A DNA stretch of 64,000 nucleotides from Escherichia coli. Its GTDB lineage: Bacteria; Pseudomonadota; Gammaproteobacteria; Enterobacterales; Enterobacteriaceae. This document shows, one piece after another, positions 1-64,000 of the stretch. Numbering within the stretch: position 1 is the first letter of the stretch; the number at the start of each line of letters is the position of its first letter. The notes under the pieces were generated by a model, which saw nothing but the letters and a program-made list of their open reading frames with translations, had not been told where the DNA came from and did no database searches. Made by a program: the position numbers and the translations under genes. The DNA lies in assembly GCF_003019035.1 (NCBI RefSeq), contig NZ_CP027447.1. One strand, given 5' to 3'.

Positions 1-1
1 C

Positions 2-523
2 GTGTTTGAAACCGGCTACAACTGGTCGCTAACCGCCGACCGGCGGGCTTACCGCGTGGGCGATATCCTGACGGTGATCCTCGAAGAATCCACCCAGTCG
101 AGCAAACAGGCGAAAACCAACTTCGGCAAAAGCAACACCGTTGATATCGGCGCGCCGACCATTTTTGGGCACACCAAAGATAAGCTTTCCGGCTCTATCG
201 ACGCCAACCGCGACTTTGACGGCAGCGCCACTTCCCAGCAGCAGAACAGCCTGCGTGGGGAGATCACTGTTTCCGTCCATGCGGTGCAGCCTAACGGTAT
301 TCTCGAAATTCGCGGCGAGAAATGGCTCACCCTCAACCAGGGCGATGAGTACATCCGCTTAAGCGGCCTGGTACGCGCCGACGACATCCAGAACGACAAC
401 TCGGTTTCCTCTCAGCGGATCGCCGATGCCCGCATCTCCTATGCCGGACGCGGCGCGTTAAGCGACGCCAACGCCGCAGGCTGGTTGACGCGGCTGTTTT
501 ACCATCCTCTGTTCCCGATTTAA
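2..523 (+). CDS. lfgH: Flagellar L-ring protein FlgH, lateral (Flag-2) paralogue; 5' end likely outside window
   Basis: ORF begins at window edge; FlgH-like C-terminal region; followed by flgI/J/K/L-like genes in canonical order. Confidence 0.75.
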
Positions 524-537
524 TGCCGGAGAGTGCA

Positions 538-1638
538 ATGCAAAACTGGATAAAGGCCGCAGCGATCGCTGTAAGTCTGACGCTGCCCGGCGTGGCGCTG
601 GCGCAATCGCTGGAGTCGCTGGTCAACGTACAAGGTGTGCGTGAAAACCAACTGGTCGGCTACAGCCTGGTGGTCGGCCTTGACGGCACGGGTGATAAAA
701 ACCAGGTCAAATTTACCAACCAGACCATCACCAATATGTTGCGCCAGTTTGGCGTGCAACTGCCGAATAAAATCGACCCGAAAGTGAAAAACGTCGCCGC
801 GGTAGCGGTGAGCGCCACGCTGCCGCCGATGTACTCGCGCGGGCAGACCATCGATGTCACTGTTTCGTCGATTGGCGATGCTAAAAGTATTCGTGGCGGC
901 ACTTTGTTGCTGACCCAGTTGCACGGCGCGGATGGCGAAGTTTATGCGCTGGCGCAGGGCAGCGTGGTGGTGGGCGGGATGAATGCCACCGGGGCCAGCG
1001 GTTCGAGCGTAACGGTTAATACGCCAACCGCCGGGTTAATTCCTAACGGCGCAACGGTAGAGCGCGAGATCCCCAGCGATTTTCAGATGGGCGACACTAT
1101 CACCCTCAACCTGAAACGTCCGTCGTTTAAAGATGCCAACAATATTGCGGCGGCGATTAACGCCTCGTTTGGCGGCATTGCTACTGCGCAGAGCTCTACC
1201 AACGTCAGCGTGCGCGCGCCCACCAGCCCCGGCGCGCGGGTGGCATTTATGTCGCAACTGGATGATGTACAGGTGCAGGCAGAGAAAATCCGCGCCCGTG
1301 TGGTGTTTAACTCGCGTACCGGCACGGTGGTGATGGGCGATGGCGTTGCGCTGCACGCGGCGGCGGTGTCGCACGGCAGTTTGACCGTCTCGATTAACGA
1401 AACCAGCAACGTCAGCCAGCCGAATGCCTTTGCGAGTGGGCGCACGACGGTAACGCCGCAGAGCAATATCGCGGTGAATCATGCCCGTCCGGGCGTGGTG
1501 AGTTTGCCGGAGTCGAGCAGCCTGAAAACGCTGGTCAATGCGTTGAACAGTTTGGGCGCGACGCCGGACGACATTATGTCGATTTTACAGGCGCTGCATG
1601 AGGCGGGCGCGCTGGATGCCGACCTGGAGGTGATCTGA
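538..1638 (+). CDS. lfgI: Flagellar P-ring protein FlgI (lateral)
   Basis: ORF-track 523..1638; signal-peptide-like N-terminus ([16 protein letters not shown]); GGAGAG RBS 5 nt before ATG at 538, whereas ATG at 523 overlaps lfgH stop without RBS. Confidence 0.85.
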
Positions 1639-1937
1639 TGAAAGTGAACGCCAGCGGCGGGATTGATGGCAGCGATGCGTTAATGGGGCCGAAGGTTCAG
1701 GCCAATGATATTAAGCAGGCCGCGGAGCAGTTTGAGGCGATTTTTTTACGCAACATGCTGAAAGAGATGCGTAAAACCAACGAGTTGTTCGATTCGAAAG
1801 ATAACCCATTTAACAGCGATTCGGTGCGCATGATGCAGGGGTTTTATGACGATGAGTTGTGTAACACCCTGGCGCAGCAGCACGGGATTGGGATTGCGGC
1901 GATGATTGTGAAGCAGTTGTCGCCGAAGGGGAAATGA
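1638..1937 (+). CDS. lfgJ: FlgJ-like rod-binding protein, short form without muramidase domain
   Basis: 99-aa ORF, GGAGGTGA RBS, start overlaps lfgI stop; FlgJ N-domain-like sequence. Confidence 0.7.
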   Translation: MKVNASGGIDGSDALMGPKVQANDIKQAAEQFEAIFLRNMLKEMRKTNELFDSKDNPFNSDSVRMMQGFYDDELCNTLAQQHGIGIAAMIVKQLSPKGK

Positions 1938-1948
1938 GGGGCGCGCTT

Positions 1949-2060
1949 TGCCCCTCACCCTAACCCTCTCCCCAAAGGGGCGAGGGGACCGATTGAGCGC
2001 GGAGGTGAATATGGCGCAGGTTTTCGCCCTCTCCCTGTGGGAGAGGGCCGGGGTGAGGGC
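1949..2060. repeat. GC-rich nested palindromic intergenic element
   Basis: cccctcaccctaaccctctcccc (1951-1973) is mirrored by ccctctccctgtgggagagggccggggtgaggg (2027-2059); perfect hairpin ccctctccc-tgt-gggagaggg; lies between lfgJ stop and lfgK start. Confidence 0.45.
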
Positions 2061-2142
2061 ATCAGCGCGCACCATTATCCACTTAAGAATCCCCATCTTC
2101 ACGCCGCTTTTAACCGGCACGATTTACCGGTAAGGATCCAAC

Positions 2143-3519
2143 ATGGACATGATTAACATCGGCTACAGCGGCGCATCAACCGCGCAGGTAGAGCTGAACG
2201 TCACGGCGCAAAACACCGCCAACGCCATGACCACGGGCTACACCCGTCAGGTGGCGGAGATCAGCACCATCGGCGCCAGCGGTGGTTCGCCGAACAGCGC
2301 CGGTAACGGCGTGCAGGTCGACAGCATTCGCCGCGTCTCTAACCAGTATCAGGTGAATCAGGTGTGGTATGCCGCCAGCGATTACGGCTATTACAGCACC
2401 CAGCAGGGGTATCTCACGCAACTGGAAGCGGTACTGAGCGACGATAACAGCAGCCTGAGCGGCGGCTTCGATAACTTCTTCGCCGCCCTTAACGAAGCGA
2501 CCACCAGCCCCGATGATTCCGCCCTGCGCGAACAGGTGATCAGCGAAGCCGGGGCGCTGTCGTTGCGTATCGACAACACGCTGGATTACATCGACTCGCA
2601 AAGCACGGAAATCATCAGCCAGCAGCAGGCGATGGTGTCGCAAATCAACACGCTCACCAGCGGTATCGCCAGCTATAACCAGCAAATCGCCCAGGCTGAA
2701 GCCAACGGTGATAATGCCTCCGCGCTGTATGACGCCCGTGACCAGATGGTGGAAGAGCTTAGCGGGATGATGGATGTGCAGGTCAATATCGACGACCAGG
2801 GCAACTACAACGTCACCCTGAAAAACGGTCAGCCGCTGGTGAGCGGGCAACAAAGCTCGACCATCGCGCTGGAAACCAACGCCGACGGTACGCCGACCAT
2901 GTCGCTGACGTTCGCTGGCACCACCTCGACGATGACTACCGACACCGGCGGTTCATTAGGCGCACTGTTTGATTATCAAAACGACGTGCTGACGCCGCTG
3001 ACCGACACCATCAACAGCATGGCGTCGCAGTTTGCCGATGCGGTCAACAATCAACTGGTGCAGGGCTACGATCTCAACGGTAACCCCGGCGAGCCGCTGT
3101 TTATTTACGATGCCAGCAATGCCGATGGCCCGCTGACCGTTAACCCGGATATCACCGCCGATGAACTGGCGTTCTCCAGTTCGCCGGATGAAAGCGGCAA
3201 CAGCGACAACCTCCAGGCGCTGATCAATATCTCCACCGAACCGCTGGAGATAGCCAACCTTGGCAGCGTGACGGTCGGGCAGGCGTGCTCGTCAATCATC
3301 AGCAATATCGGCATTTACAGTCAGCAAAATCAGACGGAAGTCGATGCCGCGTCCAATGTCTATTCCGCAGCGCAAAACCAGCAGAGTAGCGTCAGCGGCG
3401 TCAGCATGGACGAAGAAGCGGTGAACCTGATCACCTATCAACAAATTTATGAAGCTAATCTGAAAGTCATTTCCGCCGGGGCCGAGATTTTCGATTCGGT
3501 GCTGGAAATGTGCAGCTAA
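2143..3519 (+). CDS. lfgK: Flagellar hook-associated protein 1 FlgK (lateral)
   Basis: 458-aa ORF; FlgK-like conserved N- and C-terminal helical ends (C-terminus ...EEAVNLITYQQIYEANLKVISAGAEIFDSVL). Confidence 0.85.
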   Translation: MDMINIGYSGASTAQVELNVTAQNTANAMTTGYTRQVAEISTIGASGGSPNSAGNGVQVDSIRRVSNQYQVNQVWYAASDYGYYSTQQGYLTQLEAVLSDDNSSLSGGFDNFFAALNEATTSPDDSALREQVISEAGALSLRIDNTLDYIDSQSTEIISQQQAMVSQINTLTSGIASYNQQIAQAEANGDNASALYDARDQMVEELSGMMDVQVNIDDQGNYNVTLKNGQPLVSGQQSSTIALETNADGTPTMSLTFAGTTSTMTTDTGGSLGALFDYQNDVLTPLTDTINSMASQFADAVNNQLVQGYDLNGNPGEPLFIYDASNADGPLTVNPDITADELAFSSSPDESGNSDNLQALINISTEPLEIANLGSVTVGQACSSIISNIGIYSQQNQTEVDAASNVYSAAQNQQSSVSGVSMDEEAVNLITYQQIYEANLKVISAGAEIFDSVLEMCS

Positions 3520-3533
3520 GCGGGAGCGCGAAA

Positions 3534-4463
3534 ATGCGAGTAACCACCCAACAAACCTACGTCTCGATGACGCAAAGTTTTAATAATCTCTCCGGCTCTC
3601 TGGCGCATGTGGTCGAGCAGATGGCAACCGGCAAGGAAATTTTGCAGCCGTCGGATGACCCGATCGCCGCCACGCGTATCACCCAGTTGAACCGCCAGCA
3701 GTCGGCGATTGAGCAGTATCAAAGCAATATTGACTCTGCGTCGGCGGGGTTAAGCCAGCAGGAGTCGATTCTCGATGGCGTCAACAACAGCCTGCTGGCG
3801 GTGCGCGACGACCTGCTGGAAGCGGCGAACGGCACCAATACCGCTGATTCGCTCGCAAGCCTCGGGCAGGATATTCAGTCGCTCACCGAATCGATGGTGG
3901 CGGCGCTCAATTATCAGGACGAAGACGGGCATTACGTGTTTGGCGGTACCATCAACGATCAGCCGCCGATTGTGGCGGTGGACGATGATGGCGATGGCGT
4001 GACCGACAGCTATAGCTATCAGGGCAACAGCGACCACCGCCAGACCACGGTGTCGAACGGCGTGGAAGTGGATACCAACGTGGCGGCGAGCGATTTCTTC
4101 GGCAGCAATTTAGATGTGCTCAACACGCTCAATTCGCTCTCTCAGGAGTTGCAAGACCCAAACGTTGACCCGGCCGATCCGCAGGTGCAGAGCGATATTC
4201 AGAACGCCGTTGATGTGGTGGACACCGCTTCGGACGATCTCAACGCCTCGATTGCGTCGCTTGGCGAGACGCAGAACACCATGTCGATGCTGAGCGATGC
4301 GCAGACCGATATTTCTACCTCTAATGATGAGTTGATTGGTTCTTTACAGGATCTCGATTACGGCCCGGCGTCGATCACCTTTACCGGACTGGAAGTGGCA
4401 ATGGAAGCTACCCTCAAGACTTACTCGAAAGTGAGTGAGTTGAATTTATTCAGCGTTCTCTAA
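3534..4463 (+). CDS. lfgL: Flagellar hook-associated protein 3 FlgL (lateral)
   Basis: ORF-track 3510..4463; ATG at 3534 (MRVTTQQ...) is the likely start; flagellin-like N-terminus typical of FlgL. Confidence 0.8.
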   Translation: MRVTTQQTYVSMTQSFNNLSGSLAHVVEQMATGKEILQPSDDPIAATRITQLNRQQSAIEQYQSNIDSASAGLSQQESILDGVNNSLLAVRDDLLEAANGTNTADSLASLGQDIQSLTESMVAALNYQDEDGHYVFGGTINDQPPIVAVDDDGDGVTDSYSYQGNSDHRQTTVSNGVEVDTNVAASDFFGSNLDVLNTLNSLSQELQDPNVDPADPQVQSDIQNAVDVVDTASDDLNASIASLGETQNTMSMLSDAQTDISTSNDELIGSLQDLDYGPASITFTGLEVAMEATLKTYSKVSELNLFSVL

Positions 4464-4479
4464 CTCTTTCAGGAACCGT

Positions 4480-5457
4480 ATGCAGGTCGGACTTACTTCT
4501 TCGTCACTCACCACCGGCGGCGCGCATAGCGCTGCGGTATCGTCGTCAACCGTTGCGCCCACTCAGGCGGTGCGGCAAAAACTCCCGGCGACGGCGAGTG
4601 AATATCCGGCCTCGCCGCTGATTACCACTCGCCCGCAGCGTTACAGTGTGCAGCTTAACGATCAGCTCACCACGTTGCAGCAGGCGGATCACTATCTCGG
4701 GCAACTGGAACAGCAGTTGCTCGATTACCGTCACAGCCAGCGTAAGGGCGGGCAGGCGCAGAGTTCAGCGCTGATGCAGATGCTGGACAAACGCACCGCG
4801 CTTTCCGGCGGCGCGGTGGACCGCCAGTTGCAGCCAGTGTTGCAGGGGGAAGCGCGGGTGACTTTTCACTCGCCGGATCTGACGAATCTGGTACACAATC
4901 CCACGCCGGGAACGCGCATGTTCAGTGTCACTGGCGGGCGGCAGACCCAGCTTTCGGCGGTGATGCTGTCTGAGGATGACAGCGCCGCGCAGTATCAGAC
5001 GCGGCTGACCAACGCTCTGCGCCGCGTGGGTGTGCAACTGCATCAGCAAGCGGACGGCATCAGCTTCTCCACCACTGAAAAACAGTGGCCCCATATCGAG
5101 CGCACCTTAAGCGTGCGCACCGATGGCGATAAGTCGGCGTTTATGCCGCTGAAAACCTTTGCCGAACCGTCACAGGCGGACCGCTTAGCGCAAAGCCTGC
5201 AACAAGGCGGGGCGGGAATTTCTCAAATGCTGGAAAACATTAATCAGCAGCGCGCGCAAATGGCGGTGCAGCAGGAAAAAGCGCGGCAGTTGATCGACGG
5301 CATGTCCCGCTTCCCGCAAACGGAAAGCGCCGTGCAGGCGTCGGAAAATCTCGGCGGCGTGCTGGATAGCGCCAATCATAACTATCAAGTTTTATTGCAG
5401 GCGGTGAACGGTCAGGCACGGATTTCCAGCCAGACGGTGAGGAGTTTATTGGGGTAG
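4480..5457 (+). CDS. lafW: Hypothetical lateral-flagellar protein (LafW position)
   Basis: 325-aa ORF with AGGAA RBS; position between lfgL and lafZ; no recognisable domain. Confidence 0.5.
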   Translation: MQVGLTSSSLTTGGAHSAAVSSSTVAPTQAVRQKLPATASEYPASPLITTRPQRYSVQLNDQLTTLQQADHYLGQLEQQLLDYRHSQRKGGQAQSSALMQMLDKRTALSGGAVDRQLQPVLQGEARVTFHSPDLTNLVHNPTPGTRMFSVTGGRQTQLSAVMLSEDDSAAQYQTRLTNALRRVGVQLHQQADGISFSTTEKQWPHIERTLSVRTDGDKSAFMPLKTFAEPSQADRLAQSLQQGGAGISQMLENINQQRAQMAVQQEKARQLIDGMSRFPQTESAVQASENLGGVLDSANHNYQVLLQAVNGQARISSQTVRSLLG

Positions 5458-5547
5458 TGTTATTGAAAATCAATCAAATGAGGCTGTTGTAAAAAATCAT
5501 TTCAGTGCAGAATATGCTATAACTCTACGGGTTAAAAAAGGAATGAA

Positions 5548-5691
5548 ATGACCACTCTCAAGCAACTGATGGATAAGCAAAGCCCTGAAAGTCGTAGGCG
5601 AATAATAAAAAAAGCAGAACGAATCCGGCAAACTATCATTAATAAAAAGCTAGAGTTACCAATAACTAAAACTATCAGCAATTCCGATTGA
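5548..5691 (+). CDS. Possible small ORF (47 aa), hypothetical
   Basis: ATG at 5548 preceded by AAGGAA; reads MTTLKQLMDKQSPESRRRIIKKAERIRQTIINKKLELPITKTISNSD; below ORF-track size cutoff; AT-rich intergenic context. Confidence 0.2.
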   Translation: MTTLKQLMDKQSPESRRRIIKKAERIRQTIINKKLELPITKTISNSD

Positions 5692-5760
5692 TTTCATTCG
5701 GGATTTTCGTTGGCCGGATAAGACGCGTTTAGCGTCGCATCCGGCATATATTGGCACTCG

Positions 5761-6654
5761 TCAGCATTTCTGCACAGTATTTAACAACTTCTCTAAATTC
5801 TGATACATCGCGCGATTAATATCGCTGTTCTGCCAGCCTTCCACATTAAAAGTTAATTGCCAGCTACCATTGCACTGGTTGCGCAGAACAATATCACTTT
5901 CCAGTCGGTTACGAACATATTTATAATAAGTTGTCATTGTCATATTATGCGCTGACAATAAATTATCGAGTTTGTCTTTTCCTGGTTCGAGGGTTTGTGA
6001 CAGTAACGGTACGGAATTATTTTCCTTTCCAGAACTAAGATGAAATATTTTTATTCTTGGACTGTTAATTGACTCTTTTACCAGTTGCGGGGCGTCAGGT
6101 GTACTTTTCAAGTGTGAATACCCCACGGTCGAGCCAATAAATATAACAGCCGCGGTCAACGCTAACCCCATCAGTCCTTTATGTTTTTTTCTAACTGGTA
6201 CAGGCGGTGTTGTCGAAGATATCTCTTCTGACACAGTTTCCTGTACCTGGTCGGTAATCATCAGCTTTTCCGCAGGCGATAACTCCGGCAAAGACACATA
6301 CTCTTTATTGCACAAGTAACCTTTCTTCGGAATTGTTTTAATAATGTTCTGTTGTTTGCCATCATCGTCGATAGCAACGCGTAACGCATGGATCGCCGTC
6401 GGCAGGCTGTTACCGCCGACTATGCGGTTCTTCCATACTTCGGCACATAAATAAGATCGCGATAAAACCACATCGGCATTTTTTGCTAATGTTTCCAGCA
6501 AAATAAAATGGTATTCGCCGAGACGACGTGTTTCACCCGTTTCGCAATGTATTAAGGCATTAAGCGACGGGTCCATCCGCCAGTTGTTGATAATAATACT
6601 CATAGTTGAGTTTACCTTAGCAAGGGATAAATGTTTCCTGATAGTGCTTTGCAT
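5761..6654 (-). CDS. lafZ: Transmembrane transcriptional regulator (ToxR/CadC-like winged-helix N-domain plus one TM helix), LafZ position
   Basis: 297-aa ORF; OmpR/PhoB-type winged-helix-like N-terminus; hydrophobic segment LMGLALTAAVIFIGSTVGY mid-protein; AT-rich gene. Confidence 0.55.
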   Translation of the reverse strand: MQSTIRKHLSLAKVNSTMSIIINNWRMDPSLNALIHCETGETRRLGEYHFILLETLAKNADVVLSRSYLCAEVWKNRIVGGNSLPTAIHALRVAIDDDGKQQNIIKTIPKKGYLCNKEYVSLPELSPAEKLMITDQVQETVSEEISSTTPPVPVRKKHKGLMGLALTAAVIFIGSTVGYSHLKSTPDAPQLVKESINSPRIKIFHLSSGKENNSVPLLSQTLEPGKDKLDNLLSAHNMTMTTYYKYVRNRLESDIVLRNQCNGSWQLTFNVEGWQNSDINRAMYQNLEKLLNTVQKC

Positions 6655-7089
6655 AAAGCACAGTCTTATACGTCCCTGAGAAGATGATTTTTCTGCGTGA
6701 TAATTAATATTTTATGGTAATAGGATTATTCTTAATCACTATATGGCGTGGAAATGTAACGAAATGACAGGACAGGTACAATAGCCAAATGTGTACTATT
6801 TGCAACGCAATGTAAATTTTGGCATCAGTACATTGAGAACAAAACGCGATAATTGATGACAATCTTAACTATATCAAGCATTTGATAAAGACATATTTTG
6901 ATACCTGGCCATGTGGCAGATATTGCTAATAATCTTTTTATCTGAATTTAAACTCTGCTTTTTTTTAGCTAAAAGTGGCATCGGATAATACGTGGCGAAA
7001 AAATTTTAACGGCGATTTTAAGTTTGCTCCTGAGGTGTCGTTTTTACAGGGTATCGAAACGAAAACGATTAATCCCAAGGAGCAGTATC

Positions 7090-8004
7090 ATGTTATCTAT
7101 TAACACCAATAACGCCTCAATGGCCGCCGTTAATGCAATCAGCAAAAGCAGCTCTTCTCTGTCTACATCTATGGAACGCCTGGCAACGGGTAACCGGATT
7201 AACTCTTCTGCCGATGACGCAGCGGGCAAACAAATTGCTAACCGTCTGACAGCACAGTCCAGCGGTATGGGTGTGGCGCTGAGCAACATCAATGATGCCA
7301 CCGCGATGCTGCAAACCGCCGACAGCATGTTCGACGAAATGTCTGATGTGCTGGGTCGTATGAAAGACCTGTCAACTCAGGCAGCGAACGGCACCTACAG
7401 CGACGACGATCTACAGGCGATGCAGGACGAATACGACGAACTGGGTCAGCAGATGTCTGACATGCTGCAAAACACCACTTACGGCGGCACCAACCTGTTC
7501 GGTGTTTCCGGTACCAGCAACACCGGTACTGACGGTCTGTTCCAGAGCGCAGTAACTTTCCAGGTGGGCGCGGAATCTTCCGACACCATGACCGTGAATA
7601 TTTCAAGCCAGCTGAATACCCTGGTGACGGATCTTTCTGCTATCAGCAACTCCTTCAGTGCGGATCAGGCTGACACCACTGGCACCGCAGGCGTTTCTGG
7701 CGGTACTGAGCTGACTGCGTCTGGCTCGGCTAACCAGATGATTACCAGCATTTCGACCGCGATGGATGATGTTTCGCAGATCCAATCCAAGCTGGGTGCG
7801 TCTATTAACCGTCTGAACGACACTGCCAACAACCTGACCAGCATGCAGGACAACACCGAAGTCGCTATCGGTAACATTATGGATACCGACTACGCGACGG
7901 AAGCGTCCAACATGACTAAACAGCAGGTGCTGATGCAGACCGGCATCACCATGCTGAAACAGTCCAACAGCATGTCCAGCATGGTTTCCAGCCTGCTGCA
8001 GTAA
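7090..8004 (+). CDS. lafA: Lateral flagellin
   Basis: ORF-track 7024..8004; ATG at 7090 preceded by AAGGAG RBS; flagellin N-terminus MLSINTNNASMAAVNAI and C-terminus ...MSSMVSSLLQ. Confidence 0.85.
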   Translation: MLSINTNNASMAAVNAISKSSSSLSTSMERLATGNRINSSADDAAGKQIANRLTAQSSGMGVALSNINDATAMLQTADSMFDEMSDVLGRMKDLSTQAANGTYSDDDLQAMQDEYDELGQQMSDMLQNTTYGGTNLFGVSGTSNTGTDGLFQSAVTFQVGAESSDTMTVNISSQLNTLVTDLSAISNSFSADQADTTGTAGVSGGTELTASGSANQMITSISTAMDDVSQIQSKLGASINRLNDTANNLTSMQDNTEVAIGNIMDTDYATEASNMTKQQVLMQTGITMLKQSNSMSSMVSSLLQ

Positions 8005-8014
8005 TGGCGGACTT

Positions 8015-8045
<31 letters not shown>

Positions 8046-8052
8046 ACGAACA

Positions 8053-8080
8053 ACACCGCCTGCGGGCGGTGTTGTGCTTT
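8053..8080 (+). terminator. Rho-independent terminator after lafA
   Basis: acaccgcc-tgcg-ggcggtgt hairpin followed by T-rich tract (tgctttct). Confidence 0.5.
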
Positions 8081-8152
8081 CTGCGGCAGGCGTATTTCCG
8101 CCAGACCGGAAATGGCTTTTCCGCCTGTTTTTCAATCTATTGATTCTTCACA

Positions 8153-8183
8153 TAAAAAATATTGGCACGCCTTTTGCCAATAA
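8153..8183 (+). promoter_or_regulatory. Candidate sigma-28-type promoter upstream of lafB
   Basis: GCCAATAA (8176-8183) is one mismatch from the sigma-28 -10 consensus GCCGATAA; upstream TAAA at 8153 but spacing is longer than consensus. Confidence 0.25.
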
Positions 8184-8209
8184 CCTGACATCGTTATCCG
8201 GAGTCATCA

Positions 8210-9526
8210 ATGATCAACCCAAGAACCATTGCGCAAGAAATCGCCTATGCGGATGTTGCCACTCAGGCGGCAAACTTGCAGGAGAAGCAGAGCGAGCTGG
8301 ATGCTGAAAGCAGCGGCCTGGACTCGCTCAGCTCAGCGTTGAGCGATTTTCAGAGCGCCGTTGACGCGCTGAACAGCGATACTGACGGCCCGGTGACGTT
8401 TGCCGCCACCAGCAATAATGACTCGGCGACCGTTTCCGCTAACTCGCAGGCACAGGCGGGAAGCTACTCGTTTTTCGTTGAGCAACTGGCGCAGGGGCAG
8501 CAAACCACGTTCAGTATGGGCGACGACGCCTTTTCCGCCACCGGCACTTTTGAACTGACGATGGGCGACAGCACCATGGATATTGATCTGTCGGCGGCGG
8601 ATCAAAACGGTGACGGCGACGGTTTTATCGACGCCAGTGAACTGGTGAATGCGATTAACGACTCTGATGACAATCCGGGCGTGTCGGCGGCACTGGTAAA
8701 AACCGACGGCACCACCACCATTATGCTCACCTCCGATAGCACCGGGGCGCAGAGCGCATTTTCGGTGAGCGTAACGGGGCATGACACCAGCAACGATAGC
8801 GCCAGCGCGCCCGTTGCCACGGATGTTTCCTCCGCTCAGGACGCGATTATTCATCTCGGCAGTGCCACAGGGCCTGAGATCACCAACAGCAGCAATACGT
8901 TTGATGATGTGATCCCCGGTGTCACCATGACTTTCACCGAAGTCAGCGATTCTGACAGCGACCTCACTACCTTTAACATTAGCGAAGATTCCAGCGCCAG
9001 CCAGGAGAAAGTGCAGACCTTTGTCGATGCCTATAACACCCTGATCGATACGGTTGATTCGCTAACCACCCACGGTGATGACAGTACCAGCGCCGGGGTA
9101 TTTGCAGGCGACGCAGGACTCAGTTCACTGGCGAACCAGCTCGATGATATCGCCCATGCCAGCTACAACGGGGTATCGATTGTTGACTATGGCATCACGC
9201 TTGATTCTCACGGCCACTTACAGATTGACTCCGACCAGTTCAACGACGAAATGGCGAAAAATCCTGACGGTCTGACCTCTATTTTCGTTGGCGACAACAG
9301 CATGGTGGCACAGATGGACGACCTGATTAACACCTACACGGACTCCAGCAACGGCATCATCACCCTGCGCCAGCAGAACATTGACGATCAGATGAGCAAA
9401 ATTCAGGACGAAGGCGATCAGCTTACTGATACCTATAACGCCAACTACGACCGTTATCTCGAGGAGTACACCAACACGCTGGTCGAGGTGTACACCATGA
9501 AAGCCAGCATGGCGGCATTCGCGTAA
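8210..9526 (+). CDS. lafB: Flagellar filament cap protein FliD-like (lateral HAP2)
   Basis: 438-aa ORF; FliD-like N- and C-terminal regions; follows the flagellin gene. Confidence 0.8.
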   Translation: MINPRTIAQEIAYADVATQAANLQEKQSELDAESSGLDSLSSALSDFQSAVDALNSDTDGPVTFAATSNNDSATVSANSQAQAGSYSFFVEQLAQGQQTTFSMGDDAFSATGTFELTMGDSTMDIDLSAADQNGDGDGFIDASELVNAINDSDDNPGVSAALVKTDGTTTIMLTSDSTGAQSAFSVSVTGHDTSNDSASAPVATDVSSAQDAIIHLGSATGPEITNSSNTFDDVIPGVTMTFTEVSDSDSDLTTFNISEDSSASQEKVQTFVDAYNTLIDTVDSLTTHGDDSTSAGVFAGDAGLSSLANQLDDIAHASYNGVSIVDYGITLDSHGHLQIDSDQFNDEMAKNPDGLTSIFVGDNSMVAQMDDLINTYTDSSNGIITLRQQNIDDQMSKIQDEGDQLTDTYNANYDRYLEEYTNTLVEVYTMKASMAAFA

Positions 9527-9548
9527 CTCAGAAGGAATATCCCTAAAG

Positions 9549-9941
9549 ATGTACCAAGTACAGGACGGCTATTCGCAATATAAAGAGATCGATCTCGCGG
9601 CGCGTACTGCGGCGGCATCGCCTCTGGAACTGGTGCTGGTGCTGTTTTCTGGTCTGATGGACGAGCTGGAACGCGCCAAAAGCCATATTGAAGGGCGGCG
9701 TTTCGAGAAGAAAGCCCAGAGCATCAATAAATGCATCGACATTCTCAATGCGCTCACCAGTTCGCTGGAGTTTGAAACTGGCGGCGAGCTGGTGGTCAAC
9801 CTTTCGCGCCTCTATGACCACTGTGTGTATCGCTTGTATGAGGCTAGCGGCGAACTGTCGGCAGAGAAAATCGATGAAGTGATGCTGATCTTAAGCAACC
9901 TGCGTGAAGGCTGGGAAGGGCTTTCGGGCAAGCTGGGTTAA
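9549..9941 (+). CDS. lafC: Flagellar export chaperone FliS-like
   Basis: 130-aa ORF; FliS-like sequence; canonical position after fliD-like gene. Confidence 0.75.
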   Translation: MYQVQDGYSQYKEIDLAARTAAASPLELVLVLFSGLMDELERAKSHIEGRRFEKKAQSINKCIDILNALTSSLEFETGGELVVNLSRLYDHCVYRLYEASGELSAEKIDEVMLILSNLREGWEGLSGKLG

Positions 9942-9945
9942 GACG

Positions 9946-10257
9946 ATGGAAAAACAACGCAGGCAACTTTTCGCGCTGGTTGAAGCGATGAACGAAGCCC
10001 TCGACAAGCAACGCTGGCGACGCCTTCCGGCACTGCATCAGCAGTTGATGCGCCAGTTTCACGATTACGTGGCGGCGGAAACCGACGCGGCGCAGTTGTG
10101 TGCGGTGAAGGCGCAGCTGTACGGCGCGTTTAATGCCCTGATTAAACGGCGCGAGCAGCGTGCAGAAGTGTTGACGGCGCGTATGGAACAGCATCAGCGG
10201 CATCAGGAAGGCGTACTGGCCTACTCAATTGTTAATTTACTTTCGGAGAAGTCATGA
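9946..10257 (+). CDS. lafD: FliT-like chaperone / LafD
   Basis: ORF-track 9904..10257; ATG at 9946 follows lafC stop; small helical protein at FliT position. Confidence 0.45.
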   Translation: MEKQRRQLFALVEAMNEALDKQRWRRLPALHQQLMRQFHDYVAAETDAAQLCAVKAQLYGAFNALIKRREQRAEVLTARMEQHQRHQEGVLAYSIVNLLSEKS

Positions 10258-11312
10258 ATCCGGCATTGCTTGCCACGCTCGGAACACTTGCGGAAACGGC
10301 GTCGCTGAAAGCGGATATTTTACCGCCGGTGAGTAGTGAAAACGCGCCCGCGTTTACCCTGCCGAAAATGGCGGTCGCGGCGGTGGCGGAGCGCGTTCAT
10401 AGCGCAAAAACCAGTCAGCAACAGGCGACGCGCCCGCAGGAGAACGATCCGGTGGCGATGCAGGCGCTAATGGCGCTGTTACTTCCGCAACCTGCCGCGC
10501 CGCATCAGGTCACGCCGCAGCCGCGAAACGTCGCAACATCGCCGGTTATCCAGCAATTGACGAAAGCGGTGGTGCAAAACGCGCCGCAACGCCCGACGCA
10601 GCAGCAGGAATTCACGCCGTTGCCGCCGCAGTTGCAGGAGCTGATCAGTCAGTTGCCGCAGGCGAAACCCGAACAGCAGGCCAGACTGGCAATTTACGCC
10701 AGTGAAGATTTACATGCCATTGCGCCGACGCAGCCGCGCGTCTCAACACAGCCAGCTCGCCCGAAACCTGAACTAACCCGTGTGAACGCGCGCCCGCAGG
10801 TCGAGCGTAAAACGGAAAAAGTGCCGGACAGCGAACCGGTTATTGCGCGTGCGGTGTTGCAGGTTAAGACGCCGGATCTGGTCAGCGAACATCAGGAGAT
10901 TGTCGCCAAACCAGCCACGCTTTCGATGGACGAACTGGGCGAAAAACTGACGACGCTGTTGAAAGATCAGATCCACTTTCAGCTCAACAAACAACAGCAG
11001 ATCTCCACCATCCGTCTCGATCCACCGTCGCTTGGCAAGCTCGAGATCGCCGTACAACTCGACAACGGCAAACTGATGGTGCACATCGGCGCGAACCAAA
11101 GTGAAGTTTGCCGCGCGTTACAGCAGTTTAGCGACGATCTCCGCCAGCATCTGACGGCGCAAAATTTTATGGAGGTGAACGTACAGGTTTCCTCCGAAGG
11201 GCAGTCGCAGCAACAACAGTCGGGCCATCAGCAGGAAGAGGTGAGTGCCGCCTTACAGCTTGATGATGCGCCTCAATTTCAACAGAACGAATCCGTTTTG
11301 ATCAAAGTGTAA
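10254..11312 (+). CDS. lafE: Hook-length control protein FliK-like
   Basis: 352-aa ORF; Pro/Gln-rich low-complexity central region and conserved C-terminal domain typical of FliK. Confidence 0.6.
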   Translation: MNPALLATLGTLAETASLKADILPPVSSENAPAFTLPKMAVAAVAERVHSAKTSQQQATRPQENDPVAMQALMALLLPQPAAPHQVTPQPRNVATSPVIQQLTKAVVQNAPQRPTQQQEFTPLPPQLQELISQLPQAKPEQQARLAIYASEDLHAIAPTQPRVSTQPARPKPELTRVNARPQVERKTEKVPDSEPVIARAVLQVKTPDLVSEHQEIVAKPATLSMDELGEKLTTLLKDQIHFQLNKQQQISTIRLDPPSLGKLEIAVQLDNGKLMVHIGANQSEVCRALQQFSDDLRQHLTAQNFMEVNVQVSSEGQSQQQQSGHQQEEVSAALQLDDAPQFQQNESVLIKV

Positions 11313-11319
11313 AGGCAAT

Positions 11320-11787
11320 ATGAAGAAAATCGTGGTGGCGGGCGTGGTCAGCGCCGTTCTGGCGTTGGTGGTCGGCGCTGGAGCTGGATGGGGTGTCTGG
11401 CATCATTATGCCGGAAAAGGAAAACCGACTGCCGTTGCGCGGACGGAAGCGGTAGAAACCCTGGATGAAAGCAAAAGCGTGTTTGTGACGCTGCCGGAAA
11501 CCATTGTCACGCTGCATGACAACAACGGCGCGGACCATTATTTGTCGGCGGAATTAGTGATGGTGGTTGCCAGTGACAAAGAAGCGGAAAAAATAAAGCA
11601 TCAGGAGCCGTTGTATCAAAGTATTGCGGTTGAATGCCTGACGGAAATGAAATTTGAAGATTTGCGGGGCATGAAAATATCTGCCATCCGCAAACTGATT
11701 TCGGATGCGTTAAAGAAAGATCTTCAGCGTCGCAAAATGAGCGCACCGTATAAGGATTTGCTGGTGAAAAAAGTGGTCTTCCAGTAA
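11320..11787 (+). CDS. lafF: Flagellar basal-body-associated protein FliL-like
   Basis: 155-aa ORF with one N-terminal TM helix (IVVAGVVSAVLALVVGAGAGW); FliL-like topology. Confidence 0.6.
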   Translation: MKKIVVAGVVSAVLALVVGAGAGWGVWHHYAGKGKPTAVARTEAVETLDESKSVFVTLPETIVTLHDNNGADHYLSAELVMVVASDKEAEKIKHQEPLYQSIAVECLTEMKFEDLRGMKISAIRKLISDALKKDLQRRKMSAPYKDLLVKKVVFQ

Positions 11788-11806
11788 TCACCAGGCGGAT
11801 ATAAAC

Positions 11807-12526
11807 ATGCTACAGGACGTATTATTCGAGTCAGAAGAATTTGCTGCCGCGCCGGTATTAACCCCGCAGCAGGAGAGCCACTACTTGCAGGCCTATTTAC
11901 CACTGGTGCGTAAAGTGGTGCGGCAACTTGCCCCGCAGTGTAATTGCATTATTGATCGTCAGGATATGGAACAAACGGCGTTAATGGGGCTGCTTAATGC
12001 CATTCGCCGCTACGGGCTGCCGGACGAAGGTTTTGCGGGCTATGCCGTGCACCGTATTCGCGGCGCGATCCTGGATGAGCTGCGCGCTCTCGACTGGCGA
12101 CCGCGCCAGCTGCGACAGAAATATCATCAGATGAAAGACCTGATTCGCGAAACGCGTAAAAAACTGGGGCACGAACCGGAGTGGCAGGAGCTGGCTGAGG
12201 AAGGGATCTCGCATGAAGATTATCTCGAATATCAGCAACTGGAAGGGGCGGAAACGCTCGCCAGCCTGGACGAACTGCTGAACGGCGAAGGGCCAGGCAT
12301 TCCGCTTGCTGGCAGAGACCTGGAAGATCAGTTTGTCACGCAGAAAATGCTGCAACACGCGCTTTCACAATTAAGCGAAAAAGAGCAACTGATCCTCTCC
12401 ATGTATTACCAGCATGAGATGAATCTCAAAGAGATTGCGCTGGTATTAGGGCTAACCGAGGCCCGAATTTGTCAACTGAATAAACAGATCGCGCAGAAAA
12501 TTCGTGATTTTGTCTATCCGAATTAA
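11807..12526 (+). CDS. lafS: Flagellar sigma factor, sigma-28 (FliA-like)
   Basis: 239-aa ORF; sigma-70 family regions 2 and 4 recognisable; C-terminal HTH ...LKEIALVLGLTEARICQLNKQ. Confidence 0.85.
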   Translation: MLQDVLFESEEFAAAPVLTPQQESHYLQAYLPLVRKVVRQLAPQCNCIIDRQDMEQTALMGLLNAIRRYGLPDEGFAGYAVHRIRGAILDELRALDWRPRQLRQKYHQMKDLIRETRKKLGHEPEWQELAEEGISHEDYLEYQQLEGAETLASLDELLNGEGPGIPLAGRDLEDQFVTQKMLQHALSQLSEKEQLILSMYYQHEMNLKEIALVLGLTEARICQLNKQIAQKIRDFVYPN

Positions 12527-12538
12527 AGTGAAGAAATC

Positions 12539-13402
12539 ATGCAAAAAATATTAGGTTTACTGGTGGTGCTCGGCTGCGTATTTGGCGGTTATTTTGAAGC
12601 GGGCGGCCAATTAGTGGCTATCTGGCAGCCTGCAGAGATAGTTATTATTTTAGGTGCTGGTTTCGGGGCGATGATTATTGGGAACCCGAAACATGTGCTG
12701 AAAGAGATTGCCCATCAAATTAAAGGCGTGATCAGTAAAAAACAGCTCGGGCCGGAGTTTCAGCGCCAGCTATTAATGTGCCTGTATGAGTTGCTTGAAA
12801 TGGTACAAAACGGCGGTCTGCGGATGTTGGATCAGCATATTGAGCAGCCGGAAGAGAGTACCGTTTTCCAGAAATACCCGCTGGTGTTAACCCAGAAGCG
12901 GCTGGTGACTTTTATTGCCGATAACTTTCGCCTGATGGCGATGGGTAAAATCGACGCCCATGAACTGGAAGGCATTCTCGATCAGGAGCTGGACACCGCT
13001 GAAGAGTCGCTGTTAACGCCGTCACGCTCGCTGCAACGGACCGCCGAAGCGATGCCGGGATTTGGTATTTGCGCGGCAGTGCTGGGCATCATCATCACCA
13101 TGCAGTCAATTGACGGTTCTATCGCCCTGATTGGCCTGAAAGTGGCGGCAGCGCTGGTGGGGACATTTTTAGGCGTGTTTATTTGCTACTGCCTGATGGA
13201 CCCGCTCGCCAACGCCATGGAACAGCAGGCGCGGGCGGAACATTCGCTGCTGGAGTGTGTGCGTACCGTGCTGGTGGCCCAGGCGGGCGGCAAACCGACG
13301 CTGCTGGCGGTGGACGCCGGGCGTAAGCTGCTGCATCTGGCGTCCAAACCGACCTTCGCCAACCTCGATGCATGGGTGAATGCGATGCTGGAGCAAGAAT
13401 AA
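12539..13402 (+). CDS. lafT: Flagellar stator protein MotA-like
   Basis: 287-aa ORF; four TM segments and cytoplasmic loop typical of MotA/PomA. Confidence 0.85.
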   Translation: MQKILGLLVVLGCVFGGYFEAGGQLVAIWQPAEIVIILGAGFGAMIIGNPKHVLKEIAHQIKGVISKKQLGPEFQRQLLMCLYELLEMVQNGGLRMLDQHIEQPEESTVFQKYPLVLTQKRLVTFIADNFRLMAMGKIDAHELEGILDQELDTAEESLLTPSRSLQRTAEAMPGFGICAAVLGIIITMQSIDGSIALIGLKVAAALVGTFLGVFICYCLMDPLANAMEQQARAEHSLLECVRTVLVAQAGGKPTLLAVDAGRKLLHLASKPTFANLDAWVNAMLEQE

Positions 13403-13404
13403 GC

Positions 13405-14328
13405 ATGAGAAAGACGGGCAACCGCCGCGAGCGTGGGGCAAAAACCACCATCGTCCGGCGGCAGATCAAAAAGAATCATGCCGGGCACCACGGCGGGGCG
13501 TGGAAGGTAGCGTTCGCCGACTTTACCCTGGCGATGATGGCGCTATTTATGACGCTGTGGATTGTCAATAGCGTCAGTAAATCCGAGCGTGAAAGCATTA
13601 TCGCCGCGCTGCACGGGCAGTCGATTTTTAACGGTGGTGGGCTGTCGCCGTTAAATAAAATCAGCCCGTCTCATCCGTCAAAACCTGCCACCGTGGCGGT
13701 GCCGGAAGAGACGGAGAAAAAAGCGCGCGACGTCAACGAGAAAACGGCGCTGCTGAAGAAGAAATCCGCCACCGAGCTTGGTGAGCTGGCAACCAGCATC
13801 AACACCATTGCCCGTGATGCGCATATGGAAGCGAATCTGGAGATGGAGATTGTCCCGCAGGGATTACGCGTGCTGATTAAAGACGACCAGAATCGCAATA
13901 TGTTCGAACGCGGCAGCGCGCAGATTATGCCGTTCTTTAAAACGCTGCTGGTGGAGCTCGCGCCAGTGTTCGACTCGCTCGATAACAAAATTATTATTAC
14001 CGGGCATACCGATGCGATGGCCTACAAAAACAATATCTACAACAACTGGAACCTTTCGGGTGACCGCGCGCTTTCGGCTCGTCGGGTGCTGGAAGAGGCA
14101 GGAATGCCGGAAGATAAAGTGATGCAGGTGAGCGCAATGGCGGACCAGATGCTGCTGGACGCGAAAAATCCGCAAAGCGCGGGCAACCGGCGCATTGAGA
14201 TTATGGTGCTGACTAAAAGCGCGTCCGATACGCTGTATCAATACTTTGGTCAGCATGGGGATAAAGTGGTGCAGCCGCTGGTGCAAAAGCTGGATAAGCA
14301 GCAGGTGCTTTCGCAGCGAACGCGTTAA
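13405..14328 (+). CDS. lafU: Flagellar stator protein MotB-like (OmpA-family peptidoglycan-binding C-domain)
   Basis: ORF-track 13372..14328; ATG at 13405; single TM (FADFTLAMMALFMTLWIV); C-terminal OmpA-like motif (TGHTDAMAY...NWNLSGDRALSARRVL). Confidence 0.85.
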   Translation: MRKTGNRRERGAKTTIVRRQIKKNHAGHHGGAWKVAFADFTLAMMALFMTLWIVNSVSKSERESIIAALHGQSIFNGGGLSPLNKISPSHPSKPATVAVPEETEKKARDVNEKTALLKKKSATELGELATSINTIARDAHMEANLEMEIVPQGLRVLIKDDQNRNMFERGSAQIMPFFKTLLVELAPVFDSLDNKIIITGHTDAMAYKNNIYNNWNLSGDRALSARRVLEEAGMPEDKVMQVSAMADQMLLDAKNPQSAGNRRIEIMVLTKSASDTLYQYFGQHGDKVVQPLVQKLDKQQVLSQRTR

Positions 14329-14398
14329 ATGCTGAATCTTTACGCATTTCTCAAACCCTGAAATCACTGTATACTTTACCAGTGTTGAGAGGTGAGCA

Positions 14399-15454
14399 AT
14401 GCGTAAAATCATTCATGTGGATATGGACTGCTTTTTCGCAGCGGTGGAGATGCGCGACAATCCTGCCCTGCGCGATATCCCTATTGCTATTGGCGGCAGC
14501 CGCGAACGTCGGGGGGTGATCAGCACCGCCAATTATCCCGCGCGTAAATTTGGCGTACGTAGCGCTATGCCGACAGGGATGGCACTCAAATTATGCCCAC
14601 ATCTCACGCTGCTTCCAGGGCGCTTTGACGCCTACAAAGAAGCCTCAAATCATATCCGCGAAATTTTCTCGCGCTATACCTCGCGCATTGAACCGTTATC
14701 ACTGGATGAAGCCTATCTCGACGTCACCGATAGTGTGCATTGCCACGGTTCTGCGACCCTCATCGCCAAGGAAATCCGTCAGACGATCTTTAACGAGCTG
14801 CAACTGACGGCATCTGCGGGCGTTGCGCCGGTAAAGTTTCTCGCCAAAATTGCTTCCGACATGAATAAACCCAACGGTCAGTTTGTGATTACGCCGGCAG
14901 AAGTTCCGGCATTTCTGCAAACCTTACCGCTGGCAAAAATTCCCGGCGTCGGCAAAGTCTCGGCGGCAAAACTGGAAGCGATGGGGCTGCGGACCTGCGG
15001 TGATGTGCAAAAGTGTGATCTGGTGACTCTGCTCAAACGTTTTGGCAAATTTGGCCGCATTTTGTGGGAGCGTAGTCAGGGGATTGACGAGCGCGACGTT
15101 AACAGTGAACGGTTGCGAAAATCCGTCGGCGTGGAACGCACGATGGCGGAAGATATTCATCACTGGTCTGAATGTGAAGCGATTATCGAGCGGCTGTATC
15201 CTGAACTTGAACGCCGTCTGGCAAAGGTAAAACCTGATTTACTGATTGCTCGCCAGGGGGTGAAATTAAAGTTTGATGATTTTCAGCAAACCACTCAGGA
15301 GCACGTCTGGCCGCGGCTGAATAAAGCTGATCTAATCGCCACCGCGCGTAAAACCTGGGATGAACGTCGCGGCGGGCGCGGTGTGCGTCTGGTGGGGCTG
15401 CATGTGACGTTACTTGACCCTCAAATGGAAAGACAACTGGTGCTGGGATTATGA
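14399..15454 (+). CDS. dinB: DNA polymerase IV
   Basis: 351-aa ORF matching E. coli DinB essentially along its length ([20 protein letters not shown]...). Confidence 0.95.
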
Positions 15455-15903
15455 ATAACATACAAATAAGAAACTATCAGCCTTGCGATTTTCAGCAACT
15501 ATGCGCTATTTTCATTAGAGCAGTTACGATGACCGCCAGTCAGCACTATTCTCCACAGCAAATTGCCGCCTGGGCGCAGATTGACGAATCTCGCTGGAAA
15601 GATAAACTCGCGAAATCACAAGTGCGGGTTGCAGTCATTAATGCACAACCGGTTGGTTTTATTTCCCGCATTGAACATTATATCGATATGTTATTTGTTG
15701 ACCCGGAATACACCCGCCGTGGGGTTGCCAGCGCTTTGTTAAAACCTTTGATTAAGTCTGAATCCGAACTTACGGTGGACGCCAGCATAACCGCAAAGCC
15801 CTTTTTTGAACGTTATGGTTTTCAGACAGTTAAGCAGCAGCGCGTTGAATGCCGGGGAGCGTGGTTTATTAATTTTTATATGCGTTATAAACCGCAACAT
15901 TAA
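15451..15903 (+). CDS. yafP: GNAT-family N-acetyltransferase YafP
   Basis: 150-aa ORF; start overlaps dinB stop (ATGA); GNAT-like sequence. Confidence 0.8.
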
Positions 15904-16081
15904 ATCCAGCTTGCAATGAAAATAACGCCCGCCTAGTATGTGTGCGTTTTCTTATTCCACAAACTGCAAGGAGGTAAATCATGACAAATCCTTTATCAAT
16001 GACTCTTTGCAGACCTTTCCAGGATTAATTCTTTTTTTCTTGCCCTGGATTCGTCTGCCATTTCCTGATTTTTATTCATAA

Positions 16082-17233
16082 ATGGAATGGTACATGGGCA
16101 AATATATTCGTCCCTTATCCGATGCGGTATTTACCATCGCATCTGATGACCTGTGGATCGAGAGTTTAGCGATCCAACAATTACACACCACGGCAAATTT
16201 ACCCAACATGCAACGCGTAGTAGGGATGCCAGATTTACATCCCGGACGCGGCTATCCGATTGGCGCAGCGTTCTTCTCCGTAGGCCGTTTTTACCCGGCA
16301 CTGGTCGGCAATGATATCGGCTGCGGTATGGCGCTATGGCAAACAGATATTTTCGCGCGCAAATACAACGCCGATAAGTTTGAAAAGCGATTATCTGCGC
16401 TGGATGACGTTGCTGAAGAAAGCTGGCTGGAGGAAAACCTGCCGTCAGCGTTAGCACAGCATCCGTGGCGCAGCTCGCTGGGTTCCATCGGTGGCGGAAA
16501 CCACTTCGCAGAACTGCAACAAGTTGATCAAATTATCGACGCTGAACTGTTTGCACTGACAGGTCTGGATGCGCAGCATCTGCAACTGCTGGTTCATAGC
16601 GGCTCGAGGGGGCTGGGGCAGTCTATTTTACAGCGGCATATTGCCTCGTTTTCGCATCATGGTTTGCCTGAAGGCAGTGACGACGCGCTACGGTATATTG
16701 CGGAACATGACGATGCGCTGGCGTTTGCGCGTATTAATCGCCAGATGATCGCTTTGCGCATAATGCAACAGGTTAAGGCCACCGGAAGTCCTGTTCTGGA
16801 TGTGGCGCATAACTTTGTTAGCGCCTGTCAAATCGGCGATCAACAGGGCTGGTTGCATCGTAAAGGTGCCACGCCGGATGACAACGGTCTGGTGATTATT
16901 CCCGGTTCACGCGGTGATTACTCCTGGCTGGTTAAACCTGTTGCGAACGAAAAAACACTCCACTCGCTGGCGCATGGGGCAGGGCGTAAATGGGGGCGCA
17001 CCGAGTGTAAAGGGCGTCTGGCAGCGAAATACACGGCGACGCAACTCTCGCGTACTGAACTTGGCAGTCGGGTAATTTGTCGCGATAAACAACTCATCTT
17101 TGAAGAAGCGCCACAAGCCTATAAATCGGCTGAAAGCGTGGTGCAATGTCTGGTGCAGGCCGGTTTAATTATTCCTGTCGCGCGGCTGCGTCCGGTGCTA
17201 ACGCTCAAAAACAATGGAGGGAAAAAAGGATGA
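16082..17233 (+). CDS. RtcB-family RNA ligase (PrfH-associated paralogue)
   Basis: 383-aa ORF; RtcB-like metal-binding motifs (GNDIGCG, GGGNHF); stop overlaps prfH start (ATGA). Confidence 0.8.
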
Positions 17234-17844
17234 TCTTGCTACAACTCTCCTCAGCTCAGGGGCCGGAAGAATGTTGCCTGGCAGTGAAAAAGGCGCTGGA
17301 CAGGTTGATTAAAGAAGCTACCCGACAAGACGTCGCGGTAACGGTGCTGGAAACAGAAACGGGTCGCTACTCTGACACACTGCGTTCGGCGCTGATTTCT
17401 CTGGATGGCGATAACGCATGGGCTCTAAGCGAAAGCTGGTGTGGCACTATCCAGTGGATTTGTCCGAGTCCGTATCGGCCTCATCATGGGCGCAAAAACT
17501 GGTTTCTGGGCATTGGGCGTTTTACCGCTGATGAGCAGGAACAATCCGACGCGATCCGTTATGAGACGCTGCGTTCGTCGGGGCCGGGCGGTCAACATGT
17601 CAATAAAACCGACTCGGCGGTACGCGCCACGCATCTGGCATCCGGTATTAGCGTGAAGGTTCAGTCAGAGCGCAGTCAGCATGCTAACAAACGGCTGGCG
17701 CGATTACTGATTGCCTGGAAGCTGGAACAACAGCAACAGGAAAATAGCGCGGCGCTGAAATCGCAGCGGCGAATGTTCCATCATCAAATTGAACGTGGCA
17801 ATCCGCGACGGATATTTACCGGGATGGCTTTTGTTGCTGTGTAA
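17230..17844 (+). CDS. prfH: Peptide chain release factor homologue PrfH
   Basis: ORF-track 17146..17844; in-frame ATG at 17230; contains GGQ motif ([17 protein letters not shown]) of class-I release factors. Confidence 0.85.
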
Positions 17845-17905
17845 TTGAGGAATGTCTCCCGCCGTTTTCTATATGAAAGCGGCGGGCAAAACGAAAGGAA
17901 TCGTC

Positions 17906-18415
17906 ATGTTTATCGGTCATCTTCCGGCTGGTTATTTAATAACTTGTACTTTAGTGAAACGCTTGCCACTGATTGCTCGTCATGCGCGCTGGGCGATGGT
18001 TATTGGCTTAGTTGGGGCCATTGCGCCCGATTTTGATCTTTTCTGGTGCTATCTGGTTGATAACGGGCAACGCCATCATCATCTTTACCCGTCTCATTGG
18101 CCATTATTATGGTTTGCTCTGCTGGCGGCGACATTAGTTTGGGCCGCAATTGCGAAGAATAAACTTCCGGCGTGGTTGGGCGTGGTGTTTTGCCTGAATG
18201 GTATCGTGCATTTATTACTCGATACGCTGGTCGGTGATATCTGGTGGTTGATGCCTTTCGTTAACCAACCCTTTGCACTCTTTCATATTACGGCGGTACA
18301 TCATCCGTGGTGGCTCAATTTTTTATTACACTGGTCGTTTTTACTTGAACTGGCATTAGTGGTTGCCGCCATTGCCATGTGGTACAGGCGTAATGCCAAA
18401 ATGGTAAATGCATGA
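17906..18415 (+). CDS. Membrane-bound metal-dependent hydrolase-like inner-membrane protein
   Basis: ORF-track 17852..18415; ATG at 17906 with AAAGGAA RBS; multiple TM helices, His-rich (HLPAGY, HHHLYPSHW). Confidence 0.5.
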   Translation: MFIGHLPAGYLITCTLVKRLPLIARHARWAMVIGLVGAIAPDFDLFWCYLVDNGQRHHHLYPSHWPLLWFALLAATLVWAAIAKNKLPAWLGVVFCLNGIVHLLLDTLVGDIWWLMPFVNQPFALFHITAVHHPWWLNFLLHWSFLLELALVVAAIAMWYRRNAKMVNA

Positions 18416-18689
18416 AAAAATAATTCTGACTTTAAGCGGCGTAACATGTTTCCTGGGGAAATTCTCCCGTGGCTAAGTATGTTTTCCTGACTTTGCCCCA
18501 GGCTCTGAACATATAAAAATTCTGCTTTTCACCCTTAAGTTCTTTCACGGATTCCAGCGCAAAACTTTCTTTGGTGATCAGAAACTCCCCCCATGAAATA
18601 TGGTCGCAGCTATATAAATATGCGACCTTTTCATGAGTTTCATAATGTTTTGTTATTTCGATATAGATAGCCATTGGCTTCAAACAGAA

Positions 18690-18711
18690 GTCCACGCCCG
18701 CAGGCGTGGAC
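18690..18711 (-). terminator. Terminator hairpin downstream of pepD
   Basis: Perfect 9-bp inverted repeat gtccacgcc-cgca-ggcgtggac, 10 nt past pepD stop; T-rich on the minus strand afterwards. Confidence 0.45.
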
Positions 18712-18721
18712 ATTATCGTAA

Positions 18722-20179
18722 TTACTTCGCCGGAATTTCTTTCAGCAGTTCAGTCAGCAGTGTCCAGTAATGGCCTACGCTTTCGATGTGAACTTGCTCA
18801 TCCGGAGAGTGTGGACCGGTGATGGTTGGCCCGATTGAAACCATGTCCATTTCCGGATACGGTTTTTTAAACAGACCACATTCCAGGCCCGCGTGGATAA
18901 TCTGGATGTTCGGCGTCTTGTTGAACAGACGCTGATAGGTTTCACGTACCAGATGCATCACCGGAGAATTAGCGTCCGGCTGCCAGCCAGGATATGCGCC
19001 TTTCGCTTCGGTTTTCGCGCCAGCCAGTTTACCCAGAGAATCCAGCATGCTCACCACGTAGTCTTTACCGCTGTCGATCAGAGAACGGATCAGGCAGTGA
19101 ATTTCTACGTTATTGTCAGTCATGGTCACCACACCCACGTTCAGGGAGGTTTCGACCACGCCTTTTGCCACGTCGGAGTTGCGGATCACACCGTTCGGGG
19201 TGGCGTTCAGCAGACGAATAAAGGTATCGCGAGATTTCGCAATCAGGGCAGCTTTATCGTTCGCAACAGAGTCCAGCAGCAATGCCAGATTTTTCTCTTT
19301 CTCTGCCAGCTCGTTTTTCAGGATCTCCTGATAGGTATTCACCAGAGATTTCAGTGCGTCGACTTTATCAGCTGCGACAGCAATCGTCGCAAAGGCTTCA
19401 CGCGGGATGGCGTTACGCAGTGTACCACCGTTGAAATCGATAAGGCGCAGGTCCAGCTCTTCCGCATGACCCGCCAGGAAGCGCACCAGCAGTTTGTTGG
19501 CATTACCCAGGCCAACGTGGATTTCACCGCCGGAGTGACCGCCTTTCAGACCTTTTAAGGTTAACTTGAAGGTTTCAAAACCAGCTGGAACCGCTTCACG
19601 ATCTAAATGCAGGTTGGAGGTGAAGTCGATACCCCCCGCACAACCCATGTAGATTTCACCTTCTTCTTCGGAGTCGGTGTTAATCAGAATATCAGCCTGC
19701 AACCAGTTGCTCTGTAAGCCAAAAGCACCGTCCATACCGGCTTCTTCGGTCATGGTCAGCAGCACTTCCAGCGGGCCGTGAACCACGTTTTCGTCAGCCA
19801 GAACCGCCAGTGCAGAGGCCATACCAATGCCGTTATCCGCACCCAGCGTGGTGCCGCGCGCTTTAACCCATTCGCCATCAATATAAGGCTGGATAGGATC
19901 TTTAGTGAAGTCATGCACGGTGTCGTTATTTTTCTGCGGCACCATATCGAGGTGGGCCTGCAAGACGACCGGTTTACGATTTTCCATACCTGCGGTAGCA
20001 GGTTTACGAATCAGGATATTACCTACCTGATCGCGTTCGACATGGAAACCTTTCTCTTTTGCCCAACCAACAATGTATTCAGCGAGTTGCTCTTCATGAT
20101 AGGACGGGTGAGGAATAGAACAGATTTTGGCAAAAATATCCCACAGCGGCTGTGGAGATAATTGAGACAGTTCAGACAC
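18722..20179 (-). CDS. pepD: Cytosol non-specific dipeptidase (aminoacyl-histidine dipeptidase)
   Basis: 485-aa ORF matching E. coli PepD (MSELSQLSPQPLWDIFAKICSIPHPSYHEE...). Confidence 0.95.
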   Translation of the reverse strand: MSELSQLSPQPLWDIFAKICSIPHPSYHEEQLAEYIVGWAKEKGFHVERDQVGNILIRKPATAGMENRKPVVLQAHLDMVPQKNNDTVHDFTKDPIQPYIDGEWVKARGTTLGADNGIGMASALAVLADENVVHGPLEVLLTMTEEAGMDGAFGLQSNWLQADILINTDSEEEGEIYMGCAGGIDFTSNLHLDREAVPAGFETFKLTLKGLKGGHSGGEIHVGLGNANKLLVRFLAGHAEELDLRLIDFNGGTLRNAIPREAFATIAVAADKVDALKSLVNTYQEILKNELAEKEKNLALLLDSVANDKAALIAKSRDTFIRLLNATPNGVIRNSDVAKGVVETSLNVGVVTMTDNNVEIHCLIRSLIDSGKDYVVSMLDSLGKLAGAKTEAKGAYPGWQPDANSPVMHLVRETYQRLFNKTPNIQIIHAGLECGLFKKPYPEMDMVSIGPTITGPHSPDEQVHIESVGHYWTLLTELLKEIPAK

Positions 20180-20439
20180 GTTAAGTCTCCTTGTCGATCA
20201 CCCGCAAAACAGTATTGCAGGTCACAGGGTTAGCAGAAAATGTTGTCAACACAAGACAGGCTTGCGAGATATGTTTGAGAATACCACTTTATCCCGCGTC
20301 AGGGAGAGGCAGTGCGTAAAAAGACGCGGACTCATGTGAAATACTGGTTTTTAGTGCGCCAGATCTCTATAATCTCGCGCAACCTATTTTCCCCTCGAAC
20401 ACTTTTTAAGCCGTAGATAAACAGGCTGGGACACTTCAC

Positions 20440-20898
20440 ATGAGCGAAAAATACATCGTCACCTGGGACATGTTGCAGATCCATGCACGTAAACTCGCAA
20501 GCCGACTGATGCCTTCTGAACAATGGAAAGGCATTATTGCCGTAAGCCGTGGCGGTCTGGTACCGGGTGCGTTACTGGCGCGTGAACTGGGTATTCGTCA
20601 TGTCGATACCGTTTGTATTTCCAGCTACGATCACGACAACCAGCGCGAGCTTAAAGTGCTGAAACGCGCAGAAGGCGATGGCGAAGGCTTCATCGTTATT
20701 GATGACCTGGTGGATACCGGTGGTACTGCGGTTGCGATTCGTGAAATGTATCCAAAAGCGCACTTTGTCACCATCTTCGCTAAACCGGCTGGTCGTCCGC
20801 TGGTTGATGACTATGTTGTTGATATCCCGCAAGATACCTGGATTGAACAACCGTGGGATATGGGCGTCGTATTCGTCCCGCCAATCTCCGGTCGCTAA
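20440..20898 (+). CDS. gpt: Xanthine-guanine phosphoribosyltransferase
   Basis: 152-aa ORF matching E. coli Gpt ([20 protein letters not shown]...). Confidence 0.95.
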
Positions 20899-20905
20899 TC
20901 TTTTC

Positions 20906-20937
20906 AACGCCTGGCACTGCCGGGCGTTGTTCTTTTT
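20906..20937 (+). terminator. Rho-independent terminator after gpt
   Basis: aacgcctggca...tgccgggcgtt hairpin followed by T-rich tract. Confidence 0.5.
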
Positions 20938-20989
20938 AACTTCAGGCGGGTTACAATAGTTTCCAGTAAGTATTCTGGAGGCTGCATCC

Positions 20990-22234
20990 ATGACACAGGC
21001 AAACCTGAGCGAAACCCTGTTCAAACCCCGCTTTAAACATCCTGAAACCTCGACGCTAGTCCGCCGCTTTAATCACGGCGCACAACCGCCTGTGCAGTCG
21101 GCCCTTGATGGTAAAACCATCCCTCACTGGTATCGCATGATTAACCGTCTGATGTGGATCTGGCGCGGCATTGACCCACGTGAAATCCTCGACGTCCAGG
21201 CACGTATTGTGATGAGCGATGCCGAACGTACCGACGATGATTTATACGATACGGTGATTGGCTACCGCGGCGGCAACTGGATTTATGAGTGGGCTACCCA
21301 GGCGATGGTGTGGCAACAAAAAGCCTGTGCGGAAGAAGATCCGCAACTCAGTGGTCGTCACTGGTTGCATGCGGCTACGTTGTACAACATTGCCGCCTAT
21401 CCTCATCTGAAAGGAGATGATCTGGCCGAGCAAGCGCAGGCTTTGTCAAACCGTGCCTATGAAGAGGCCGCCCAACGTCTGCCGGGCACGATGCGGCAGA
21501 TGGAGTTTACCGTACCCGGCGGTGCGCCCATCACCGGCTTTTTGCATATGCCGAAAGGTGATGGCCCGTTCCCGACAGTATTAATGTGTGGTGGTCTGGA
21601 TGCGATGCAGACGGACTATTACAGCCTGTATGAACGTTATTTTGCGCCGCGCGGCATTGCGATGCTGACTATTGATATGCCGTCGGTGGGCTTTTCTTCA
21701 AAATGGAGGCTCACCCAGGACTCCAGCCTGTTGCATCAGCACGTCTTAAAGGCGCTGCCTAACGTACCGTGGGTAGATCACACTCGCGTCGCGGCCTTTG
21801 GTTTCCGTTTCGGCGCTAACGTTGCCGTGCGTCTGGCATACCTTGAATCGCCGCGTCTGAAAGCGGTTGCCTGTCTTGGTCCGGTAGTTCATACCCTGTT
21901 GAGTGATTTTAAGTGCCAGCAACAGGTGCCGGAAATGTATCTTGACGTTCTGGCGAGCCGTTTGGGGATGCATGATGCTTCCGACGAAGCGTTGCGCGTG
22001 GAGCTGAATCGCTATTCATTAAAAGTGCAAGGATTGCTGGGACGTCGCTGCCCAACGCCAATGTTATCAGGCTACTGGAAGAACGATCCGTTCAGCCCGG
22101 AAGAGGACTCACGCTTAATCACCTCATCATCTGCTGACGGTAAATTGTTAGAGATCCCATTTAACCCGGTGTATCGGAATTTTGACAAAGGTCTTCAGGA
22201 AATCACCGACTGGATCGAAAAACGATTGTGTTAA
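20990..22234 (+). CDS. frsA: Fermentation/respiration switch protein (esterase)
   Basis: 414-aa ORF matching E. coli FrsA. Confidence 0.9.
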
Positions 22235-22693
<459 letters not shown>

Positions 22694-22731
22694 GTGAAAT
22701 GTGCCGGATGCATCACATCCGGCAATATCCA

Positions 22732-23793
22732 TTAAAACTGATAGGTCATGCCAACCGCGACAATATCATCATTATTGATGTTCAGCTTATTATCGCTATC
22801 CAGTTGGTTTATTTTATAATCAACAAATGCCGACATATTTTTGTTGAAATAATACGTAGCACCGACGTCGATATAATTAACCAGATCTTCATCACCGATG
22901 CCCTCAATATCTTTCCCTTTCGATAAGACATAACCCAGCGACGGACGCAGACCAAAGTCAAACTGGTATTGAGCGACCGCTTCAAAGTTCTGTGTCTTAT
23001 TGGCAAAGCCGCCAGAGATTGGCGTCATTTTACGCGTTTCAGAATAAAAAGTTGCCAGATAAATATTATTGGCATCGTATTTCAGACCTGTTGCCCATGC
23101 TTCTGCACGCTTGCCTGTACCACGGCTTTGCAGGTTCTGCTCGTTGGTGCGATCAGAGTTGGTATAGGCTCCACTGATGGCGAAATCGCTGCCACCAAAG
23201 TCATATGTCAATGACGTGCCGAAGCCATCGCCGTTTTGCTTTTTAACGTCGCGGTTTTCGTTTTTCCCTTGATATTGCAGGGTTAAGTTCAGACCATCGA
23301 TAACGCCGAAGAAGTCGGTGTTCCTATACGTCGCCAGACCGCTGGCACGTTTGGTCATAAAGTTGTCGGTCTGTGCGGAGGAGTCGCCACCAAACTCCGG
23401 GAACATATCGGTCCAGGCTTCCACGTCATACAGCGCGCCCAGGTTACGACCATAATCGAAAGAACCCAAATCTTTATATTTCAACCCGGCAAAAGCGAGA
23501 CGCGTTTTTTGCTGTGCAGTATCACTCTCCGCTTTATTACCGGCAAACTCTGCTTCCCACCGACCATAACCCGTCAGTTGATCGTTAATTTGTGTTTCGC
23601 CTTTAAAACCAAAACGGATATAACTTTGGTCGCCATCTTTACTGTCATTATCGCTCATATAATGCATGGCTTTAACTTTGCCATAGACATCCAGTTTATT
23701 ACCGTCTTTGTTATATATTTCTGCGGCCTGTACGGATGCCGATGCCACAATGCCCATCACCACTAATGCCAGAGTGCTCTTTTTCATTTTCAT
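22732..23793 (-). CDS. phoE: Outer-membrane phosphoporin PhoE
   Basis: 353-aa ORF with signal peptide and porin C-terminus ...VAVGMTYQF; convergent with crl. Confidence 0.9.
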
Positions 23794-23862
23794 TCCTGAT
23801 TTTAATTAACGCGCGAATATTCAGCGGGAGAGCCCCGTTGAAAACAGGAAAGTTTTTAACCT

Positions 23863-23886
23863 GAGATTGTTAAAGATATATTACAG
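23863..23886 (-). promoter_or_regulatory. Candidate Pho box in phoE promoter
   Basis: Minus strand reads CTGTAATATATCTTTAACAATCTC about 70 nt upstream of phoE start; resembles PhoB box (CTGTCAT-A/T-rich direct repeats); second similar motif at 23915-23934. Confidence 0.4.
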
Positions 23887-24074
23887 ATTAATGATATTCT
23901 TAAAATGTGGTAATTTATTAAATCTGTAATAAAAGCGTAAACAACTGCCGCTACGCTTGCTGATCCCGCGCAACAAAACGCCATGCTTTGCTTGCAGATG
24001 GTTGGCAACCGACGACAGTCCTGCTAAAACGTTCGTTTGATATCATTTTTCCTAAAATTGAATGGCAGAGAATC

Positions 24075-25178
24075 ATGAGTGACAGCCAGACGCTGGTGGT
24101 AAAACTCGGCACCAGTGTGCTAACAGGCGGATCGCGCCGCCTGAACCGTGCCCATATCGTTGAACTTGTTCGCCAGTGCGCGCAGTTACATGCCGCCGGG
24201 CATCGGATTGTTATTGTGACGTCGGGCGCGATCGCCGCCGGACGTGAGCACCTGGGTTACCCGGAACTGCCAGCGACTATCGCCTCGAAACAACTGCTGG
24301 CGGCGGTAGGGCAGAGTCGACTGATTCAACTGTGGGAACAGCTGTTTTCGATTTATGGCATTCACGTCGGGCAAATGCTGCTGACCCGTGCTGATATGGA
24401 AGATCGTGAACGCTTCCTGAACGCCCGCGACACCCTGCGTGCGTTGCTCGATAACAATATCGTTCCGGTAATCAATGAGAACGATGCTGTTGCTACGGCA
24501 GAGATTAAGGTCGGCGATAACGACAATCTTTCTGCGCTGGCGGCGATTCTGGCGGGTGCCGATAAACTGTTGCTGCTGACCGATCAAAAAGGTTTGTATA
24601 CCGCTGACCCGCGCAGCAATCCGCAGGCAGAACTGATTAAAGATGTTTACGGCATTGATGACGCACTGCGCGCGATTGCCGGTGACAGCGTTTCAGGCCT
24701 CGGAACTGGCGGCATGAGTACCAAATTGCAGGCCGCAGACGTGGCTTGCCGTGCGGGTATCGACACCATTATTGCCGCGGGCAGCAAGCCGGGCGTTATT
24801 GGTGATGTGATGGAAGGCATCTCCGTCGGTACGTTGTTCCATGCCCAGGCGACTCCGCTTGAAAACCGCAAACGCTGGATTTTCGGTGCGCCGCCGGCGG
24901 GTGAAATCACGGTAGATGAAGGGGCAACCGCCGCCATTCTCGAACGCGGCAGCTCCCTGTTGCCGAAAGGCATTAAAAGCGTGACTGGCAACTTCTCGCG
25001 TGGTGAAGTCATCCGCATTTGCAACCTCGAAGGTCGCGATATCGCTCACGGCGTCAGTCGTTACAACAGCGATGCATTACGCCGTATTGCCGGACACCAC
25101 TCGCAAGAAATTGATGCAATACTGGGATATGAATACGGCCCGGTTGCCGTTCACCGTGATGACATGATTACCCGTTAA
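24075..25178 (+). CDS. proB: Glutamate 5-kinase
   Basis: ORF-track 23988..25178; ATG at 24075 gives [16 protein letters not shown]..., the ProB N-terminus. Confidence 0.9.
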
Positions 25179-25189
25179 GGAGCTGGCCG

Positions 25190-26443
25190 ATGCTGGAACA
25201 AATGGGCATTGCCGCGAAGCAAGCCTCTTATAAATTAGCGCAACTCTCCAGCCGCGAAAAAAATCGTGTGCTGGAAAAAATCGCCGATGAACTGGAAGCA
25301 CAAAGCGAAATCATCCTCAACGCTAACGCCCAGGATGTTGCTGACGCGCGTGCCAATGGCCTTAGCGAAGCGATGCTTGACCGTCTGGCACTGACGCCCG
25401 CACGGCTGAAAGGCATTGCCGACGATGTGCGCCAGGTGTGCAATCTCGCCGATCCGGTGGGGCGGGTAATCGATGGCGGCGTACTGGACAGTGGCCTGCG
25501 TCTGGAGCGTCGTCGCGTACCGCTGGGGGTTATTGGCGTGATTTATGAAGCGCGCCCGAACGTGACGGTTGATGTCGCTTCGCTGTGCCTGAAAACAGGT
25601 AACGCAGTGATCCTGCGCGGCGGCAAAGAAACGTGTCGCACTAACGCGGCAACGGTGGCAGTGATTCAGGACGCCCTGAAATCCTGTGGCTTACCGGCGG
25701 GTGCCGTGCAGGCGATTGATAATCCTGACCGTGCGCTGGTCAGTGAAATGCTGCGTATGGATAAATACATCGACATGCTGATCCCGCGCGGCGGGGCTGG
25801 TTTGCATAAACTGTGCCGCGAACAGTCGACAATTCCGGTGATCACTGGTGGTATAGGCGTATGCCATATTTACGTTGATGAAAGCGCAGAGATCGCTGAA
25901 GCATTAAAAGTGATCGTCAACGCGAAAACTCAGCGACCGAGCACATGTAATACGGTAGAAACGTTGCTGGTAAATAAAAACATCGCAGATAGCTTCCTGC
26001 CCGCATTAAGCAAGCAAATGGCGGAAAGTGGCGTGACGTTACACGCAGATGCTGCTGCGCTGGCGCAGTTGCAGGCAGGCCCCGCGAAGGTGGTGGCTGT
26101 TAAAGCCGAAGAGTATGACGATGAGTTCCTGTCATTAGACTTGAACGTCAAAATTGTCAGCGATCTTGACGATGCTATCGCCCATATTCGTGAACACGGC
26201 ACGCAACACTCCGATGCGATCCTGACCCGCGATATGCGCAACGCCCAGCGTTTTGTTAATGAAGTAGATTCATCCGCTGTTTACGTTAACGCCTCTACGC
26301 GTTTTACCGACGGCGGCCAGTTTGGACTGGGCGCGGAAGTGGCGGTAAGCACACAAAAACTCCACGCGCGTGGCCCGATGGGCCTGGAAGCACTGACCAC
26401 TTACAAGTGGATCGGCATCGGTGATTACACCATTCGTGCGTAA
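25190..26443 (+). CDS. proA: Gamma-glutamyl phosphate reductase
   Basis: 417-aa ORF matching E. coli ProA. Confidence 0.95.
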
Positions 26444-26557
26444 ATAAAACCGGGTGATGCAAAAGTAGCCATTTGATTCACAAGGCCATTGACGCATCGC
26501 CCGGTTAGTTTTAACCTTGTCCACCGTGATTCACGTTCGTGAACATGTCCTTTCAGG

Positions 26558-26633
26558 GCCGATATAGCTCAGTTGGTAGAGCAGCGCATTCGTAATGCGA
26601 AGGTCGTAGGTTCGACTCCTATTATCGGCACCA
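26558..26633 (+). tRNA. thrW: tRNA-Thr (CGT anticodon)
   Basis: 76-nt sequence GCCGATATAGCTCAGTTGGTAGAGCAGCGCATTCGTAATGCGAAGGTCGTAGGTTCGACTCCTATTATCGGCACCA with cloverleaf pairing and CCA end; downstream of proA. Confidence 0.9.
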
Positions 26634-26647
26634 TTAAAATCAATAAG

Positions 26648-27811
26648 TTACACATCATTAGTACCTTCCTTATTTTTTGACTGGGACAAATTTGGGACCG
26701 ATGGGTTCAGGATCGAGTCTATTTGCCGTGCGTGTTCGGTAAGGTGATTAGGTGCAAGGTGAGCATATCGACGAACCATTTCGATAGACTCCCAGCCTCC
26801 CATTTCCTGTAACACTGACAACGGGACTCCGGCTTGAACCAGCCAACTTGCCCAGGTGTGTCTCAAGTCGTGAAATCTGAAATCATCAATACCAGCCCGT
26901 CTCAGCGCCGCTTTCCAGGCTGTGTTTGCGTCATACCGCATCTTCCTTACTGTTGGCGCTTTCGTTCCGTCTGGTTTGGTACAGCTTTCCTTGTACACAA
27001 ATACCCAACGGTGATGATTCCCGATTTGTTTTTTCAATACGCGACATGCAGTATCATTCAGCGCAACGCCAATTGCGCGGTTTGATTTACTCTCTTCCGG
27101 GTTTATCCATGCCACCCGGCGCTGCATATCTATTTGTTGCCATTCAAGGTTGATGATGTTCGAGCGTCTTAAGCCTGTTGCCAGTGCAAATTCAACAACA
27201 GACTTTAATGGCTCCGGACATTCATCAATCAGCCTTTGTGCTTCATGGGGTTCCAGCCAGCGGATCCGTTTATTCTTTGGTTGAGGCACTTTAATAATTG
27301 GTGCCTTATCCAGCATTTTCCATTCACGCTCTGCGGCTCTTAGTAGGGCCTTTATAAATGAAAGATGCGTAGCCTTCGTTGCAACGGACGCTGGTTTTGG
27401 CGTGTATTCTGGAACAGGTTTCCCTTTTTTTCTGCATGCTTCTGCCCTGAGTTTCCAGTTTTCCTCATGACGCCGGTTCGTCATTTTCTGCATTGCTGAA
27501 TAAATTTTTGATTCAGTAATGTCTCTTAGTTGCATTCCTGCGAAATGTTGAAGCCAGAATCCGATCCGGCTTTTGTCATCGTCCAGTGATTTTTTATGTG
27601 CTTTCTCTTCAAGCCACCTGACACACGCTTCCTCGAACGTTATATCAGGTATTTCACCAAGTTTGCTGACCCGCCATGCTTCGGCCTTTAGCTTGTCATG
27701 GAGTTCTGTCGCCTGCCTTTTGTCCTTTGTTCCAAGAGACTGTTTAAATCTTTTACCGTTCGGCAATGTGAAACTGGCGTACCATATTTCACCTCTGCGG
27801 AAGAGTGACAT
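26648..27811 (-). CDS. int: Tyrosine integrase (P22-like)
   Basis: 387-aa ORF closely resembling P22 Int from memory ([41 protein letters not shown]...); C-terminal catalytic motifs HDLRHTWAS and VRRYAHL. Confidence 0.9.
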
Positions 27812-28038
27812 TTTCTTTCCTCTGTTATGCCATCACCCGCGCTCACCTGGACAGTATGCAGCGGAGACTGAAGAGCCGCAATGCAGGCTTGTCGTGTTGT
27901 GAGGTAAGGAGATTTATTCTTAGTGGGATCTTTGCGTGTTGCCTGAAGACGCCCTGTGCGTATCCAGTTAATAGCAGTCGGTCTGGATATCTTGAGAAAA
28001 TGACAGGCCTCATCGAGTGTGAGGCTGTATGGCTCCAT
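27688..28038 (-). CDS. xis: Excisionase
   Basis: ORF-track 27688..28122; internal ATG at 28038 with GAGGTGA RBS; P22 Xis-like ([30 protein letters not shown]); overlaps int start. Confidence 0.7.
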
Positions 28039-28382
28039 TATTTCACCTCTTGCTGTGACATTGTTGAAAAATGGATACCAGCTCGTTGCTGCCAGACGAT
28101 CCAACCGAGAGTCATATCCCATGCCATGTATTCGTTATCGCCGTTTTTTGCTCTCCGACGATCGACTGTTTTACCGAAACGCTTTTCCATAAATAATTCA
28201 TAGGCTACGCGTTCATCTGGCTCAACTTCCAGAGATGCCAGTGCAATCCGTGCCAGTTCTAAATCATTTTCAAGCTCAGCGCGAATCTCAGCGAATGCAC
28301 TCTGTGTTAAGGCGAACTCAATGCTCTGCACTTTATTCCGTGCGCGCTCAAGCAGTGCATGGTAGTTAATTTCGGTTGTCAT
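28038..28382 (-). CDS. Hypothetical early-left protein (YfdT position)
   Basis: 114-aa ORF, translationally coupled to neighbours. Confidence 0.4.
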   Translation of the reverse strand: MTTEINYHALLERARNKVQSIEFALTQSAFAEIRAELENDLELARIALASLEVEPDERVAYELFMEKRFGKTVDRRRAKNGDNEYMAWDMTLGWIVWQQRAGIHFSTMSQQEVK

Positions 28383-29257
28383 ACCCCTACCTCTTCGAAT
28401 TCCAATTCCAATTGATCACCCCAGATTTCACATGACTCTGAACACGAACCGGTATCGAATCGCCTGGCCTGTACCATCGCCTGATACAAATTTCTGTAGT
28501 CGCTGTTGGCAGACATTCTGGCAATTCCGTCAAGCGTCAGGTGACCACGGTACATAATGTCTTTACCTGTTCTGCGATGACCATCCCTGACGTGTTTGCC
28601 TGTAACCAGCTCATTAAAAACTCGCATCAGACCTGGTTCGTCTTTACATGCAAGCCCCAGCTTTTGCGTTGACTTTTTGATGCAGAAAACACAGTTCCCG
28701 AGATGCTCCGGGATTTGCAAATCAAAAGGTTGTTTTCGCCACCACCGGATAACATCCGACTTATCAAAATCTGACAGCTCGGCAAGATACCGGACGCCCG
28801 ATTTCGGTTTCAGCCTACGGGGTTCGTCTGCACGAATACCCAGCCATGTGATGTAATTACCTCGCCCGAAATGGTTATCGCAGTATTTCGTGAAAGGGAT
28901 GAGTTTTAGCCTGTCAGTACAGAACGCGCCGCCGATGTATGGCGTGCCGTACTTTTTAACCATGTCCATAAACGGTTTAAGCACCGGCATTCGTGTCTGA
29001 ATATCCTTTGGCTCCCATTCTGTATAACCATTTGGCTGCCCAAGCTCAGGATTTATATCGACCTGTAACACAGTTAGTGGTATGTCCCAGAACTTTACAA
29101 CCTCCCGGATAAAGCGGTATGTCAGCGGATGTTCGCAACCGGTATCCATAAAGATGTAGCAGACGTTATTGCCAGCCTTTCTTTGTTCTTCCATCAGGTG
29201 AACAAGATATGCGGATGTTCTCCCGCCAGAAAAACTAACTACATGAGTTATGCACAT
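28379..29257 (-). CDS. PAPS-reductase-like PP-loop ATPase family protein (YfdS position)
   Basis: ORF-track 28379..29374; likely start at ATG 29257 (MCITHVVSFSGGRTSAYLV); SGGxxS PP-loop motif; Cys-rich C-terminus. Confidence 0.6.
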   Translation of the reverse strand: MCITHVVSFSGGRTSAYLVHLMEEQRKAGNNVCYIFMDTGCEHPLTYRFIREVVKFWDIPLTVLQVDINPELGQPNGYTEWEPKDIQTRMPVLKPFMDMVKKYGTPYIGGAFCTDRLKLIPFTKYCDNHFGRGNYITWLGIRADEPRRLKPKSGVRYLAELSDFDKSDVIRWWRKQPFDLQIPEHLGNCVFCIKKSTQKLGLACKDEPGLMRVFNELVTGKHVRDGHRRTGKDIMYRGHLTLDGIARMSANSDYRNLYQAMVQARRFDTGSCSESCEIWGDQLELEFEEVGV

Positions 29258-29784
29258 TTGCGTAATTCCGATAACTCGTTGAAGCGTTCCATAAACATCC
29301 CGTAGGCATGGCCCGGTGCCAGTGGAATAACTTTGAACATCTCTGTTGCCGGGATACCTTCCAGTACAGGCCATAAAGAGCCATCATCAAGCCCGAGATC
29401 ACGGCGTTCGGTTGCCAGCATAATGAGATCGGCATATTTCACTGGCGTGCTCATAACAGGAGGTAACCCGTATTTCTCACGGATTACTGCATCTATTTTT
29501 TCTTCCATCCGTTTATAGTCAGGAAGAAGGCGTTTCAGTGGTGCGGGGATGTCCTGGCAATACGCTTCTGTTGCATCATGCATTAACGCTTCAAAAGCAA
29601 ATTCCTGCGGCACCAGCTGGCTGCAAAGCACCGCATGTTGGGCGACACTGTAGAAGTGAGAAAGATGACCGGCAAAGCGGCAGATATTTGAAAGGGAAAC
29701 CGCGATATCGTTAATCACGATGTCGTCTTTATTTATCTTGTCATAATAAAAATGCTTCCCGGAAAAAGTTTTAATAAATGACAT
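29248..29784 (-). CDS. HD-domain phosphohydrolase (YfdR-like 5'-deoxynucleotidase)
   Basis: ORF-track 29248..29811; ATG at 29784 with GGAGAA RBS gives 178 aa; HD motif region (...LMHDATEAY...). Confidence 0.65.
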   Translation of the reverse strand: MSFIKTFSGKHFYYDKINKDDIVINDIAVSLSNICRFAGHLSHFYSVAQHAVLCSQLVPQEFAFEALMHDATEAYCQDIPAPLKRLLPDYKRMEEKIDAVIREKYGLPPVMSTPVKYADLIMLATERRDLGLDDGSLWPVLEGIPATEMFKVIPLAPGHAYGMFMERFNELSELRKCA

Positions 29785-29911
29785 TTTGTTCTCCACGTAT
29801 ATGCGCTGCACCGCGCTGAATTCTGGTAAAAAGAATCCCTCACCATCCGGCGATTATTGAGTAAATTACGTTTCCATAAATGCCCCCGCAGGGGCATTTG
29901 CAGTAATGAAA

Positions 29912-30736
29912 TCAGGCGGTGAAAGTACCAATAAAGGTTTCTACTTTGCTGTCCTTGAATTTCTCAACAAGCAGATCACGAAATTCGTTAGCCATTTCTT
30001 CCTGCACCGCCTCCAGCTGAATAATGCGCAGAACCAGTACAGGACGATCTCCAGTGATAATACTGAGGCGTAATTTAAACGGACGTTCTTTCAGACCTTC
30101 AAACGGAACGCATTTAAATTCAAATGCCACTGGCATAATGTCTTTGGTCTTCGCTTCGACAGACTCCATCAGGGAGCGTTTGCCGCTGAAGTCATTATCT
30201 TCAAAATCAGCGGTCTGGTTTGCTTCAATCGTGATTTTACGGACAGCCGCAGCCGCTTTTGTTGCCTGAATAGCGTCACCATTAGCATCAAAGCCCACAA
30301 GATAGTCGGCCCAGTCTTCAATCCATTCTGCCAGTGACTTCTGGGAGTTACGCTCGCCGTTAACAGACAACAGAGCAGAGAACGGTGCTGTCTTTTTCAG
30401 TTTGAGTGTGGCGGTGTTATCTGCGTGACCTGGTTCATCAATAGTACCCAGGTTAAGCACACTGACGGCACGCATATTATCAGCATCGATAAAGCAGCGG
30501 GTGCCTTCATCTGCAAGATCTTTAGAATAACGGGTAAAGTCATCGATGCTGGCAGTGGAAAGCGCACCACGGAAACGGAAGCGATTTAAATTAAATTTTT
30601 CCAGATCATGAATGCGGAAATTCTCAGGCAATGCCACAGCATCGGCACCAATCTTACTGATAATTTCATTAACACCCTGAGCAGAAATAAGGGCATGGAT
30701 TTGATTAATTGCGGTTGCGTCTAAGTTCTGAGACAT
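29912..30736 (-). CDS. YfdQ-like prophage protein (DUF2303-like)
   Basis: 274-aa ORF; same size and neighbourhood as CPS-53 yfdQ (recalled). Confidence 0.5.
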
Positions 30737-30801
30737 AATAAGTCCTCACTATATAAAGATATTCAGTGATGAGATAAATAATCAGTTAATTAAAAACGAT
30801 A

Positions 30802-31164
30802 TTAACGACCTGCTGCGCGGAGTTTTCCGTCAGGTTCACCGGCAAGAGTCAGTAACTGTCCCTGGTCTTCCTGCAGAATAGTCAGGCGACCACCGCGATT
30901 GACATACATCGGCGTTTCGGTGGTGTCTTCTTCGGAAATTTTCCCGCGGTTAGTCGGGCGAACATATGAGAGTTTGTGTTTGATTTTCACACGGTTCTCA
31001 TCAAATGGTTCGATTTCCAGGTTGAGTGAGACCTTACCTTTGGTTTTCGTGTTCATCACACCGGAAGCGACTTCACTGAGAACTGCGCCGATTTTGGTTT
31101 CAAATACGCCGCCGTCCAGCTCCCCGATAAATGCCTGCACATCAGTACTGCGTTCGCTAGCCAT
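30802..31164 (-). CDS. Hypothetical prophage protein (YfdP position)
   Basis: ORF-track 30802..31482; ATG at 31164 (MASERSTDV...) preceded by GAGGAG RBS gives 120 aa. Confidence 0.45.
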   Translation of the reverse strand: MASERSTDVQAFIGELDGGVFETKIGAVLSEVASGVMNTKTKGKVSLNLEIEPFDENRVKIKHKLSYVRPTNRGKISEEDTTETPMYVNRGGRLTILQEDQGQLLTLAGEPDGKLRAAGR

Positions 31165-31601
31165 TTTGCTGCTCCTCATCATATCGACCCTGCAAGGCCG
31201 ATTAGTTTCTCCACAAAACAGAGAAGAACACCTGCGGTGGCAGCCGCCCGGATGGATTGGGTTATGAGCCCGTCGTCCGGTGATGCTCTTCTCTGTTTTG
31301 TAAAAAGGACGGTACCAGCCGGAAGCAAGGGTACAAGCTGGTACCGCCAGGACTACACACAGCATAAAGTTGTGGTGCCGGGTGCCTCCCGGTGCCTGGC
31401 GAAGGTTGCACACCAGGCGGGTGGGTATCCACAGAAGGTCGACTGTCAGCCTCAACCTTAACCCGCGTGCGCTGAGCCGCATTCACCACAACGCTAAGGA
31501 TTCTCTCTGGTTGAAAATACTTAGCTGTTATGTGCCTGTCTTTTCACCACTTCAGGCTCGGTGGTATCCTTTTAAGCCCGTATACATAAAAGGAAAATCA
31601 A

Positions 31602-31847
31602 ATGACTTTTGATGAAAAAGAACTTGATAATGCAATTAATAAAATCATCGTAACGTCGCTCTTTTCCTGTCTCAGCGACACTCAGCAGAAACAGTTCTAC
31701 GAATCGGCTTTCAACATGATCGAGCGTTGTTGTTTCTGCGATGCCGACGAGTTACCTGAAAAAATCAGGAAACAGTTGGCTGATGCTCTTCGAGTGCGAC
31801 TTTCTGACCAATTTTCTGAAATGTGCTCTCCGAATTTGGACAAATAG
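31602..31847 (+). CDS. Hypothetical protein
   Basis: 81-aa ORF with AAAGGA RBS; overlaps the 3' end of convergent ORF 31765..32061. Confidence 0.35.
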   Translation: MTFDEKELDNAINKIIVTSLFSCLSDTQQKQFYESAFNMIERCCFCDADELPEKIRKQLADALRVRLSDQFSEMCSPNLDK

Positions 31848-32061
31848 AAAAAGGCCATTTCCATTCAGGGTCTGATGGAAATACTTCAGCCTGTTCCAAA
31901 GCACGGCGTAAAGAGAACACAACTCCAGCCATAATCTGATGTTTCCCATTGGTCCAGCTATCGCCGCTCTGATCTACAGGGGCGGCTATGTCGTATGACC
32001 AAACGACTTCACAATTATTGTTTAAAATCTGGACTTTCATTTCATACACCTGCTTTAACAT
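31765..32061 (-). CDS. Hypothetical protein (first gene in pL direction)
   Basis: 98-aa ORF left of the immunity region on the pL strand; no clear RBS. Confidence 0.35.
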   Translation of the reverse strand: MLKQVYEMKVQILNNNCEVVWSYDIAAPVDQSGDSWTNGKHQIMAGVVFSLRRALEQAEVFPSDPEWKWPFSICPNSESTFQKIGQKVALEEHQPTVS

Positions 32062-32196
32062 GAGTGCCTAGTGGCACAACATGATTCAACGAATCATCCT
32101 GGACTTCATATGCCCCAGGCGGCTACTTCGTGGGCGTCCTGCCTGTTTGTTGTTTCTCTTGGGTACATTATGTATCTCAAAGGTACATTGTCAAGT

Positions 32197-32221
32197 ATAA
32201 AAAAACCTGCCGAAGCAGGTT
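32197..32221 (-). terminator. Rho-independent terminator after cI
   Basis: acctgc-cgaa-gcaggt hairpin with a 7-A run on the plus strand (T-run on the minus strand) just past the cI stop. Confidence 0.5.
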
Positions 32222-32233
32222 CATAAACATTGA

Positions 32234-32908
32234 TTAGGCTTTGATTTTGTATCTTCTTGGTTTTCCTGAGAAAATCACAGTTCCAATTATAGAGCAATTA
32301 CCGTTGATCTTAATGTAAGGCTCAGGCCAGTTTGGGTTTAACGCTTTGAGATAACGCTGTGTCCCATCTTCTATCAACCTTTTGAAGGTGGTTTCACCTG
32401 TATCGTGCATCAATGCAATAACGTCGTCACCGTGGCAGGCAGGTACTTCAGGATCGACAAAAATCATGTCTCCCGGGCGGTACTCATCAATCATTGAATC
32501 ACCTATCACCCGCAAGATATAAGTCATTTCCCCACAGGGTACAGGGCAGGGGTACGTTTCTGCTGTGCTCAAATCAACCTCAGAATATCCAACTTCTTTC
32601 CATGCTCCGGCCTGTACCCATGATATGACAGGGACTAATGTGATTTGTTTATTAGTGATTGAAACATCAGGTTTTTTTGTGATGTTCGTTGTCTGGTGTT
32701 CTTGATCGAGCCATCCGACAGGCAGGTCGAAACATTTTTCGATGTGTCGTGCCATGCTGTCACCGATATTTTTAGTAGCACCATCTCCCATAAACCTGCT
32801 GGTCTGGGTTGGCTCGCGATCAATCATAGTGGCAAAGGAAGAATTCCCGCCAACACCATCTCTCAGTTTTCTGGCGTTAGACCGCCGGATGTCATGGATT
32901 GTTTTCAT
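32234..32908 (-). CDS. cI: CI-like prophage repressor (HTH plus S24 LexA-like peptidase domain)
   Basis: 224-aa ORF; N-terminal HTH; C-terminal S24 signature (VIGDSM ... GDMIFVDP); divergent from cro-like gene. Confidence 0.85.
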   Translation of the reverse strand: MKTIHDIRRSNARKLRDGVGGNSSFATMIDREPTQTSRFMGDGATKNIGDSMARHIEKCFDLPVGWLDQEHQTTNITKKPDVSITNKQITLVPVISWVQAGAWKEVGYSEVDLSTAETYPCPVPCGEMTYILRVIGDSMIDEYRPGDMIFVDPEVPACHGDDVIALMHDTGETTFKRLIEDGTQRYLKALNPNWPEPYIKINGNCSIIGTVIFSGKPRRYKIKA

Positions 32909-32923
32909 AACGAAATTAAAACC

Positions 32924-32995
32924 CTTGTACCGTTAAGGTACAAGTATCTTGAAGGTTCATTTCAATCATGTAATATGTACACCGGAGGTACATAT
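32924..32995. promoter_or_regulatory. Immunity-region operators (OR) with divergent promoters
   Basis: Two palindromes with GTAC half-sites between cI and cro: cttgtaccgttaaggtacaag (32924-32944) and atatgtacaccggaggtacatat (32973-32995). Confidence 0.5.
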
Positions 32996-32998
32996 TGT

Positions 32999-33199
32999 AT
33001 GAAAGCGTATTGGGACTCTTTAACCAAAGAACAGCAGGGCGAGTTGGCCGGAAAAGTTGGCTCAACACCTGGCTACTTACGGCTGGTTTTCAATGGCTAT
33101 AAAAAAGCCAGTTTTGTGCTGGCTAAAAAACTTGAGCAATACACATCAGGTGCAATTACGAAATCTGACTTAAGACCGGATATCTATCCGAAAGATTAG
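32999..33199 (+). CDS. cro: Cro-like repressor
   Basis: 66-aa ORF (MKAYWDSLTKEQQGELAGKVGSTPGYLRLV...) with GGAGG RBS; HTH-like; divergent from cI. Confidence 0.6.
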   Translation: MKAYWDSLTKEQQGELAGKVGSTPGYLRLVFNGYKKASFVLAKKLEQYTSGAITKSDLRPDIYPKD

Positions 33200-33230
33200 C
33201 AGAACACTTTCAATTTTTAACCACAGAACG

Positions 33231-33794
33231 ATGAGGCTAATCGTGGGTAAGCATCACTGGAAAATAGAAAAACAGCCTGAGTGGTACGTGAAAGCTGTCA
33301 GAAAAACTATCGCGGCGTTGCCGGGTGGTTACGCTGAAGCGGCTGACTGGCTCGATGTAACAGAAAACGCTTTATTCAACCGCCTTCGTGCAGATGGCGA
33401 TCAGATTTTCCCGCTGGGATGGGCAATGGTTTTACAGCGTGCTGGTGGCACTCACTTCATTGCTGATGCTGTGGCGCAGTCTGCAAATGGCGTCTTTGTG
33501 TCTCTTCCTGACGTCGAGGATGTAGACAACGCCGATATCAACCAACGCCTGCTGGAGGTCATTGAACAGATCGGCAGTTATTCAAAACAGATTCGTTCAG
33601 CAATTGAAGACGGTGTAGTGGAACCACATGAGAAGACAGCAATTAACGATGAGCTGTACCTCTCAATTTCGAAGCTGCAGGAGCATGCAGCACTGGTCTA
33701 CAAAATCTTTTGCGTTTCAGAAAGTAGTGACGCCCGCGAGTGTGCAGCTCCGGGCGCCGTGGCGTGTCGTGACTGTGGAGAAACTAACGCATGA
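33231..33794 (+). CDS. Hypothetical regulatory protein at the cII position
   Basis: 187-aa ORF immediately after cro; Cys-rich C-terminus. Confidence 0.35.
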
Positions 33795-34149
33795 ACAGTT
33801 TAACAACACACTACCGTCGCTCGCAACTGATTGCGCTTCCGGTTCCGGGTGGAAAAGCGAAGGTGGAGTATTGCTATGCAGTGAATGTACCAGGTGACAG
33901 GGAAATTGTAACCCACAGCTTTGCAGAGTGGGCTGTGGGGGATTTCAACCGGCAGAAGGAGACAGTCCTTTGCGACAAGTTAACCGCTGGTTCAAAGATC
34001 ACTACGGAGTGCCCGTCAGAGTCATTCGTTGGGAGCCGGAAACACAACGGGTTATCTACCTCCGCGAAGGCTATGAGCATGAGTGCTTCAGCCCGCTCGA
34101 ACAGTTTCGTCGTAAATTCAGGGAAATAGAGGTCGGTCATGAGCACTAA
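33791..34149 (+). pseudogene. Hypothetical gene split across two frames (33791..34129 and 33928..34149)
   Basis: First ORF starts coupled to the upstream stop (ATGA); second ORF ends coupled to the O-like gene start; the two overlap in different frames. Confidence 0.3.
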
Positions 34150-35080
34150 ATTAACCGGCTATGTATGGGATGGTTGCGCTGCGTCAGGCATGAAGTTATC
34201 CAGCGTGGCAATTATGGCCCGCCTGGCTGATTTCAGTAATGACGAAGGTGTGTGCTGGCCATCAATTGAAACCATTGCCCGCCAGATTGGCGCGGGGATG
34301 AGCACCGTCAGAACGGCTATCGCACGGCTGGAAGCAGAAGGCTGGTTAACGCGTAAGGCGCGTCGCCAGGGTAACCGCAATGCGTCGAATGTTTATCAGC
34401 TTAACGTTGCGAAGCTTCAGGCAGCGGCATTTTCTCAACTGTCAGATTCTGACCCGTCAAAATCTGACGCATCAAAATCTGACCAGTCAAAATTTGATGC
34501 GTCGAAATCTGGCAAAAAAGCGGGTTTTCACCCGTCAGAATCTGGCGGGGATCCGTCAGTAAAATCAAAACATGATCCGTCAGATAAAAAACCTTCTCGT
34601 CCGGACGCTTCGCAACCGGACACGCAGACGGATGAACAGGATTTTTTAACTCGCCATCCTGATGCGGTTGTATTCAGCCCTAAAAAGCGCCAGTGGGGAA
34701 CGCAGGATGATTTGACCTGCGCACAGTGGCTCTGGAAAAAAATCATCGCCCTGTACGAGCAGGCCGCCGAGTGTGACGGCGAGGTGGTTCGTCCCAAAGA
34801 ACCTAACTGGACAGCCTGGGCAAACGAAATTCGCCTGATGTGTGTGCAGGATGGTCGTACTCACAAACAAATCTGCGAGATGTATAGCCGCGTCAGCCGC
34901 GATCCGTTCTGGTGCCGTAACGTGCTCAGCCCGTCGAAGCTGCGGGAAAAATGGGATGAGCTTTCCCTGCGCTTATCGCCGTCCGTCAGCACGTACACCG
35001 AAAAACGCGAAGACCCGTACTTCAAAGCCAGTTACGACAATGTGGACTACAGCCAGATCCCGGCAGGATTCAGGGGGTGA
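34139..35080 (+). CDS. Replication initiation protein (O-like; N-terminal HTH, central iteron-encoded linker)
   Basis: 313-aa ORF; N-terminal HTH-like region (GMSTVRTAIARLEAEGWLTRK); central SKSD/PSESG repeats encoded by DNA iterons. Confidence 0.65.
   Translation: MSTKLTGYVWDGCAASGMKLSSVAIMARLADFSNDEGVCWPSIETIARQIGAGMSTVRTAIARLEAEGWLTRKARRQGNRNASNVYQLNVAKLQAAAFSQLSDSDPSKSDASKSDQSKFDASKSGKKAGFHPSESGGDPSVKSKHDPSDKKPSRPDASQPDTQTDEQDFLTRHPDAVVFSPKKRQWGTQDDLTCAQWLWKKIIALYEQAAECDGEVVRPKEPNWTAWANEIRLMCVQDGRTHKQICEMYSRVSRDPFWCRNVLSPSKLREKWDELSLRLSPSVSTYTEKREDPYFKASYDNVDYSQIPAGFRG
34441..34590. repeat. Origin-like iterons inside the O-like gene
   Basis: At least five tandem ~15-bp repeats (cGTCAaAATCTGac) from 34441 to 34513, with further degenerate copies at 34531-34590. 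Confidence 0.6.
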
Positions 35081-35571
35081 TCATGAGTCTTTTGAATGAC
35101 GTTCAGAAATTCATTGAAGCCCATCCGGGGTGTACTTCCGGAGACATTGCGGATGCTTTTGCAGGTTACTCACGACAGCGCGTTCTGCAGTCAGCAAGCA
35201 AGTTACGTCAGAGTGGGCGTGTGGCTCACCGTTGTGAAGGGGATACACGCAGACATTTCCCGCGGCTGACTGAGATACCGCAGGAGCCGGAACCGCAACC
35301 AGTTCGTGAATCCAGACCTGTGCGCAATTTCTATGTCGGCACTAACGATCCCCGGGTGATTTTGTGCCTGACCCGCCAGGCGGAAGAACTGGAGTCCAGG
35401 GGCTTATACCGTCGTGCTGCAACGGTGTGGATGGCGGCATTCCGTGAAAGCCACTCCCAGCAAGAGCGAAACAATTTTCTTGCGCGTCGTGAGCGGTGTT
35501 TACGGAAAAGCAGCAAGCGCGCTGTATCGGGTGAAGAGTGGTATCTGTCAGGGAATTACGTGGGGGCTTAA
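35077..35571 (+). CDS. Hypothetical protein (possible PerC/ANR-like regulator)
   Basis: 164-aa ORF; Arg-rich helical C-terminus; family assignment is a weak recollection. Confidence 0.3.
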   Translation: MIMSLLNDVQKFIEAHPGCTSGDIADAFAGYSRQRVLQSASKLRQSGRVAHRCEGDTRRHFPRLTEIPQEPEPQPVRESRPVRNFYVGTNDPRVILCLTRQAEELESRGLYRRAATVWMAAFRESHSQQERNNFLARRERCLRKSSKRAVSGEEWYLSGNYVGA

Positions 35572-35897
35572 TGACGACGTTAACTCAATGCCAGCAGCAG
35601 GTGCTGGATATGCTGATTTCTTATCAGAAAGAGCGTGGCTTTCCGCCAACCAATCAGGAGGTGGCAACCATGCTGGGATACCGTTCGGTGAATGCAGCGG
35701 TGGAGCATCTTCGCGCACTGGAGAAAAAAGGTGTCATCACGATAAAGCGTGGCGTGGCCCGGGGTATCACTCTTCATACCGCGGTGAAGGACGACGACAG
35801 CGAGGCGGTCGGGATTATCCGCTCACTGCTTGCCGGTGAGGAAAACGCAAGGCTGCGTGCAACCCACTGGTTACATGAGAGGGGCCTGAAAGTATGA
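35571..35897 (+). CDS. LexA N-terminal DNA-binding-domain-like protein (no peptidase domain)
   Basis: ORF-track 35538..35897; ATG at 35571 gives MTTLTQCQQQVLDMLISYQKERGFPPTNQEVATMLGYRSVNAAVEHLRALEKKGVITIKRGVARGITL, which parallels the LexA N-domain; ends after about 108 aa. Confidence 0.6.
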   Translation: MTTLTQCQQQVLDMLISYQKERGFPPTNQEVATMLGYRSVNAAVEHLRALEKKGVITIKRGVARGITLHTAVKDDDSEAVGIIRSLLAGEENARLRATHWLHERGLKV

Positions 35898-36283
35898 AGC
35901 TGATCCTGCCTTTCCCGCCCAGCGTGAACACGTACTGGCGACACCCCAACAAAGGGGCGTTTGCTGGTAAGAGCCTGATAAGCGCGGCGGGGCGAAAATT
36001 CCAGAGCGCGGCGTGCGCAGCAATAGTTGAGCAGTTACGTCGTCTGCCAAAACCAACGTCGGCACCTGCTTCAGTGGAGATCGTGTTGTTTCCTCCGGAT
36101 AACCGGATCCGCGATCTGGACAACTATAACAAGGCGCTGTTTGACGCCCTGACCCACGCGGGTGTGTGGGAAGACGACAGTCAGGTGAAAAGAATGCTGG
36201 TGGAGTGGGGACCGGTTATCCCGGAAGGGAAGGTCGAGATCACTATCAGTAAGTACGAGAAACCGGCGGGTGCAGCCGCCTGA
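35894..36283 (+). CDS. rusA: Holliday-junction resolvase RusA
   Basis: 129-aa ORF; RusA-like catalytic region (RDLDNYNKALFDALTHAGVWEDDSQV). Confidence 0.85.
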   Translation: MKLILPFPPSVNTYWRHPNKGAFAGKSLISAAGRKFQSAACAAIVEQLRRLPKPTSAPASVEIVLFPPDNRIRDLDNYNKALFDALTHAGVWEDDSQVKRMLVEWGPVIPEGKVEITISKYEKPAGAAA

Positions 36284-36302
36284 TTAAGAGGAGAAACGAA
36301 GT

Positions 36303-37100
36303 ATGAATAATCTGATGGTCATTGATGGTATTGAAGTTCGTCGTGATGCTTATGGGCGTTACAGCCTGAACGATCTGCACAGGGCTGCCGGTTCTCTGGA
36401 TAAGCATAAGCCTGCATTCTGGCTCCGCAATGAGCAAACTGAACGTTTAATAAGCGAGTTGCAGATTTGCAACTCGGTCAATATAGAGCCAGTTAACGTT
36501 ATTCGTGGTGGAAATAACCAGGGGACGTATGTCTGCAAAGAACTGGTGTATGCCTATGCAATGTGGATCAGCCCGTCATTCCATCTGAAGGTGATCCGTA
36601 CTTTCGACATGGTAACCAGCGCACCTGAAAAATTATCCGGACAGGCTGCTGACAAGATGCAGGCTGGCGTGATTCTGCTGGACTTTATGCGCCGGGAGTT
36701 AAATCTGTCTAACTCTTCAGTGCTTGGAGCCTGTCAGAAACTTCAGGAGGCTGTTGGCTTACCGAATCTGGCACCGCGCTATGCCATTGATGCTCCTGCT
36801 GATGCACACGATGGCTCAAGTCGCCCTACGCTGTCACTGAGTGCACTGCTGAAACAGTATGGTATCCGCCTGACGGCTAATCAGGCATATCACCAGATGG
36901 TGAAGCTGGGGATCGTCGAGCAGCGCGAACGATACAGCCGTACCGCGATTAACAACATCAAAAAATTCTGGTCGCTGACAGCGAAAGGCTGCATGTTCGG
37001 CAAGAACATCACCAGTCCCGCAAATCCGCGCGAGACGCAGCCGCATTTCTTCGAGTCCCGATTCCCTGAGCTGTTAAAGCTGCTCGATACCGTTCATTGA
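36303..37100 (+). CDS. KilA-N domain protein (antirepressor-like)
   Basis: 265-aa ORF; KilA-N-like N-terminus (VIDGIEVRRDAYGRYSLNDLHRAAG...PAFWLRNEQTERLISEL). Confidence 0.65.
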   Translation: MNNLMVIDGIEVRRDAYGRYSLNDLHRAAGSLDKHKPAFWLRNEQTERLISELQICNSVNIEPVNVIRGGNNQGTYVCKELVYAYAMWISPSFHLKVIRTFDMVTSAPEKLSGQAADKMQAGVILLDFMRRELNLSNSSVLGACQKLQEAVGLPNLAPRYAIDAPADAHDGSSRPTLSLSALLKQYGIRLTANQAYHQMVKLGIVEQRERYSRTAINNIKKFWSLTAKGCMFGKNITSPANPRETQPHFFESRFPELLKLLDTVH

Positions 37101-37101
37101 G

Positions 37102-38097
37102 GTGACCGTGAGAGCACTACTGACCCCTGAAATTGCCCCGCGTATGGGGATCGTATTGTTCAGACCAGGTTCAGAGCTGATGCCCCTGTTTATGCAGGGG
37201 CGTGTCCTGCTGGAGCCTGAGCCGGAACGTTATTCATCTTTCGCCAGTGGTGCCGTTCCGGCGGCATCACAACCGCTGGCGGATGATCCTGCCGTTCGGG
37301 CCGTGTTCCGCAATGAGGCAGTGATCCGTCGTGCTGGTGGCGTGGAATGTCTTGAAAGCTGGTTACTTCGTGAAAAAGGCTGCCAGTGGCCTCATTCCGA
37401 CTGGCACAGCGAGAACATGACCACAATGCGACACGCTCCGGGCGCAATCCGTCTGTGCTGGCACTGCGATAACCAGCTGCGCGATCAGTTCACGGAACGG
37501 CTGGAATCAATGGCAACGGATAACTGTGCCCGCTGGGTGTTGTCTGTTGTGCGTCGGGATCTTGGTTTTGATGACAGTCACGTTGTGACAATGCCGGAAC
37601 TGTGCTGGTGGCTGGTTCGTAATGATCTGGCGGATGCCTTACCGGAAAGCGCAGCCCGTAAGGCACTGAGATTACCGAAGCCTGTTGTGCAGGCGGTCAC
37701 CCGGGAAAGTGACCTTGTACCTTCGGTTCCTGCCACCAGCATTATCCAGGATAAAGCGAAAAAGGTGCTGGCGCTGAAAGTGGATCCGGAGTCGCCGGAG
37801 TCTTTTATGTTACGCCCAAAACGCCGCCGCTGGGTTAATGAAAAGTACACGCGCTGGGTTAAGACACAGCCGTGTGCATGTTGTGGAAAGCCTGCTGATG
37901 ATCCCCACCACCTGATAGGTCACGGTCAGGGTGGAATGGGTACAAAAGCGCATGACCTCTTTGTGTTGCCTTTGTGCAGAAAGCATCACGACGAGCTGCA
38001 TGCGGATACCGTGGCATTTGAAGAGAAGTATGGCTCCCAGCTGGAGCTGATATTTCGTTTTATCGATCGTGCACTGGCAATTGGCGTGCTGGCCTGA
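37102..38097 (+). CDS. DUF968-like prophage protein
   Basis: 331-aa ORF with GTG start; Cys/His-rich C-terminus (CACCGKPADDPHHLIGHGQGGMGTKAHD...CRKHHDELH). Confidence 0.5.
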   Translation: MTVRALLTPEIAPRMGIVLFRPGSELMPLFMQGRVLLEPEPERYSSFASGAVPAASQPLADDPAVRAVFRNEAVIRRAGGVECLESWLLREKGCQWPHSDWHSENMTTMRHAPGAIRLCWHCDNQLRDQFTERLESMATDNCARWVLSVVRRDLGFDDSHVVTMPELCWWLVRNDLADALPESAARKALRLPKPVVQAVTRESDLVPSVPATSIIQDKAKKVLALKVDPESPESFMLRPKRRRWVNEKYTRWVKTQPCACCGKPADDPHHLIGHGQGGMGTKAHDLFVLPLCRKHHDELHADTVAFEEKYGSQLELIFRFIDRALAIGVLA

Positions 38098-38114
38098 TTT
38101 TGTGGAGAAAGTTG

Positions 38115-38456
38115 ATGCGTGATATGTATGAAGTATTGGACCGCTGGGGTGCATGGGCTGCAGCAGATAACAGTGGTGTGGACTGGCAGCCTGTTGCTGC
38201 AGGGTTTAAAGGTTTACTACCTCATGGAAAGAAAACACGCCAACAATGCGATGATGATGAAGGAATCATGATTGACAGCTGTGTTGCGCGATTGCGGAAA
38301 TATAAGCCCGAAGAGTATGAGTTGGTTATTGCTCATTTTGTTATCGGCATCTCACTAAGAACTATTGCAAAGAAGCAGAAGTGTTCTGATGGGACAATAA
38401 GAAAAGAGTTGCAAACAGCTCTTGGTTTTCTGGATGGTGTGCTTTCAATGTTGTAA
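38115..38456 (+). CDS. Late-gene antiterminator Q (QuuD-like)
   Basis: ORF-track 38100..38456; ATG at 38115 with GGAGAAAG RBS; MRDMYEVLDRWGAWAA... parallels DLP12 QuuD from memory. Confidence 0.7.
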   Translation: MRDMYEVLDRWGAWAAADNSGVDWQPVAAGFKGLLPHGKKTRQQCDDDEGIMIDSCVARLRKYKPEEYELVIAHFVIGISLRTIAKKQKCSDGTIRKELQTALGFLDGVLSML

Positions 38457-38461
38457 TATTA

Positions 38462-38484
38462 GGGGGAATTACCCCCCTTTTTTT
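38462..38484 (+). terminator. Rho-independent terminator after Q, overlapping the 3' end of the convergent membrane-protein gene
   Basis: ggggg-aatta-cccccc hairpin followed by a 7-T run. Confidence 0.5.
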
Positions 38485-39017
38485 CTCTGTTGCTTTAATA
38501 AAATTTTGATATTTTGTCTGATTATGATGAGGCAATGTAATAAAAGAAATACCGTTAGTATTGCAAGCCATACGCAAAATAAGCATGCATATAAATTAGT
38601 TGAAAGTCCAATAGTGAATTGTGCAATTGCTGTTGTGATAGAACATAATATTGATGTATTAATAAATGAGGATAAATTGTCTAAAGGTTTATAAAGTACA
38701 CTATCATTGATTTTGTCAATAGGTATACCAGTGGCAATGCTATAAATTTCCTTATATTCCTGAGTTGCAAAAACCTTATCGCGTAAATTTATTATGACAA
38801 AGGTATGCAGGCTCAATAAAAATGAGCCCACGGAAATAAAACCGGAGAAGAGATAGCCTCGTAAGTTTTTATGATAAAAATCAAAAAAGTTAACACTTAC
38901 TTTAGGTGTGTTTCTGTACAATAGGTAAAGTGCAAGCAATGCCAGGATCGAGAATGCAAGCAGTGTAAGGTACTGATACCTCAATCTTTTATTTATTAGC
39001 CATTCATATAAAGGCAT
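38469..39017 (-). CDS. Unassigned 182-aa four-helix integral membrane protein (gene B of AT-rich cassette)
   Basis: ORF-track; four hydrophobic segments (approx. residues 17-35, 54-78, 119-143, 144-166); basic C-terminus (RQNIKILLKQQRKKGG); start overlaps gene A stop by 14 nt; very AT-rich codon usage. Confidence 0.6.
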   Translation of the reverse strand: MPLYEWLINKRLRYQYLTLLAFSILALLALYLLYRNTPKVSVNFFDFYHKNLRGYLFSGFISVGSFLLSLHTFVIINLRDKVFATQEYKEIYSIATGIPIDKINDSVLYKPLDNLSSFINTSILCSITTAIAQFTIGLSTNLYACLFCVWLAILTVFLLLHCLIIIRQNIKILLKQQRKKGG

Positions 39018-39930
39018 TTTTATTCGTCCCGTTCAGCATTTCTTCTTTTATCATATCAAAAACAGGGTTTGTTGTATAATTATCGTTTGTCAATCCATTG
39101 ACTTTATCGGCAATTATATCGAAATCGTATGTTTCAAAAAAAACAGGGCAGTTCATAAAATCAATGGTTTTTTCTATTCCTGCATGGTTTACTGCAATAA
39201 CCTGTGCTTTAGTAACTCCACTCATAGAATTATAAATATTTGAAAGATTCTGAGATAGTTGTTGCACTTTTGTTCTGTCGCTAGAATTAAAATTCATATC
39301 TATTGTGGTGGTGTTAACAAATTGTTCAAGCGCAGTCATTGGTCCACCTTTAAAATCTATATAATTAAATTTAAAGCTTGTGCTTTTAATCTCTTTGAAT
39401 TGACATAAAACACTCTGAATGTTGTTTTTATTTGTCATAAGGCTGAAAGTCAGTCTTTCTTTGTATTTTTTATTTATTGCAGTTACTTCTTTTTGTTTTG
39501 GTTTATCACCAAGTTTTTTTATTTCTTCTTTATTTTGATTTCTGATAAATTCATTACTTATTGTTTCTAAATGAGAAAAGAGAGTGTTCAGACTGCATGA
39601 ACCGTGGTGATACATATAGAGACCAGAAAGATTAGATTTTTTAATTAAGAAAAAGTTGAAATTAGCAAGTTTGTCACTTCCTTGAAGATCTTCAATTTTA
39701 AGCTGGAATTTACCATCAACAAATTGCGACTTACAGTTCTTTTTTTGGTTTCTGAATGTGACAACTAATCCATAATAGAAATCATTCACATCCGAAATGA
39801 GAATTTTACGAGTATAGTCTGTGCGACTGTGTTCTCTGTTTGATGCGTTGATAAAAGCATTCATTACGTCAACGGTATTAATATTTTTGTTATTGTTATT
39901 TATTGTAAATCCTATGCTTCTAACTTTCAT
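39004..39930 (-). CDS. Unassigned 308-aa soluble protein (gene A of AT-rich cassette)
   Basis: ORF-track; Asn/Lys-rich; no hydrophobic helices; no Walker A or nucleotidyltransferase motif seen; AT-rich. Confidence 0.6.
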   Translation of the reverse strand: MKVRSIGFTINNNNKNINTVDVMNAFINASNREHSRTDYTRKILISDVNDFYYGLVVTFRNQKKNCKSQFVDGKFQLKIEDLQGSDKLANFNFFLIKKSNLSGLYMYHHGSCSLNTLFSHLETISNEFIRNQNKEEIKKLGDKPKQKEVTAINKKYKERLTFSLMTNKNNIQSVLCQFKEIKSTSFKFNYIDFKGGPMTALEQFVNTTTIDMNFNSSDRTKVQQLSQNLSNIYNSMSGVTKAQVIAVNHAGIEKTIDFMNCPVFFETYDFDIIADKVNGLTNDNYTTNPVFDMIKEEMLNGTNKNAFI

Positions 39931-40048
39931 GTGTATTCCAGGACCGACTAAAGATAGCGAGAATGGGGACGCATAGTTTATAAAAATCCTAACGCGTACG
40001 CAAAAAGTATTATATCGTGTTAAGAGTGGTTACTTCGCCACACAACTT

Positions 40049-40073
40049 AAACCCGCCGCTGAGCGGTTTTTTT
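40049..40073 (+). terminator. Candidate terminator (possible tR'-like element of late promoter region)
   Basis: Short ccgc...gcgg hairpin followed by a 7-T run, in the intergenic region between the cassette and late genes. Confidence 0.3.
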
Positions 40074-40194
40074 GTACCTGTAAACCTTGTGCAGTACAGT
40101 AAACACGCTGGTGGTCGTGAATACTGGCTTTTTATCTTGCTGGCTTTTTAGACAAGAGTTATTGGTATGTCATGTTAACCAGAAGGGAAAAGAC

Positions 40195-40398
40195 ATGCTA
40201 AAACAGCAAGATATGACAGAAACCGCCGCCGCAGTCCTTCATTTCTTACCTGCTGACAAGTGGGTAACGCCACGCATGATGACGAGAACTACCGGAGTAA
40301 GCGAAGCCCGGTGCCAGTTAATACTGACTCAGTTAGTTCTGGCGGGTCTGGCGAAGGATAACGGCGGGTACGGGAATAAATTCAGACGCTGCCAGTAA
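40195..40398 (+). CDS. Small hypothetical protein (67 aa)
   Basis: ORF-track 40087..40398; ATG at 40195 with AGAAGGGAAAAG RBS; MLKQQDMTETAAAVLHFLPADKWVTPRMMTRTTGVSEARCQLILTQLVLAGLAKDNGG. Confidence 0.4.
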   Translation: MLKQQDMTETAAAVLHFLPADKWVTPRMMTRTTGVSEARCQLILTQLVLAGLAKDNGGYGNKFRRCQ

Positions 40399-40548
40399 TG
40401 GCGGTTTCCTGCTGTGAAAATGGGCGGCTGGTGGGTGTTGGTAGCACCTGCCAGCCATTCGCTCATGCTTACTGGTCACAAGCGAACCACGGCCCACTGC
40501 TTTAGCGCAAAAGCAGAGTGAGCCTACCAGAGTTACGCTTACTGATCC

Positions 40549-41601
40549 ATGAAAAATACTGTAAAAATAAACAGTGTTGATTTAATCAACGCTGATTGCC
40601 TGCATTTTATTCAGTCCCTGCCTGATGATTCCATTGACCTGATTGTTACCGATCCGCCTTACTTCAAGGTGAAACCTAACGGTTGGGACAATCAGTGGAA
40701 AGGGGACGAAGATTACCTTAAGTGGCTGGACCACTGTCTGGCCCAGTTCTGGCGGGTGTTAAAACCTGCCGGAAGCCTTTACCTGTTCTGTGGGCATCGC
40801 CTGGCATCTGATATTGAGATCATGATGCGTGAACGTTTCAACGTGCTTAACCATATCATCTGGGCGAAGCCGTCCGGACGTTGGAATGGGTGTAATAAAG
40901 AAAGTCTGCGCGCATATTTTCCTGCCACAGAGCGCGTTCTGTTTGCTGAACATTACCAGGGGCCATATCGCGGCAAAAGTGACGGCTATGCGGCAAAAGA
41001 AAGGGAACTCAAACAGCACATAATGGCACCGCTGATATCGTATTTCAGGGATGCTCGTGCCGAACTGGGTATAACGGCAAAACAAATTGCCGAAGCCACA
41101 GGTAAGAAAAATATGGTTTCCCACTGGTTTGGTGCCAGTCAGTGGCAGTTGCCGAATGAGGCTGACTATCGGAAGTTACAGGCACTGTTTTCCCGTATAG
41201 CGGCAGAGAAGTTTCAGGAACAACAACTGGAACAACCACACCACCAGCTGGTGGCATCTTATGATTCACTGAATCGCAAATATTCTGAATTGCTGGATGA
41301 GTTTAAATCTCTCCGGCGCTATTTCTCCGTATCAGTCTCCGTGCCTTATACCGATGTCTGGACGCATAAGCCCGTTCAGTTCTACCCGGGTAAACATCCG
41401 TGCGAGAAACCGGCGGATATGCTCCGGCAAATAATCAATGCCAGTAGTCGACCTGGTGATCTGGTTGCTGATTTCTTTATGGGATCCGGTTCCACAATAA
41501 AAGCAGCAATGGCGCTGGGGCGTCGGGCGTTAGGTGTTGAACTTGAGTCAGAGCGGTTTAATCAGACGGTGAAAGAGGTAAGTGAACTGGTGGGGAAATA
41601 A
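40549..41601 (+). CDS. DNA methyltransferase (N6-adenine / N4-cytosine class, DPPY motif), orphan
   Basis: 350-aa ORF; catalytic motif IVTDPPYF near N-terminus and AdoMet-binding-like C-terminus (DLVADFFMGSGST); no adjacent restriction gene recognised. Confidence 0.8.
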   Translation: MKNTVKINSVDLINADCLHFIQSLPDDSIDLIVTDPPYFKVKPNGWDNQWKGDEDYLKWLDHCLAQFWRVLKPAGSLYLFCGHRLASDIEIMMRERFNVLNHIIWAKPSGRWNGCNKESLRAYFPATERVLFAEHYQGPYRGKSDGYAAKERELKQHIMAPLISYFRDARAELGITAKQIAEATGKKNMVSHWFGASQWQLPNEADYRKLQALFSRIAAEKFQEQQLEQPHHQLVASYDSLNRKYSELLDEFKSLRRYFSVSVSVPYTDVWTHKPVQFYPGKHPCEKPADMLRQIINASSRPGDLVADFFMGSGSTIKAAMALGRRALGVELESERFNQTVKEVSELVGK

Positions 41602-41677
41602 TTCTGGTGGCCACGTTGCGTGGCCTTTTTATTTCCAACACAGCACCCGCAAATATCGCGAGGTGAGAGATGACGAA

Positions 41678-42004
41678 ATGCCTCATAACCCAAATACCTG
41701 GCTGGACTTGGTCCAGAGCTGGTGGCGTGGAGACACACCGCTGGGTGCAGTGATTATGTCGATCGTTATGGCTGGTTTGCGCATCGCCTATTTTGGCGGT
41801 GGTGGTGGCTGGAAGCGAAAAACGCTCGAGATTTTGCTATGTGGCGCTCTGACGCTGACCTTTGCATCCGCTCTTGAGTATGTCGGATGGCCTAAATCAC
41901 TATCTGTTGCCATTGGTGGTGGGGTGGGGCTGATCGGTGTCGATGCTATTCGTGGGGCTGCAATGCGAGTAATCGGTAACAAGTTTGGTGGCTCTAAGGA
42001 GTAA
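41678..42004 (+). CDS. Holin
   Basis: ORF-track 41582..42004; ATG at 41678 with GAGGTGA RBS; about 108 aa with hydrophobic helices; immediately upstream of endolysin. Confidence 0.55.
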   Translation: MPHNPNTWLDLVQSWWRGDTPLGAVIMSIVMAGLRIAYFGGGGGWKRKTLEILLCGALTLTFASALEYVGWPKSLSVAIGGGVGLIGVDAIRGAAMRVIGNKFGGSKE

Positions 42005-42007
42005 TTT

Positions 42008-42484
42008 ATGCAGGTACTAAATTCCCAGCGTAAAGCTTTCCTTGATATGGTGGCTTGGTCAGAAGGAACGGATAACGGACGACAACCGACACGTAACCAC
42101 GGTTATGACGTTATTGTCGGTGGTGAACTCTTCACTGATTACTCCGATCACCCTCGCAAACTTGTCACGCTAAACCCGAAACTCAAGTCAACAGCCGCCG
42201 GACGTTACCAGCTTCTTTCACGCTGGTGGGATGCTTACCGTAAACAGCTTGGCCTGAAAGATTTTTCTCCAGAAAGCCAGGACGCTGTAGCTTTGCAGCA
42301 GATTAAAGAGCGTGGCGCTTTACCGATGATTGACCGTGGCAATATTCGTCAGGCAATCGACCGTTGCAGCAATATCTGGGCGTCATTACCTGGTGCAGGT
42401 TACGGTCAGTATGAACATAAAATCGGTGACCTGATTGCACGGTTTGAAGAGGCTGGTGGGGTGATAAATGAAGTTGAGCTATAA
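42008..42484 (+). CDS. Endolysin, lambda R-like lytic transglycosylase
   Basis: 158-aa ORF near-identical in pattern to lambda R from memory (NSQRKAFLDMVAWSEGTDNGRQPTRNHGYDVIVGGELFTDYSDHPRKLVTLNPKLKST). Confidence 0.85.
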   Translation: MQVLNSQRKAFLDMVAWSEGTDNGRQPTRNHGYDVIVGGELFTDYSDHPRKLVTLNPKLKSTAAGRYQLLSRWWDAYRKQLGLKDFSPESQDAVALQQIKERGALPMIDRGNIRQAIDRCSNIWASLPGAGYGQYEHKIGDLIARFEEAGGVINEVEL

Positions 42485-42860
42485 GCTGGTTATCGCTGCT
42501 TTCTTCGTTACTGTCATTGGTTCTTTCATCTGGTCAGCCAACCACTACTACAGCAAATATCAGTACGAAAAGAAACGTGCTGATGAGGCTGAACGAAATG
42601 CTGGATCAGCAACAGCCATTACCAATAACGTCCTGCAATCACTGCAAATCGTCAATACAGTACTGGAGGCTAACCAGCGTGCAAAACAGCAGATCGCACT
42701 GGAGTCACAAAGAACCCAGGAAGATATCAAAATGGCCGTTGCGGATGATGATTGTGCTTCACGTCTTGTGCCTGCTGCCGCTGCTGAGCGGTTGCGGAAG
42801 TATGCGGACAGTTTACGTGAACACTCCGACGGTACCACTGCCAGCCAGCCTGACGGCTGA
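42468..42860 (+). CDS. i-spanin Rz
   Basis: 130-aa ORF with N-terminal TM anchor (LVIAAFFVTVIGSFIW) and coiled-coil-like body; start overlaps endolysin 3' end. Confidence 0.65.
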   Translation: MKLSYKLVIAAFFVTVIGSFIWSANHYYSKYQYEKKRADEAERNAGSATAITNNVLQSLQIVNTVLEANQRAKQQIALESQRTQEDIKMAVADDDCASRLVPAAAAERLRKYADSLREHSDGTTASQPDG

Positions 42861-43014
42861 AACCCCTCAGCCTGATTTACCTGATCATTTTACGTGGGGC
42901 TCGAGCTTAGATCTGAATGCCGCCTTGTTGTCTGCATTGGCGCAGTGTAATACCGATAAAGCTGACATCAGAAGGATTGAAGTTGAGCGTGGTCACATCA
43001 TGCAAAAAAAATGA
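42745..43014 (+). CDS. o-spanin Rz1 lipoprotein (overlapping Rz in +1 frame)
   Basis: Tandem ATG at 42745/42748; lipobox LLPLLSGC; Pro-rich; begins inside Rz and extends beyond it. Confidence 0.5.
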   Translation: MMIVLHVLCLLPLLSGCGSMRTVYVNTPTVPLPASLTAETPQPDLPDHFTWGSSLDLNAALLSALAQCNTDKADIRRIEVERGHIMQKK

Positions 43015-43106
43015 TGTTCACTTTATTTTGTTCCTTGATTTGATATGTGATGACCCAATAGATACAAAGCACCTGATTTGGGTGATTTTTTTGAAGGACT
43101 ATACAC

Positions 43107-43427
43107 ATGAAAGACGGCATTTATTTTGTTGTGTTCAGAAGCGGTCATAATGATGTTGGCAATGGCACGGTCGTTGTGAAGGATAATGCGGTTAATGGTG
43201 GTGATTTTGGGTTTACCTATCAGGGGCGTGTACAAGATGGGGTATTGAAACTTCATGTATCCCGCCATAACCCTTCAGCACAAAACGTTATTGCAGGCCT
43301 TAACGATTATGTGATGGATCTCTCTGTGAGAGATATTGGGGATGGTTATTACCTTGAAGGTGGAATTGCTGGTGTTCCTGGTGCGACTCTGTCTGTACAG
43401 GCGAAATTTATCGGCAATTTGATTTAA
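43107..43427 (+). CDS. Hypothetical protein (106 aa)
   Basis: ORF-track; Gly-rich; position after the lysis cassette. Confidence 0.4.
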   Translation: MKDGIYFVVFRSGHNDVGNGTVVVKDNAVNGGDFGFTYQGRVQDGVLKLHVSRHNPSAQNVIAGLNDYVMDLSVRDIGDGYYLEGGIAGVPGATLSVQAKFIGNLI

Positions 43428-43443
43428 ATCGATTCTCTCCTAA

Positions 43444-43471
43444 ACCGCCCACTTTCCACGGGCGGTTTTTT
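43444..43471 (+). terminator. Rho-independent terminator
   Basis: accgccc-(9 nt loop)-gggcggt hairpin followed by a 6-T run. Confidence 0.6.
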
Positions 43472-43522
43472 GTTGCCATTACGATGGGTAGACCAGTAGT
43501 AATGATTGAAGGAGAAATTTAA

Positions 43523-43873
43523 ATGCCCCCACGAACCCCAAAAGCCTGCCGTGTTCGCGGCTGCCGCCATACCACCACTGACCCGTCAGGCTATTGCGAA
43601 AGCCACAAAAGCGAAGGCTGGAAGCAATACAAACCTGGACAATCCCGTCATCAGCGCGGCTACGGTTCGAAGTGGGACAGTATCCGCGCGCGTGTCCTGA
43701 AGCGTGACAAAGGCCTGTGTCAGTTATGTCTGCGTTCTGGTGTGGTGCGTGAGGCGAAAACTGTTGACCACATCATCCCTAAAGCGCATGGCGGCACTGA
43801 TGCTGACAGTAATCTGCAGAGTCTGTGCTGGCCGTGCCATAAGGCGAAGACGACCCGTGAACGGTTAAAGTGA
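43523..43873 (+). CDS. HNH endonuclease (terminase-associated)
   Basis: 116-aa ORF; Cys-rich zinc-finger-like N-terminus; HNH motif (VDHIIPKAHGGTDADSNLQSLCWPCH); directly upstream of terminase genes. Confidence 0.8.
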   Translation: MPPRTPKACRVRGCRHTTTDPSGYCESHKSEGWKQYKPGQSRHQRGYGSKWDSIRARVLKRDKGLCQLCLRSGVVREAKTVDHIIPKAHGGTDADSNLQSLCWPCHKAKTTRERLK

Positions 43874-43998
43874 TAATAATTCTCAACTGTCTGAGGGGAG
43901 GGGCGGGTCAAATCCCTGTGACCTGACGTCTTCCGGACTGCCCGCCCCATCGTTTTTTTATACCCGCGAAAAATGAAATTTAACCAGGAGTGCCGCAT

Positions 43999-44493
43999 AT
44001 GGCTGGAACGACGGGGCGTTCCGGGCGTCGCCCCAAGCCAACGGCGCGCAAGGCGCTGGCCGGAAATCCCGGCAAGCGAGCCCTGAACAAAGATGAACCT
44101 GTTTTTACGCCCATCAAAGGTGTTGAGCCACCGGAGTGGTTCGCTGAAGAAGATCTCCCTCTCGCCACGATCATGTGGCAACTGACAACCAAAGAACTCT
44201 GCGGTCAGGGCCTGCTGTGCGTGACTGACCTCGCGGTGCTTGAGCGGTGGTGCGTGGCCTACGAGTTCTGGCGGCGTGCCGTGAAAAATATTGCCAGACA
44301 GGGCAACACCATCACCGGTGCAATGGGTGGCATGGTCAAAAATCCGGAGCTGACCGCCAAGAAAGAACAGGAGTCCGAGATGAGCAGCACGGGGGCAATG
44401 CTCGGACTCGACCCCAGCATCCGCCAGCGTCTGATTGGCCTGGCGGGGCAGAAGAAAGCCACTAACCCGTTTCTGAAAATCATCGAATCATGA
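43999..44493 (+). CDS. Terminase small subunit
   Basis: ORF-track 43990..44493; ATG at 43999 with AGGAG RBS; basic N-terminus; precedes large terminase with overlapping stop/start. Confidence 0.7.
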
Positions 44494-46223
44494 GCCGGAA
44501 ATCTTACCCCAACGTAAATGCTGCCAATCAGTATGCCCGGGATGTCGTGCGCGGAAAGATTGTGGCCTGCCAGTTTGTGATTCAGGCCTGCCAGCGCCAT
44601 CTTGATGACCTGATGGCGGAAAAAAGTAAGTCGTTTCGTTACCGCTTCGACAAGGACCTGGCTGAACGGGCCGCGAAATTTATTCAGCTGTTGCCACACA
44701 CCAAGGGGGAGTGGGCATTCAAGAGGATGCCCATCACGCTGGAACCGTGGCAGCTCTTTGTGATCTGCTGTGCGTTTGGCTGGGTCAATAAAGGCTCCCG
44801 GCTGCGCCGCTTCAGGGAGGTGTATACCGAAATCCCCCGTAAGAACGGCAAATCGGCAATCTCTGCCGGTGTTGCCCTGTATTGTTTTGCCTGTGATAAC
44901 GAGTTTGGCGCGGAAGTGTATTCCGGTGCCACGACAGAGAAACAGGCGTGGGAAGTCTTTCGCCCGGCGCGACTGATGTGTAAACGCACACCCATGCTGA
45001 CGGAAGCGTTCGGGATTGAGGTTAACGCCTCAAACATGAACCGTCCGGAGGATGGCGCGCGGTTTGAACCGCTGATCGGTAACCCCGGTGATGGTTCATC
45101 ACCCCACTGTGCCGTGGTGGATGAATATCACGAGCACGCCACCGATGCGCTTTATACCACGATGCTTACCGGGATGGGCGCGCGACGTCAGCCACTGATG
45201 TGGGCCATTACTACTGCCGGGTACAACATTGAGGGGCCGTGCTACGACAAGCGGCGGGAAGTTATCGAGATGCTCAACGGGTCGGTACCCAACGATGAAC
45301 TGTTCGGGATCATCTATACCGTTGATGAAGGTGACGACTGGACCGACCCGCAGGTGCTGGAAAAAGCCAATCCAAATATTGGCGTGTCGGTTTATCGCGA
45401 ATTTTTGTTAAGTCAGCAGCAGCGTGCGAAAAATAACGCCCGTCTGGCAAACGTCTTTAAAACAAAACACCTCAATATCTGGGTGTCGGCGCGTTCGGCG
45501 TATTTCAACCTGGTGAGCTGGCAGAGCTGCGAGGATAAATCACTGACCCTTGAGCAGTTCGAGGGGCAGCTGTGCATTCTGGCCTTTGACCTGGCGCGTA
45601 AGCTGGATATGAACAGCATGGCGCGACTTTATACCCGCGAGATTGACGGTAAAACGCATTACTACAGTGTGGCCCCGCGTTTCTGGGTACCGTATGACAC
45701 GGTGTACAGCGTCGAGAAAAATGAAGATCGACGGACAGCCGAACGCTTTCAGAAATGGGTGGAAATGGGCGTTCTGACCGTTACCGATGGTGCGGAGGTG
45801 GATTATCGCTATATCCTCGAGGAGGCCAAAGCGGCGAACAAAATCAGCCCGGTCAGTGAGTCACCCATCGACCCCTTCGGGGCGACCGGGTTGTCACATG
45901 ACCTTGCTGATGAAGACCTGAATCCCGTCACTATCATTCAGAACTACACCAACATGTCCGACCCGATGAAAGAGCTGGAAGCGGCAATTGAATCGGGGCG
46001 CTTTCATCATGATGGCAATCCCATCATGACCTGGTGTATCGGCAACGTGGTCGGCAAAACCATTCCGGGTAACGATGATGTGGTGAAGCCCGTCAAAGAG
46101 CAGGCGGAAAACAAAATCGATGGTGCAGTTGCGCTGATTATGGCGGTTGGCAGAGCCATGCTGTACGAGAAAGGAGACACGTTGTCTGACCACATTGAGT
46201 CCTATGGGATCCGCTCGCTTTAA
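44490..46223 (+). CDS. Terminase large subunit
   Basis: 577-aa ORF; ATPase and nuclease-like regions; typical size and position. Confidence 0.9.
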
Positions 46224-46234
46224 CTGAGGTAATT

Positions 46235-46417
46235 ATGATCATGCTGATTCTCGCGCCTCTGGTGGGCGTGCTGGGGGCGCTTTTGCTGGCGTATGGTGCC
46301 TGGCTGATTTATCCCCCGGCGGGGTTTGTTGTTGCCGGGGCGTTGTGCCTGTTCTGGTCGTGGCTGGTGGCGCGATATCTTGACCGTACACAGTCGTCTG
46401 TCGGCGGAGGTAAATAG
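46235..46417 (+). CDS. Small hydrophobic protein (60 aa)
   Basis: ORF-track; two hydrophobic helices; between terminase and portal. Confidence 0.35.
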
Positions 46418-47658
46418 TGTTCTTTTCGGGATTATTTCAACGAAAAAGTGACGCACCGATGACCACGCCAGCAGAGCTGGCGGAGGCTATCGGGTTGTCC
46501 TACGACACCTATACCGGAAAGCAGATCAGCAGCCAGCGGGCCATGCGACTGACGGCGGTTTTTTCCTGTGTCAGGGTGCTGGCGGAGTCGGTCGGGATGT
46601 TGCCCTGCAACCTGTATCACCTGAACGGCAGCCTGAAGCAGAGAGCCACTGGCGAACGTCTGCATAAGCTGATCTCCACGCATCCCAATGGCTATATGAC
46701 GCCGCAGGAGTTCTGGGAGCTGGTGGTCACCTGTCTGTGCCTGCGGGGAAACTTTTACGCCTACAAAGTGAAAGCATTTGGCGAAGTGGCTGAACTGCTG
46801 CCCGTCGATCCCGGCTGTGTGGTACCGAAGCTTAACAGTAGCTGGGAGCCGATCTATCAGGTCACATTCCCGGATGGCTCCACGGATGTACTGAGCCAGG
46901 AGGATATCTGGCATGTGCGCACGCTGACGCTGGACGGACTGGTGGGGCTGAATCCCATCGCCTATGCCCGCGAGGCAATATCGCTGGCAGCTGCGACCGA
47001 AGAGCACGGGGCCAGACTGTTCAGCAATGGCGCGGTGACGTCGGGTGTGTTGCGTACAGAGCAGACGCTGTCAGATCAGGCTTATGAGCGCCTGAAGAAA
47101 GATTTTGAGGAGCGTCACACCGGGCTTGGCAATGCTCACCGCCCGATGATCCTTGAGATGGGGCTGGACTGGAAGTCGATGGCGCTGAACGCCGAGGACA
47201 GCCAGTTCCTGGAAACCCGCAAGTTTCAGCTTGAAGAAATCTGTCGTCTGTTCCGGGTGCCGTTGCACATGGTGCAGAACACCGATCGCGCCACCTTCAA
47301 CAATATCGAAGAGCTGGGGCTGGGATTTATCAACTATTCACTGGTGCCGTATCTGACCCGCATCGAACAGCGGATCAACACCGGACTGGTACGAAAAAGT
47401 AAGCAGGGCGTTTATTACGCCAAATTTAACGCCGGGGCGTTACTGCGCGGGGATATGAAGTCCCGTTTTGAAGCCTACGCCACCGGGATCAACTGGGGAA
47501 TTTACTCTCCCAATGACTGCCGCGACCTGGAAGATATGAATCCGCGTCCCGGTGGTGATGTCTATCTCACACCGATGAACATGACCACGAAACCCTCCGA
47601 TGGCAGTAAAGCCGGTAAGCAGAAGGATAACGCCAATGCAGACGAAACAACGTCTTGA
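46417..47658 (+). CDS. Portal protein (HK97-family-like)
   Basis: 413-aa ORF; GTG start with GGAGG RBS (alternative ATG at 46459); position and size. Confidence 0.8.
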   Translation: MFFSGLFQRKSDAPMTTPAELAEAIGLSYDTYTGKQISSQRAMRLTAVFSCVRVLAESVGMLPCNLYHLNGSLKQRATGERLHKLISTHPNGYMTPQEFWELVVTCLCLRGNFYAYKVKAFGEVAELLPVDPGCVVPKLNSSWEPIYQVTFPDGSTDVLSQEDIWHVRTLTLDGLVGLNPIAYAREAISLAAATEEHGARLFSNGAVTSGVLRTEQTLSDQAYERLKKDFEERHTGLGNAHRPMILEMGLDWKSMALNAEDSQFLETRKFQLEEICRLFRVPLHMVQNTDRATFNNIEELGLGFINYSLVPYLTRIEQRINTGLVRKSKQGVYYAKFNAGALLRGDMKSRFEAYATGINWGIYSPNDCRDLEDMNPRPGGDVYLTPMNMTTKPSDGSKAGKQKDNANADETTS

Positions 47659-48286
47659 TGTACCGCTGAGTCTGAAATCTGTCAGTGACTCCGGTGAGTT
47701 TGAAGGGTATGGCTCCGTCTTTGGTGTAAAGGACAGCCACGATGATGTGGTGATGTCCGGGGCATTTGCTGCTTCCCTGCGGGCGTGGAGTGACAGAAAA
47801 GCGTTACCTGCGCTGCTCTGGCAGCACCGCATGGATGAACCCATCGGTGTTTACACCGAAATGAAGGAAGACGATGTCGGGCTTTACGTCAGGGGACGGT
47901 TGCTTATTGATGATGATCCCCTCGCAAAACGCGCACATGCACACATGAAGGCCGGTTCGTTAACCGGCCTTTCTATTGGGTACGTCCTGAAAGACTGGGA
48001 ATACGACCGGAGCAAAGAAGCCTTTCTGCTGAAAGAAATCGACCTCTGGGAAGTCAGCCTGGTGACGTTCCCGTCTAACGACGAGGCGCGGATCAGCGAC
48101 GTCAAGAACGCACTGGCCCGCGGGGAAATCCCCGAACAGAAAAAAATCGAAAGAGTCCTGCGTGATGTCGGACTCTCCCGTACCCAGGCCAAAGCATTCA
48201 TGGCCGGGGGCTATGGCGCACTGTCCCTGCGCGACGCTGAGGATGTGGGCTCTGCACTGAATGCACTGAAAAATCTGAACTTCTAA
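47636..48286 (+). CDS. Prohead protease (HK97-family-like)
   Basis: ORF-track 47600..48286; ATG at 47636 with AGAAGGA RBS; between portal and major capsid. Confidence 0.75.
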   Translation: MQTKQRLDVPLSLKSVSDSGEFEGYGSVFGVKDSHDDVVMSGAFAASLRAWSDRKALPALLWQHRMDEPIGVYTEMKEDDVGLYVRGRLLIDDDPLAKRAHAHMKAGSLTGLSIGYVLKDWEYDRSKEAFLLKEIDLWEVSLVTFPSNDEARISDVKNALARGEIPEQKKIERVLRDVGLSRTQAKAFMAGGYGALSLRDAEDVGSALNALKNLNF

Positions 48287-48300
48287 TCAGGAGAAATACG

Positions 48301-49506
48301 ATGGCGGTTGATATTAAAGATGTCGAACAGGTCGCGCAGGAGCTGCAGCAGAAGTTTGACGACTTCAAAGCAAAGAACGACAAGCGCGTGGATGCGATTG
48401 AGCAGGAAAAAGGCAAGCTTGCCGGGCAGGTGGAAACCCTGAACGGGAAACTCAGCGAGCTGGAAAATCTCAAAAGCGACCTTGAAAAAGAGCTGCTTGA
48501 GCTGAAACGTCCGGCTGGTGGAGCGCAAAATAAACTGGCCACCGAGCATAAAGAGGCGTTTGTGGGCTTCCTGCGTAAAGGCCGTGAAGACGGTCTGCGC
48601 GATCTGGAGCGTAAGGCATTGCAGGTGGGTACCGATGAAGACGGTGGCTACGCCGTGCCGGAAGAACTGGATCGCAACATTCTTAACCTGCTGAAAGATG
48701 AAGTGGTGATGCGTCAGGAAGCCACGGTGATCACCGTTGGCGGTTCCGACTACAAAAAACTGGTGAATCTGGGCGGTACGGCTTCCGGATGGGTGGGGGA
48801 AACGGATACGCGATCCCAGACTGCCACCTCCAGACTGGAGCTGATTGAACCTCTCATGGGGGAAATCTACGGCAACCCGCAGGCTACCCAGAAAATGCTG
48901 GACGATGCCTTCTTCAACGTGGAGGCCTGGATCAACAGCGAGCTGGCAACCGAATTTGCCGAACAGGAAGAAATTGCCTTTACCTCAGGCGATGGCACCA
49001 AGAAGCCGAAAGGGTTCCTGGCGTATGAATCCACTGATGAAACCGACAAGGTCCGGGCGTTCGGCAAACTTCAGCATATTGTATCTGGCGAAGCGACCGC
49101 GGTGACCGCAGACGCCATTATCAAACTGATTTACACGCTGCGTAAGGCACACCGCACTGGCGCGAAGTTCATGATGAACAACAACAGCCTGTTTACCATC
49201 CGTCTGCTGAAAGACACCGAGGGTAACTATCTGTGGCGTCCGGGGCTGGAACTGGGGCAGCCGTCCTCTCTGGCGGGTTACGGTATCGCTGAAAACGAAC
49301 AGATGCCGGATATCGCCGCTGATGCGAAAGCCATTGCATTTGGTAACTTCAAACGGGGTTACACCATCGTTGACCGTATCGGTACCCGCATTCTTCGCGA
49401 TCCGTACACCAATAAACCGTTTGTCGGTTTTTATACCACCAAGCGCACCGGCGGCATGCTGGTCGATTCGCAGGCCATCAAACTGCTGAAGATTGCTGCG
49501 GCGTAA
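48301..49506 (+). CDS. Major capsid protein (HK97-fold)
   Basis: 401-aa ORF; N-terminal coiled-coil delta-domain-like region followed by capsid body; position. Confidence 0.85.
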   Translation: MAVDIKDVEQVAQELQQKFDDFKAKNDKRVDAIEQEKGKLAGQVETLNGKLSELENLKSDLEKELLELKRPAGGAQNKLATEHKEAFVGFLRKGREDGLRDLERKALQVGTDEDGGYAVPEELDRNILNLLKDEVVMRQEATVITVGGSDYKKLVNLGGTASGWVGETDTRSQTATSRLELIEPLMGEIYGNPQATQKMLDDAFFNVEAWINSELATEFAEQEEIAFTSGDGTKKPKGFLAYESTDETDKVRAFGKLQHIVSGEATAVTADAIIKLIYTLRKAHRTGAKFMMNNNSLFTIRLLKDTEGNYLWRPGLELGQPSSLAGYGIAENEQMPDIAADAKAIAFGNFKRGYTIVDRIGTRILRDPYTNKPFVGFYTTKRTGGMLVDSQAIKLLKIAAA

Positions 49507-49555
49507 TCACTCAGGGGCGCGGAACCGCGCCCCCTGTTCTGACGGGTGAAGAATC

Positions 49556-49756
49556 ATGATCCTGAAACAAGATCTGAAATGGTCACCGGACGGTATGCGT
49601 GTTGAGGTCATTCGGGCCGGTGAGTATGACGACGGGGCGCTTCCTGCCCGGGTGCAGGAGATTGCACTTCAGGCCGGGTTAGCAGAGCGCGGAACCAGTG
49701 CAAAAAGCAGTAAAGCGACAAAAGAGAAAAAAGCCACGACCAGTAAAGAGGGCTGA
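49556..49756 (+). CDS. Hypothetical head-associated protein (66 aa)
   Basis: ORF-track; Lys-rich C-terminus. Confidence 0.35.
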   Translation: MILKQDLKWSPDGMRVEVIRAGEYDDGALPARVQEIALQAGLAERGTSAKSSKATKEKKATTSKEG

Positions 49757-49758
49757 GT

Positions 49759-50082
49759 ATGCTTCTGACAATGGAAGAGATTAAAGCCCAACTCCGGCTG
49801 GATGAGGATTTCGATGCTGATGACCGTCATCTGCAACTGCTGGCCTGTGCGGCGCAAAAGCGGACGGAAACGTATCTGAACCGGAAGCTCTATGCTCCGG
49901 ATGAAACCATTCCGGACAGCGATCCGGACGGGCTGCACCTGCCGGATGATATTCGTCTGGGGATGCTGATGCTTATCAGCCATTTTTACGAAAATCGCTC
50001 GTCGGTTACGGAAGTGGAGAAACTCGACATGCCGCAGAGTTTTGGCTGGCTTGTCGGCCCGTACAGGTACTTTCCGCAATGA
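49759..50082 (+). CDS. Head-tail connector protein (gp6-like)
   Basis: 107-aa ORF; position after capsid gene; translationally coupled. Confidence 0.55.
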   Translation: MLLTMEEIKAQLRLDEDFDADDRHLQLLACAAQKRTETYLNRKLYAPDETIPDSDPDGLHLPDDIRLGMLMLISHFYENRSSVTEVEKLDMPQSFGWLVGPYRYFPQ

Positions 50083-50489
50083 AAATTCGTCAGGCGCAGA
50101 CCAGCGCAACCTACATTCTGCCGGACCCCGGTGAACTGAATAAACGCGTCCTGATCCGCCTGCGGGTGGATATGCCCGCGGATAACTTTGGCGTGGAGCC
50201 TCAATACCCGGTTACGTTCCGGACATGGGCGAAGGTTATCCAGACCAGTGCCACCACCTGGCAGGAAACCGCGCAGACCGGGGACGCCATCACCCATTAC
50301 ATCACCATTCGTTACCGCCGGGGGATCACCGCTGATTATGAGGTGGTCTGCGGTGACAGTGTGTACCGGGTGAAACGTCAGCGCGATCTGAACGGGGCGC
50401 GGCGCTTTCTGCTGCTGGAGTGTACGGAGCTGGGCGAATGTAGGCAGAGTCACGGAGGCAACAATGACGACTTCCTTTTTGCACGTTGA
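50079..50489 (+). CDS. Head closure / head-tail adaptor protein
   Basis: 136-aa ORF; position and size. Confidence 0.5.
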   Translation: MKIRQAQTSATYILPDPGELNKRVLIRLRVDMPADNFGVEPQYPVTFRTWAKVIQTSATTWQETAQTGDAITHYITIRYRRGITADYEVVCGDSVYRVKRQRDLNGARRFLLLECTELGECRQSHGGNNDDFLFAR

Positions 50490-50970
50490 TTTTCAGCAGC
50501 CCGCGGAGATGCGCTTTAACCGCGCCCGTGTCCGGCGGGCGTTTGTCACGATTGGTCAGCGTCATATGCGTGATGCCCGTCGGCTGGTGATGCGCCGTGC
50601 GCGGTCGGCACCGGGTGAAAACCCCGGTTATCAGACCGGACGCCTGGCTCGTTCGATTGGTTATATGGTGCCGAGAGCCAGTAAAAAGCGAGCCGGTTTT
50701 ATGACACGCATTGCCCCTAACCAGCGCAACGGGAAGGGGAACCGGATGATCTCTGGTGACTTCTATCCGGCGTTTCTGTTTTTTGGTGTCCGGGGAGGAG
50801 CAAAACGTCGTCGTAGTCATCATCGTGGTGCATCCGGTGGCAGCGGCTGGCGACTGGCTCCACGTAATAACTTCATGGTGGAAACGCTTGAAAAGAACCG
50901 CAGCTGGACACGCTATTTTCTGGCGCGGGAATTGCGTAAATCACTGAAGCCGGAGCGACGACACAGATGA
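50464..50970 (+). CDS. Virion morphogenesis protein (neck/tail)
   Basis: 168-aa basic ORF; coupled to neighbours. Confidence 0.45.
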   Translation: MTTSFLHVDFQQPAEMRFNRARVRRAFVTIGQRHMRDARRLVMRRARSAPGENPGYQTGRLARSIGYMVPRASKKRAGFMTRIAPNQRNGKGNRMISGDFYPAFLFFGVRGGAKRRRSHHRGASGGSGWRLAPRNNFMVETLEKNRSWTRYFLARELRKSLKPERRHR

Positions 50971-51527
50971 AACTGACGCCTGTTATTGCTGCGCTGTGTG
51001 CCCGCTGCCCGTATTTTGAAAACCGGGTGGCAGGCGCGGCACAGTTCAAAAATCTGCCGGAGGTCGGAAAGCTGAGACTCCCGGCGGCGTATGTGGTACC
51101 GGGTGATGACTCTCCGGGAGAAAACAAAAGCCAGACCGACTACTGGCAGGAGCTGAAAGAGGGCTTCTCCGTGGTTGTCATACTGAGTAACGGGCGTGAT
51201 GAGCGCGGTCAGTTTGCCTCGTATGATGTGGTGGACGATGTCCGGCAGATGCTCTTTAAGGCCCTGCTGGGCTGGAACCCGGAAGCGTGCGGTAACCCGA
51301 TTACCTATGACGGCGGCACGCTGCTGGATCTGAATCGTCATGAGCTGATTTATCAGTTCGATTTTTCGGTCATCAGCGAGCTGACTGAAGACGATACCCG
51401 CCAGCAGGATGATCTGAACAGTCTGGATGAACTGCAAACGCTGGCGATTGATGTTGATTATCTCGAGCCCGGTAACGGGCCTGACGGCGATATCGAACAT
51501 CACACCGAAATAACCCTTCCTTCCTGA
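50967..51527 (+). CDS. Tail completion/terminator-like protein
   Basis: 186-aa ORF preceding the sheath gene. Confidence 0.45.
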   Translation: MKLTPVIAALCARCPYFENRVAGAAQFKNLPEVGKLRLPAAYVVPGDDSPGENKSQTDYWQELKEGFSVVVILSNGRDERGQFASYDVVDDVRQMLFKALLGWNPEACGNPITYDGGTLLDLNRHELIYQFDFSVISELTEDDTRQQDDLNSLDELQTLAIDVDYLEPGNGPDGDIEHHTEITLPS

Positions 51528-51535
51528 GGATCCTC

Positions 51536-51706
51536 ATGTTTGTCAAACCTGTTAAAGGGCGGTCAGTTCCTGACCCTGCCCGCGGCGACCTTTTGCCCGC
51601 CGAAGGGCGAAATGTTGACGAGAACAACTACTGGCTGCGCCGTGAAGTAGCGGGTGATATCCGGCGCGTGAATAAAAAGGTGAACACCGATGACGATAAG
51701 CTTTAA
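51536..51706 (+). CDS. Small protein (56 aa) upstream of sheath gene
   Basis: ATG at 51536 with TGAGGA RBS; MFVKPVKGRSVPDPARGDLLPAEGRNVDENNYWLRREVAGDIRRVNKK...; below ORF-track cutoff; overlaps sheath start by 17 nt. Confidence 0.3.
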   Translation: MFVKPVKGRSVPDPARGDLLPAEGRNVDENNYWLRREVAGDIRRVNKKVNTDDDKL

Positions 51707-62722: not shown

Positions 62723-63010
62723 TTAATAATGCTCGCCACTATCCACCCCGCACCCATCATCCCAGATACGAATGAAATCACCCCGTGCGTCAGGTAATAC
62801 CAGCGACGGAAACACTTTCGCCAGCACAGGGTAATCAGTGGCAGAAAATTTCGCTCCGTTGAACTTCAAAAACACCATACCGGACCAGCTGTTGATTACG
62901 GTATTTGGCATTGCAGCGGAGGGCCAGAAGAACGGAACTCCAATAGCCGGAGCACCTTCTCCCAAACCAACGTTTATGAAAATGCAGAAATAACGAGCAA
63001 ATGGCATCAT
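62723..63010 (-). CDS. Alternative tail-fibre C-terminal segment (tail-collar-domain fragment)
   Basis: 95-aa ORF containing crossover-encoded GLGE and tail-collar-like motif (PDARGDFIRIWDDGCGVD); would fuse to the constant part after inversion; likely truncated. Confidence 0.45.
   Translation of the reverse strand: MMPFARYFCIFINVGLGEGAPAIGVPFFWPSAAMPNTVINSWSGMVFLKFNGAKFSATDYPVLAKVFPSLVLPDARGDFIRIWDDGCGVDSGEHY
62955..62981. repeat. Right recombination site of invertible segment
   Basis: cttctcccaaaccaacgtttatgaaaa; reverse complement shares the ggtttgggagaag core with the left site. Confidence 0.5.
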
Positions 63011-63036
63011 TCCTGCTTTTGTCAGGGAGATCTACC

Positions 63037-63591
63037 ATGCTTATTGGCTATGTACGTGTGTCAACAAATGACCAGAACACAGATCTACAACGTAATGCGC
63101 TGAACTGTGCAGGATGCGAGCTGATTTTTGAAGACAAGATAAGCGGTACAAAGTCCGAAAGGCCGGGACTGAAAAAACTGCTCAGGACATTATCGGCAGG
63201 TGACACTCTGGTTGTCTGGAAGCTGGATCGGCTAGGGCGTAGTATGCGGCATCTGGTCATTCTGGTTGAGGAGTTGCGCGAACGTGGCGTTAATTTTCGC
63301 AGCCTGACGGATGCTATTGATACCAGCACACCGATGGGGCGTTTTTTCTTTCATGTGATGGGTGCCCTGGCTGAAATGGAACGAGAACTGATTGTTGAAC
63401 GAACAAAAGCTGGACTGGAAGCTGCTCGCGCACAGGGACGAATTGGTGGACGTCGTCCCAAACTTACACCAGAACAATGGGCGCAGGCCGGGCGATTAAT
63501 TGCATCAGGCGTTCCTCGCCAGAAGGTGGCGATCATCTATGATGTTGGTATATCGACACTGTATAAGAAGTTTCCGGTCGGAGATAAATGA
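63037..63591 (+). CDS. pin: DNA invertase, serine recombinase (Hin/Gin/Pin family)
   Basis: ORF-track 63001..63591; ATG at 63037 with GGGAGA RBS; MLIGYVRVSTNDQNTDLQRNAL... resolvase N-domain with catalytic Ser and C-terminal HTH; symbol assumes the e14-type Pin orthologue. Confidence 0.85.
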   Translation: MLIGYVRVSTNDQNTDLQRNALNCAGCELIFEDKISGTKSERPGLKKLLRTLSAGDTLVVWKLDRLGRSMRHLVILVEELRERGVNFRSLTDAIDTSTPMGRFFFHVMGALAEMERELIVERTKAGLEAARAQGRIGGRRPKLTPEQWAQAGRLIASGVPRQKVAIIYDVGISTLYKKFPVGDK

Positions 63592-63593
63592 AA

Positions 63594-63630
63594 CCGTAGC
63601 ACGTCGTATGCAAGATCGTGCTGCGGTTTA
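63594..63630. terminator. Hairpin between convergent invertase and downstream ORF
   Basis: ccgtagcacg-(13 nt)-cgtgctgcgg (one mismatch) followed by ttta. Confidence 0.4.
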
Positions 63631-63648
63631 TGCTTATCACTTAAAGAC

Positions 63649-64000
<352 letters not shown>

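Follow-up and report, generated by a model that had tools for sequence, protein, structure and literature searches.

A predicted pseudoknotted RNA of the STnc100/PasD family in the early-left operon of an SfV-like Escherichia coli prophage

What occupies the roughly 435 bp that lie between the immunity region and the yfdP gene of a lambdoid prophage in Escherichia coli? The stretch of DNA analysed here, 64,000 nucleotides in all and called the window throughout, carries an SfV-like prophage: positions 31100-31700 are 99.5% identical to Shigella phage SfV, in which the counterpart of this gap is found between orf32 (the yfdP homologue) and orf33, 3' of cI. The original prediction had described the gap as a structured non-coding region of the leftward early transcript and had offered a small RNA, a nut-like antitermination site, or a processing or terminator structure as possible explanations. 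The features on which our analysis rests are collected in Table 1. The placement of the gap on the pL transcript is a reasonable reading in view of the gene order, the near-consensus promoter and the operator-like palindromes just past the cI terminator, and this part of the original prediction agrees with our analysis. The palindromes (ATGTACC...ATACAT) resemble the ATGTAC-N7-GTACAT operator of the cI-cro spacer, and the promoter is probably the source of the transcripts crossing the gap. The limits of the gap, given before as 31165-31600, are right at the yfdP end, where the start codon follows directly, and move to 31601 at the other. The ymfI-like and orf33/ymfJ-like frames on that side are convergent and overlap by 83 bp; at least part of one of them may be spurious.

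Table 1. Coordinates of the features in and around the gap, in positions of the window
Feature	Coordinates	Strand	Remarks
cI	32908-32234	minus	
cI terminator	32222-32203	minus	
pL-like promoter	32194-32167	minus	TTGACA-16-CATAAT with overlapping operator-like palindromes; 11 of 12 consensus matches; directly 3' of the cI terminator
orf33/ymfJ-like	32061-31765	minus	98 aa; first pL gene; no Pfam match
ymfI-like ORF	31602-31847	plus	81 aa; no Pfam match
Non-coding gap	31601-31165	minus	strand given is that of the RNA
Upstream hairpin	31565-31546 (with tail to 31527)	minus	ACCACC-GAGCCUGAAG-UGGU(G), then conserved tail AAAAGACAGGCACAUAAC
Outer helix P0	31540-31527 / 31362-31350	minus	5' strand GACAGGCACAUAAC with the linker; predicted in the MFE structure of the 435-nt region
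5' hairpin	31525-31493	minus	GCUAAGUAUUUUCAACCAGAGAGAAUCCUUAGC; -10.4 kcal/mol; hairpins of other sequence at the same place in relatives
STnc100/PasD-like core	31492-31369	minus	Rfam match, R1, covariation
P1	31492-31484 / 31377-31369	minus	
P2	31481-31464	minus	bulged-A hairpin
Pseudoknot	31459-31453 / 31408-31402	minus	AAGGUUG with CAACCUU (P4 loop)
P4	31418-31394	minus	
P5	31392-31378	minus	CCGGG-AGGCA-CCCGG
Single-stranded linker	31368-31349	minus	UUUAUGCUGUGUGUAGUCCU; 3' strand of P0; candidate seed
Intrinsic terminator	31348-31300	minus	12-bp stem GGCGGUACCAGC/GCUGGUACCGUC, 17-nt loop, then CUUUUUAC; -22.2 kcal/mol
yfdP leader hairpin	31301-31213	minus	89 nt; 25-bp lower stem, branched top; -45.5 kcal/mol
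Hexaloop hairpin	31214-31183	minus	GUGGAGAAAC and a 7-bp hairpin, hexaloop UUGCAG; just before the yfdP RBS
yfdP	31164-30802	minus	ATG 31164-31162; RBS GAGGAG 31177-31172; yfdQ next

According to RefSeq the answer would be a protein, since ymfH (103 aa) is annotated in e14 and a "hypothetical protein" is placed over the core elsewhere. The frame is open for 75 aa in the window and for 103 aa in e14, whereas in the other homologues it spans 19, 11, 13, 13, 59 (L091), 13, 19, 27 and 19 aa and, in the SJ46 copy, runs without a stop within the stretch examined; only 11-27 aa are thus open in eight of the ten homologues besides the window and e14. In one record examined PGAP itself flags the frame as "frameshifted", none of the ORFs of the gap has a Pfam match, and the substitutions follow base pairing and not codons. 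The original prediction that the gap holds no convincing ORF is borne out: frames of 49-80 aa are present, without Pfam matches, and the ymfH frame is not conserved. That a YmfH-like protein is really encoded here appears extremely improbable. Among 5426 complete E. coli genomes, 1830 carry the core at a coverage of at least 80%, K-12 (within e14) and O157:H7 being among them, and it is also found in Shigella serotype-converting phages; its listing as a protein gene (ymfH or hypothetical protein) instead of an RNA is a spurious annotation concerning the third or so of E. coli genomes that carry it. In K-12, ymfH overlies an RNA copy (L002, 3190-3319, corresponding to 31365-31495 of the window) which has two lesions in P5, where the loop A is deleted and a pair of the stem is disrupted by a G-to-A change, and which is consistent with decay in a defective prophage.

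An RNA, on the contrary, is supported by the folding of the gap, one of the checks that had been proposed. The minus strand of the 435-nt region reaches -180.8 kcal/mol, against -142.8 +/- 5.6 kcal/mol for shuffled sequences (z = -6.77, none of 100 being as good), while the plus strand gives z = -3.14. Our own covariance model of the core, R1, finds the window core as its sole match in the 64 kb (86.3 bits), on the minus strand only, and this result together with the asymmetric z-scores identifies the minus strand as the RNA strand. A structured RNA of about 190-240 nt is thus encoded on the minus strand of the gap, and the following 120 nt form a separate structured yfdP leader. Both inverted repeats of the original prediction lie where they had been placed and extend further than described. 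The first (31213-31228 / 31286-31301, with a 57-nt spacer) has arms of up to 25 nt that are 84% complementary (31213-31237 / 31277-31301); the second, ggtaccagc/gctggtacc (31311-31319 / 31337-31345), reaches 10 nt exact and, on the minus strand, 12 bp including G-U pairs (31348-31337 / 31319-31308). Their treatment as a single feature has to be abandoned, the two being separate modules. The suggested terminator structure applies to the second repeat, which is followed on the minus strand by CUUUUUAC and belongs to the RNA; the first is the leader hairpin of yfdP. A third exact inverted repeat, of 9 nt and absent from the original prediction, is the closing helix P1 of the core. The direct repeats of ccggtgcct are correct in position and inexact in sequence (CCGGGTGCCT at 31378-87 against CCCGGTGCCT at 31388-97, 90% identical); this imperfect repeat is the reverse complement of the invariant core of the family, AGGCACCGGG-AGGCACCCGG, that is, of the end of P4 and the P5 hairpin.

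The identity of the RNA was obtained from an Rfam scan by E-value, in which 31522-31299 on the minus strand matches STnc100 (RF02076) over the whole model (1-206 of 206) with 42.4 bits and an E-value of 9.7e-7. The alignment is significant and full-length; the score stays below the curated gathering score of 47 bits, for which reason a standard Rfam scan reports nothing in the gap. None of the 12 loci of this kind that were tested reaches 47 bits, whereas all canonical copies tested score 78-208 bits. On the evidence of sequence comparison, the core is a divergent member, termed here type B, of the STnc100/PasD family of enterobacterial prophage RNAs. Relatives were collected from viral contigs by the 20-nt core CCGGGAGGCACCCGGCACCA, common exactly to 119 distinct phage copies that fall into 43 clusters at 85% identity; the loci compared are designated by L-numbers (L001 is SfV, L002 is e14 and L130 is mEp460). 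A search of the literature with the core sequence returned a primer for STnc100 as the sole match. A 2026 preprint connects STnc100, itself an established family of sRNAs from prophages, with the PasD sRNAs of EPEC, of which PasD1/2 are validated by Northern blot, depend on Hfq for their stability and have RIL-seq targets; in addition eleven STnc100 copies are reported as transcribed in EDL933, one of them as confirmed by Northern blot, and EcOnc27/sRNA103 binds Hfq. The suggestion of a small RNA in the original prediction is right as to the kind of molecule, the core being related to these prophage sRNAs.

The window RNA shares with STnc100, PasD and EcOnc27 the closing helix UGGUG/CACCA, the GAAU junction, a similar length, a 3' terminator and the pseudoknot described below. 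As in these relatives, P2 is a bulged-A hairpin whose position is unchanged and whose pairing survives swaps from CCCC/GGGG to GCGG/CGC, and P4 adjoins the invariant P5. The sequence of P2 and the junction is different (GAAUGCGGCU here, GAAUCCCCCU in STnc100); type B has no promoter of its own and belongs to the cI-controlled early-left operon, unlike the Q, stx, esterase or lysis regions that harbour STnc100; and the window RNA has extra conserved modules, namely the upstream hairpin, P0 and the downstream leader hairpins. A second, weak match to STnc100 at 29741-29920 (E-value 0.59, with the same site in mEp460) proved to be only a terminator-like hairpin and no homologue. This hairpin, AAAUGCCCCUGCGGGGGCAUUU-AUGG at 29870-29910 on the minus strand, is situated between yfdQ and yfdR and hints at another site of termination within the early-left operon.

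The covariance search in relatives, also proposed before, disclosed compensatory changes in P1, P2, P4, P5 and the pseudoknot among some 65 phage copies that are distinct from one another. With 40 representatives, RNAalifold returned P1, P2 and P5, with CG to GC and CG to UA swaps in P2 between the types. After realignment of 60 copies with R1, 92.3% of the cells are paired, compared with 80.0% in shuffles and 40-49% in slid controls, and fifteen pairs of this alignment (15-17 over the alignments used) show double-sided changes; these figures and those given below for the pseudoknot are indicative and are not to be read as probabilities, because the alignments were themselves made to fit the models and consist of related sequences. 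P4 is supported by covariation, all seven of its pairs covarying, whereas its shuffle z-scores as an anchored hairpin are weak (mean -1.4). Analysing the strand just 3' of P2 it is possible to see that in nearly all copies it can pair with the loop of P4, through many different sequences: GAACUGGCA/UGCCAGUUC, AGACUGACA/UGUCAGUCU, UGGUUAU/AUAACCA and CCAGUC/GACUGG are found elsewhere in place of the pairing of the window. When the P4 loops were taken from the R1 alignment, and hence independently of this pairing, the longest helix had a mean of 6.5 nt against 4.3 nt in shuffles; 25 of 47 copies gave p < 0.05, with a Fisher p of 4e-19 over 39 distinct helices, and in a second model, with the pseudoknot replacing P4, seven of seven pairs had double-sided changes. 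The pseudoknot was found neither in the Rfam consensus line nor in the publications on STnc100/PasD examined for it. The invariance of P5 is more than an artefact of the search, since copies gathered by the independent 5' motif GTGGTGAATGCGGC keep the near-invariant core of P5 and the P1 3' strand, the sole stem changes being compensatory (CCUGG/CCAGG). The comparison supports the view that P1, P2, P4, P5 and the pseudoknot are held by compensatory changes across E. coli, Salmonella, Cronobacter and P1-like phages. A second copy of the P1 3' strand, GGCAC(A)CAAC at 31527-31536 on the minus strand, lies 5' of the P1 5' strand with a hairpin between them, likewise in L013, L127, L140, L152 and L160; it may interfere with the formation of P1, or may derive from a former tandem copy on the 5' side. 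In L152, L163 and L149 a P5-like hairpin is present at the place of this duplicate.

The core is flanked on both sides by further elements. The stem of the upstream hairpin covaries, with CCACC/GUGG in phiES15-type copies and CUAC/GUAG in L024. P0 encloses the 5' hairpin and the core, and analogous outer helices flank P1 in L028, L144, L141, L007, L127 and L013; we propose P0 on the basis of the MFE structure and these recurrent patterns, the z-scores of a duplex search being non-significant with so long an upstream segment. Part of the linker, GCUGUGUGUAGUC, is shared by the type B copies of E. coli, Salmonella and Cronobacter despite their differing terminators. The terminator of the window has the G+C-rich stem and the following U run of a Rho-independent terminator, and was missed by a simple scan on account of its 17-nt loop. 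Terminators of unrelated sequence occupy the same place in all type B lineages, Salmonella, Cronobacter and uncultured copies among them, except the P1-like phage SJ46, where the core stands without a terminator 30 nt before the start of tciA. In the leader hairpin one compensatory change is seen, GAGAAG/CUUCUC becoming GAAAAG/CUUUUC in Salmonella copies. This 89-nt hairpin is also found 5' of yfdP in Stx phages and mEp460, and L024 has an equivalent leader hairpin of unrelated sequence; the long and the hexaloop hairpins recur with covarying stems in L013 and L024. The element made of GUGGAGAAAC and a hairpin with the hexaloop U(U/G)GCA(G/A) occurs in 25 of the 44 type B/C copies that are distinct, with stems covarying as CGGCC/GGUCG, GGCGG/CCGCC and GGGUUA/UAACCC. 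The original observation was real and is largely explained as a diverged branch, so far without annotation, of an established family of prophage RNAs, together with a terminator and a structured gene leader.

The two types differ in their setting. Type A (GGUGAAUCCCCCU...) is the canonical STnc100, and many of its copies have a sigma-70 promoter, TTGAC(A/T/C)-17/18-(-10), ending 6-7 nt before P1. Type A belongs to the late region: the copy of 933W is in mid-operon, between stx2B and a gene for a SASA-family (nanS-p-type) esterase, and other copies are between a PF03589 Q gene and the holin/endolysin genes; ARAGORN found no tRNA genes 3' of type A copies. Tandem arrays of type A were observed in L044 (1335-1935, three copies in 600 nt) and L012 (1591-2665), and L007 has three tandem type A copies, one of them weak, with a fourth, type B-like copy about 5 kb off (6149-6749 and 12009-12152), adjoining three tRNA genes and sok, DicF and IS009 matches. 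Type B (GGUGAAUGCGGCU...) comprises the window, SfV, SfII, SfIV, e14, ST64B, 118970_sal3, phiES15, the P1-like SJ46/RCS47 and several uncultured contigs, and in SfV, ST64B, 118970_sal3, phiES15, L013 and L029/L114 it is directly 3' of a cI-like repressor gene and co-oriented with it. A third and more diverged variant is found at the same site in mEp460 (L130, 2758-2899), with P1, a P2 of GCGC/GCGC and an expanded P5 loop (R1 28.8 bits, E-value 6e-8); the terminator and the yfdP leader that come after it are those of the window, with a mosaic junction at the terminator, and many Stx2c phages carry a similarly diverged variant according to partial BLAST matches.

Concerning the function of the RNA, we give about even chances to a terminator-ended structured RNA that is released from pL transcripts and acts in trans, with its terminator also gating the genes from yfdP to int. 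A scan of the minus strand over 31500-31765 for a promoter of the RNA itself gave very weak candidates only, none of which passes. As the RNA has no recognisable promoter of its own, it would be synthesised solely once pL is freed from the cI-type repressor, upon induction or infection. The polymerase would then transcribe orf33 and the RNA and would largely stop at the terminator, with ends at 31300-31305, so that the released transcript would have the structured RNA as its stable, terminator-ended 3' part, which would make it a 3'-end-derived sRNA. If it behaves like PasD1/2, the STnc100 copies and EcOnc27, which have been studied experimentally, it would bind Hfq and act in trans, and the terminator would be the first barrier, tL1-like, limiting transcription into yfdP-yfdQ-...-xis-int. 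Early termination in a phage operon yielding a short RNA is known from the lambda tL1/12S early-left transcript and from StxS. The anatomy of the present locus suggests the same logic, a promoter-proximal terminator that would both yield a short stable RNA and gate the downstream genes; unlike those cases, the terminated RNA here carries a large conserved fold. In K-12, the region of the intE-xisE-ymfH promoter of e14 showed an active start site under a single condition, gentamicin, and there in one replicate of the two. Near the O157 copy (at about 0.3 Mb) the list in the main text of the EDL933 study has no novel ncRNA, as would be expected if pL were repressed. Against a terminated trans-acting RNA count the lack of its own promoter, the late-region location of the canonical members and the score below the gathering threshold. 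Furthermore, a terminator-defined sRNA is not universal in the family, given the SJ46 core; the pseudoknotted fold and the invariant 20-nt core are unusual for an sRNA pairing through a seed with the help of Hfq and point to a specific macromolecular partner; and the position at the head of a long operon with further terminator-like hairpins, in phages without N, would also suit a cis-acting element.

Such an element could be a leader that modifies the polymerase, by put-like or other RNA-mediated antitermination or attenuation, the core binding RNA polymerase or a phage or host factor and allowing read-through to xis-int. We consider this unlikely, though it is an alternative to be taken seriously. 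Type B is promoterless and, in no fewer than six phage lineages whose flanking genes differ, stands first in the early operon read leftward, many type A copies follow a PF03589 Q antiterminator gene and precede a holin gene with their promoter immediately before P1, a Pfam search revealed no N-like protein, and the SJ46 copy is a 5' UTR without terminator; the complex fold with its invariant nucleotides, and the upstream duplicate of the P1 3' strand as a source of a competing structure, would fit as well. The put RNA of HK022, of about 70 nt and with two stem-loops (PMC9378689), is similarly a structured RNA encoded in cis shortly 3' of an early promoter, before the terminators, of a lambdoid phage without N. 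It exists, however, as two copies, putL and putR, whereas the prophage has a single copy of our RNA, with none in the rightward operon by R1, and there is no likeness in sequence or structure: homology to put was discarded after an R1 search of the HK022 immunity/early region, where the best match was 4.9 bits (E-value 1.2, filters off). The relatives accumulate as terminated, Hfq-bound sRNAs, the 933W type A copy is in mid-operon 3' of stx2B, and inspection by eye of three lineages disclosed no conserved pairing of the core with the terminator from which an antiterminator could arise. A riboswitch-type antiterminator appears doubtful: in the window CCUGGCG at the base of the terminator is able to pair with the 3' arm of P4, and by eye an equivalent pairing is not kept in L013 or L024. 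The nut-like site of the original prediction also has to be given up: in place of a boxA like CGCUCUUA the window has AAUCCUUAGCG, without boxB, no N-like protein was found, and orf33, the first pL protein, has no Pfam match and is neither basic nor arginine-rich. A boxA candidate, a UGCUCUUU-like motif 4-6 nt 5' of P1 in several relatives, was dismissed as a helix strand, being complementary to GAGAGCAUU just 3' of P1 in the outer helix; in relatives UGCUCUUU pairs with GAGAGCA 3' of P1 as P0, and in other copies it is the 3' arm of an upstream hairpin.

A structured RNA could also work by binding a specific protein or ligand and not by base pairing, and would then be made from whatever transcript hosts it; sponges or decoys, RNAs directed against defence systems, sensors in the manner of a riboswitch and mimics of tRNA topology would be examples. 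The fold is indeed the only trait common to all contexts (own promoter, operon-internal position with terminator, 5' UTR and tandem arrays), and the core of P5 and the P1 3' strand is almost invariant under sampling by the independent motif, in a pseudoknotted RNA. This reading is nonetheless doubtful to us: it has no known partner, the downstream genes have no common metabolic theme, and the relatives have mRNA partners in RIL-seq. We also put forward, as a speculation about as unlikely as the cis leader itself, that the STnc100/PasD fold may be no ordinary sRNA pairing through a seed and may instead be a pseudoknotted RNA of tRNA-like topology which binds RNA polymerase or a host or phage protein; type B, at the head of the pL operon, would then be a new class, unrelated to put, that controls early termination in lambdoid phages without N. 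Finally, the RNA may have no function of its own, the gap holding a terminator and processing hairpins beside an STnc100-like core left as an inert relic of mosaic recombination. The lesions of the e14 copy in the otherwise invariant P5 and the mosaic junctions of Stx phages at the terminator would agree with a relic, whereas four helices and the pseudoknot are preserved by compensation across such distant carriers, mEp460 keeps a diverged yet foldable variant at the same site, and in 1436 of 1847 matching E. coli records the best match reaches 99% identity or more with the window core; inertness is in our opinion very improbable.

To the STnc100/PasD prophage sRNA family, already known, the present study adds a context in the early operon, the pseudoknot, and the correction of a protein annotation that is widespread. 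The early-left operon of phages of the SfV/e14/ST64B type is linked to this family, which gains a well-supported pseudoknot within a conserved architecture of about 125 nt and is seen to occur in three transcriptional contexts. Two questions become testable, namely which partner binds the invariant core and how lambdoid phages without N pass the first early-left terminator. If the tRNA-like topology were true, an RNA controlling early termination would be present in about a third of E. coli genomes, hidden under the ymfH annotation.

Some minor observations were made elsewhere in the window and its relatives. In SfV (L001, 6052-6240, corresponding to about 34150-34340 of the window) matches to isrK and to a C4 antisense RNA, the P1/P7-type immunity RNA, are found to the right of cro/cII, and likewise in ST64B; the window shows no isrK/C4 match there at the gathering threshold and so differs from SfV in that part. 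A near-perfect 60-nt palindrome at 34455-34514 contains repeated GACGCATCAAAATCTGA-like units and may be an iteron or origin-type repeat; a mir-5880 match at this place is a chance match to the palindrome. At the gathering threshold Rfam matches the 64 kb in one place only, a tRNA gene at 26558-26630 on the plus strand, which is presumably the attachment site of the prophage beside int.

Follow-up and report, generated by a model that had tools for sequence, protein, structure and literature searches.

In phage lambda the replication origin lies midway along the initiator gene O, where four dyad-symmetric 18-bp sites, with an A/T-rich element on their right, encode a flexible linker between an N-terminal Phage_rep_O domain that reads the sites and a folded C-terminal domain. 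The protein ends in the tail ...TDWIYGVDL and works with the loader encoded by gene P, although where O contacts P is still open in the literature (PMC12661323). Gene 18 of P22 and of phage L are also lambdoid initiators with iterons of their own inside the gene (six copies of an 11-bp repeat in phage L; bioRxiv 10.1101/2020.10.05.325894), and their partner is a phage DnaB-type helicase, gene 12. Iteron plasmids such as pSC101, R6K, P1 and RK2 combine a winged-helix initiator and tandem iterons with the DnaB-DnaC of the host and no loader, at origins that lie outside the rep gene and contain DnaA boxes. The P1 oriR carries GATC repeats. In Cellvibrionales and Oceanospirillales the chromosomal DopC is an O-like initiator with an HTH_36 N-domain, a DnaT-related C-terminal sequence (the DnaT C-domain), no iterons and a P-like loader partner, DopE; the parallel between O-P, DopC-DopE and DnaT-DnaC has already been drawn (Brezellec et al. 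2017, PMC5509034). DnaT itself lacks a sequence-specific DNA-binding domain and iterons and acts at forks, not origins. Other phage initiators bear the full DnaT C-domain together with its tail, and the paper on replication of the 'Eru' Stx phages makes no mention of iterons or DnaT.

Within the 64-kb stretch of Escherichia coli DNA analyzed here (the window), positions 34441-34595, inside the initiator gene of an SfII/SfIV-type lambdoid prophage, almost certainly form its replication origin. The arrangement is the lambda-style origin within O and is ordinary in kind: the dyad-symmetric sites are mid-gene, a candidate A/T-rich element lies on their right, the origin encodes a flexible linker, and the C-domains are homologous. 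It differs from lambda in having an HTH_36 N-domain rather than Phage_rep_O, six 13-bp sites on a 15-bp repeat rather than four more widely spaced 18-bp sites, no P gene and a DnaT-like tail. From P22 and phage L it is set apart by the sequences and lengths of its repeats and by their phage-encoded helicase, from iteron plasmids by the site of the origin and the absence of any DnaA box within 5 kb, and from DopC by combining a lambda-O C-domain, only the tail of DnaT, iterons and no loader. The iterons add one more type of lambdoid origin. The more valuable outcome is the tail, one class of which copies the most conserved motif of DnaT. We consider it probable that the two belong together, an origin within the initiator gene being served by a DnaT-mimicking tail that would tap host DnaB-DnaC loading.

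The initiator gene and its iterons

The initiator gene (34139-35080, plus strand) is an open reading frame encoding 313 amino acids, in a thrW-integrated SfII/SfIV-like lambdoid prophage; as in lambda, the module lies in the pR operon after cII. Its product is 99.7% identical to SfII_41 and matches PHROG 391, 'replication initiation O-like' (E 9e-135). An AlphaFold2 domain map gives, from N to C terminus, a winged helix, a disordered linker encoded by the iterons, a lambda-O-type C-domain and the DnaT-like tail. The winged-helix DNA-binding domain (aa 1-98; 34139-34432, plus strand), the presumed reader of the iterons, contains HTH_36 (PF13730) at aa 23-70 with 42.9 bits against a gathering cut-off of 25; it also has GntR-like and DnaD_N-like matches, and no Pfam match to Phage_rep_O (PF04492). 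The folded C-terminal domain (aa 164-278; 34628-34972, plus strand) is a homologue of the lambda O C-domain (E 1e-17, with 39.3% identity across aa 166-277) and is matched likewise by phi80 gp15. Linker residues 103-161 have a pLDDT below 50 and are modelled as disordered. A PDB sequence search returned only MarR-type matches for the whole protein and none for the tail alone.

The iterons are located between the two folded domains, as the sites are in lambda. Iterons 1-5 (34441-34513) are 13-bp near-palindromes (6-1-6) of the form GTCARAWTCTGAC, conserved in relatives, whose starts are spaced exactly 15 bp apart: GTCAGATTCTGAC at 34441, GTCAAAATCTGAC at 34456, ATCAAAATCTGAC at 34471, GTCAAAATTTGAT at 34486 and GTCGAAATCTGGC at 34501. 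With this spacing, neighboring iterons would lie on more or less opposite faces of the DNA. A sixth, GTCAGAATCTGGC (34534-34546), follows iteron 5 at an offset of 33 bp that is conserved in relatives (48 bp in Klebsiella). The spacer between them, AAAAAAGCGGGTTTTCACCC (34514-34533), holds an A6 tract, a T4 tract and a small hairpin, and relatives also carry a spacer of the form A-run...TTTT(C/G)ACCC. To the right, two GATC boxes of a distinct repeat type stand 24 bp apart, GATCCGTCAGTAAAA at 34550 and GATCCGTCAGATAAA at 34574, in an A/T-rich stretch (34550-34595) that is a candidate unwinding element with Dam sites. Its A/T-richness is short and modest (GC 32% over the roughly 41 bp of 34555-34595 versus 53% for the whole initiator gene), and a lambda-like 40-bp AT block is absent beside the iterons.

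The original prediction had proposed at least five tandem copies of a repeat of about 15 bp, together with a repeat-finder check, an encoded repetitive SKSD/PSESG linker, further degenerate copies, and a likeness to lambda ori, though with repeats of another length. In Tandem Repeats Finder the array spans 34448-34511 with a period of 15 (4.3 copies), and direct reading gives five copies in register plus the sixth. The repeats are read in frame in the initiator gene and encode LSDSDPSKSDASKSDQSKFDASKSGKKAGFHPSESGG. The further copies exist as well, but they are the GATC boxes and not degenerate iterons, and the lambda comparison stands, with 13-bp palindromes every 15 bp. Allowing up to two mismatches, GTCARAWTCTGAC has 18 strand-hits in the window, 11 of them at 34441-34546, versus 4.4 +/- 2.5 in shuffled sequence; none of 100 shuffles reached 18.

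In the mechanism we favor, dimers of the winged-helix domain would bind the six iterons and the duplex would open in the neighboring stretch with the GATC boxes. Alternatively, the main task of the initiator-bound sites might be autoregulation, copy control or incompatibility through handcuffing, and not the start of replication. Plasmid iterons serve both purposes, and the A/T-rich element here is weak. The sites, however, are mid-gene and distant from the operon promoter region near 33000, a scan of 32800-35700 found no promoter-like sites, and the layout, iterons and then an A/T-rich stretch bearing GATC, matches that of an origin, for which no alternative candidate was seen. We hold a mainly regulatory role to be distinctly improbable. 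DnaA-box-mediated recruitment of the helicase was rejected because TTWTNCACA does not occur within 5 kb.

Covariation and codon usage

The case for these repeats acting as DNA comes from 91 initiator genes of different species, collected in a scan of one genome per species; a scan of viral contigs with a family alignment gave only loci that were 98-100% identical and of no use for covariation. Across the 91 genes a different winged-helix N-domain goes with a different repeat sequence, which tracks the recognition helix and wing of that domain and remains linked to it through swaps of the C-terminal domain. The recognition type STVRTAI pairs with GTCArAATCTGAC, RSTVITAI with TTCAGAATCTGAA, the Rac-like KSTVKAAI with TCAAnnnTTGAC and the SfV type with GGTGCAGGAGATTCACC; the lambda site is ATCCCTCAAAACGAGGGA. 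The array of iterons 1-5 is conserved in relatives in Klebsiella, Citrobacter, Yersinia and phiP27, and the complete pattern of 5+1 iterons with GATC boxes recurs in Klebsiella, Citrobacter, Yersinia and E. coli phage initiators whose C-domains are unrelated. The GATC boxes are kept across all iteron subtypes, and the Asp codon of the DP[SQ] motifs is GAT, spelling GATC, in 84% of cases.

The core iteron motif occurs 14.7 times per kb in linkers and 0.05 times per kb in the remainder of these loci, an enrichment of about 290-fold. Synonymous linker codons are biased to spell the iteron motif: Ser is TCA or TCT in 84% of linker positions versus 39% elsewhere (p 2e-70, a statistic that ignores shared ancestry), and, again with shared ancestry ignored, Asp is GAC in 74% versus 42% and Lys is AAA in 96% versus 69%. 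The assignment as an origin is supported by covariation with the N-domain, co-inheritance across C-domain swaps, the enrichment and the codon bias, and the same four observations uphold the earlier suggestion of origin-like iterons in an O-like gene.

These data also bear on whether the repeats are simply a slippage-prone, low-complexity SKSD linker without function at the DNA level, the true origin lying elsewhere. Such a linker would be expected to be disordered, as this one is predicted to be, to vary in copy number (3 to 7 between relatives), and to keep its copies in one frame, as do 266 of 267, so that selection at the protein and DNA levels is not fully separable here. It would have no need of dyad symmetry for coding, yet every unit is palindromic; its synonymous positions are fixed to the iteron motif, and its sequence covaries with the winged-helix domain instead of drifting. 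Moreover, the one copy out of frame, in phiP27, encodes LQNLD rather than PSDSG, the array has the same position as lambda ori in a homologous gene, and neither another cluster of repeats nor a DnaA box lies close by. We judge a linker of this kind to be very improbable as the whole explanation.

The missing loader and the genes downstream

A tblastn search found no homologue of lambda P, DnaC or DnaB in the 64-kb window, and none is present in the complete genome of phage SfII; the statement in the original prediction that no P/DnaC-like loader follows the initiator holds for both. Pfam detected no loader domain in the downstream open reading frames of unknown function. The next gene (35083-35571, plus strand) encodes a PerC/YfdN-like putative transcription factor (Pfam PerC, E 9e-10; PHROG 1324, 'transcriptional activator') and not a helicase loader, and it is followed by a gene for a protein with a LexA DNA-binding domain (35571-35897).

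If one of these two early products supplied the loader, the tail would be irrelevant. A PerC-like gene does directly follow many DnaT-tailed initiators, and for half of the PerC-like protein no function is known (PHROG 23071). It is nevertheless present after only some of them: many others have no PerC-like gene (in Klebsiella 1 LV-2017, phiNP and cdtI a Dam methylase gene comes next), a PerC-like gene also follows a WxxIWK-tailed initiator, and the recognizable domains of the protein are those of a transcription factor. This inconsistent presence led us to reject the PerC-like protein as a hidden loader, and a loader among the early products appears scarcely credible.

A DnaT-like C-terminal tail

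The phage encodes neither helicase nor loader, and we propose that a flexible tail copying the tail of host DnaT would plug the initiator into host DnaB-DnaC loading. This putative DnaT mimic is the disordered C terminus (aa 281-313; 34979-35077, plus strand), which ends DYSQIPAGFRG. In BLASTP eight of nine residues are identical between its SQIPAGFRG (35051-35077) and SQIPPGFRG at the C terminus of DnaT, and in an hhalign comparison of the initiator with DnaT the tail alone aligns, to DnaT 147-179 (E 3e-5). Within DnaT, IPxGFR ranks with the best conserved stretches, including between proteins with 32-45% overall identity. The initiator has the conserved extreme C-terminal motif [IV]PxGFR[GD] of DnaT, but not its three-helix-bundle ssDNA-binding C-domain (PF17948). 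The DnaT-like C terminus that had been predicted is thus correct for the last 25 or so residues, and incorrect for the globular C-domain, which is a lambda O homologue. In Rac-type relatives the tail reads VNHISEPDTEIPPGFRG, compared with VNTVSEPDSQIPPGFRG in DnaT.

Comparison with SfV places a mosaic junction near 35003, beyond which near-identity of the DNA extends through the tail into the next gene; judged by this junction, the tail is a mosaic module of its own. Its pLDDT of only 50-60 in AlphaFold2 gives no structural hint. Two other readings of the tail, a beta-clamp motif (QxxLxF-like) and an SSB-tip mimic, were dropped by reasoning: neither DnaT nor the phage tails conserve the Q, and the Phe is not C-terminal.

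From these comparisons we infer DNA binding, origin firing and the partner of the tail, which would most likely be DnaC or the DnaB-DnaC complex and alternatively host DnaT, PriA or PriB. The origin reading could be right and the tail, rather than contact DnaC or DnaB, could make the initiator co-oligomerize with host DnaT or dock on PriA/PriB, leaving the restart primosome to load DnaB, or could just drive self-oligomerization or ssDNA binding of the initiator. The last 18 residues of DnaT have been tied to trimerization, their removal leaving dimers and not trimers (Szymanski et al. 2013, as summarized in PMC5314882), and a DnaT-DnaC contact has never been documented (PMC5778457). A 2026 structure of the preprimosome suggests that the N-domain of DnaT, not its tail, might recruit DnaB/DnaC (PMC13377028). 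The same tail, however, is found with four or more unrelated C-domains (lambda-O, phiNP, P27 and true DnaT types), which speaks against its docking on the domain that bears it, and classes of tail pair with classes of loader, DnaC-like genes included, which a loader-side partner fits best. We regard these alternatives as unlikely, though far from negligible.

Tail type and loader genes

A full-length lambda P is the next gene after 16 of 16 initiators with W-rich tails and after none of 54 with DnaT-like tails (p 4e-16, Fisher, with shared ancestry ignored). After the 54 there is no loader in 48 cases, a DnaC-like gene in four, mirroring the dnaT-dnaC operon of the host, and in one a decayed P remnant that has lost its N-terminal half; the last is on a short contig without P. 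The pairing of tail and loader holds in three unrelated types of C-domain and inside each C-domain cluster. WxxIWK tails form a second loader-less class (15 loci with data), so a DnaT-like tail is not required for loader-free replication.

These natural domain swaps indicate that the short C-terminal tail, and not the folded C-domain, may be what decides the helicase loader of an initiator, and we read the tail as a swappable motif for loader selection. The strength of the correlation favors the different route of helicase recruitment suggested in the original prediction. Tails of this kind could be interchangeable modules choosing the loader. Tentatively, the tails of O-like initiators might then constitute a modular code for loader selection, in which a W-rich tail would specify a full-length lambda-P loader, a long acidic tail a short P-type loader, and IPxGFRG a DnaC, whether of the phage or, as DnaB-DnaC, of the host; the code would extend to DnaT, with IPxGFRG as its contact to DnaB-DnaC. 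If so, the invariant tail of DnaT would be the long-missing contact between the PriA-PriB-DnaT preprimosome and DnaB-DnaC, and DnaT-DnaC would be a domesticated initiator-loader pair. Both the recruitment of DnaB-DnaC by DnaT and the O-P contact become directly testable.

This prophage replication module, very common in E. coli, Shigella, Klebsiella and Salmonella, currently goes under the wrong labels 'primosomal protein', 'GntR regulator' or 'helix-turn-helix protein'. The iterons should help to annotate it and are also useful for predicting replication incompatibility groups.

Iterons and GATC boxes in the initiator gene

The tandem repeats of the original prediction lie inside the O-like initiator gene (34139-35080), where the translated ORF reads them as a SKSD/PSESG stretch. 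Tandem Repeats Finder places a period-15 array at 34448-34511, and direct reading of the sequence defines the unit, or iteron, as a 13-bp near-palindrome, GTCARAWTCTGAC. Five copies start at 34441, 34456, 34471, 34486 and 34501, exactly 15 bp apart, and a sixth starts at 34534, 33 bp beyond the fifth. A second repeat type, the GATC boxes, follows 3' of the iterons (GATCCGTCAGTAAAA at 34550 and GATCCGTCAGATAAA at 34574), with a GC content around it of 32% against 53% for the initiator gene. With up to two mismatches allowed, the iteron pattern matches 18 times in the window, compared with 4.4 +/- 2.5 in shuffled sequences (0/100 shuffles reached 18), and 11 of the 18 matches fall within 34441-34546. 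No rival repeat cluster was seen, and no DnaA box was found within 5 kb of the array. A lone near-consensus iteron, ATCAAAATCTGAC, lies at 28763-28775, 5.7 kb upstream of the array; it has one mismatch, and chance alone could account for one such site.

The pattern of five in-register sites, one offset site and GATC boxes recurs in Klebsiella phage 1 LV-2017, Citrobacter phiNP, Yersinia YeP3 and coliphage phiP27. Their initiators share a common N-domain (60-84% identity) and have three unrelated C-domains, so the repeats go with the N-domain, as in lambda. A one-genome-per-species scan added 80 further loci, giving 91 initiator genes with the reference loci, and across these the iteron sequence changes along with the recognition helix and wing of the N-domain. 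STVRTAI / RRxGNRNASNVY is paired with GTCArAATCTGAC, RSTVITAI with TTCAGAATCTGAA, the (K/E)STVKxAI / RKxGGRN of the Rac/Edwardsiella type with TCAAnnnTTGAC, the Proteus type with TCCAGAATCTG, and the KRSVMNHI of the SfV/cdtI type with GGTGCAGGAGATTCACC at a spacing of about 22-24 bp; lambda has its own iteron, ATCCCTCAAAACGAGGGA.

The linkers of 57 genes hold 267 copies of the 11-bp iteron core (3-7 per gene, 14.7 per kb), against 23 in the ~449 kb of the same loci outside the linkers (0.05 per kb). Codon choice follows the repeats: linkers versus the rest of the same genes use TCA/TCT for 84% versus 39% of Ser (p = 2e-70), GAC for 74% versus 42% of Asp (p = 3e-17) and AAA for 96% versus 69% of Lys, all descriptive comparisons, with shared ancestry ignored in both p values. 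In the DP[SQ] boxes 3' of the iterons, Asp is GAT in 84%, spelling GATC (again descriptive, shared ancestry ignored). Judged by these biases, synonymous sites in the linkers appear constrained. One phiP27 iteron (n=1) lies in another reading frame, where it encodes LQNLD. The array and its GATC boxes are very likely a replication origin, and placing that origin inside the O-like gene was essentially right, given the conserved array, its covariation with the N-domain, the local enrichment of the core and the apparent synonymous constraint.

Close relatives differ widely in how many SKSD units, and therefore iterons, they have (proteins P0046, P0072 and P0079, columns 120-170 of the homologue alignment), with long runs in some Klebsiella and Pantoea proteins. 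Such variation is consistent with slippage-driven change in origin copy number.

A DnaT-like tail on an initiator without a loader

An AlphaFold2 model built from a 34-sequence alignment divides the initiator into a winged helix (aa 1-98), a disordered linker that includes the iteron-encoded stretch (residues 103-161), a confidently modelled helical C-domain with a small hairpin (aa 164-278, pLDDT >90) and a low-confidence C-terminal tail. The C-terminus had been predicted to be DnaT-like, which is correct for the tail and incorrect for the folded C-domain. Pfam finds no DnaT domain in the initiator and a comparison of profiles puts the DnaT C-domain at a probability of 0.06%, so the likeness is restricted to the end of the protein, where SQIPAGFRG corresponds to SQIPPGFRG of DnaT, each the final nine residues of its protein. 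With the tail included, the hhalign alignment covers DnaT 147-179 alone (E = 3e-5). KRDxNxxSEPDxxIPxGFRG is among the best-conserved segments of DnaT, and [IV]PxGF[RK] is kept by orthologues that are 32-45% identical, some of them very A/T-rich and probably from endosymbionts.

Among homologues, one lambda-O-type C-domain carries alternative tails: …VDYSQIPAGFRG and …VDYSLPENSGFR[ST], the Rac-type …VNHISEPDTEIPPGFRG (14/17 identical to DnaT), the lambda-like …TDWIYGIE… and …HWNSPEAWENTL. The unrelated C-domains of the phiNP and P27/SfV types also bear the DnaT-like tail. Window and SfV DNA are unrelated until about 35003 and then near-identical across the tail into the next gene, which puts a recombination junction right where the tail begins.

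A tblastn search of the 64-kb window gave no match with three P-type queries (lambda P and two P-like proteins), three DnaC-type ones (one from E. coli, two DnaC-like proteins from phages) or two DnaB-type ones (E. coli DnaB and a DnaB-like phage helicase). The initiator of SfII, an isolated phage (PMC3772137), is 99.7% identical to that of the window, and none of the 58 genes of the complete SfII genome encodes a helicase, primase or loader. The predicted lack of a P/DnaC-like loader is borne out in both.

Tail type predicts the neighbouring gene

Across the 91 loci, lambda P follows W-rich tails (WNxxxGW, WIYG) in 13/13 cases and DnaT-like (GFR) tails in none of 52, of which four have a DnaC-like gene and 48 no loader. 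PHWFVGG tails are followed by DnaC-like and DnaB-like genes at all four loci, and of the 17 WxxIWK loci the 15 that have data show no loader. Each C-domain cluster taken alone obeys the rule: lambda P follows 11/11 W-rich versus 0/14 DnaT-like tails with the lambda-O C-domain (p = 2e-7), and 2/2 versus 0/35 with the phiNP C-domain (p = 0.0015). Unassigned ORFs 3' of DnaT-tail initiators match DUF977, QueH, MT-A70, ANT, SIR2, ParB-HTH, HNH and DUF1627 in Pfam, with no loader among them.

As an independent test, a search with DnaT as query recovered many phage-type initiators with varied N-domains and a genuine DnaT C-domain, ending in GFR, W-rich or long acidic tails. Full-length Phage_lambda_P is next in 3/3 W-tailed cases. 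Two with long acidic tails (…LxEPLDxEER…D[WR]…) precede short P proteins, one of 157 aa (locus L183, 3995-4468) and one of 179 aa (L184, 3995-4534), each equivalent to the C-terminal half of lambda P (residues ~101-221) behind a new N-terminus. One GFR-tailed initiator has, 298 bp behind it, a 125-aa remnant equivalent to lambda P 102-202, the N-terminal half missing; another, on a short contig, has a next ORF without P similarity. Altogether, full-length P follows 16/16 W-tailed and 0/54 GFR-tailed initiators (p = 4e-16, not phylogeny-corrected). The N-terminal half of P varies by tail class, which fits published hints that this part of P touches O and the reported loss of replication when a stop codon cuts the last 35 codons from lambda O (PMC6022878; PMC12661323).

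A second loader-less class bears a C-terminal extension of ~60 aa that contains a W..IWK motif (L102-L106, L115, L118, L142, L144, L147, L149, L150, L153, L170, L171 and YeP3, L005). No P, DnaC or DnaB lies near these initiators (15/15 with data), implying yet another host-recruitment route. Proteus/Providencia initiators L164, L165, L168 and L169 end in …DPHWFVGG and precede a DnaC-like and a DnaB-like gene (4/4), a further tail-loader pairing. Among Rac-type initiators with the most DnaT-like tail, L096 and L146 retain an adjoining DnaC-like gene; L009 and L100 have lost it and have DUF977 directly next, which suggests that the phage DnaC copy is dispensable.

A possible route of helicase recruitment

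We propose that initiator dimers would occupy the six palindromes, that the GATC/A-rich element would melt, and that the tail would draw in the host helicase-loading machinery. We favour DnaC or the DnaB-DnaC complex as its partner because W tails pair with P, the DnaC analogue, because any loader beside GFR tails is DnaC-like, and because dnaT and dnaC form a single operon. That the tail instead docks on host DnaT, PriA or PriB, or drives self-assembly, is a serious rival, since no DnaT-DnaC contact is on record in the literature (PMC5778457), the last 18 residues of DnaT have been tied to its trimerisation (Szymanski et al. 2013, as cited in PMC5314882), and the DnaT N-domain has been suggested as the recruiter (PMC13377028). 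The tail-loader rule opens both the O-P contact and the recruitment of DnaB-DnaC by DnaT to direct testing.

The origin itself is ordinary in kind, because the lambdoid placement of ori within the initiator gene is well known and comparable conclusions are in print for P22 and phage L (bioRxiv 10.1101/2020.10.05.325894). Unlike lambda, the window initiator has an HTH_36 N-domain and its sites are short 13-bp palindromes, one per 15 bp, in line with the expectation of a lambda-like ori with a different repeat length. At this spacing neighbouring dimers would lie on roughly opposite helix faces, in contrast to the same-face wrapping of lambda. The finding is real and its initial interpretation essentially right: the system is a variant in which a lambda-O-type initiator lacks P and ends in a DnaT tail. 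O-like proteins that resemble DnaT at the C-terminus (DopC) were described earlier by Brezellec et al. 2017 (PMC5509034), who likened O-P to DnaT-DnaC; within an incomplete coverage of the literature, we found no published account of this origin, of the tail motif on phage initiators or of the tail-loader rule.

Prophage setting

The prophage is inserted beside tRNA-Thr(CGT) (26558-26633), the sole RNA gene found in the window, which we take to be thrW, the attachment site of Shigella flexneri serotype-converting phages, and which probably marks the left end of the prophage. Across 33200-36300, DNA identity with phages SfII, SfIV and PhiR29 is 97-98%. An S24 repressor gene (32234-32908, minus strand) is followed by genes for a CII/CP76-like protein (33231-33794), DUF4222 (33928-34149), the initiator, a PerC/YfdN-like protein (35083-35571), a LexA-DNA-binding-domain protein (35571-35897), RusA (35894-36283) and a KilA-N protein (36303-37100).

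Two overlapping ORFs compete for 33791-34149: the 112-aa frame annotated in SfII (SfII_40; 33791-34129), which has no Pfam match, and the 73-aa DUF4222 frame (E = 3e-19). A DUF4222 gene also lies immediately 5' of the initiator in the unrelated loci L011 and L184, and the frame chosen in the SfII annotation may be wrong. In SfII, SfV and many relatives a Dam / N6-adenine methylase gene occupies the position of the PerC-like/LexA-like junction (35571) or comes right after the initiator; neither the window nor SfIV has it. Given the conserved GATC boxes of the origin, whether phage Dam bears on its function is worth testing. The product of 35571-35897 is a 108-aa protein with a LexA-type DNA-binding domain alone (Pfam E = 3e-19) and no S24 protease domain; its gene is conserved beside RusA in this phage group, and the protein could be a non-cleavable LexA mimic.

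Follow-up and report, generated by a model that had tools for sequence, protein, structure and literature searches.

Prophage induction, the release of Shiga toxin, mutagenesis and tolerance of antibiotics all depend on LexA and RecA, and a phage gene encoding part of LexA raises the question of what the phage does with it. Such a gene lies in the stretch of 64,000 nucleotides of Escherichia coli DNA analysed here (the window), in which the dinB region of the chromosome is followed by an SfV-like lambdoid prophage that runs from its integrase gene through to the window end (Table 1). The thrW gene next to proA is the integration site of this prophage, an attachment site of the SfV type. The presence of the LexA-domain gene is far beyond chance, since thousands of genomes, and divergent phages as well, keep its open reading frame intact. 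The first-pass annotation had proposed that its product could occupy SOS boxes without being inactivated by RecA*. We find this to be the best-supported reading, and the most likely role suggested by our sequence analysis would be that of a protein that binds LexA-type operators, is insensitive to RecA and serves the phage in lytic growth, a role to which we assign a probability of roughly 0.4.

Table 1. Positions of the features discussed, in window coordinates unless a phage locus is named
Feature	Position	Strand	Remarks
dinB region of the E. coli chromosome, SOS box	14365-14384		upstream of the 351-aa dinB ORF
proB and proA	between dinB and thrW		
tRNA-Thr gene (thrW)	26558-26633		adjoins proA
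Integrase gene	26648-27811	-	prophage start
CI-type repressor gene, S24 self-cleavage domain	32234-32908	-	phrog_4; UmuD-like/CI-like C-terminal matches
PerC-like gene, upstream	35077-35571	+	phrog_1324/2608 'transcriptional activator'; yfdN/PerC family in E. coli annotations
LexA-domain gene, stop codon included	35571-35897	+	ATG to TGA, 108 aa; ORF list and sequence
LexA-type winged helix-turn-helix, residues 1-68	35571-35774	+	PF01726; fold match of AlphaFold model to 3jso
Flexible linker, residues 69-74	35775-35792	+	pLDDT below 50 at residues 71-73
Family-specific two-helix hairpin, residues 75-103	35793-35879	+	predicted helices 75-88 and 93-103, pLDDT ~86
rusA, downstream	35894-36283	+	phrog_34, RusA-like resolvase
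KilA-N protein gene	36303-37100	+	phrog_129 'transcriptional regulator'
DUF968/HNH gene	37102-38097	+	PHROG match
Q antiterminator gene	38100-38456	+	PHROG match
SOS box TACTGTAAAAATAAACAGTG	40557-40576		codons 3-9 of the late-region DNA methyltransferase gene (40549-41601)
SOS boxes inside cI genes	L004:5546-5565; L009:7094-7113; L097:2836-2855; L081 (phiNP):4082-4101		
Example loci of the longer subfamily	L083:9385-10393; L096:2893-4784; L098:7561-8357; L101-L180		

Fold, contact residues and tail of the protein

Alignment against LexA family profiles had been suggested at first pass as a check on the assignment. The protein matched the whole Pfam LexA_DNA_bind model PF01726 (1–65/65, E 3.8e-19) and the N-terminal part of the NCBIfam lexA model TIGR00498 (profile positions 1–91 of 203), the latter with 70.8 bits, which is under the curated whole-protein cut-off of 110.95 bits. 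A phmmer search against the PDB returned E. coli LexA structures at E ~1e-15. In the AlphaFold model, built on 36 family members (pLDDT 80.8), helices span residues 6–22, 28–35 and 40–52 and the wing strands residues 56–58 and 66–68; it superimposes on the E. coli LexA–DNA complex 3jso with an rmsd of 0.9 A over 68 columns, at 50% identity. Both profiles, phmmer and the model thus agree that the 108-residue product carries a LexA winged helix, as had been claimed. The protein was also matched over its full length by phrog_362 (residues 1–108 against profile positions 1–106 of 106, E 1.1e-59), which is labelled 'transcriptional repressor'. Weak PHROG and Pfam matches to O-like and DnaD-like winged helices were found as well (E 0.0085 to 0.22). 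A search for defence systems with PADLOC gave a weak winged-helix match alone (E 3.6e-4), and membership of a defence system was rejected on this ground.

LexA contacts DNA through Ser39, Asn41, Ala42, Glu44 and Glu45 in helix 3 (PMC3091678), and Asn41 is also named as a contact in a second study (PMC5999292). The phage protein has S39, N41, A42, V44 and E45, so that four of the five contacts are kept, together with the LexA wing residues R64 and G65. Across 36 family members, S39 is present in all, N41 in 35 and A42 in 30; position 45 is Glu in 20 and Asp in seven, and is replaced by Leu in a large Klebsiella group. LexA Glu44 and LexA Arg28 are each found in 0 of the 36. Judged from this alignment, the core of the LexA reading head is kept, with a systematic family-specific change, a pattern compatible either with CTGT still being recognised, at altered affinity, or with a specificity that has shifted.

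Because Glu44 and Arg28 are never kept, specificity may have shifted, as in gp6 of phage GIL01. An unlikely alternative, which ranks second to the operator-binding role, is accordingly a transcription factor specific to the phage: its LexA-derived domain would have drifted to another operator, and it would switch a phage promoter, for example that of late or nin-region genes, instead of acting at SOS boxes. The replacement of both residues in 36 of 36 family members is what would be expected of such a factor, and GIL01 gp6, a truncated LexA homologue with a palindrome of its own that activates a late promoter, is a precedent for it. The conservation of S39, N41 and A42 speaks against it, however, as positions 40–42 are those that determine half-site choice, known from the altered-specificity mutant LexA408.

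A Pfam scan found no S24 peptidase/dimerisation domain with its Ser119/Lys156 dyad, and the protein ends at residue 108, in line with the earlier claim that the autoprotease domain is missing. That the product also ends before the Ala-Gly cleavage site stands in one respect only: a conserved cleavage site is absent, but the chain continues through a linker and a two-helix hairpin. HMMER pairs the 'SLLAGE' of the phage protein with 'RVAAGE' of LexA, the location of the Ala84-Gly85 site. Within the family, A88 is kept in 18 of 36 sequences and G89 in 15 of 36, and the segment is helical in the predicted structure. Since it is unconserved and predicted to be helical, we conclude that this local AG is not a cleavage site; a remnant cleavage site or trans-cleavable decoy was rejected on the same evidence. 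Having neither a protease domain nor a conserved cleavage site, the protein should not be inactivated by RecA*. The gene thus encodes a LexA DNA-binding domain and a family-specific helical hairpin, with neither protease nor conserved cleavage site.

The linker varies in sequence and length across the family alignment. The hairpin helices, which LexA itself does not have, are kept among relatives of 38–65% identity, and in the alignment of 36 sequences A97 and L101 never vary and A93 hardly does. LexA DNA-binding domains without dimerisation are weak repressors, as seen in LexA1-87 fusion assays, and the N-terminal domains of LexA are reportedly able to dimerise on operator DNA. For the phage protein, dimerisation was modelled by fusing two copies through a 30-residue Gly-Ser linker and running AlphaFold with 19 family members. 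In this crude test pTM was 0.34 and the pLDDT of the tail went from ~86 to 65–69, leaving a tail-mediated homodimer unsupported.

The lack of support for self-association, crude as the fused-dimer run is, would suit a third explanation, in which the hairpin tail binds host LexA, RecA* or RNA polymerase and the protein, as a decoy or adaptor acting by protein contacts, alters SOS induction. Conservation of the tail equals that of the DNA-binding domain, with two invariant residues, and GIL01 gp7 is an example of a phage protein acting through LexA binding. A pure decoy, however, would not require conserved DNA-contact residues, and we consider this role improbable, behind that of a factor with a drifted operator.

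Operon, expression and distribution

The genes of the region are arranged in the order cI (minus strand), cro, cII-like, an uncharacterised ORF, O-like, PerC-like, LexA-domain gene, RusA, KilA-N, DUF968/HNH and Q. The stop codon of the PerC-like gene overlaps the start codon of the LexA-domain gene (TAATG), whose own stop overlaps the ATG of rusA (ATGA). Sequence scans revealed no promoter-like site on the plus strand between cro and the LexA-domain gene and no plus-strand terminator-like site from 33110 to 37526; the strongest such terminator in the scanned region is at 38461–38478, directly after Q. PHROG matches and scan together confirm the early-right location beside rusA and a KilA-N protein that the first-pass annotation had given. 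Its label 'antirepressor' for the KilA-N protein was not established, phrog_129 being described as a 'transcriptional regulator'.

As read from these features, the LexA-domain gene is a translationally coupled member of the pR delayed-early operon and has no promoter of its own. Being so placed, it would be a delayed-early lytic gene, made after CI cleavage. The CI-type repressor is the actual induction switch, and the window copy, made after CI is inactivated, would act only downstream of that switch and could not set the induction threshold. The earlier suggestion that the gene tunes prophage induction is therefore doubtful for this copy. Beyond Q, two leftward genes at 38469–39930 (minus strand) lie between Q and the late region, encode one protein of 182 aa that matches no PHROG and another, of 308 aa, that belongs to phrog_2802, and have a strong terminator on either side; the pair looks like a moron.

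The succession of LexA_DNA_bind and RusA is repeated in E. coli, Salmonella, Atlantibacter and other loci. Relatives of 41–57% identity share the order replication gene, optional PerC, optional Dam/Dcm methylases, LexA domain, RusA, KilA-N or Rha/ANT, DUF968 and Q, and the early-right (nin) position between replication/methylase genes and rusA/DUF968/Q is also found in Cronobacter, Salmonella, Atlantibacter, Klebsiella and metagenomic loci. A fixed early-operon place upstream of Q in divergent phages is a further point for a phage-specific factor with a drifted operator. In Klebsiella prophages the gene is distant from the replication genes and rusA is missing. The weakest explanation, a replication or recombination accessory in the form of a winged-helix helper of an O-like initiator or of RusA at phage DNA, is very unlikely: the gene does lie directly 3' of the replication initiator in some phages, with overlapping codons, and rusA is almost always next downstream, but nin-region order is broadly conserved in lambdoid phages, so that adjacency says little, the Klebsiella gene is remote from replication genes and without rusA, and the O-like and DnaD-like matches that favour such a helper fall short of the LexA match by many orders of magnitude.

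The gene is present in 2232 of 5426 complete E. coli genomes (~41%) at 95–99% DNA identity, and is already annotated, as 'LexA family transcriptional regulator' in E. coli RefSeq entries. Fifty phage records contain it, including SfV (orf42, 'unknown'), SfII, SfIV, mEp460, cdtI and Ayreon, and Stx2a, Stx2c and Stx2k phages are among its carriers. Protein clusters hold thousands of members at 95–99% identity. Profile searches delineate a large Enterobacterales family of 105–135 aa, with members in Citrobacter, Salmonella, Cronobacter, Atlantibacter, Klebsiella and Enterobacter. In the literature searched we found no experimental study of any member of this enterobacterial family and nothing on SfV orf42. 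Four proteins (P0132, P0133, P0149 and P0156) bear tandem LexA DNA-binding domains on one chain, without a protease domain; from their sequences they may be single-chain pseudo-dimers.

SOS boxes in the prophage and its relatives

SOS boxes were scored with a weight matrix made from 25 E. coli boxes. A single strong box, TACTGTAAAAATAAACAGTG, was found in the window's prophage, with 22.4 bits against 19.0 for the best of 50 shuffles. The host dinB box CACTGTATACTTTACCAGTG scored 16.4 bits and, being one of the 25 training boxes, serves as a consistency check and not as an independent control. Scanning for CTGT-N8-ACAG, which had been proposed together with the original assignment, was productive in part: the matrix gave these two boxes, but the simple consensus was not enriched, as 26 matches with one mismatch allowed were counted in the window versus 19 ± 4.7 expected. 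The simple count is uninformative and the weight-matrix scan alone is informative.

The prophage box lies inside the methyltransferase gene, the first gene of the late region, just past a conserved non-coding stretch, and not at a -35 element. It is kept in Citrobacter phage phiNP, Klebsiella phage Kp4866-6 and Salmonella prophages, with flanks that are ~85% identical. Both host LexA and the phage protein are candidates for binding here, and entry into the late operon may thereby be gated by host LexA. The methylase box and the LexA-domain gene occur together in 27 of 27 close phage records, a linkage that is not independent evidence because all 27 are close relatives. Phage phiNP has the boxes and lacks the LexA-domain gene, and since it breaks the pairing, a strict linkage between gene and methylase box was rejected.

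Two further features of these phages were noted. Upstream of the methyltransferase gene, positions 40400–40548 are non-coding, nearly invariant across three phage genera and contain a GC-rich inverted repeat; this putative region probably combines late promoter, Q-utilisation site and terminator. In one cI gene family, a near-perfect SOS box of 21.6–26.2 bits lies in the linker-coding part (Table 1), where the box columns of the alignment are invariant and the neighbouring codons almost unalignable. The cI gene of the window has no such internal SOS box.

In Cronobacter, Atlantibacter and other carrier phages, no SOS box of at least 14 bits was detected within 8–10 kb on either side of the gene, and targets in such carriers would therefore have to be host-encoded. 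The many carriers without a nearby SOS box are also what a factor with a drifted operator would predict. Counts of CTGT-Nk-ACAG in the prophage, with k from 0 to 20, gave nothing besides the canonical N8 box; alternative operator spacings were rejected on these counts, which for this class of sequence argue against a drifted operator.

A different picture emerged for a longer subfamily of 118–135 aa, which has an N-terminal extension. Among its 72 IMG/VR loci for which 1.5 kb or more of upstream sequence is available, 71 have a strong SOS box no more than 2.5 kb upstream, mostly of 25–29 bits, versus 0 of 80 loci in the window's own branch. Klebsiella prophages have the arrangement box, dinI, small partner gene and LexA-domain gene; in a second arrangement a phage recA takes the place between box and partner gene; and in Salmonella a terminator is followed by box, partner gene and LexA-domain gene. 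The partner is phrog_1813, which is always paired with the longer subfamily, and these loci often have a second box with a umuD'-like gene (phrog_3469). One of the Salmonella prophages with a longer-subfamily member (L098) has, in addition, genes for a Cas1-domain protein and an AcrVA2-like protein, which lie between its late methylase and lysis genes (L098:11794-13390, minus strand).

By its sequence context, the longer-subfamily gene looks LexA-repressed, damage-induced and apt to travel with modulators of RecA and the SOS response, and its operons look like a prophage-borne SOS-modulating module. These loci provide new evidence, of a genomic kind, that ties the family to the SOS circuit. 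Such a linkage is hard to explain for a factor that has left SOS boxes for another operator. It bears differently on a role through protein contacts: the constant pairing with phrog_1813, often beside genes whose products target RecA filaments, dinI or recA, fits a protein that works by contacting others, but the window's prophage has no phrog_1813 partner gene, dinI or phage recA, nor does it have a umuD'-like gene.

Proposed role and comparison with known systems

For the RecA-insensitive operator binder we propose the following course of events. Once CI is cleaved, the LexA-domain protein would be made from the pR delayed-early transcript, coupled to the PerC-like gene and rusA. It would recognise LexA-like half-sites (CTGT) and sit on SOS operators after host LexA has been destroyed; alternatively, it would compete with LexA in a fresh infection. 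It would act on the host SOS regulon and on the late-operon box of the prophage itself at 40557–40576, whether by repression or by activation, and as a result the phage would keep control of damage-inducible genes in lytic growth. The gene thus probably lets the phage act on damage-response operators. The complete winged helix, four of five contacts, SOS-wired relatives and one strong prophage box argue for this role; Glu44 and Arg28 at 0/36, a dimer that is unsupported, carriers with no box nearby and the phiNP box without the gene argue against it.

A wider view, possible though doubtful, is that a family of RecA-proof 'surrogate LexA' proteins serves the temperate phages of enterobacteria as an SOS brake or rewiring device of their own. 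One branch, induced by the SOS response along with the partner and with dinI, phage recA or umuD'-like genes, would form a negative-feedback module. The branch of the window, made from pR, would re-silence host damage genes after the loss of LexA, and LexA-controlled rivals such as colicins and antirepressor-driven prophages would be re-silenced too. The surrogate would act on the conserved late-operon boxes and, in related phages, on the cI-internal boxes.

If this is true, a stable, damage-proof LexA surrogate would alter the duration and strength of SOS expression in lysogens or infected cells, and a phage would have evaded the signal that controls a host regulator by copying one half of that regulator. 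Interest in the gene is raised by its prevalence in prophages of pathogenic E. coli; it occurs in ~41% of complete E. coli genomes, and Stx2, cdt and Shigella serotype-converting phages are among its carriers. For experiments, the longer subfamily with its SOS-box operons offers a ready point of entry, at which the role is directly testable.

Compared with E. coli LexA (TIGR00498; PDB 1jhh, 3jso), the phage protein shares the fold of a winged helix that is ~50% identical over 68 residues and keeps Ser39, Asn41, Ala42, Glu45 and the wing residues Arg64-Gly65. Unlike LexA, it lacks the S24 Ser/Lys protease-dimerisation domain and a conserved Ala-Gly, scores under the lexA equivalog cut-off, has Glu44 and Arg28 replaced and a C-terminal hairpin added, and is phage-borne and expressed from pR. 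It resembles more closely the N-terminal LexA fragment (residues 1–84) that arises upon SOS induction, in that both are lone DNA-binding domains beyond the action of RecA*. This fragment is said to keep residual operator binding, and its removal by ClpXP is reportedly required for full SOS induction. Whereas the fragment is short-lived and ends in a ClpXP degradation signal, the phage protein ends in ...ERGLKV after a folded hairpin and, judging by this terminus, may be stable.

DinI, PsiB and GIL01 gp7 are likewise small proteins of mobile elements that reshape the host SOS response, and dinI is an operon neighbour of the LexA-domain family in Klebsiella prophages. In contrast to the phage protein studied here, their targets are RecA filaments or the LexA protein, and they do not work via a LexA-type DNA-binding domain.

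The closest studied analogue, likened by description, is GIL01 gp6, a phage-encoded LexA DNA-binding domain without a protease domain. This truncated LexA homologue of a Bacillus tectivirus consists of the DNA-binding domain alone, is expressed early and completes its wing with a C-terminal extension of 14 residues (Fornelos et al. 2018, PMC6182141). It binds a non-LexA palindrome of its own, GaCACAnnTGTGaC, which overlaps the -35 element of the late promoter P3, and activates P3, a late promoter that also carries LexA boxes (PMC6182141). The two proteins differ in that gp6 comes from a tectivirus of Gram-positive hosts and has no hairpin tail, whereas the window gene is lambdoid and enterobacterial, with a hairpin, and the late genes of its prophage are under Q control. 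Should the window protein bind a new operator instead of SOS boxes, it would be the second case, after GIL01 gp6, of LexA domains serving as phage transcription factors.

Follow-up and report, generated by a model that had tools for sequence, protein, structure and literature searches.

A late-region methyltransferase gene of the M.EcoGII family and its conserved structured leader in a lambdoid prophage of Escherichia coli

What does a DNA methyltransferase gene do between the antiterminator gene and the lysis genes of a prophage when no restriction endonuclease stands at its side? The question is raised by a gene of the window, i.e., the whole 64,000-nucleotide stretch of Escherichia coli DNA (contig NZ_CP027447.1, assembly GCF_003019035.1). 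The initial annotation had described it, from the letters alone, as an orphan methyltransferase of 350 amino acids with the catalytic motif DPPY, located between a low-GC cassette and the holin gene. This description proved exact with regard to open reading frame (ORF), motif and position (Table 1), and the neighbouring genes indeed encode no recognisable nuclease family. In our reading, the gene likely encodes a prophage-borne, non-specific N6-adenine methyltransferase (MTase) that is made late and protects progeny DNA against restriction.

The class of the enzyme follows a consistent pattern of motifs and fold. The protein matches the Pfam family N6_N4_Mtase over aa 29-341 (E-value 1.3e-42); the score of 146.6 bits compares with a cut-off of 26.7, and the match is, thus, far above chance. 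Methyltransferase models of both PADLOC and PHROG match the protein over its full length. Its motifs are DPPY (aa 35-38), HPCEKP (aa 283-288) and FMGSG (FxGxG; aa 310-314), with the catalytic DPPY in the N-terminal and the SAM-binding FxGxG in the C-terminal part, which is the order of the β-class. A Dam-like (D12, α-class) enzyme was considered and rejected, N6_N4_Mtase being the sole Pfam family found and the order of motifs being opposite to FxGxG-before-DPPY. The closest solved structures by sequence are M.BceJIV, M.RsrI, M.MboIIA and CcrM. In an AF2 model built on an alignment of 80 homologues (pLDDT 92, pTM 0.87; a single-sequence AlphaFold prediction gave a pLDDT of 39 and was set aside), a Rossmann core (approximately aa 1-135 and 260-350), with the β-class enzymes CcrM, M.BceJIV, M.MboIIA and M.RsrI as best Foldseek matches, is interrupted by an all-helical insert at aa 146-255 (helices 146-158, 160-173, 177-184, 190-194, 204-223 and 238-255). 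According to the model, this insert is the counterpart of the helix-turn-helix recognition domain with its linkers that has been published for M.EcoGII.

M.EcoGII is a non-specific adenine MTase acting on DNA, encoded in a prophage of E. coli O104:H4 (PMC5778455). Together with M.EcoGI of the same O104:H4 strain, C227-11 (Murray et al. 2018, PMC5778455), it shares with the MTase of the window a length of 349-350 aa, the location in a prophage, and the β-class build with N-terminal DPPY, central helical recognition domain and C-terminal FxGxG. The window protein and M.EcoGII are colinear over their full length, with 283 of 349 positions identical and two gaps; the global identity of 80.6% (~81%) is accurate only to about 1%, because the M.EcoGII sequence, like those of the ancestors mentioned below, was machine-read from the supplementary PDF of PMC11551740 and carries a few reading errors. 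Natural M.EcoGII-like clusters (P0138, P0136) are 92-93% identical to the M.EcoGII sequence used and 83% identical to the window MTase. In total, the latter differs from M.EcoGII at approximately 67 residues (~19%). Identity to the reconstructed ancestors of M.EcoGII, Anc291 and SUPREM, amounts to 88.3% and 70.1%, respectively (global), and within the target-recognition region (aa 160-237), it is 77% to M.EcoGII and 68% to SUPREM. M.EcoGII, Anc291 and SUPREM have been found to be largely non-site-specific on RNA, and the ancestors are active (PMC11551740). While Anc291 and SUPREM are synthetic reconstructions and the window MTase is a natural protein, their activity and largely absent site-specificity place the latter within experimentally sampled sequence space. 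Judged by these comparisons of sequence, the gene belongs to the M.EcoGII family, of which it is an ordinary allele.

The same gene is annotated at 96-100% nucleotide identity in SfV (orf48), cdtI, mEp460, Ayreon and others, and is present in 1255 of 5426 complete E. coli genomes; a relative is encoded in more than 599 stretches of IMG/VR, and the wider family comprises 3064 clusters (90% identity, E <= 1e-10) across the Enterobacterales. An enzyme of the M.EcoGII family is, moreover, sold commercially. The mere finding of such a gene, a common allele from a family with characterised members, is therefore of little weight.

Does the allele of the window recognise a discrete target? An orphan MTase with a single target, serving either as a shield against one restriction system or as an epigenetic regulator, would be in keeping with the site-specificity of most β-class MTases, with the 23% of positions at which the recognition domain deviates from that of M.EcoGII, and with the label “site-specific DNA-methyltransferase” that NCBI gives to some of the relatives, which is, however, a generic label. 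The nearest site-specific relative, M.PflMI, which recognises CCANNNNNTGG, has the same overall predicted architecture including the helix-turn-helix recognition domain; it lacks the charged linker, and it is only ~27% identical to M.EcoGII (PMC11551740), a value that is far exceeded by the full-length similarity of the window MTase. SUPREM, on the other hand, remains largely non-site-specific at ~69% identity to M.EcoGII (PMC11551740), and the window MTase lies well inside that range. Furthermore, homologues of ~93% similarity are listed as “nonspecific” by REBASE-based annotation, and no motif was attributable to them in lysogen methylomes (PMC6602927). We therefore regard a site-specific enzyme as improbable. 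Non-specific activity would be expected of the window allele from its family membership, and since the family is non-specific, no discrete methylation motif should be expected for it; the prediction of a target from database comparison, which had been envisaged initially, thus loses its object.

The gene resides in a lambdoid, SfV/mEp460-like prophage that is inserted next to tRNA-Thr(CGT) (thrW). At 26558-27811, this tRNA gene is directly followed by a minus-strand ORF of 387 aa with the size of an integrase, which marks the left prophage end. thrW is also the site of SfV, while ECONIH5 carries an almost identical late region at icd. The MTase gene lies on the late strand, downstream of the antiterminator gene Q, and the Rz-like gene is followed by HNH, terminase, portal and head genes. 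Two starts are available for the holin, namely GTG at 41582 (140 aa), which overlaps the end of the MTase gene and spans the terminator hairpin, and the PGAP-annotated ATG at 41678 (108 aa), which is probably the true one.

Table 1. Positions of the features of the prophage and its late region in the window.
Feature	Position	Strand	Remarks
Integrase	26648-27811	-	downstream of proBA-like (proB/proA-sized) ORFs
KilA-N	36303-37100		
DUF968	37102-38097		
Antiterminator Q	38115-38456	+	PF06530; presumed activator of read-through into MTase and lysis genes
Terminator-like hairpin	38461-38478		just downstream of Q
Low-GC two-gene cargo cassette	38469-39930	-	context only, outside the MTase module
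Candidate late promoter/Q-utilisation block	40018-40052	+	begins TGTTAAGAG; putative
Intrinsic-terminator hairpin	40053-40075	+	CCGCCGCTGAGCGG, then T7; conserved
Second terminator-like hairpin	40107-40135	+	conserved leader upstream of small ORF
Small ORF, 67 aa	40195-40398	+	phrog_331
Hairpin across small-ORF stop codon	40388-40405	+	compensatory pairs at columns 7-18 and 8-17
150-nt spacer	40399-40548		between small ORF and MTase
Conserved structured 5' leader of MTase mRNA, ~135 nt	40414-40551	+	
Leader outer helix	40414-40418 with 40546-40550		pairs A and U of the MTase start codon
Leader P0	40421-40425 with 40492-40496		
Leader hairpins	P1 40426-40456; P2 40458-40486; P3 40497-40516; P4 40517-40543		
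M.EcoGII-family β-class N6-adenine DNA MTase	40549-41601	+	ATG start, 350 aa, stop within end coordinate
Intrinsic terminator	41609-41633	+	GGCCACG-TTG-CGTGGCC, then TTTTTATTT; between MTase stop and holin
Lambda-family holin	41678-42004	+	first lysis gene after the MTase module; PGAP start
GH104 lysozyme	42008-42484		
Rz-like protein	42468-42860		
HNH gene, terminase-associated type	43523-43873		

The order Q, MTase, lysis genes is kept behind four different Q families in phages of E. coli, Salmonella and Klebsiella; the types of Q that precede the MTase module are the short PF06530 type, the 250-aa SfV/Qin type, the lambda-type PF03589, DUF1133 with PF06530, and PF06323, and the holins downstream of the module differ among the relatives. 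In a Stx phage, a relative with 93% identity to M.EcoGII is preceded, as in the window, by Q, the small ORF and a 150-nt leader. There, however, stxAB come next, whereas in the window a terminator and then the lysis genes lie downstream of the MTase gene. Two homologues with 64% and 54% identity also lie just 5' of lysis genes, one of them after Q and the other after a promoter-like site and a terminator. With its order unchanged behind varied Q genes and the varied cargo described below, the MTase module forms the conserved opening part of the late operon.

Dam-like MTases of the D12 (α) class are likewise orphan adenine MTases of phages with a presumed anti-restriction role, but they belong to another class, have GATC as target and are encoded in the early region. 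Such a gene in the nin region, as in ECONIH5, was first assumed to be present in the window and was found to be absent: the 654-bp “phage N-6-adenine-methyltransferase” gene of the near-identical relatives ECONIH5 and mEp460_4F5 is cleanly missing at 35571-35574. The M.EcoGII-like gene is, thus, the only MTase gene seen in that part of the prophage.

Between Q and the MTase module, the window carries two minus-strand genes (38469-39017 and 39004-39930) with a GC content of 0.31-0.38, as opposed to 0.48-0.50, which encode a 182-aa membrane protein with three to four hydrophobic segments and a 308-aa protein (phrog_2802); searches of Pfam, NCBIfam, PADLOC and PDB sequences returned zero matches for either. 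The initial annotation had suggested that the MTase might mark DNA as self for this cassette, should the latter be a restriction-like or modification-sensing defence system. The adjacency of MTase gene and cassette and the lack of a recognisable function of the cassette would suit such a partnership, while the opposite strand and the deviating GC content of the cassette speak against it, as does its distribution. The Q gene was found in 70 of 80 IMG/VR loci that were surveyed for an MTase at least 99% identical to that of the window. In only five of these 70 loci is the cassette of the window present; nothing separates Q and module in 13 (gap ~255 nt), and the remainder falls into approximately 17 further classes of gap size. 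The module is also devoid of cargo in SfV and vB_EcoM-720R4, and unrelated cargo accompanies it in cdtI, PhiR40_1 and L010. The small ORF and a spacer of 149-152 nt, by comparison, occur without exception in the 78 loci with upstream DNA. Furthermore, a defence system active in the lysogen could not depend on an MTase that would be silent there. Self-marking for the cassette is, hence, highly improbable and the suggestion is not upheld; the site between Q and the MTase module is a cargo slot, and no partnership links the MTase to the cassette. A Type II restriction-modification system was rejected as well, given that an adjacent, co-inherited nuclease is missing (none is recognisable near the MTase in Pfam, NCBIfam, PADLOC or PDB-sequence searches of the neighbours) and that the module also occurs with no or other cargo.

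The slot itself (38457-40050, from Q to the conserved terminator hairpin) holds approximately 19 size classes of inserts in the 70 loci. These comprise a different two-gene minus-strand pair in cdtI and a single gene in PhiR40_1, and an AAA_15/AAA_21 ATPase of 483 aa is inserted in other E. coli prophages; in Ayreon, a copy of the terminator hairpin stands on either side of the insert. For lambdoid phages, a search of the literature for a described hotspot of cargo in this place, between Q and the lysis genes, gave nothing specific.

How the module is transcribed is suggested by the hairpins that bracket it. Terminator-like hairpins are enriched in the region, with 15 found against 3.8 expected. 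The hairpin at 40053-40075 is present in 69 of 78 related loci and in every related phage examined. It carries a terminator annotation in SfV and Ayreon and probably represents tR', the terminator proximal to the late promoter. At the other end, a GGCCAC...GTGGCC hairpin with a T-run is found 3' of the MTase stop codon in all of the 78 related loci having downstream DNA. In the relatives L098 and L010, a T-run comes after the hairpin across the small-ORF stop codon, and the site is terminator-like; in the window, this T-run is weak. The candidate promoter is the block that immediately precedes the putative tR'; in an alignment of three phages with the short, PF06530-type Q, it is invariant regardless of the cargo. 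A consensus scan of 39931-40194 detected no canonical sigma-70 site, and the number of promoter-like sites in the region does not exceed the chance expectation. In phages with an SfV-type Q, a clear TTGCAT-17-TAAGAT is present, followed by AACGATGGG, an arrangement which we take to resemble lambda pR'.

M.EcoGI and M.EcoGII have been described as silent in the lysogen and as harmful on expression; their presumed role is to counter restriction at induction (PMC5778455; PMC12707154). The context of the window MTase, after Q, before the holin and bracketed by terminators, fits Q-dependent late expression as well as this published silence, and we infer both Q-dependence and late timing for the window MTase. 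Of the expectation that the gene is late and protective, the first half is supported by strand and gene order, while the protective role would follow by analogy with the published view of M.EcoGII. The experiment that had been proposed, i.e., comparing the methylomes of a lysogen and a deletion mutant and taking the absence of a new motif as refutation, is ill-suited to this gene: it would give a false negative, because no methylation could be attributed to close homologues in the lysogens that carry them (PMC5778455; PMC6602927). More generally, where an enterobacterial prophage has an “orphan DPPY methyltransferase” between Q and its lysis genes, the enzyme would best be read as a non-specific late adenine methylase, neither a motif-specific enzyme nor one half of a neighbouring defence system, and methylomes of lysogens would not reveal it.

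On this basis, the following course of events is proposed. In the late operon of the thrW lambdoid prophage, the MTase gene would come second, the order being Q, variable cargo slot, candidate late promoter, terminator, small ORF, leader, MTase, terminator and, finally, holin, lysozyme and Rz. The terminators would keep the MTase off in the lysogen, possibly aided by the pairing of the leader with the start codon; this silence would matter in view of the toxicity of the enzyme. Once the prophage is induced, RNA polymerase modified by Q would pass the terminators, and the MTase would be made late. Using SAM, it would methylate adenines in essentially any context, so that the replicated phage DNA would be partly methylated before packaging. 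On entering the next host, progeny genomes would therefore already be protected against the many restriction enzymes of Types I, II and III that m6A blocks. That m6A blocks many restriction enzymes of all three types is established (PMC5778455). Heavy methylation also has its costs, considering that transformation with M.EcoGII-modified plasmid is 10^4-10^5-fold lower (PMC5778455) and that m6A-dependent Type IV enzymes exist (PMC11037411); a net benefit for the phage is therefore an assumption, and the anti-restriction benefit of the window MTase should be understood as presumptive.

A non-specific MTase might also act in ways other than anti-restriction, e.g., by introducing m6A into RNA, by shutting down host DNA transactions late in infection, or by evading other DNA-sensing defences. 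M.EcoGII does methylate ssDNA, RNA and DNA:RNA hybrids (PMC5778455), its expression harms the cell, and its biological function is called unknown in PMC11551740. However, DNA is methylated far better than RNA (V0 11.1 versus 0.12), the blocking of restriction enzymes by m6A argues for the anti-restriction role, and the position of the gene just ahead of lysis and packaging suits the marking of progeny DNA. Such other roles are, therefore, unlikely in our estimation, if marginally less so than a single-target enzyme, and protection of progeny DNA by a late, non-specific methylase remains the preferred explanation.

A further feature of the locus precedes the MTase gene. The 150-nt spacer exceeds the central part of the small ORF in conservation, with ~90% identity across phages of E. 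coli, Salmonella and Klebsiella, and contains the structured leader of Table 1. The leader is devoid of a Shine-Dalgarno sequence, and GATC[C/T]ATG is invariant. Rfam yielded no match at E<=1 over 37500-43000, and noise only at E<=10 over 39950-40570. A scan of one genome per species with the loose motif ATGGGCGG-N(50-80)-AACCNNGGCCCAC returned 91 stretches. In 20 of them, nearly all assigned to Enterobacterales, the contig also encodes an MTase, and all 20 copies of the leader are located 128-130 nt 5' of an M.EcoGII-family start codon, at MTase identities of 57-93%; the genera are Morganella, Providencia, Erwinia, Rosenbergiella, Kluyvera, Buttiauxella, Mangrovibacter, Kosakonia, Trabulsiella, Citrobacter and Klebsiella. 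The other ~70 stretches, from unrelated and mostly high-GC taxa and with no MTase nearby, were discarded as chance matches.

RNAalifold gave a poor consensus on a MAFFT alignment of 27 sequences because the loops are misaligned; hence, hairpins were folded individually and pairs were counted. In almost all variants, a hairpin is formed by each of the four sub-segments. In the 27-sequence alignment, 88.9% of the pair cells form standard pairs, compared to 31-46% with the partners slid, and ten pairs show compensatory changes, with 27 both-side cells versus 8.7 +/- 2.5 in shuffles; these controls retain phylogenetic relatedness, and the structure was transferred from a consensus of seven sequences that are a subset of the same sequences. 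One contig (L104, Logan SRR8137545), in which essentially every C is replaced by T as in a bisulfite-type artefact, was left out of the comparisons as a C-to-T converted assembly.

An ORF within the leader, starting at an invariant AUG (40420-40521; MGGWWVL...), has 33 codons in the window and 4-45 in the relatives. A small peptide was rejected as the cause of leader conservation, given that this ORF varies so widely in length and shows no conservation at the protein level; its first seven codons hardly vary, since they make up the 5' arm of P1. NCBI names relatives of the 67-aa ORF upstream “TrmB family transcriptional regulator” (winged helix), and this small ORF precedes the MTase gene in all 78 close loci, yet it is missing from six of the 20 more distant loci that bear the leader.

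A tentative proposal, which we put forward with less than even confidence, is that the leader is a new cis-regulatory RNA dedicated to M.EcoGII-family genes, acting as a translational gate that would hold back the toxic enzyme until a late signal arrives. The signal that opens it could be the product of the small winged-helix ORF or a metabolite, SAM or SAH. The MTase itself is already known; the observation of the leader may be new, and the gate may be regarded as a lead rather than a finding. Leader RNA and terminator-bracketed module together would explain how phages carry a toxic MTase safely, and to our knowledge, this control circuit has so far not been described.

A parallel is mom/com of phage Mu, where a toxic enzyme of broad DNA modification is made only late, downstream of a small ORF, and structure in the mRNA occludes the start site. 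By analogy, the control logic of the window module would be the same, with an action of the small ORF on the leader being putative; the silence and toxicity on which the comparison draws are documented in PMC12707154. The two systems differ in that chemistry and protein family are unrelated and in that the small ORF is here missing from six of the 20 leader-bearing loci. The small ORF itself comes in two versions that diverge in its central part; hardly any variation is seen at its ends or in the non-coding DNA on either side.

Follow-up and report, generated by a model that had tools for sequence, protein, structure and literature searches.

A probable cos packaging site of the SfV/SfI/phiP27 type in an Escherichia coli prophage, and its conserved modular architecture

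The intergenic segment between the HNH endonuclease and small terminase genes of the prophage described here is, judging from sequence comparison, very probably the cos site of a temperate phage of the SfV/SfI/phiP27 type that is integrated at thrW. In the window, by which we mean the whole 64,000-nt stretch of DNA that was analysed, this segment spans positions 43874-43998 (125 nt), which is exactly the gap between the HNH stop codon (43871-43873) and the small-terminase ATG at 43999. The assignment is based on the identity of a 10-mer and its flanks to the mapped cos of phage SfI, on the gene context, and on the pattern of conservation among related phages. A candidate cos region placed between these two genes had been proposed from the letters of the sequence alone; the placement is borne out by the gene coordinates, and the cos interpretation is supported by a core that matches the cos determined on DNA from SfI virions, together with the gene order. 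The site as such is an already known feature of an ordinary and very common type, its cos region being present in 1222 of 5426 complete E. coli genomes. The only lead of wider interest lies in the conserved modular architecture of the region and in a hypothesis as to which nuclease cuts which strand. The features discussed below are collected in Table 1.

Table 1. Features of the predicted cos region and of the adjoining packaging and head genes (window coordinates)
Feature	Coordinates	Strand	Description
HNH endonuclease gene, 116 aa	43523-43873	+	PF01844, E 1.6e-16; N-terminal zinc ribbon and HNH domain
AT-rich box TGATAATAATTCTCAACTG	43871-43889	.	Overlaps the HNH stop codon; possible accessory site
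G-block GAGGGGAGGGGCGGG	43893-43907	+	Holds the left repeat arm (43900-43907)
TCAAATCCCT motif	43908-43917	+	First T lies 31 nt before the first overhang base
Spacer, 17 nt	43918-43934	.	Variable in sequence, fixed in length
GGAC	43935-43938	+	Directly 5' of the overhang; 0/4 columns variable among 58 relatives
Predicted 10-nt cohesive end TGCCCGCCCC	43939-43948	+	Equals the SfI cos gap; right repeat arm lies inside
Seven-T run	43953-43959	+	Positions +5 to +11 from the predicted top-strand nick; cosB-like region
26-nt block ATACCCGCGAAAAATGAAATTTAACC	43960-43985	+	Predicted small-terminase recognition site
Shine-Dalgarno AGGAG	43986-43990	+	8 nt before the ATG at 43999
Small terminase gene, 164 aa, P27 family	43999-44493	+	PF05119, E 4.9e-20
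Large terminase gene, 577 aa, HK97 type	44490-46223	+	PF03354, PF20441; 6z6d (HK97 TerL), E 2e-25
Portal	46417-47658		PF04860
S78 prohead protease	47600-48286		PF04586
Major capsid, HK97 type	48301-49506		TIGR01554, E 2.3e-114

Results and discussion

Identity of the cohesive end

The DNA of free SfI particles has been subjected to run-off sequencing primed from within the HNH and terminase genes and compared with the prophage, which revealed a 10-nt gap, 5'-TGCCCGCCCC-3', from which packaging by cos was concluded (PMC3636060). The same decamer occurs once in the 64,000-nt window, and over 43893-43948, which runs from the start of the G-block through the last overhang base, only a single base differs from SfI. 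The deposited SfI record ends with the last base of TGCCCGCCCC and restarts at the next base. Against phage records (megablast), the region is 95-98% identical to SKA5, SfV, SfII, SfIV and SfI, and the latter four share with the window the gene order, the thrW/proA site and an identical cohesive end. SfV and SfII display 97-99% identity over the TerS-side intergenic part, which is the stretch covered by those records, whereas SfI differs in the 19 nt right after the HNH stop codon, a difference without material bearing on the comparison. The deposited SfV sequence begins at window position 43932, 7 nt ahead of the overhang, and the cos of SfV was postulated, not mapped (PMC3636060).

Deposited records of more distant phages fall into the same register. 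The 10-nt cos-site annotated in the GenBank record of phiP27, CGCCCGCCCC, aligns at the homologous position and in the same register; the records of HK97 and SfI end after the overhang, that of the Pseudomonas phage PP9W2 ends 10 nt after AC^ (^ marking the boundary or cut), and that of the Proteus phage Pm34 breaks exactly at GGAC^CGCCCCCTTA. The record of the Burkholderia phage PR2b ends 12 nt after GGAC.

Gene neighborhood and prophage context

The segment is embedded in the order HNH - cos - small terminase (TerS) - large terminase (TerL) - portal - protease - HK97-type capsid, with all genes intact. The HNH protein gives a full-length match to the HNH protein of Geobacillus virus E2 (PDB: 5h0m, E 8e-12), is 94% identical to SfV orf53, and retains the catalytic residues, its Cys/His zinc ligands, D82-H83, N97 and H106 being invariant in the HNH alignment. 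The small terminase scores 71.6 bits against TIGR01558 (cutoff 45.6), which places it in the P27 family, and its start matches that of SfV orf1. The arrangement had been described as typical of HK97-like cos packaging modules; this description stands for TerL, portal, protease, capsid and HNH but fails for the small terminase, which is of the P27 family and is not detectably related to HK97 gp1. Consistent with this, BLASTP comparison with gp1 gave only E values above 7, a PDB search with the small terminase recovered no match to HK97 TerS, and gp1 itself is not a member of PF05119.

The prophage lies at a tRNA-Thr(CGU) gene (26558-26633, thrW) adjoining proA (25190-26443), with its integrase gene at 26648-27811 on the minus strand; thrW/proA is the integration site of SfI, SfII, SfIV, SfV and SfX (PMC3636060). 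Two further genes upstream of the packaging module deserve mention on their own account. A 106-aa ORF between the lysis genes and the HNH gene (43107-43427), possibly a moron gene, shows a sub-threshold Pfam match to GrlR, a regulator of type III secretion (24.1 bits against a cutoff of 26.8), and its homologue is named 'GrlR family regulatory protein' in RefSeq. Upstream of the lysis cassette, a gene for a 350-aa DNA adenine methyltransferase is found at 40549-41601; a paper on Serratia phages placed the phiP27 homologue of such a methyltransferase in a relaxed-specificity group.

A conserved architecture in fixed register

We compared the segment with the corresponding loci of HK97, phiP27, phi467, mEp235, four Klebsiella phages, Proteus Pm34, Vibrio K303, Moraxella Mcat12, Pseudomonas SC_8 and PP9W2, and Burkholderia PR2b, as well as with 80 IMG/VR loci found via the HNH alignment. 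When anchored on TCAAATC, the compared loci align without gaps as a succession of G-block, TCAAATCCCT, 17-nt spacer, GGAC, 10-nt overhang and downstream block. Column variability was determined over 58 unique close relatives whose small terminase is of the window's type, and the resulting profile is strongly partitioned: besides the invariant GGAC, a single column out of 10 varies in the overhang and none of 26 in the block at 43960-43985, while 13 of the 17 spacer columns and 15 of the 19 columns that follow the HNH stop codon, that is the AT-rich box, are variable. Across all families compared, the tetramer before the overhang takes the form NNAC, and the left boundary of the overhang is kept as AC^YG, with the right boundary varying.

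The upstream element is widespread and is common to phages of any small-terminase type. The G-block reads GGGG.GGGG.GGG in 16 representatives of diverse origin, among them HK97 and Moraxella, Pseudomonas and Vibrio phages, and the G-block/TCAAATC combination extends over HK97 and over phages of Proteus, Klebsiella, Vibrio, Pseudomonas, Moraxella and Burkholderia. The 31-nt register is the same in the window, SfI, phiP27, HK97, phi467, mEp235, the Klebsiella phages, Pm34 and Mcat12, with a shift by one base in a few phages. A pattern scan of IMG/VR viral contigs for GGTCAAATC followed, after a gap of 8-34 nt, by GACYGCC returned 120 matches, of which 55 had a gap of 21 and comprised 35 distinct spacers, each other gap accounting for 1-6 matches; G-rich sequence upstream was seen only in the gap-21 class, which corresponds to the cos spacing. 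Boxes resembling the AT-rich one (TGAKAAYNRWTNNCAYYTG) lie ahead of the G-block, at distances that vary, in HK97 (about 664-682 of locus L004), mEp235 (L011), phiP27, Pseudomonas SC_8 and the Klebsiella phages.

The element occurs with three small-terminase types and with HNH proteins that have or lack the zinc ribbon, which points to the large terminase as its putative reader. Inspection by eye of the TCAAATC region showed no match to the IHF consensus. We found no description of the G-block/TCAAATC element in the searchable literature, several key papers being outside its reach, and querying full texts with the motif strings brought up primer noise only.

Several observations on the distribution of these motifs are recorded here. 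Extra TCAAATG copies are present upstream in HK97 and mEp235, and in some Klebsiella phages the AT-rich box lies within a palindrome, TCAAATGA-N9-TCATTTGA. The Serratia phage Swain encodes a related HNH protein at its right end, without the G-block motif. In the Vibrio phage Len (L015, 601-1440) the HNH gene ends at 960 and TerS starts at 967, leaving 6 nt between them; no G-block/TCAAATC motif is found between the two genes, so the packaging site must be elsewhere in that phage. In the Geobacillus phage PK3.6, the HNH stop codon is immediately followed by GGGGCGG-TC, and ACCG is found at offsets 28-31 from the T of that TC, the same offset as in the Pseudomonas phages; the record does not end at ACCG and the match may be due to chance, but if real it would mean that this cos architecture reaches phages of Firmicutes.

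The inverted GC repeat and the terminator reading

The original prediction had drawn attention to two inverted GC blocks followed by a T-run. The right block, CCCGCCCC (43941-43948), and the run of seven T are as described; the left block, GAGGGGCGGG, is correct in sequence but occupies 43898-43907, its start having been placed one base too late at 43899. A repeat finder identifies GGGGCGGG (43900-43907) and CCCGCCCC as a perfect 8-bp inverted repeat with 33 nt between the arms. Thus, the repeat itself is real, although its interpretation as a functional inverted-repeat unit does not hold. Perfect inverted repeats of 8 bp or more arise in 174 of 2000 (8.7%) dinucleotide-preserving shuffles of the 125-nt segment, so the repeat alone is not beyond chance; what does exceed chance is the conservation across phages, each GC block being kept separately in many of them. 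In HK97, the Klebsiella phages and the phi467-type phages the right block reads CCGCCGCC, which breaks the repeat with both blocks still in register, and in two variant loci (L082 and L083) both arms are altered without compensation, indicating that the arms do not covary. Taken together, the sequences suggest that the two blocks do not form one unit, the right one being part of the cohesive end and the left one belonging to a separate upstream element.

A G+C-rich repeat followed by a T-run might be read as a Rho-independent terminator of the lysis and HNH genes, acting either as the sole function of the segment or besides cos. This reading could draw on the perfect 8-bp G+C stem, on the seven T downstream of it and on the pairing of the two blocks in the RNA fold (minimum free energy -28.8 kcal/mol). 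However, the geometry is not that of a terminator, with a loop of 33 nt where about 3-8 nt is expected and a 4-nt gap separating the stem from the T-run, and a terminator scan made no call here. The fold is likewise unexceptional (z = -1.33, with 25 of 200 shuffles at least as stable), as is a repeat of this stem length. The absence of arm covariation, and the relatives that lack the repeat but keep both blocks in register, also argue against it. In lambdoid phages late transcription reads through cos, from the lysis genes into the head genes, and a terminator at this point would lie in the path that such transcription has to take. We therefore consider the terminator reading highly unlikely. 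Judging from its conservation, the T-run is better regarded as part of the conserved downstream region, probably the small-terminase site, than as a terminator tail.

Two other interpretations were dropped. A symmetric protein-binding site is at odds with the center of the repeat (about 43924), which does not coincide with that of the overhang, and with the loss of the repeat where both blocks persist. An RNA element was set aside after Rfam and tRNA scans of the region returned nothing relevant and no Rfam family match.

That this copy has no packaging role, the prophage being a headful (pac) type or a decayed remnant with a chance repeat, is scarcely credible: the repeat is indeed not significant by itself and the virion ends were mapped in the relative SfI, the assignment for this copy coming from sequence, but the core is identical to the cos mapped on SfI virions, TerL is of the HK97, cos type, packaging and head genes are full-length throughout, and GGAC, the overhang and the downstream block are under strong constraint across the 58 relatives.

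The downstream block and the small terminase

The interpretation of the segment as cos also offers a role for the sequence between the overhang and the Shine-Dalgarno motif. A (T/A) tract is kept at the position of the T-run in SfV-type, phiP27-type, Pseudomonas and Moraxella relatives. The block that follows it varies in step with the small terminase: TTTTTTTATACCCGCGAAAAATGAAATTTAACC or close variants accompany small terminases with a basic N-terminal arm, GR(S/G)(G/R)RKPKP, a combination seen in the window, phiP27, the Klebsiella phages, Pseudomonas SC_8 and Moraxella Mcat12, while MSGPPKTP-type small terminases go with a different block, CGCATCGCCGCAGGTTCGAAAACTTTTTTTT, and HK97 represents a third type. 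The block of the window is thus replaced in HK97, and it is also replaced in phi467-type phages. The HK97 small terminase binds CTAACCCGATTTTTT at +15 to +29, which consists of ACCCG plus an A/T tract; it makes a base-specific contact in ACCCG and requires the A/T tract (PMC11331095). In the window, ACCCG occupies +14 to +18, and a stretch of five A covers +21 to +25. Since the block type tracks the small-terminase type and resembles the HK97 site in its ACCCG and A/T composition, we predict that 43953-43985 is probably the binding site of the small terminase, a prediction by analogy and not by homology, as the small terminases of HK97 and the window display no detectable similarity.

Polarity of the ends and assignment of the nicks

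The SfI run-off experiment produced a gap and not an overlap, which implies recessed 5' ends and hence 3' overhangs, and HK97 has 10-nt 3' overhangs (PMC9410871). By the SfI method and by analogy with HK97, the overhang of the window would thus be a 3' one, and the nicks would fall between 43938 and 43939 on the bottom strand and between 43948 and 43949 on the top strand. The same paper has 10-nt 3' overhangs for HK97 in a figure legend but '12-nt 3' overhangs' in its Discussion, and it lists lambda as '10-nt 5'' (PMC9410871).

If the overhang is 3', the context of the bottom-strand nick is CG^GT in HK97 and phiP27, and CA^GT in the window. Xu and Gupta described nicking at CG^GT by the HNH proteins of Geobacillus virus E2 and phage gamma, which they did not link to cos (PMC3592412). 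The conservation of AC^YG and the fit of CR^GT to the specificity of these homologous HNH nickases suggest that the HNH protein might make the bottom-strand nick. This strand assignment is weak, because HK97 gp74 and other packaging HNH proteins have been reported to be non-specific on their own. An earlier published proposal had one nick made by HNH and the other by TerL, and structural work on HK97 left the assignment of strands to nucleases open (PMC11331095).

Combining these elements, one may tentatively envisage the G-block/TCAAATC element as an undescribed cosQ-like subsite, located three helical turns from the bottom-strand nick and read by TerL or HNH, with HNH nicking the bottom strand at AC^YG, in agreement with the CG^GT specificity of its Bacillus and Geobacillus homologues, and TerL cutting the top strand 10 nt away. 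We regard this combined scheme as possible but rather doubtful in its entirety, and the likeness of the element to lambda cosQ would be one of position.

Comparison with known cos systems

With the Stx2e phage phiP27, which serves as type phage for the P27 family of small terminases, the window shares the G-block/TCAAATCCCT element, the 31-nt register, GGAC, a 10-nt overhang, the ACCCGCGAAA downstream block and the family of the small terminase. phiP27 differs in an overhang that starts with C rather than T, in the sequence of the spacer, in an HNH protein that is 79% identical, and in the N-terminus of the small terminase.

HK97 shares with the window the order HNH (gp74) - cos - TerS (gp1) - TerL (gp2), a homologous TerL, a G-run with TCAAATC exactly 31 nt upstream, and the left overhang boundary, which reads AC^CG. 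Its 10-nt 3' overhang and its small-terminase site downstream of the cut, with ACCCG and an A/T tract, have counterparts in the window, where the 3' polarity is inferred and the small-terminase site predicted. In contrast, gp1 has no detectable similarity to the small terminase of the window, gp74 is devoid of the N-terminal zinc ribbon and shows 38% identity in an alignment limited to 65 aa, and HK97 has another downstream element and no 8-bp inverted repeat.

The cos of lambda has 12-nt 5' overhangs and is cut by the gpNu1/gpA terminase with no need of an HNH protein. Its cosQ-cosN-cosB organization resembles the window in logic, with a nick site, a small-terminase site on the first-packaged side and a conserved upstream element on the last-packaged side. 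There are differences as well: the 12-nt 5' overhang of lambda stands against the 3' overhang implied by the SfI run-off gap, and the terminase subunits encoded here fall into PF05119 and PF03354/PF20441, the lambda-type gpNu1 and gpA families not being found among them.

A model for packaging

The above features are compatible with a model in which the P27-family small terminase would bind the concatemer just downstream of the cut, at the T-run and the ACCCGCG-AAAAA block (43953-43985), and would recruit the HK97-type large terminase. The large terminase and the adjacent HNH protein would then introduce two nicks 10 bp apart, at 43938/43939 on the bottom strand and 43948/43949 on the top strand, yielding 10-nt 3' cohesive ends with the sequence TGCCCGCCCC. 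Packaging would proceed rightward from the terminase genes and stop at the next cos. There the G-block/TCAAATC element lies 31 bp, or about three helical turns, upstream of the bottom-strand nick; of the conserved elements it would be packaged last, and it probably helps to position the nuclease in a cosQ-like manner.

Modularity of the cos region and its implications

Mosaic relatives illustrate how the parts of the region have been exchanged. In two IMG/VR loci (L095 and L096) a phiP27-like HNH tail is joined to an SfV-type spacer and overhang, after which either a phiP27-type or an SfV-type small terminase follows; other mosaics combine an CGCCCGCC overhang with a phi467-type downstream block. 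Such mosaics suggest that the lysis/HNH and terminase modules are joined by recombination at the cos region.

For the prophage itself, which is of a type very common in enterobacteria, the site would define both termini, left and right, of the genome that is packaged, and the packaging module is intact by appearance. On the whole, the cos region appears to be modular, with a shared upstream element and nick site in fixed register, an exchangeable downstream block that follows the type of the small terminase, and recombination joints at cos. This modularity leads to testable predictions on the pairing of proteins with subsites in HNH-dependent terminases.
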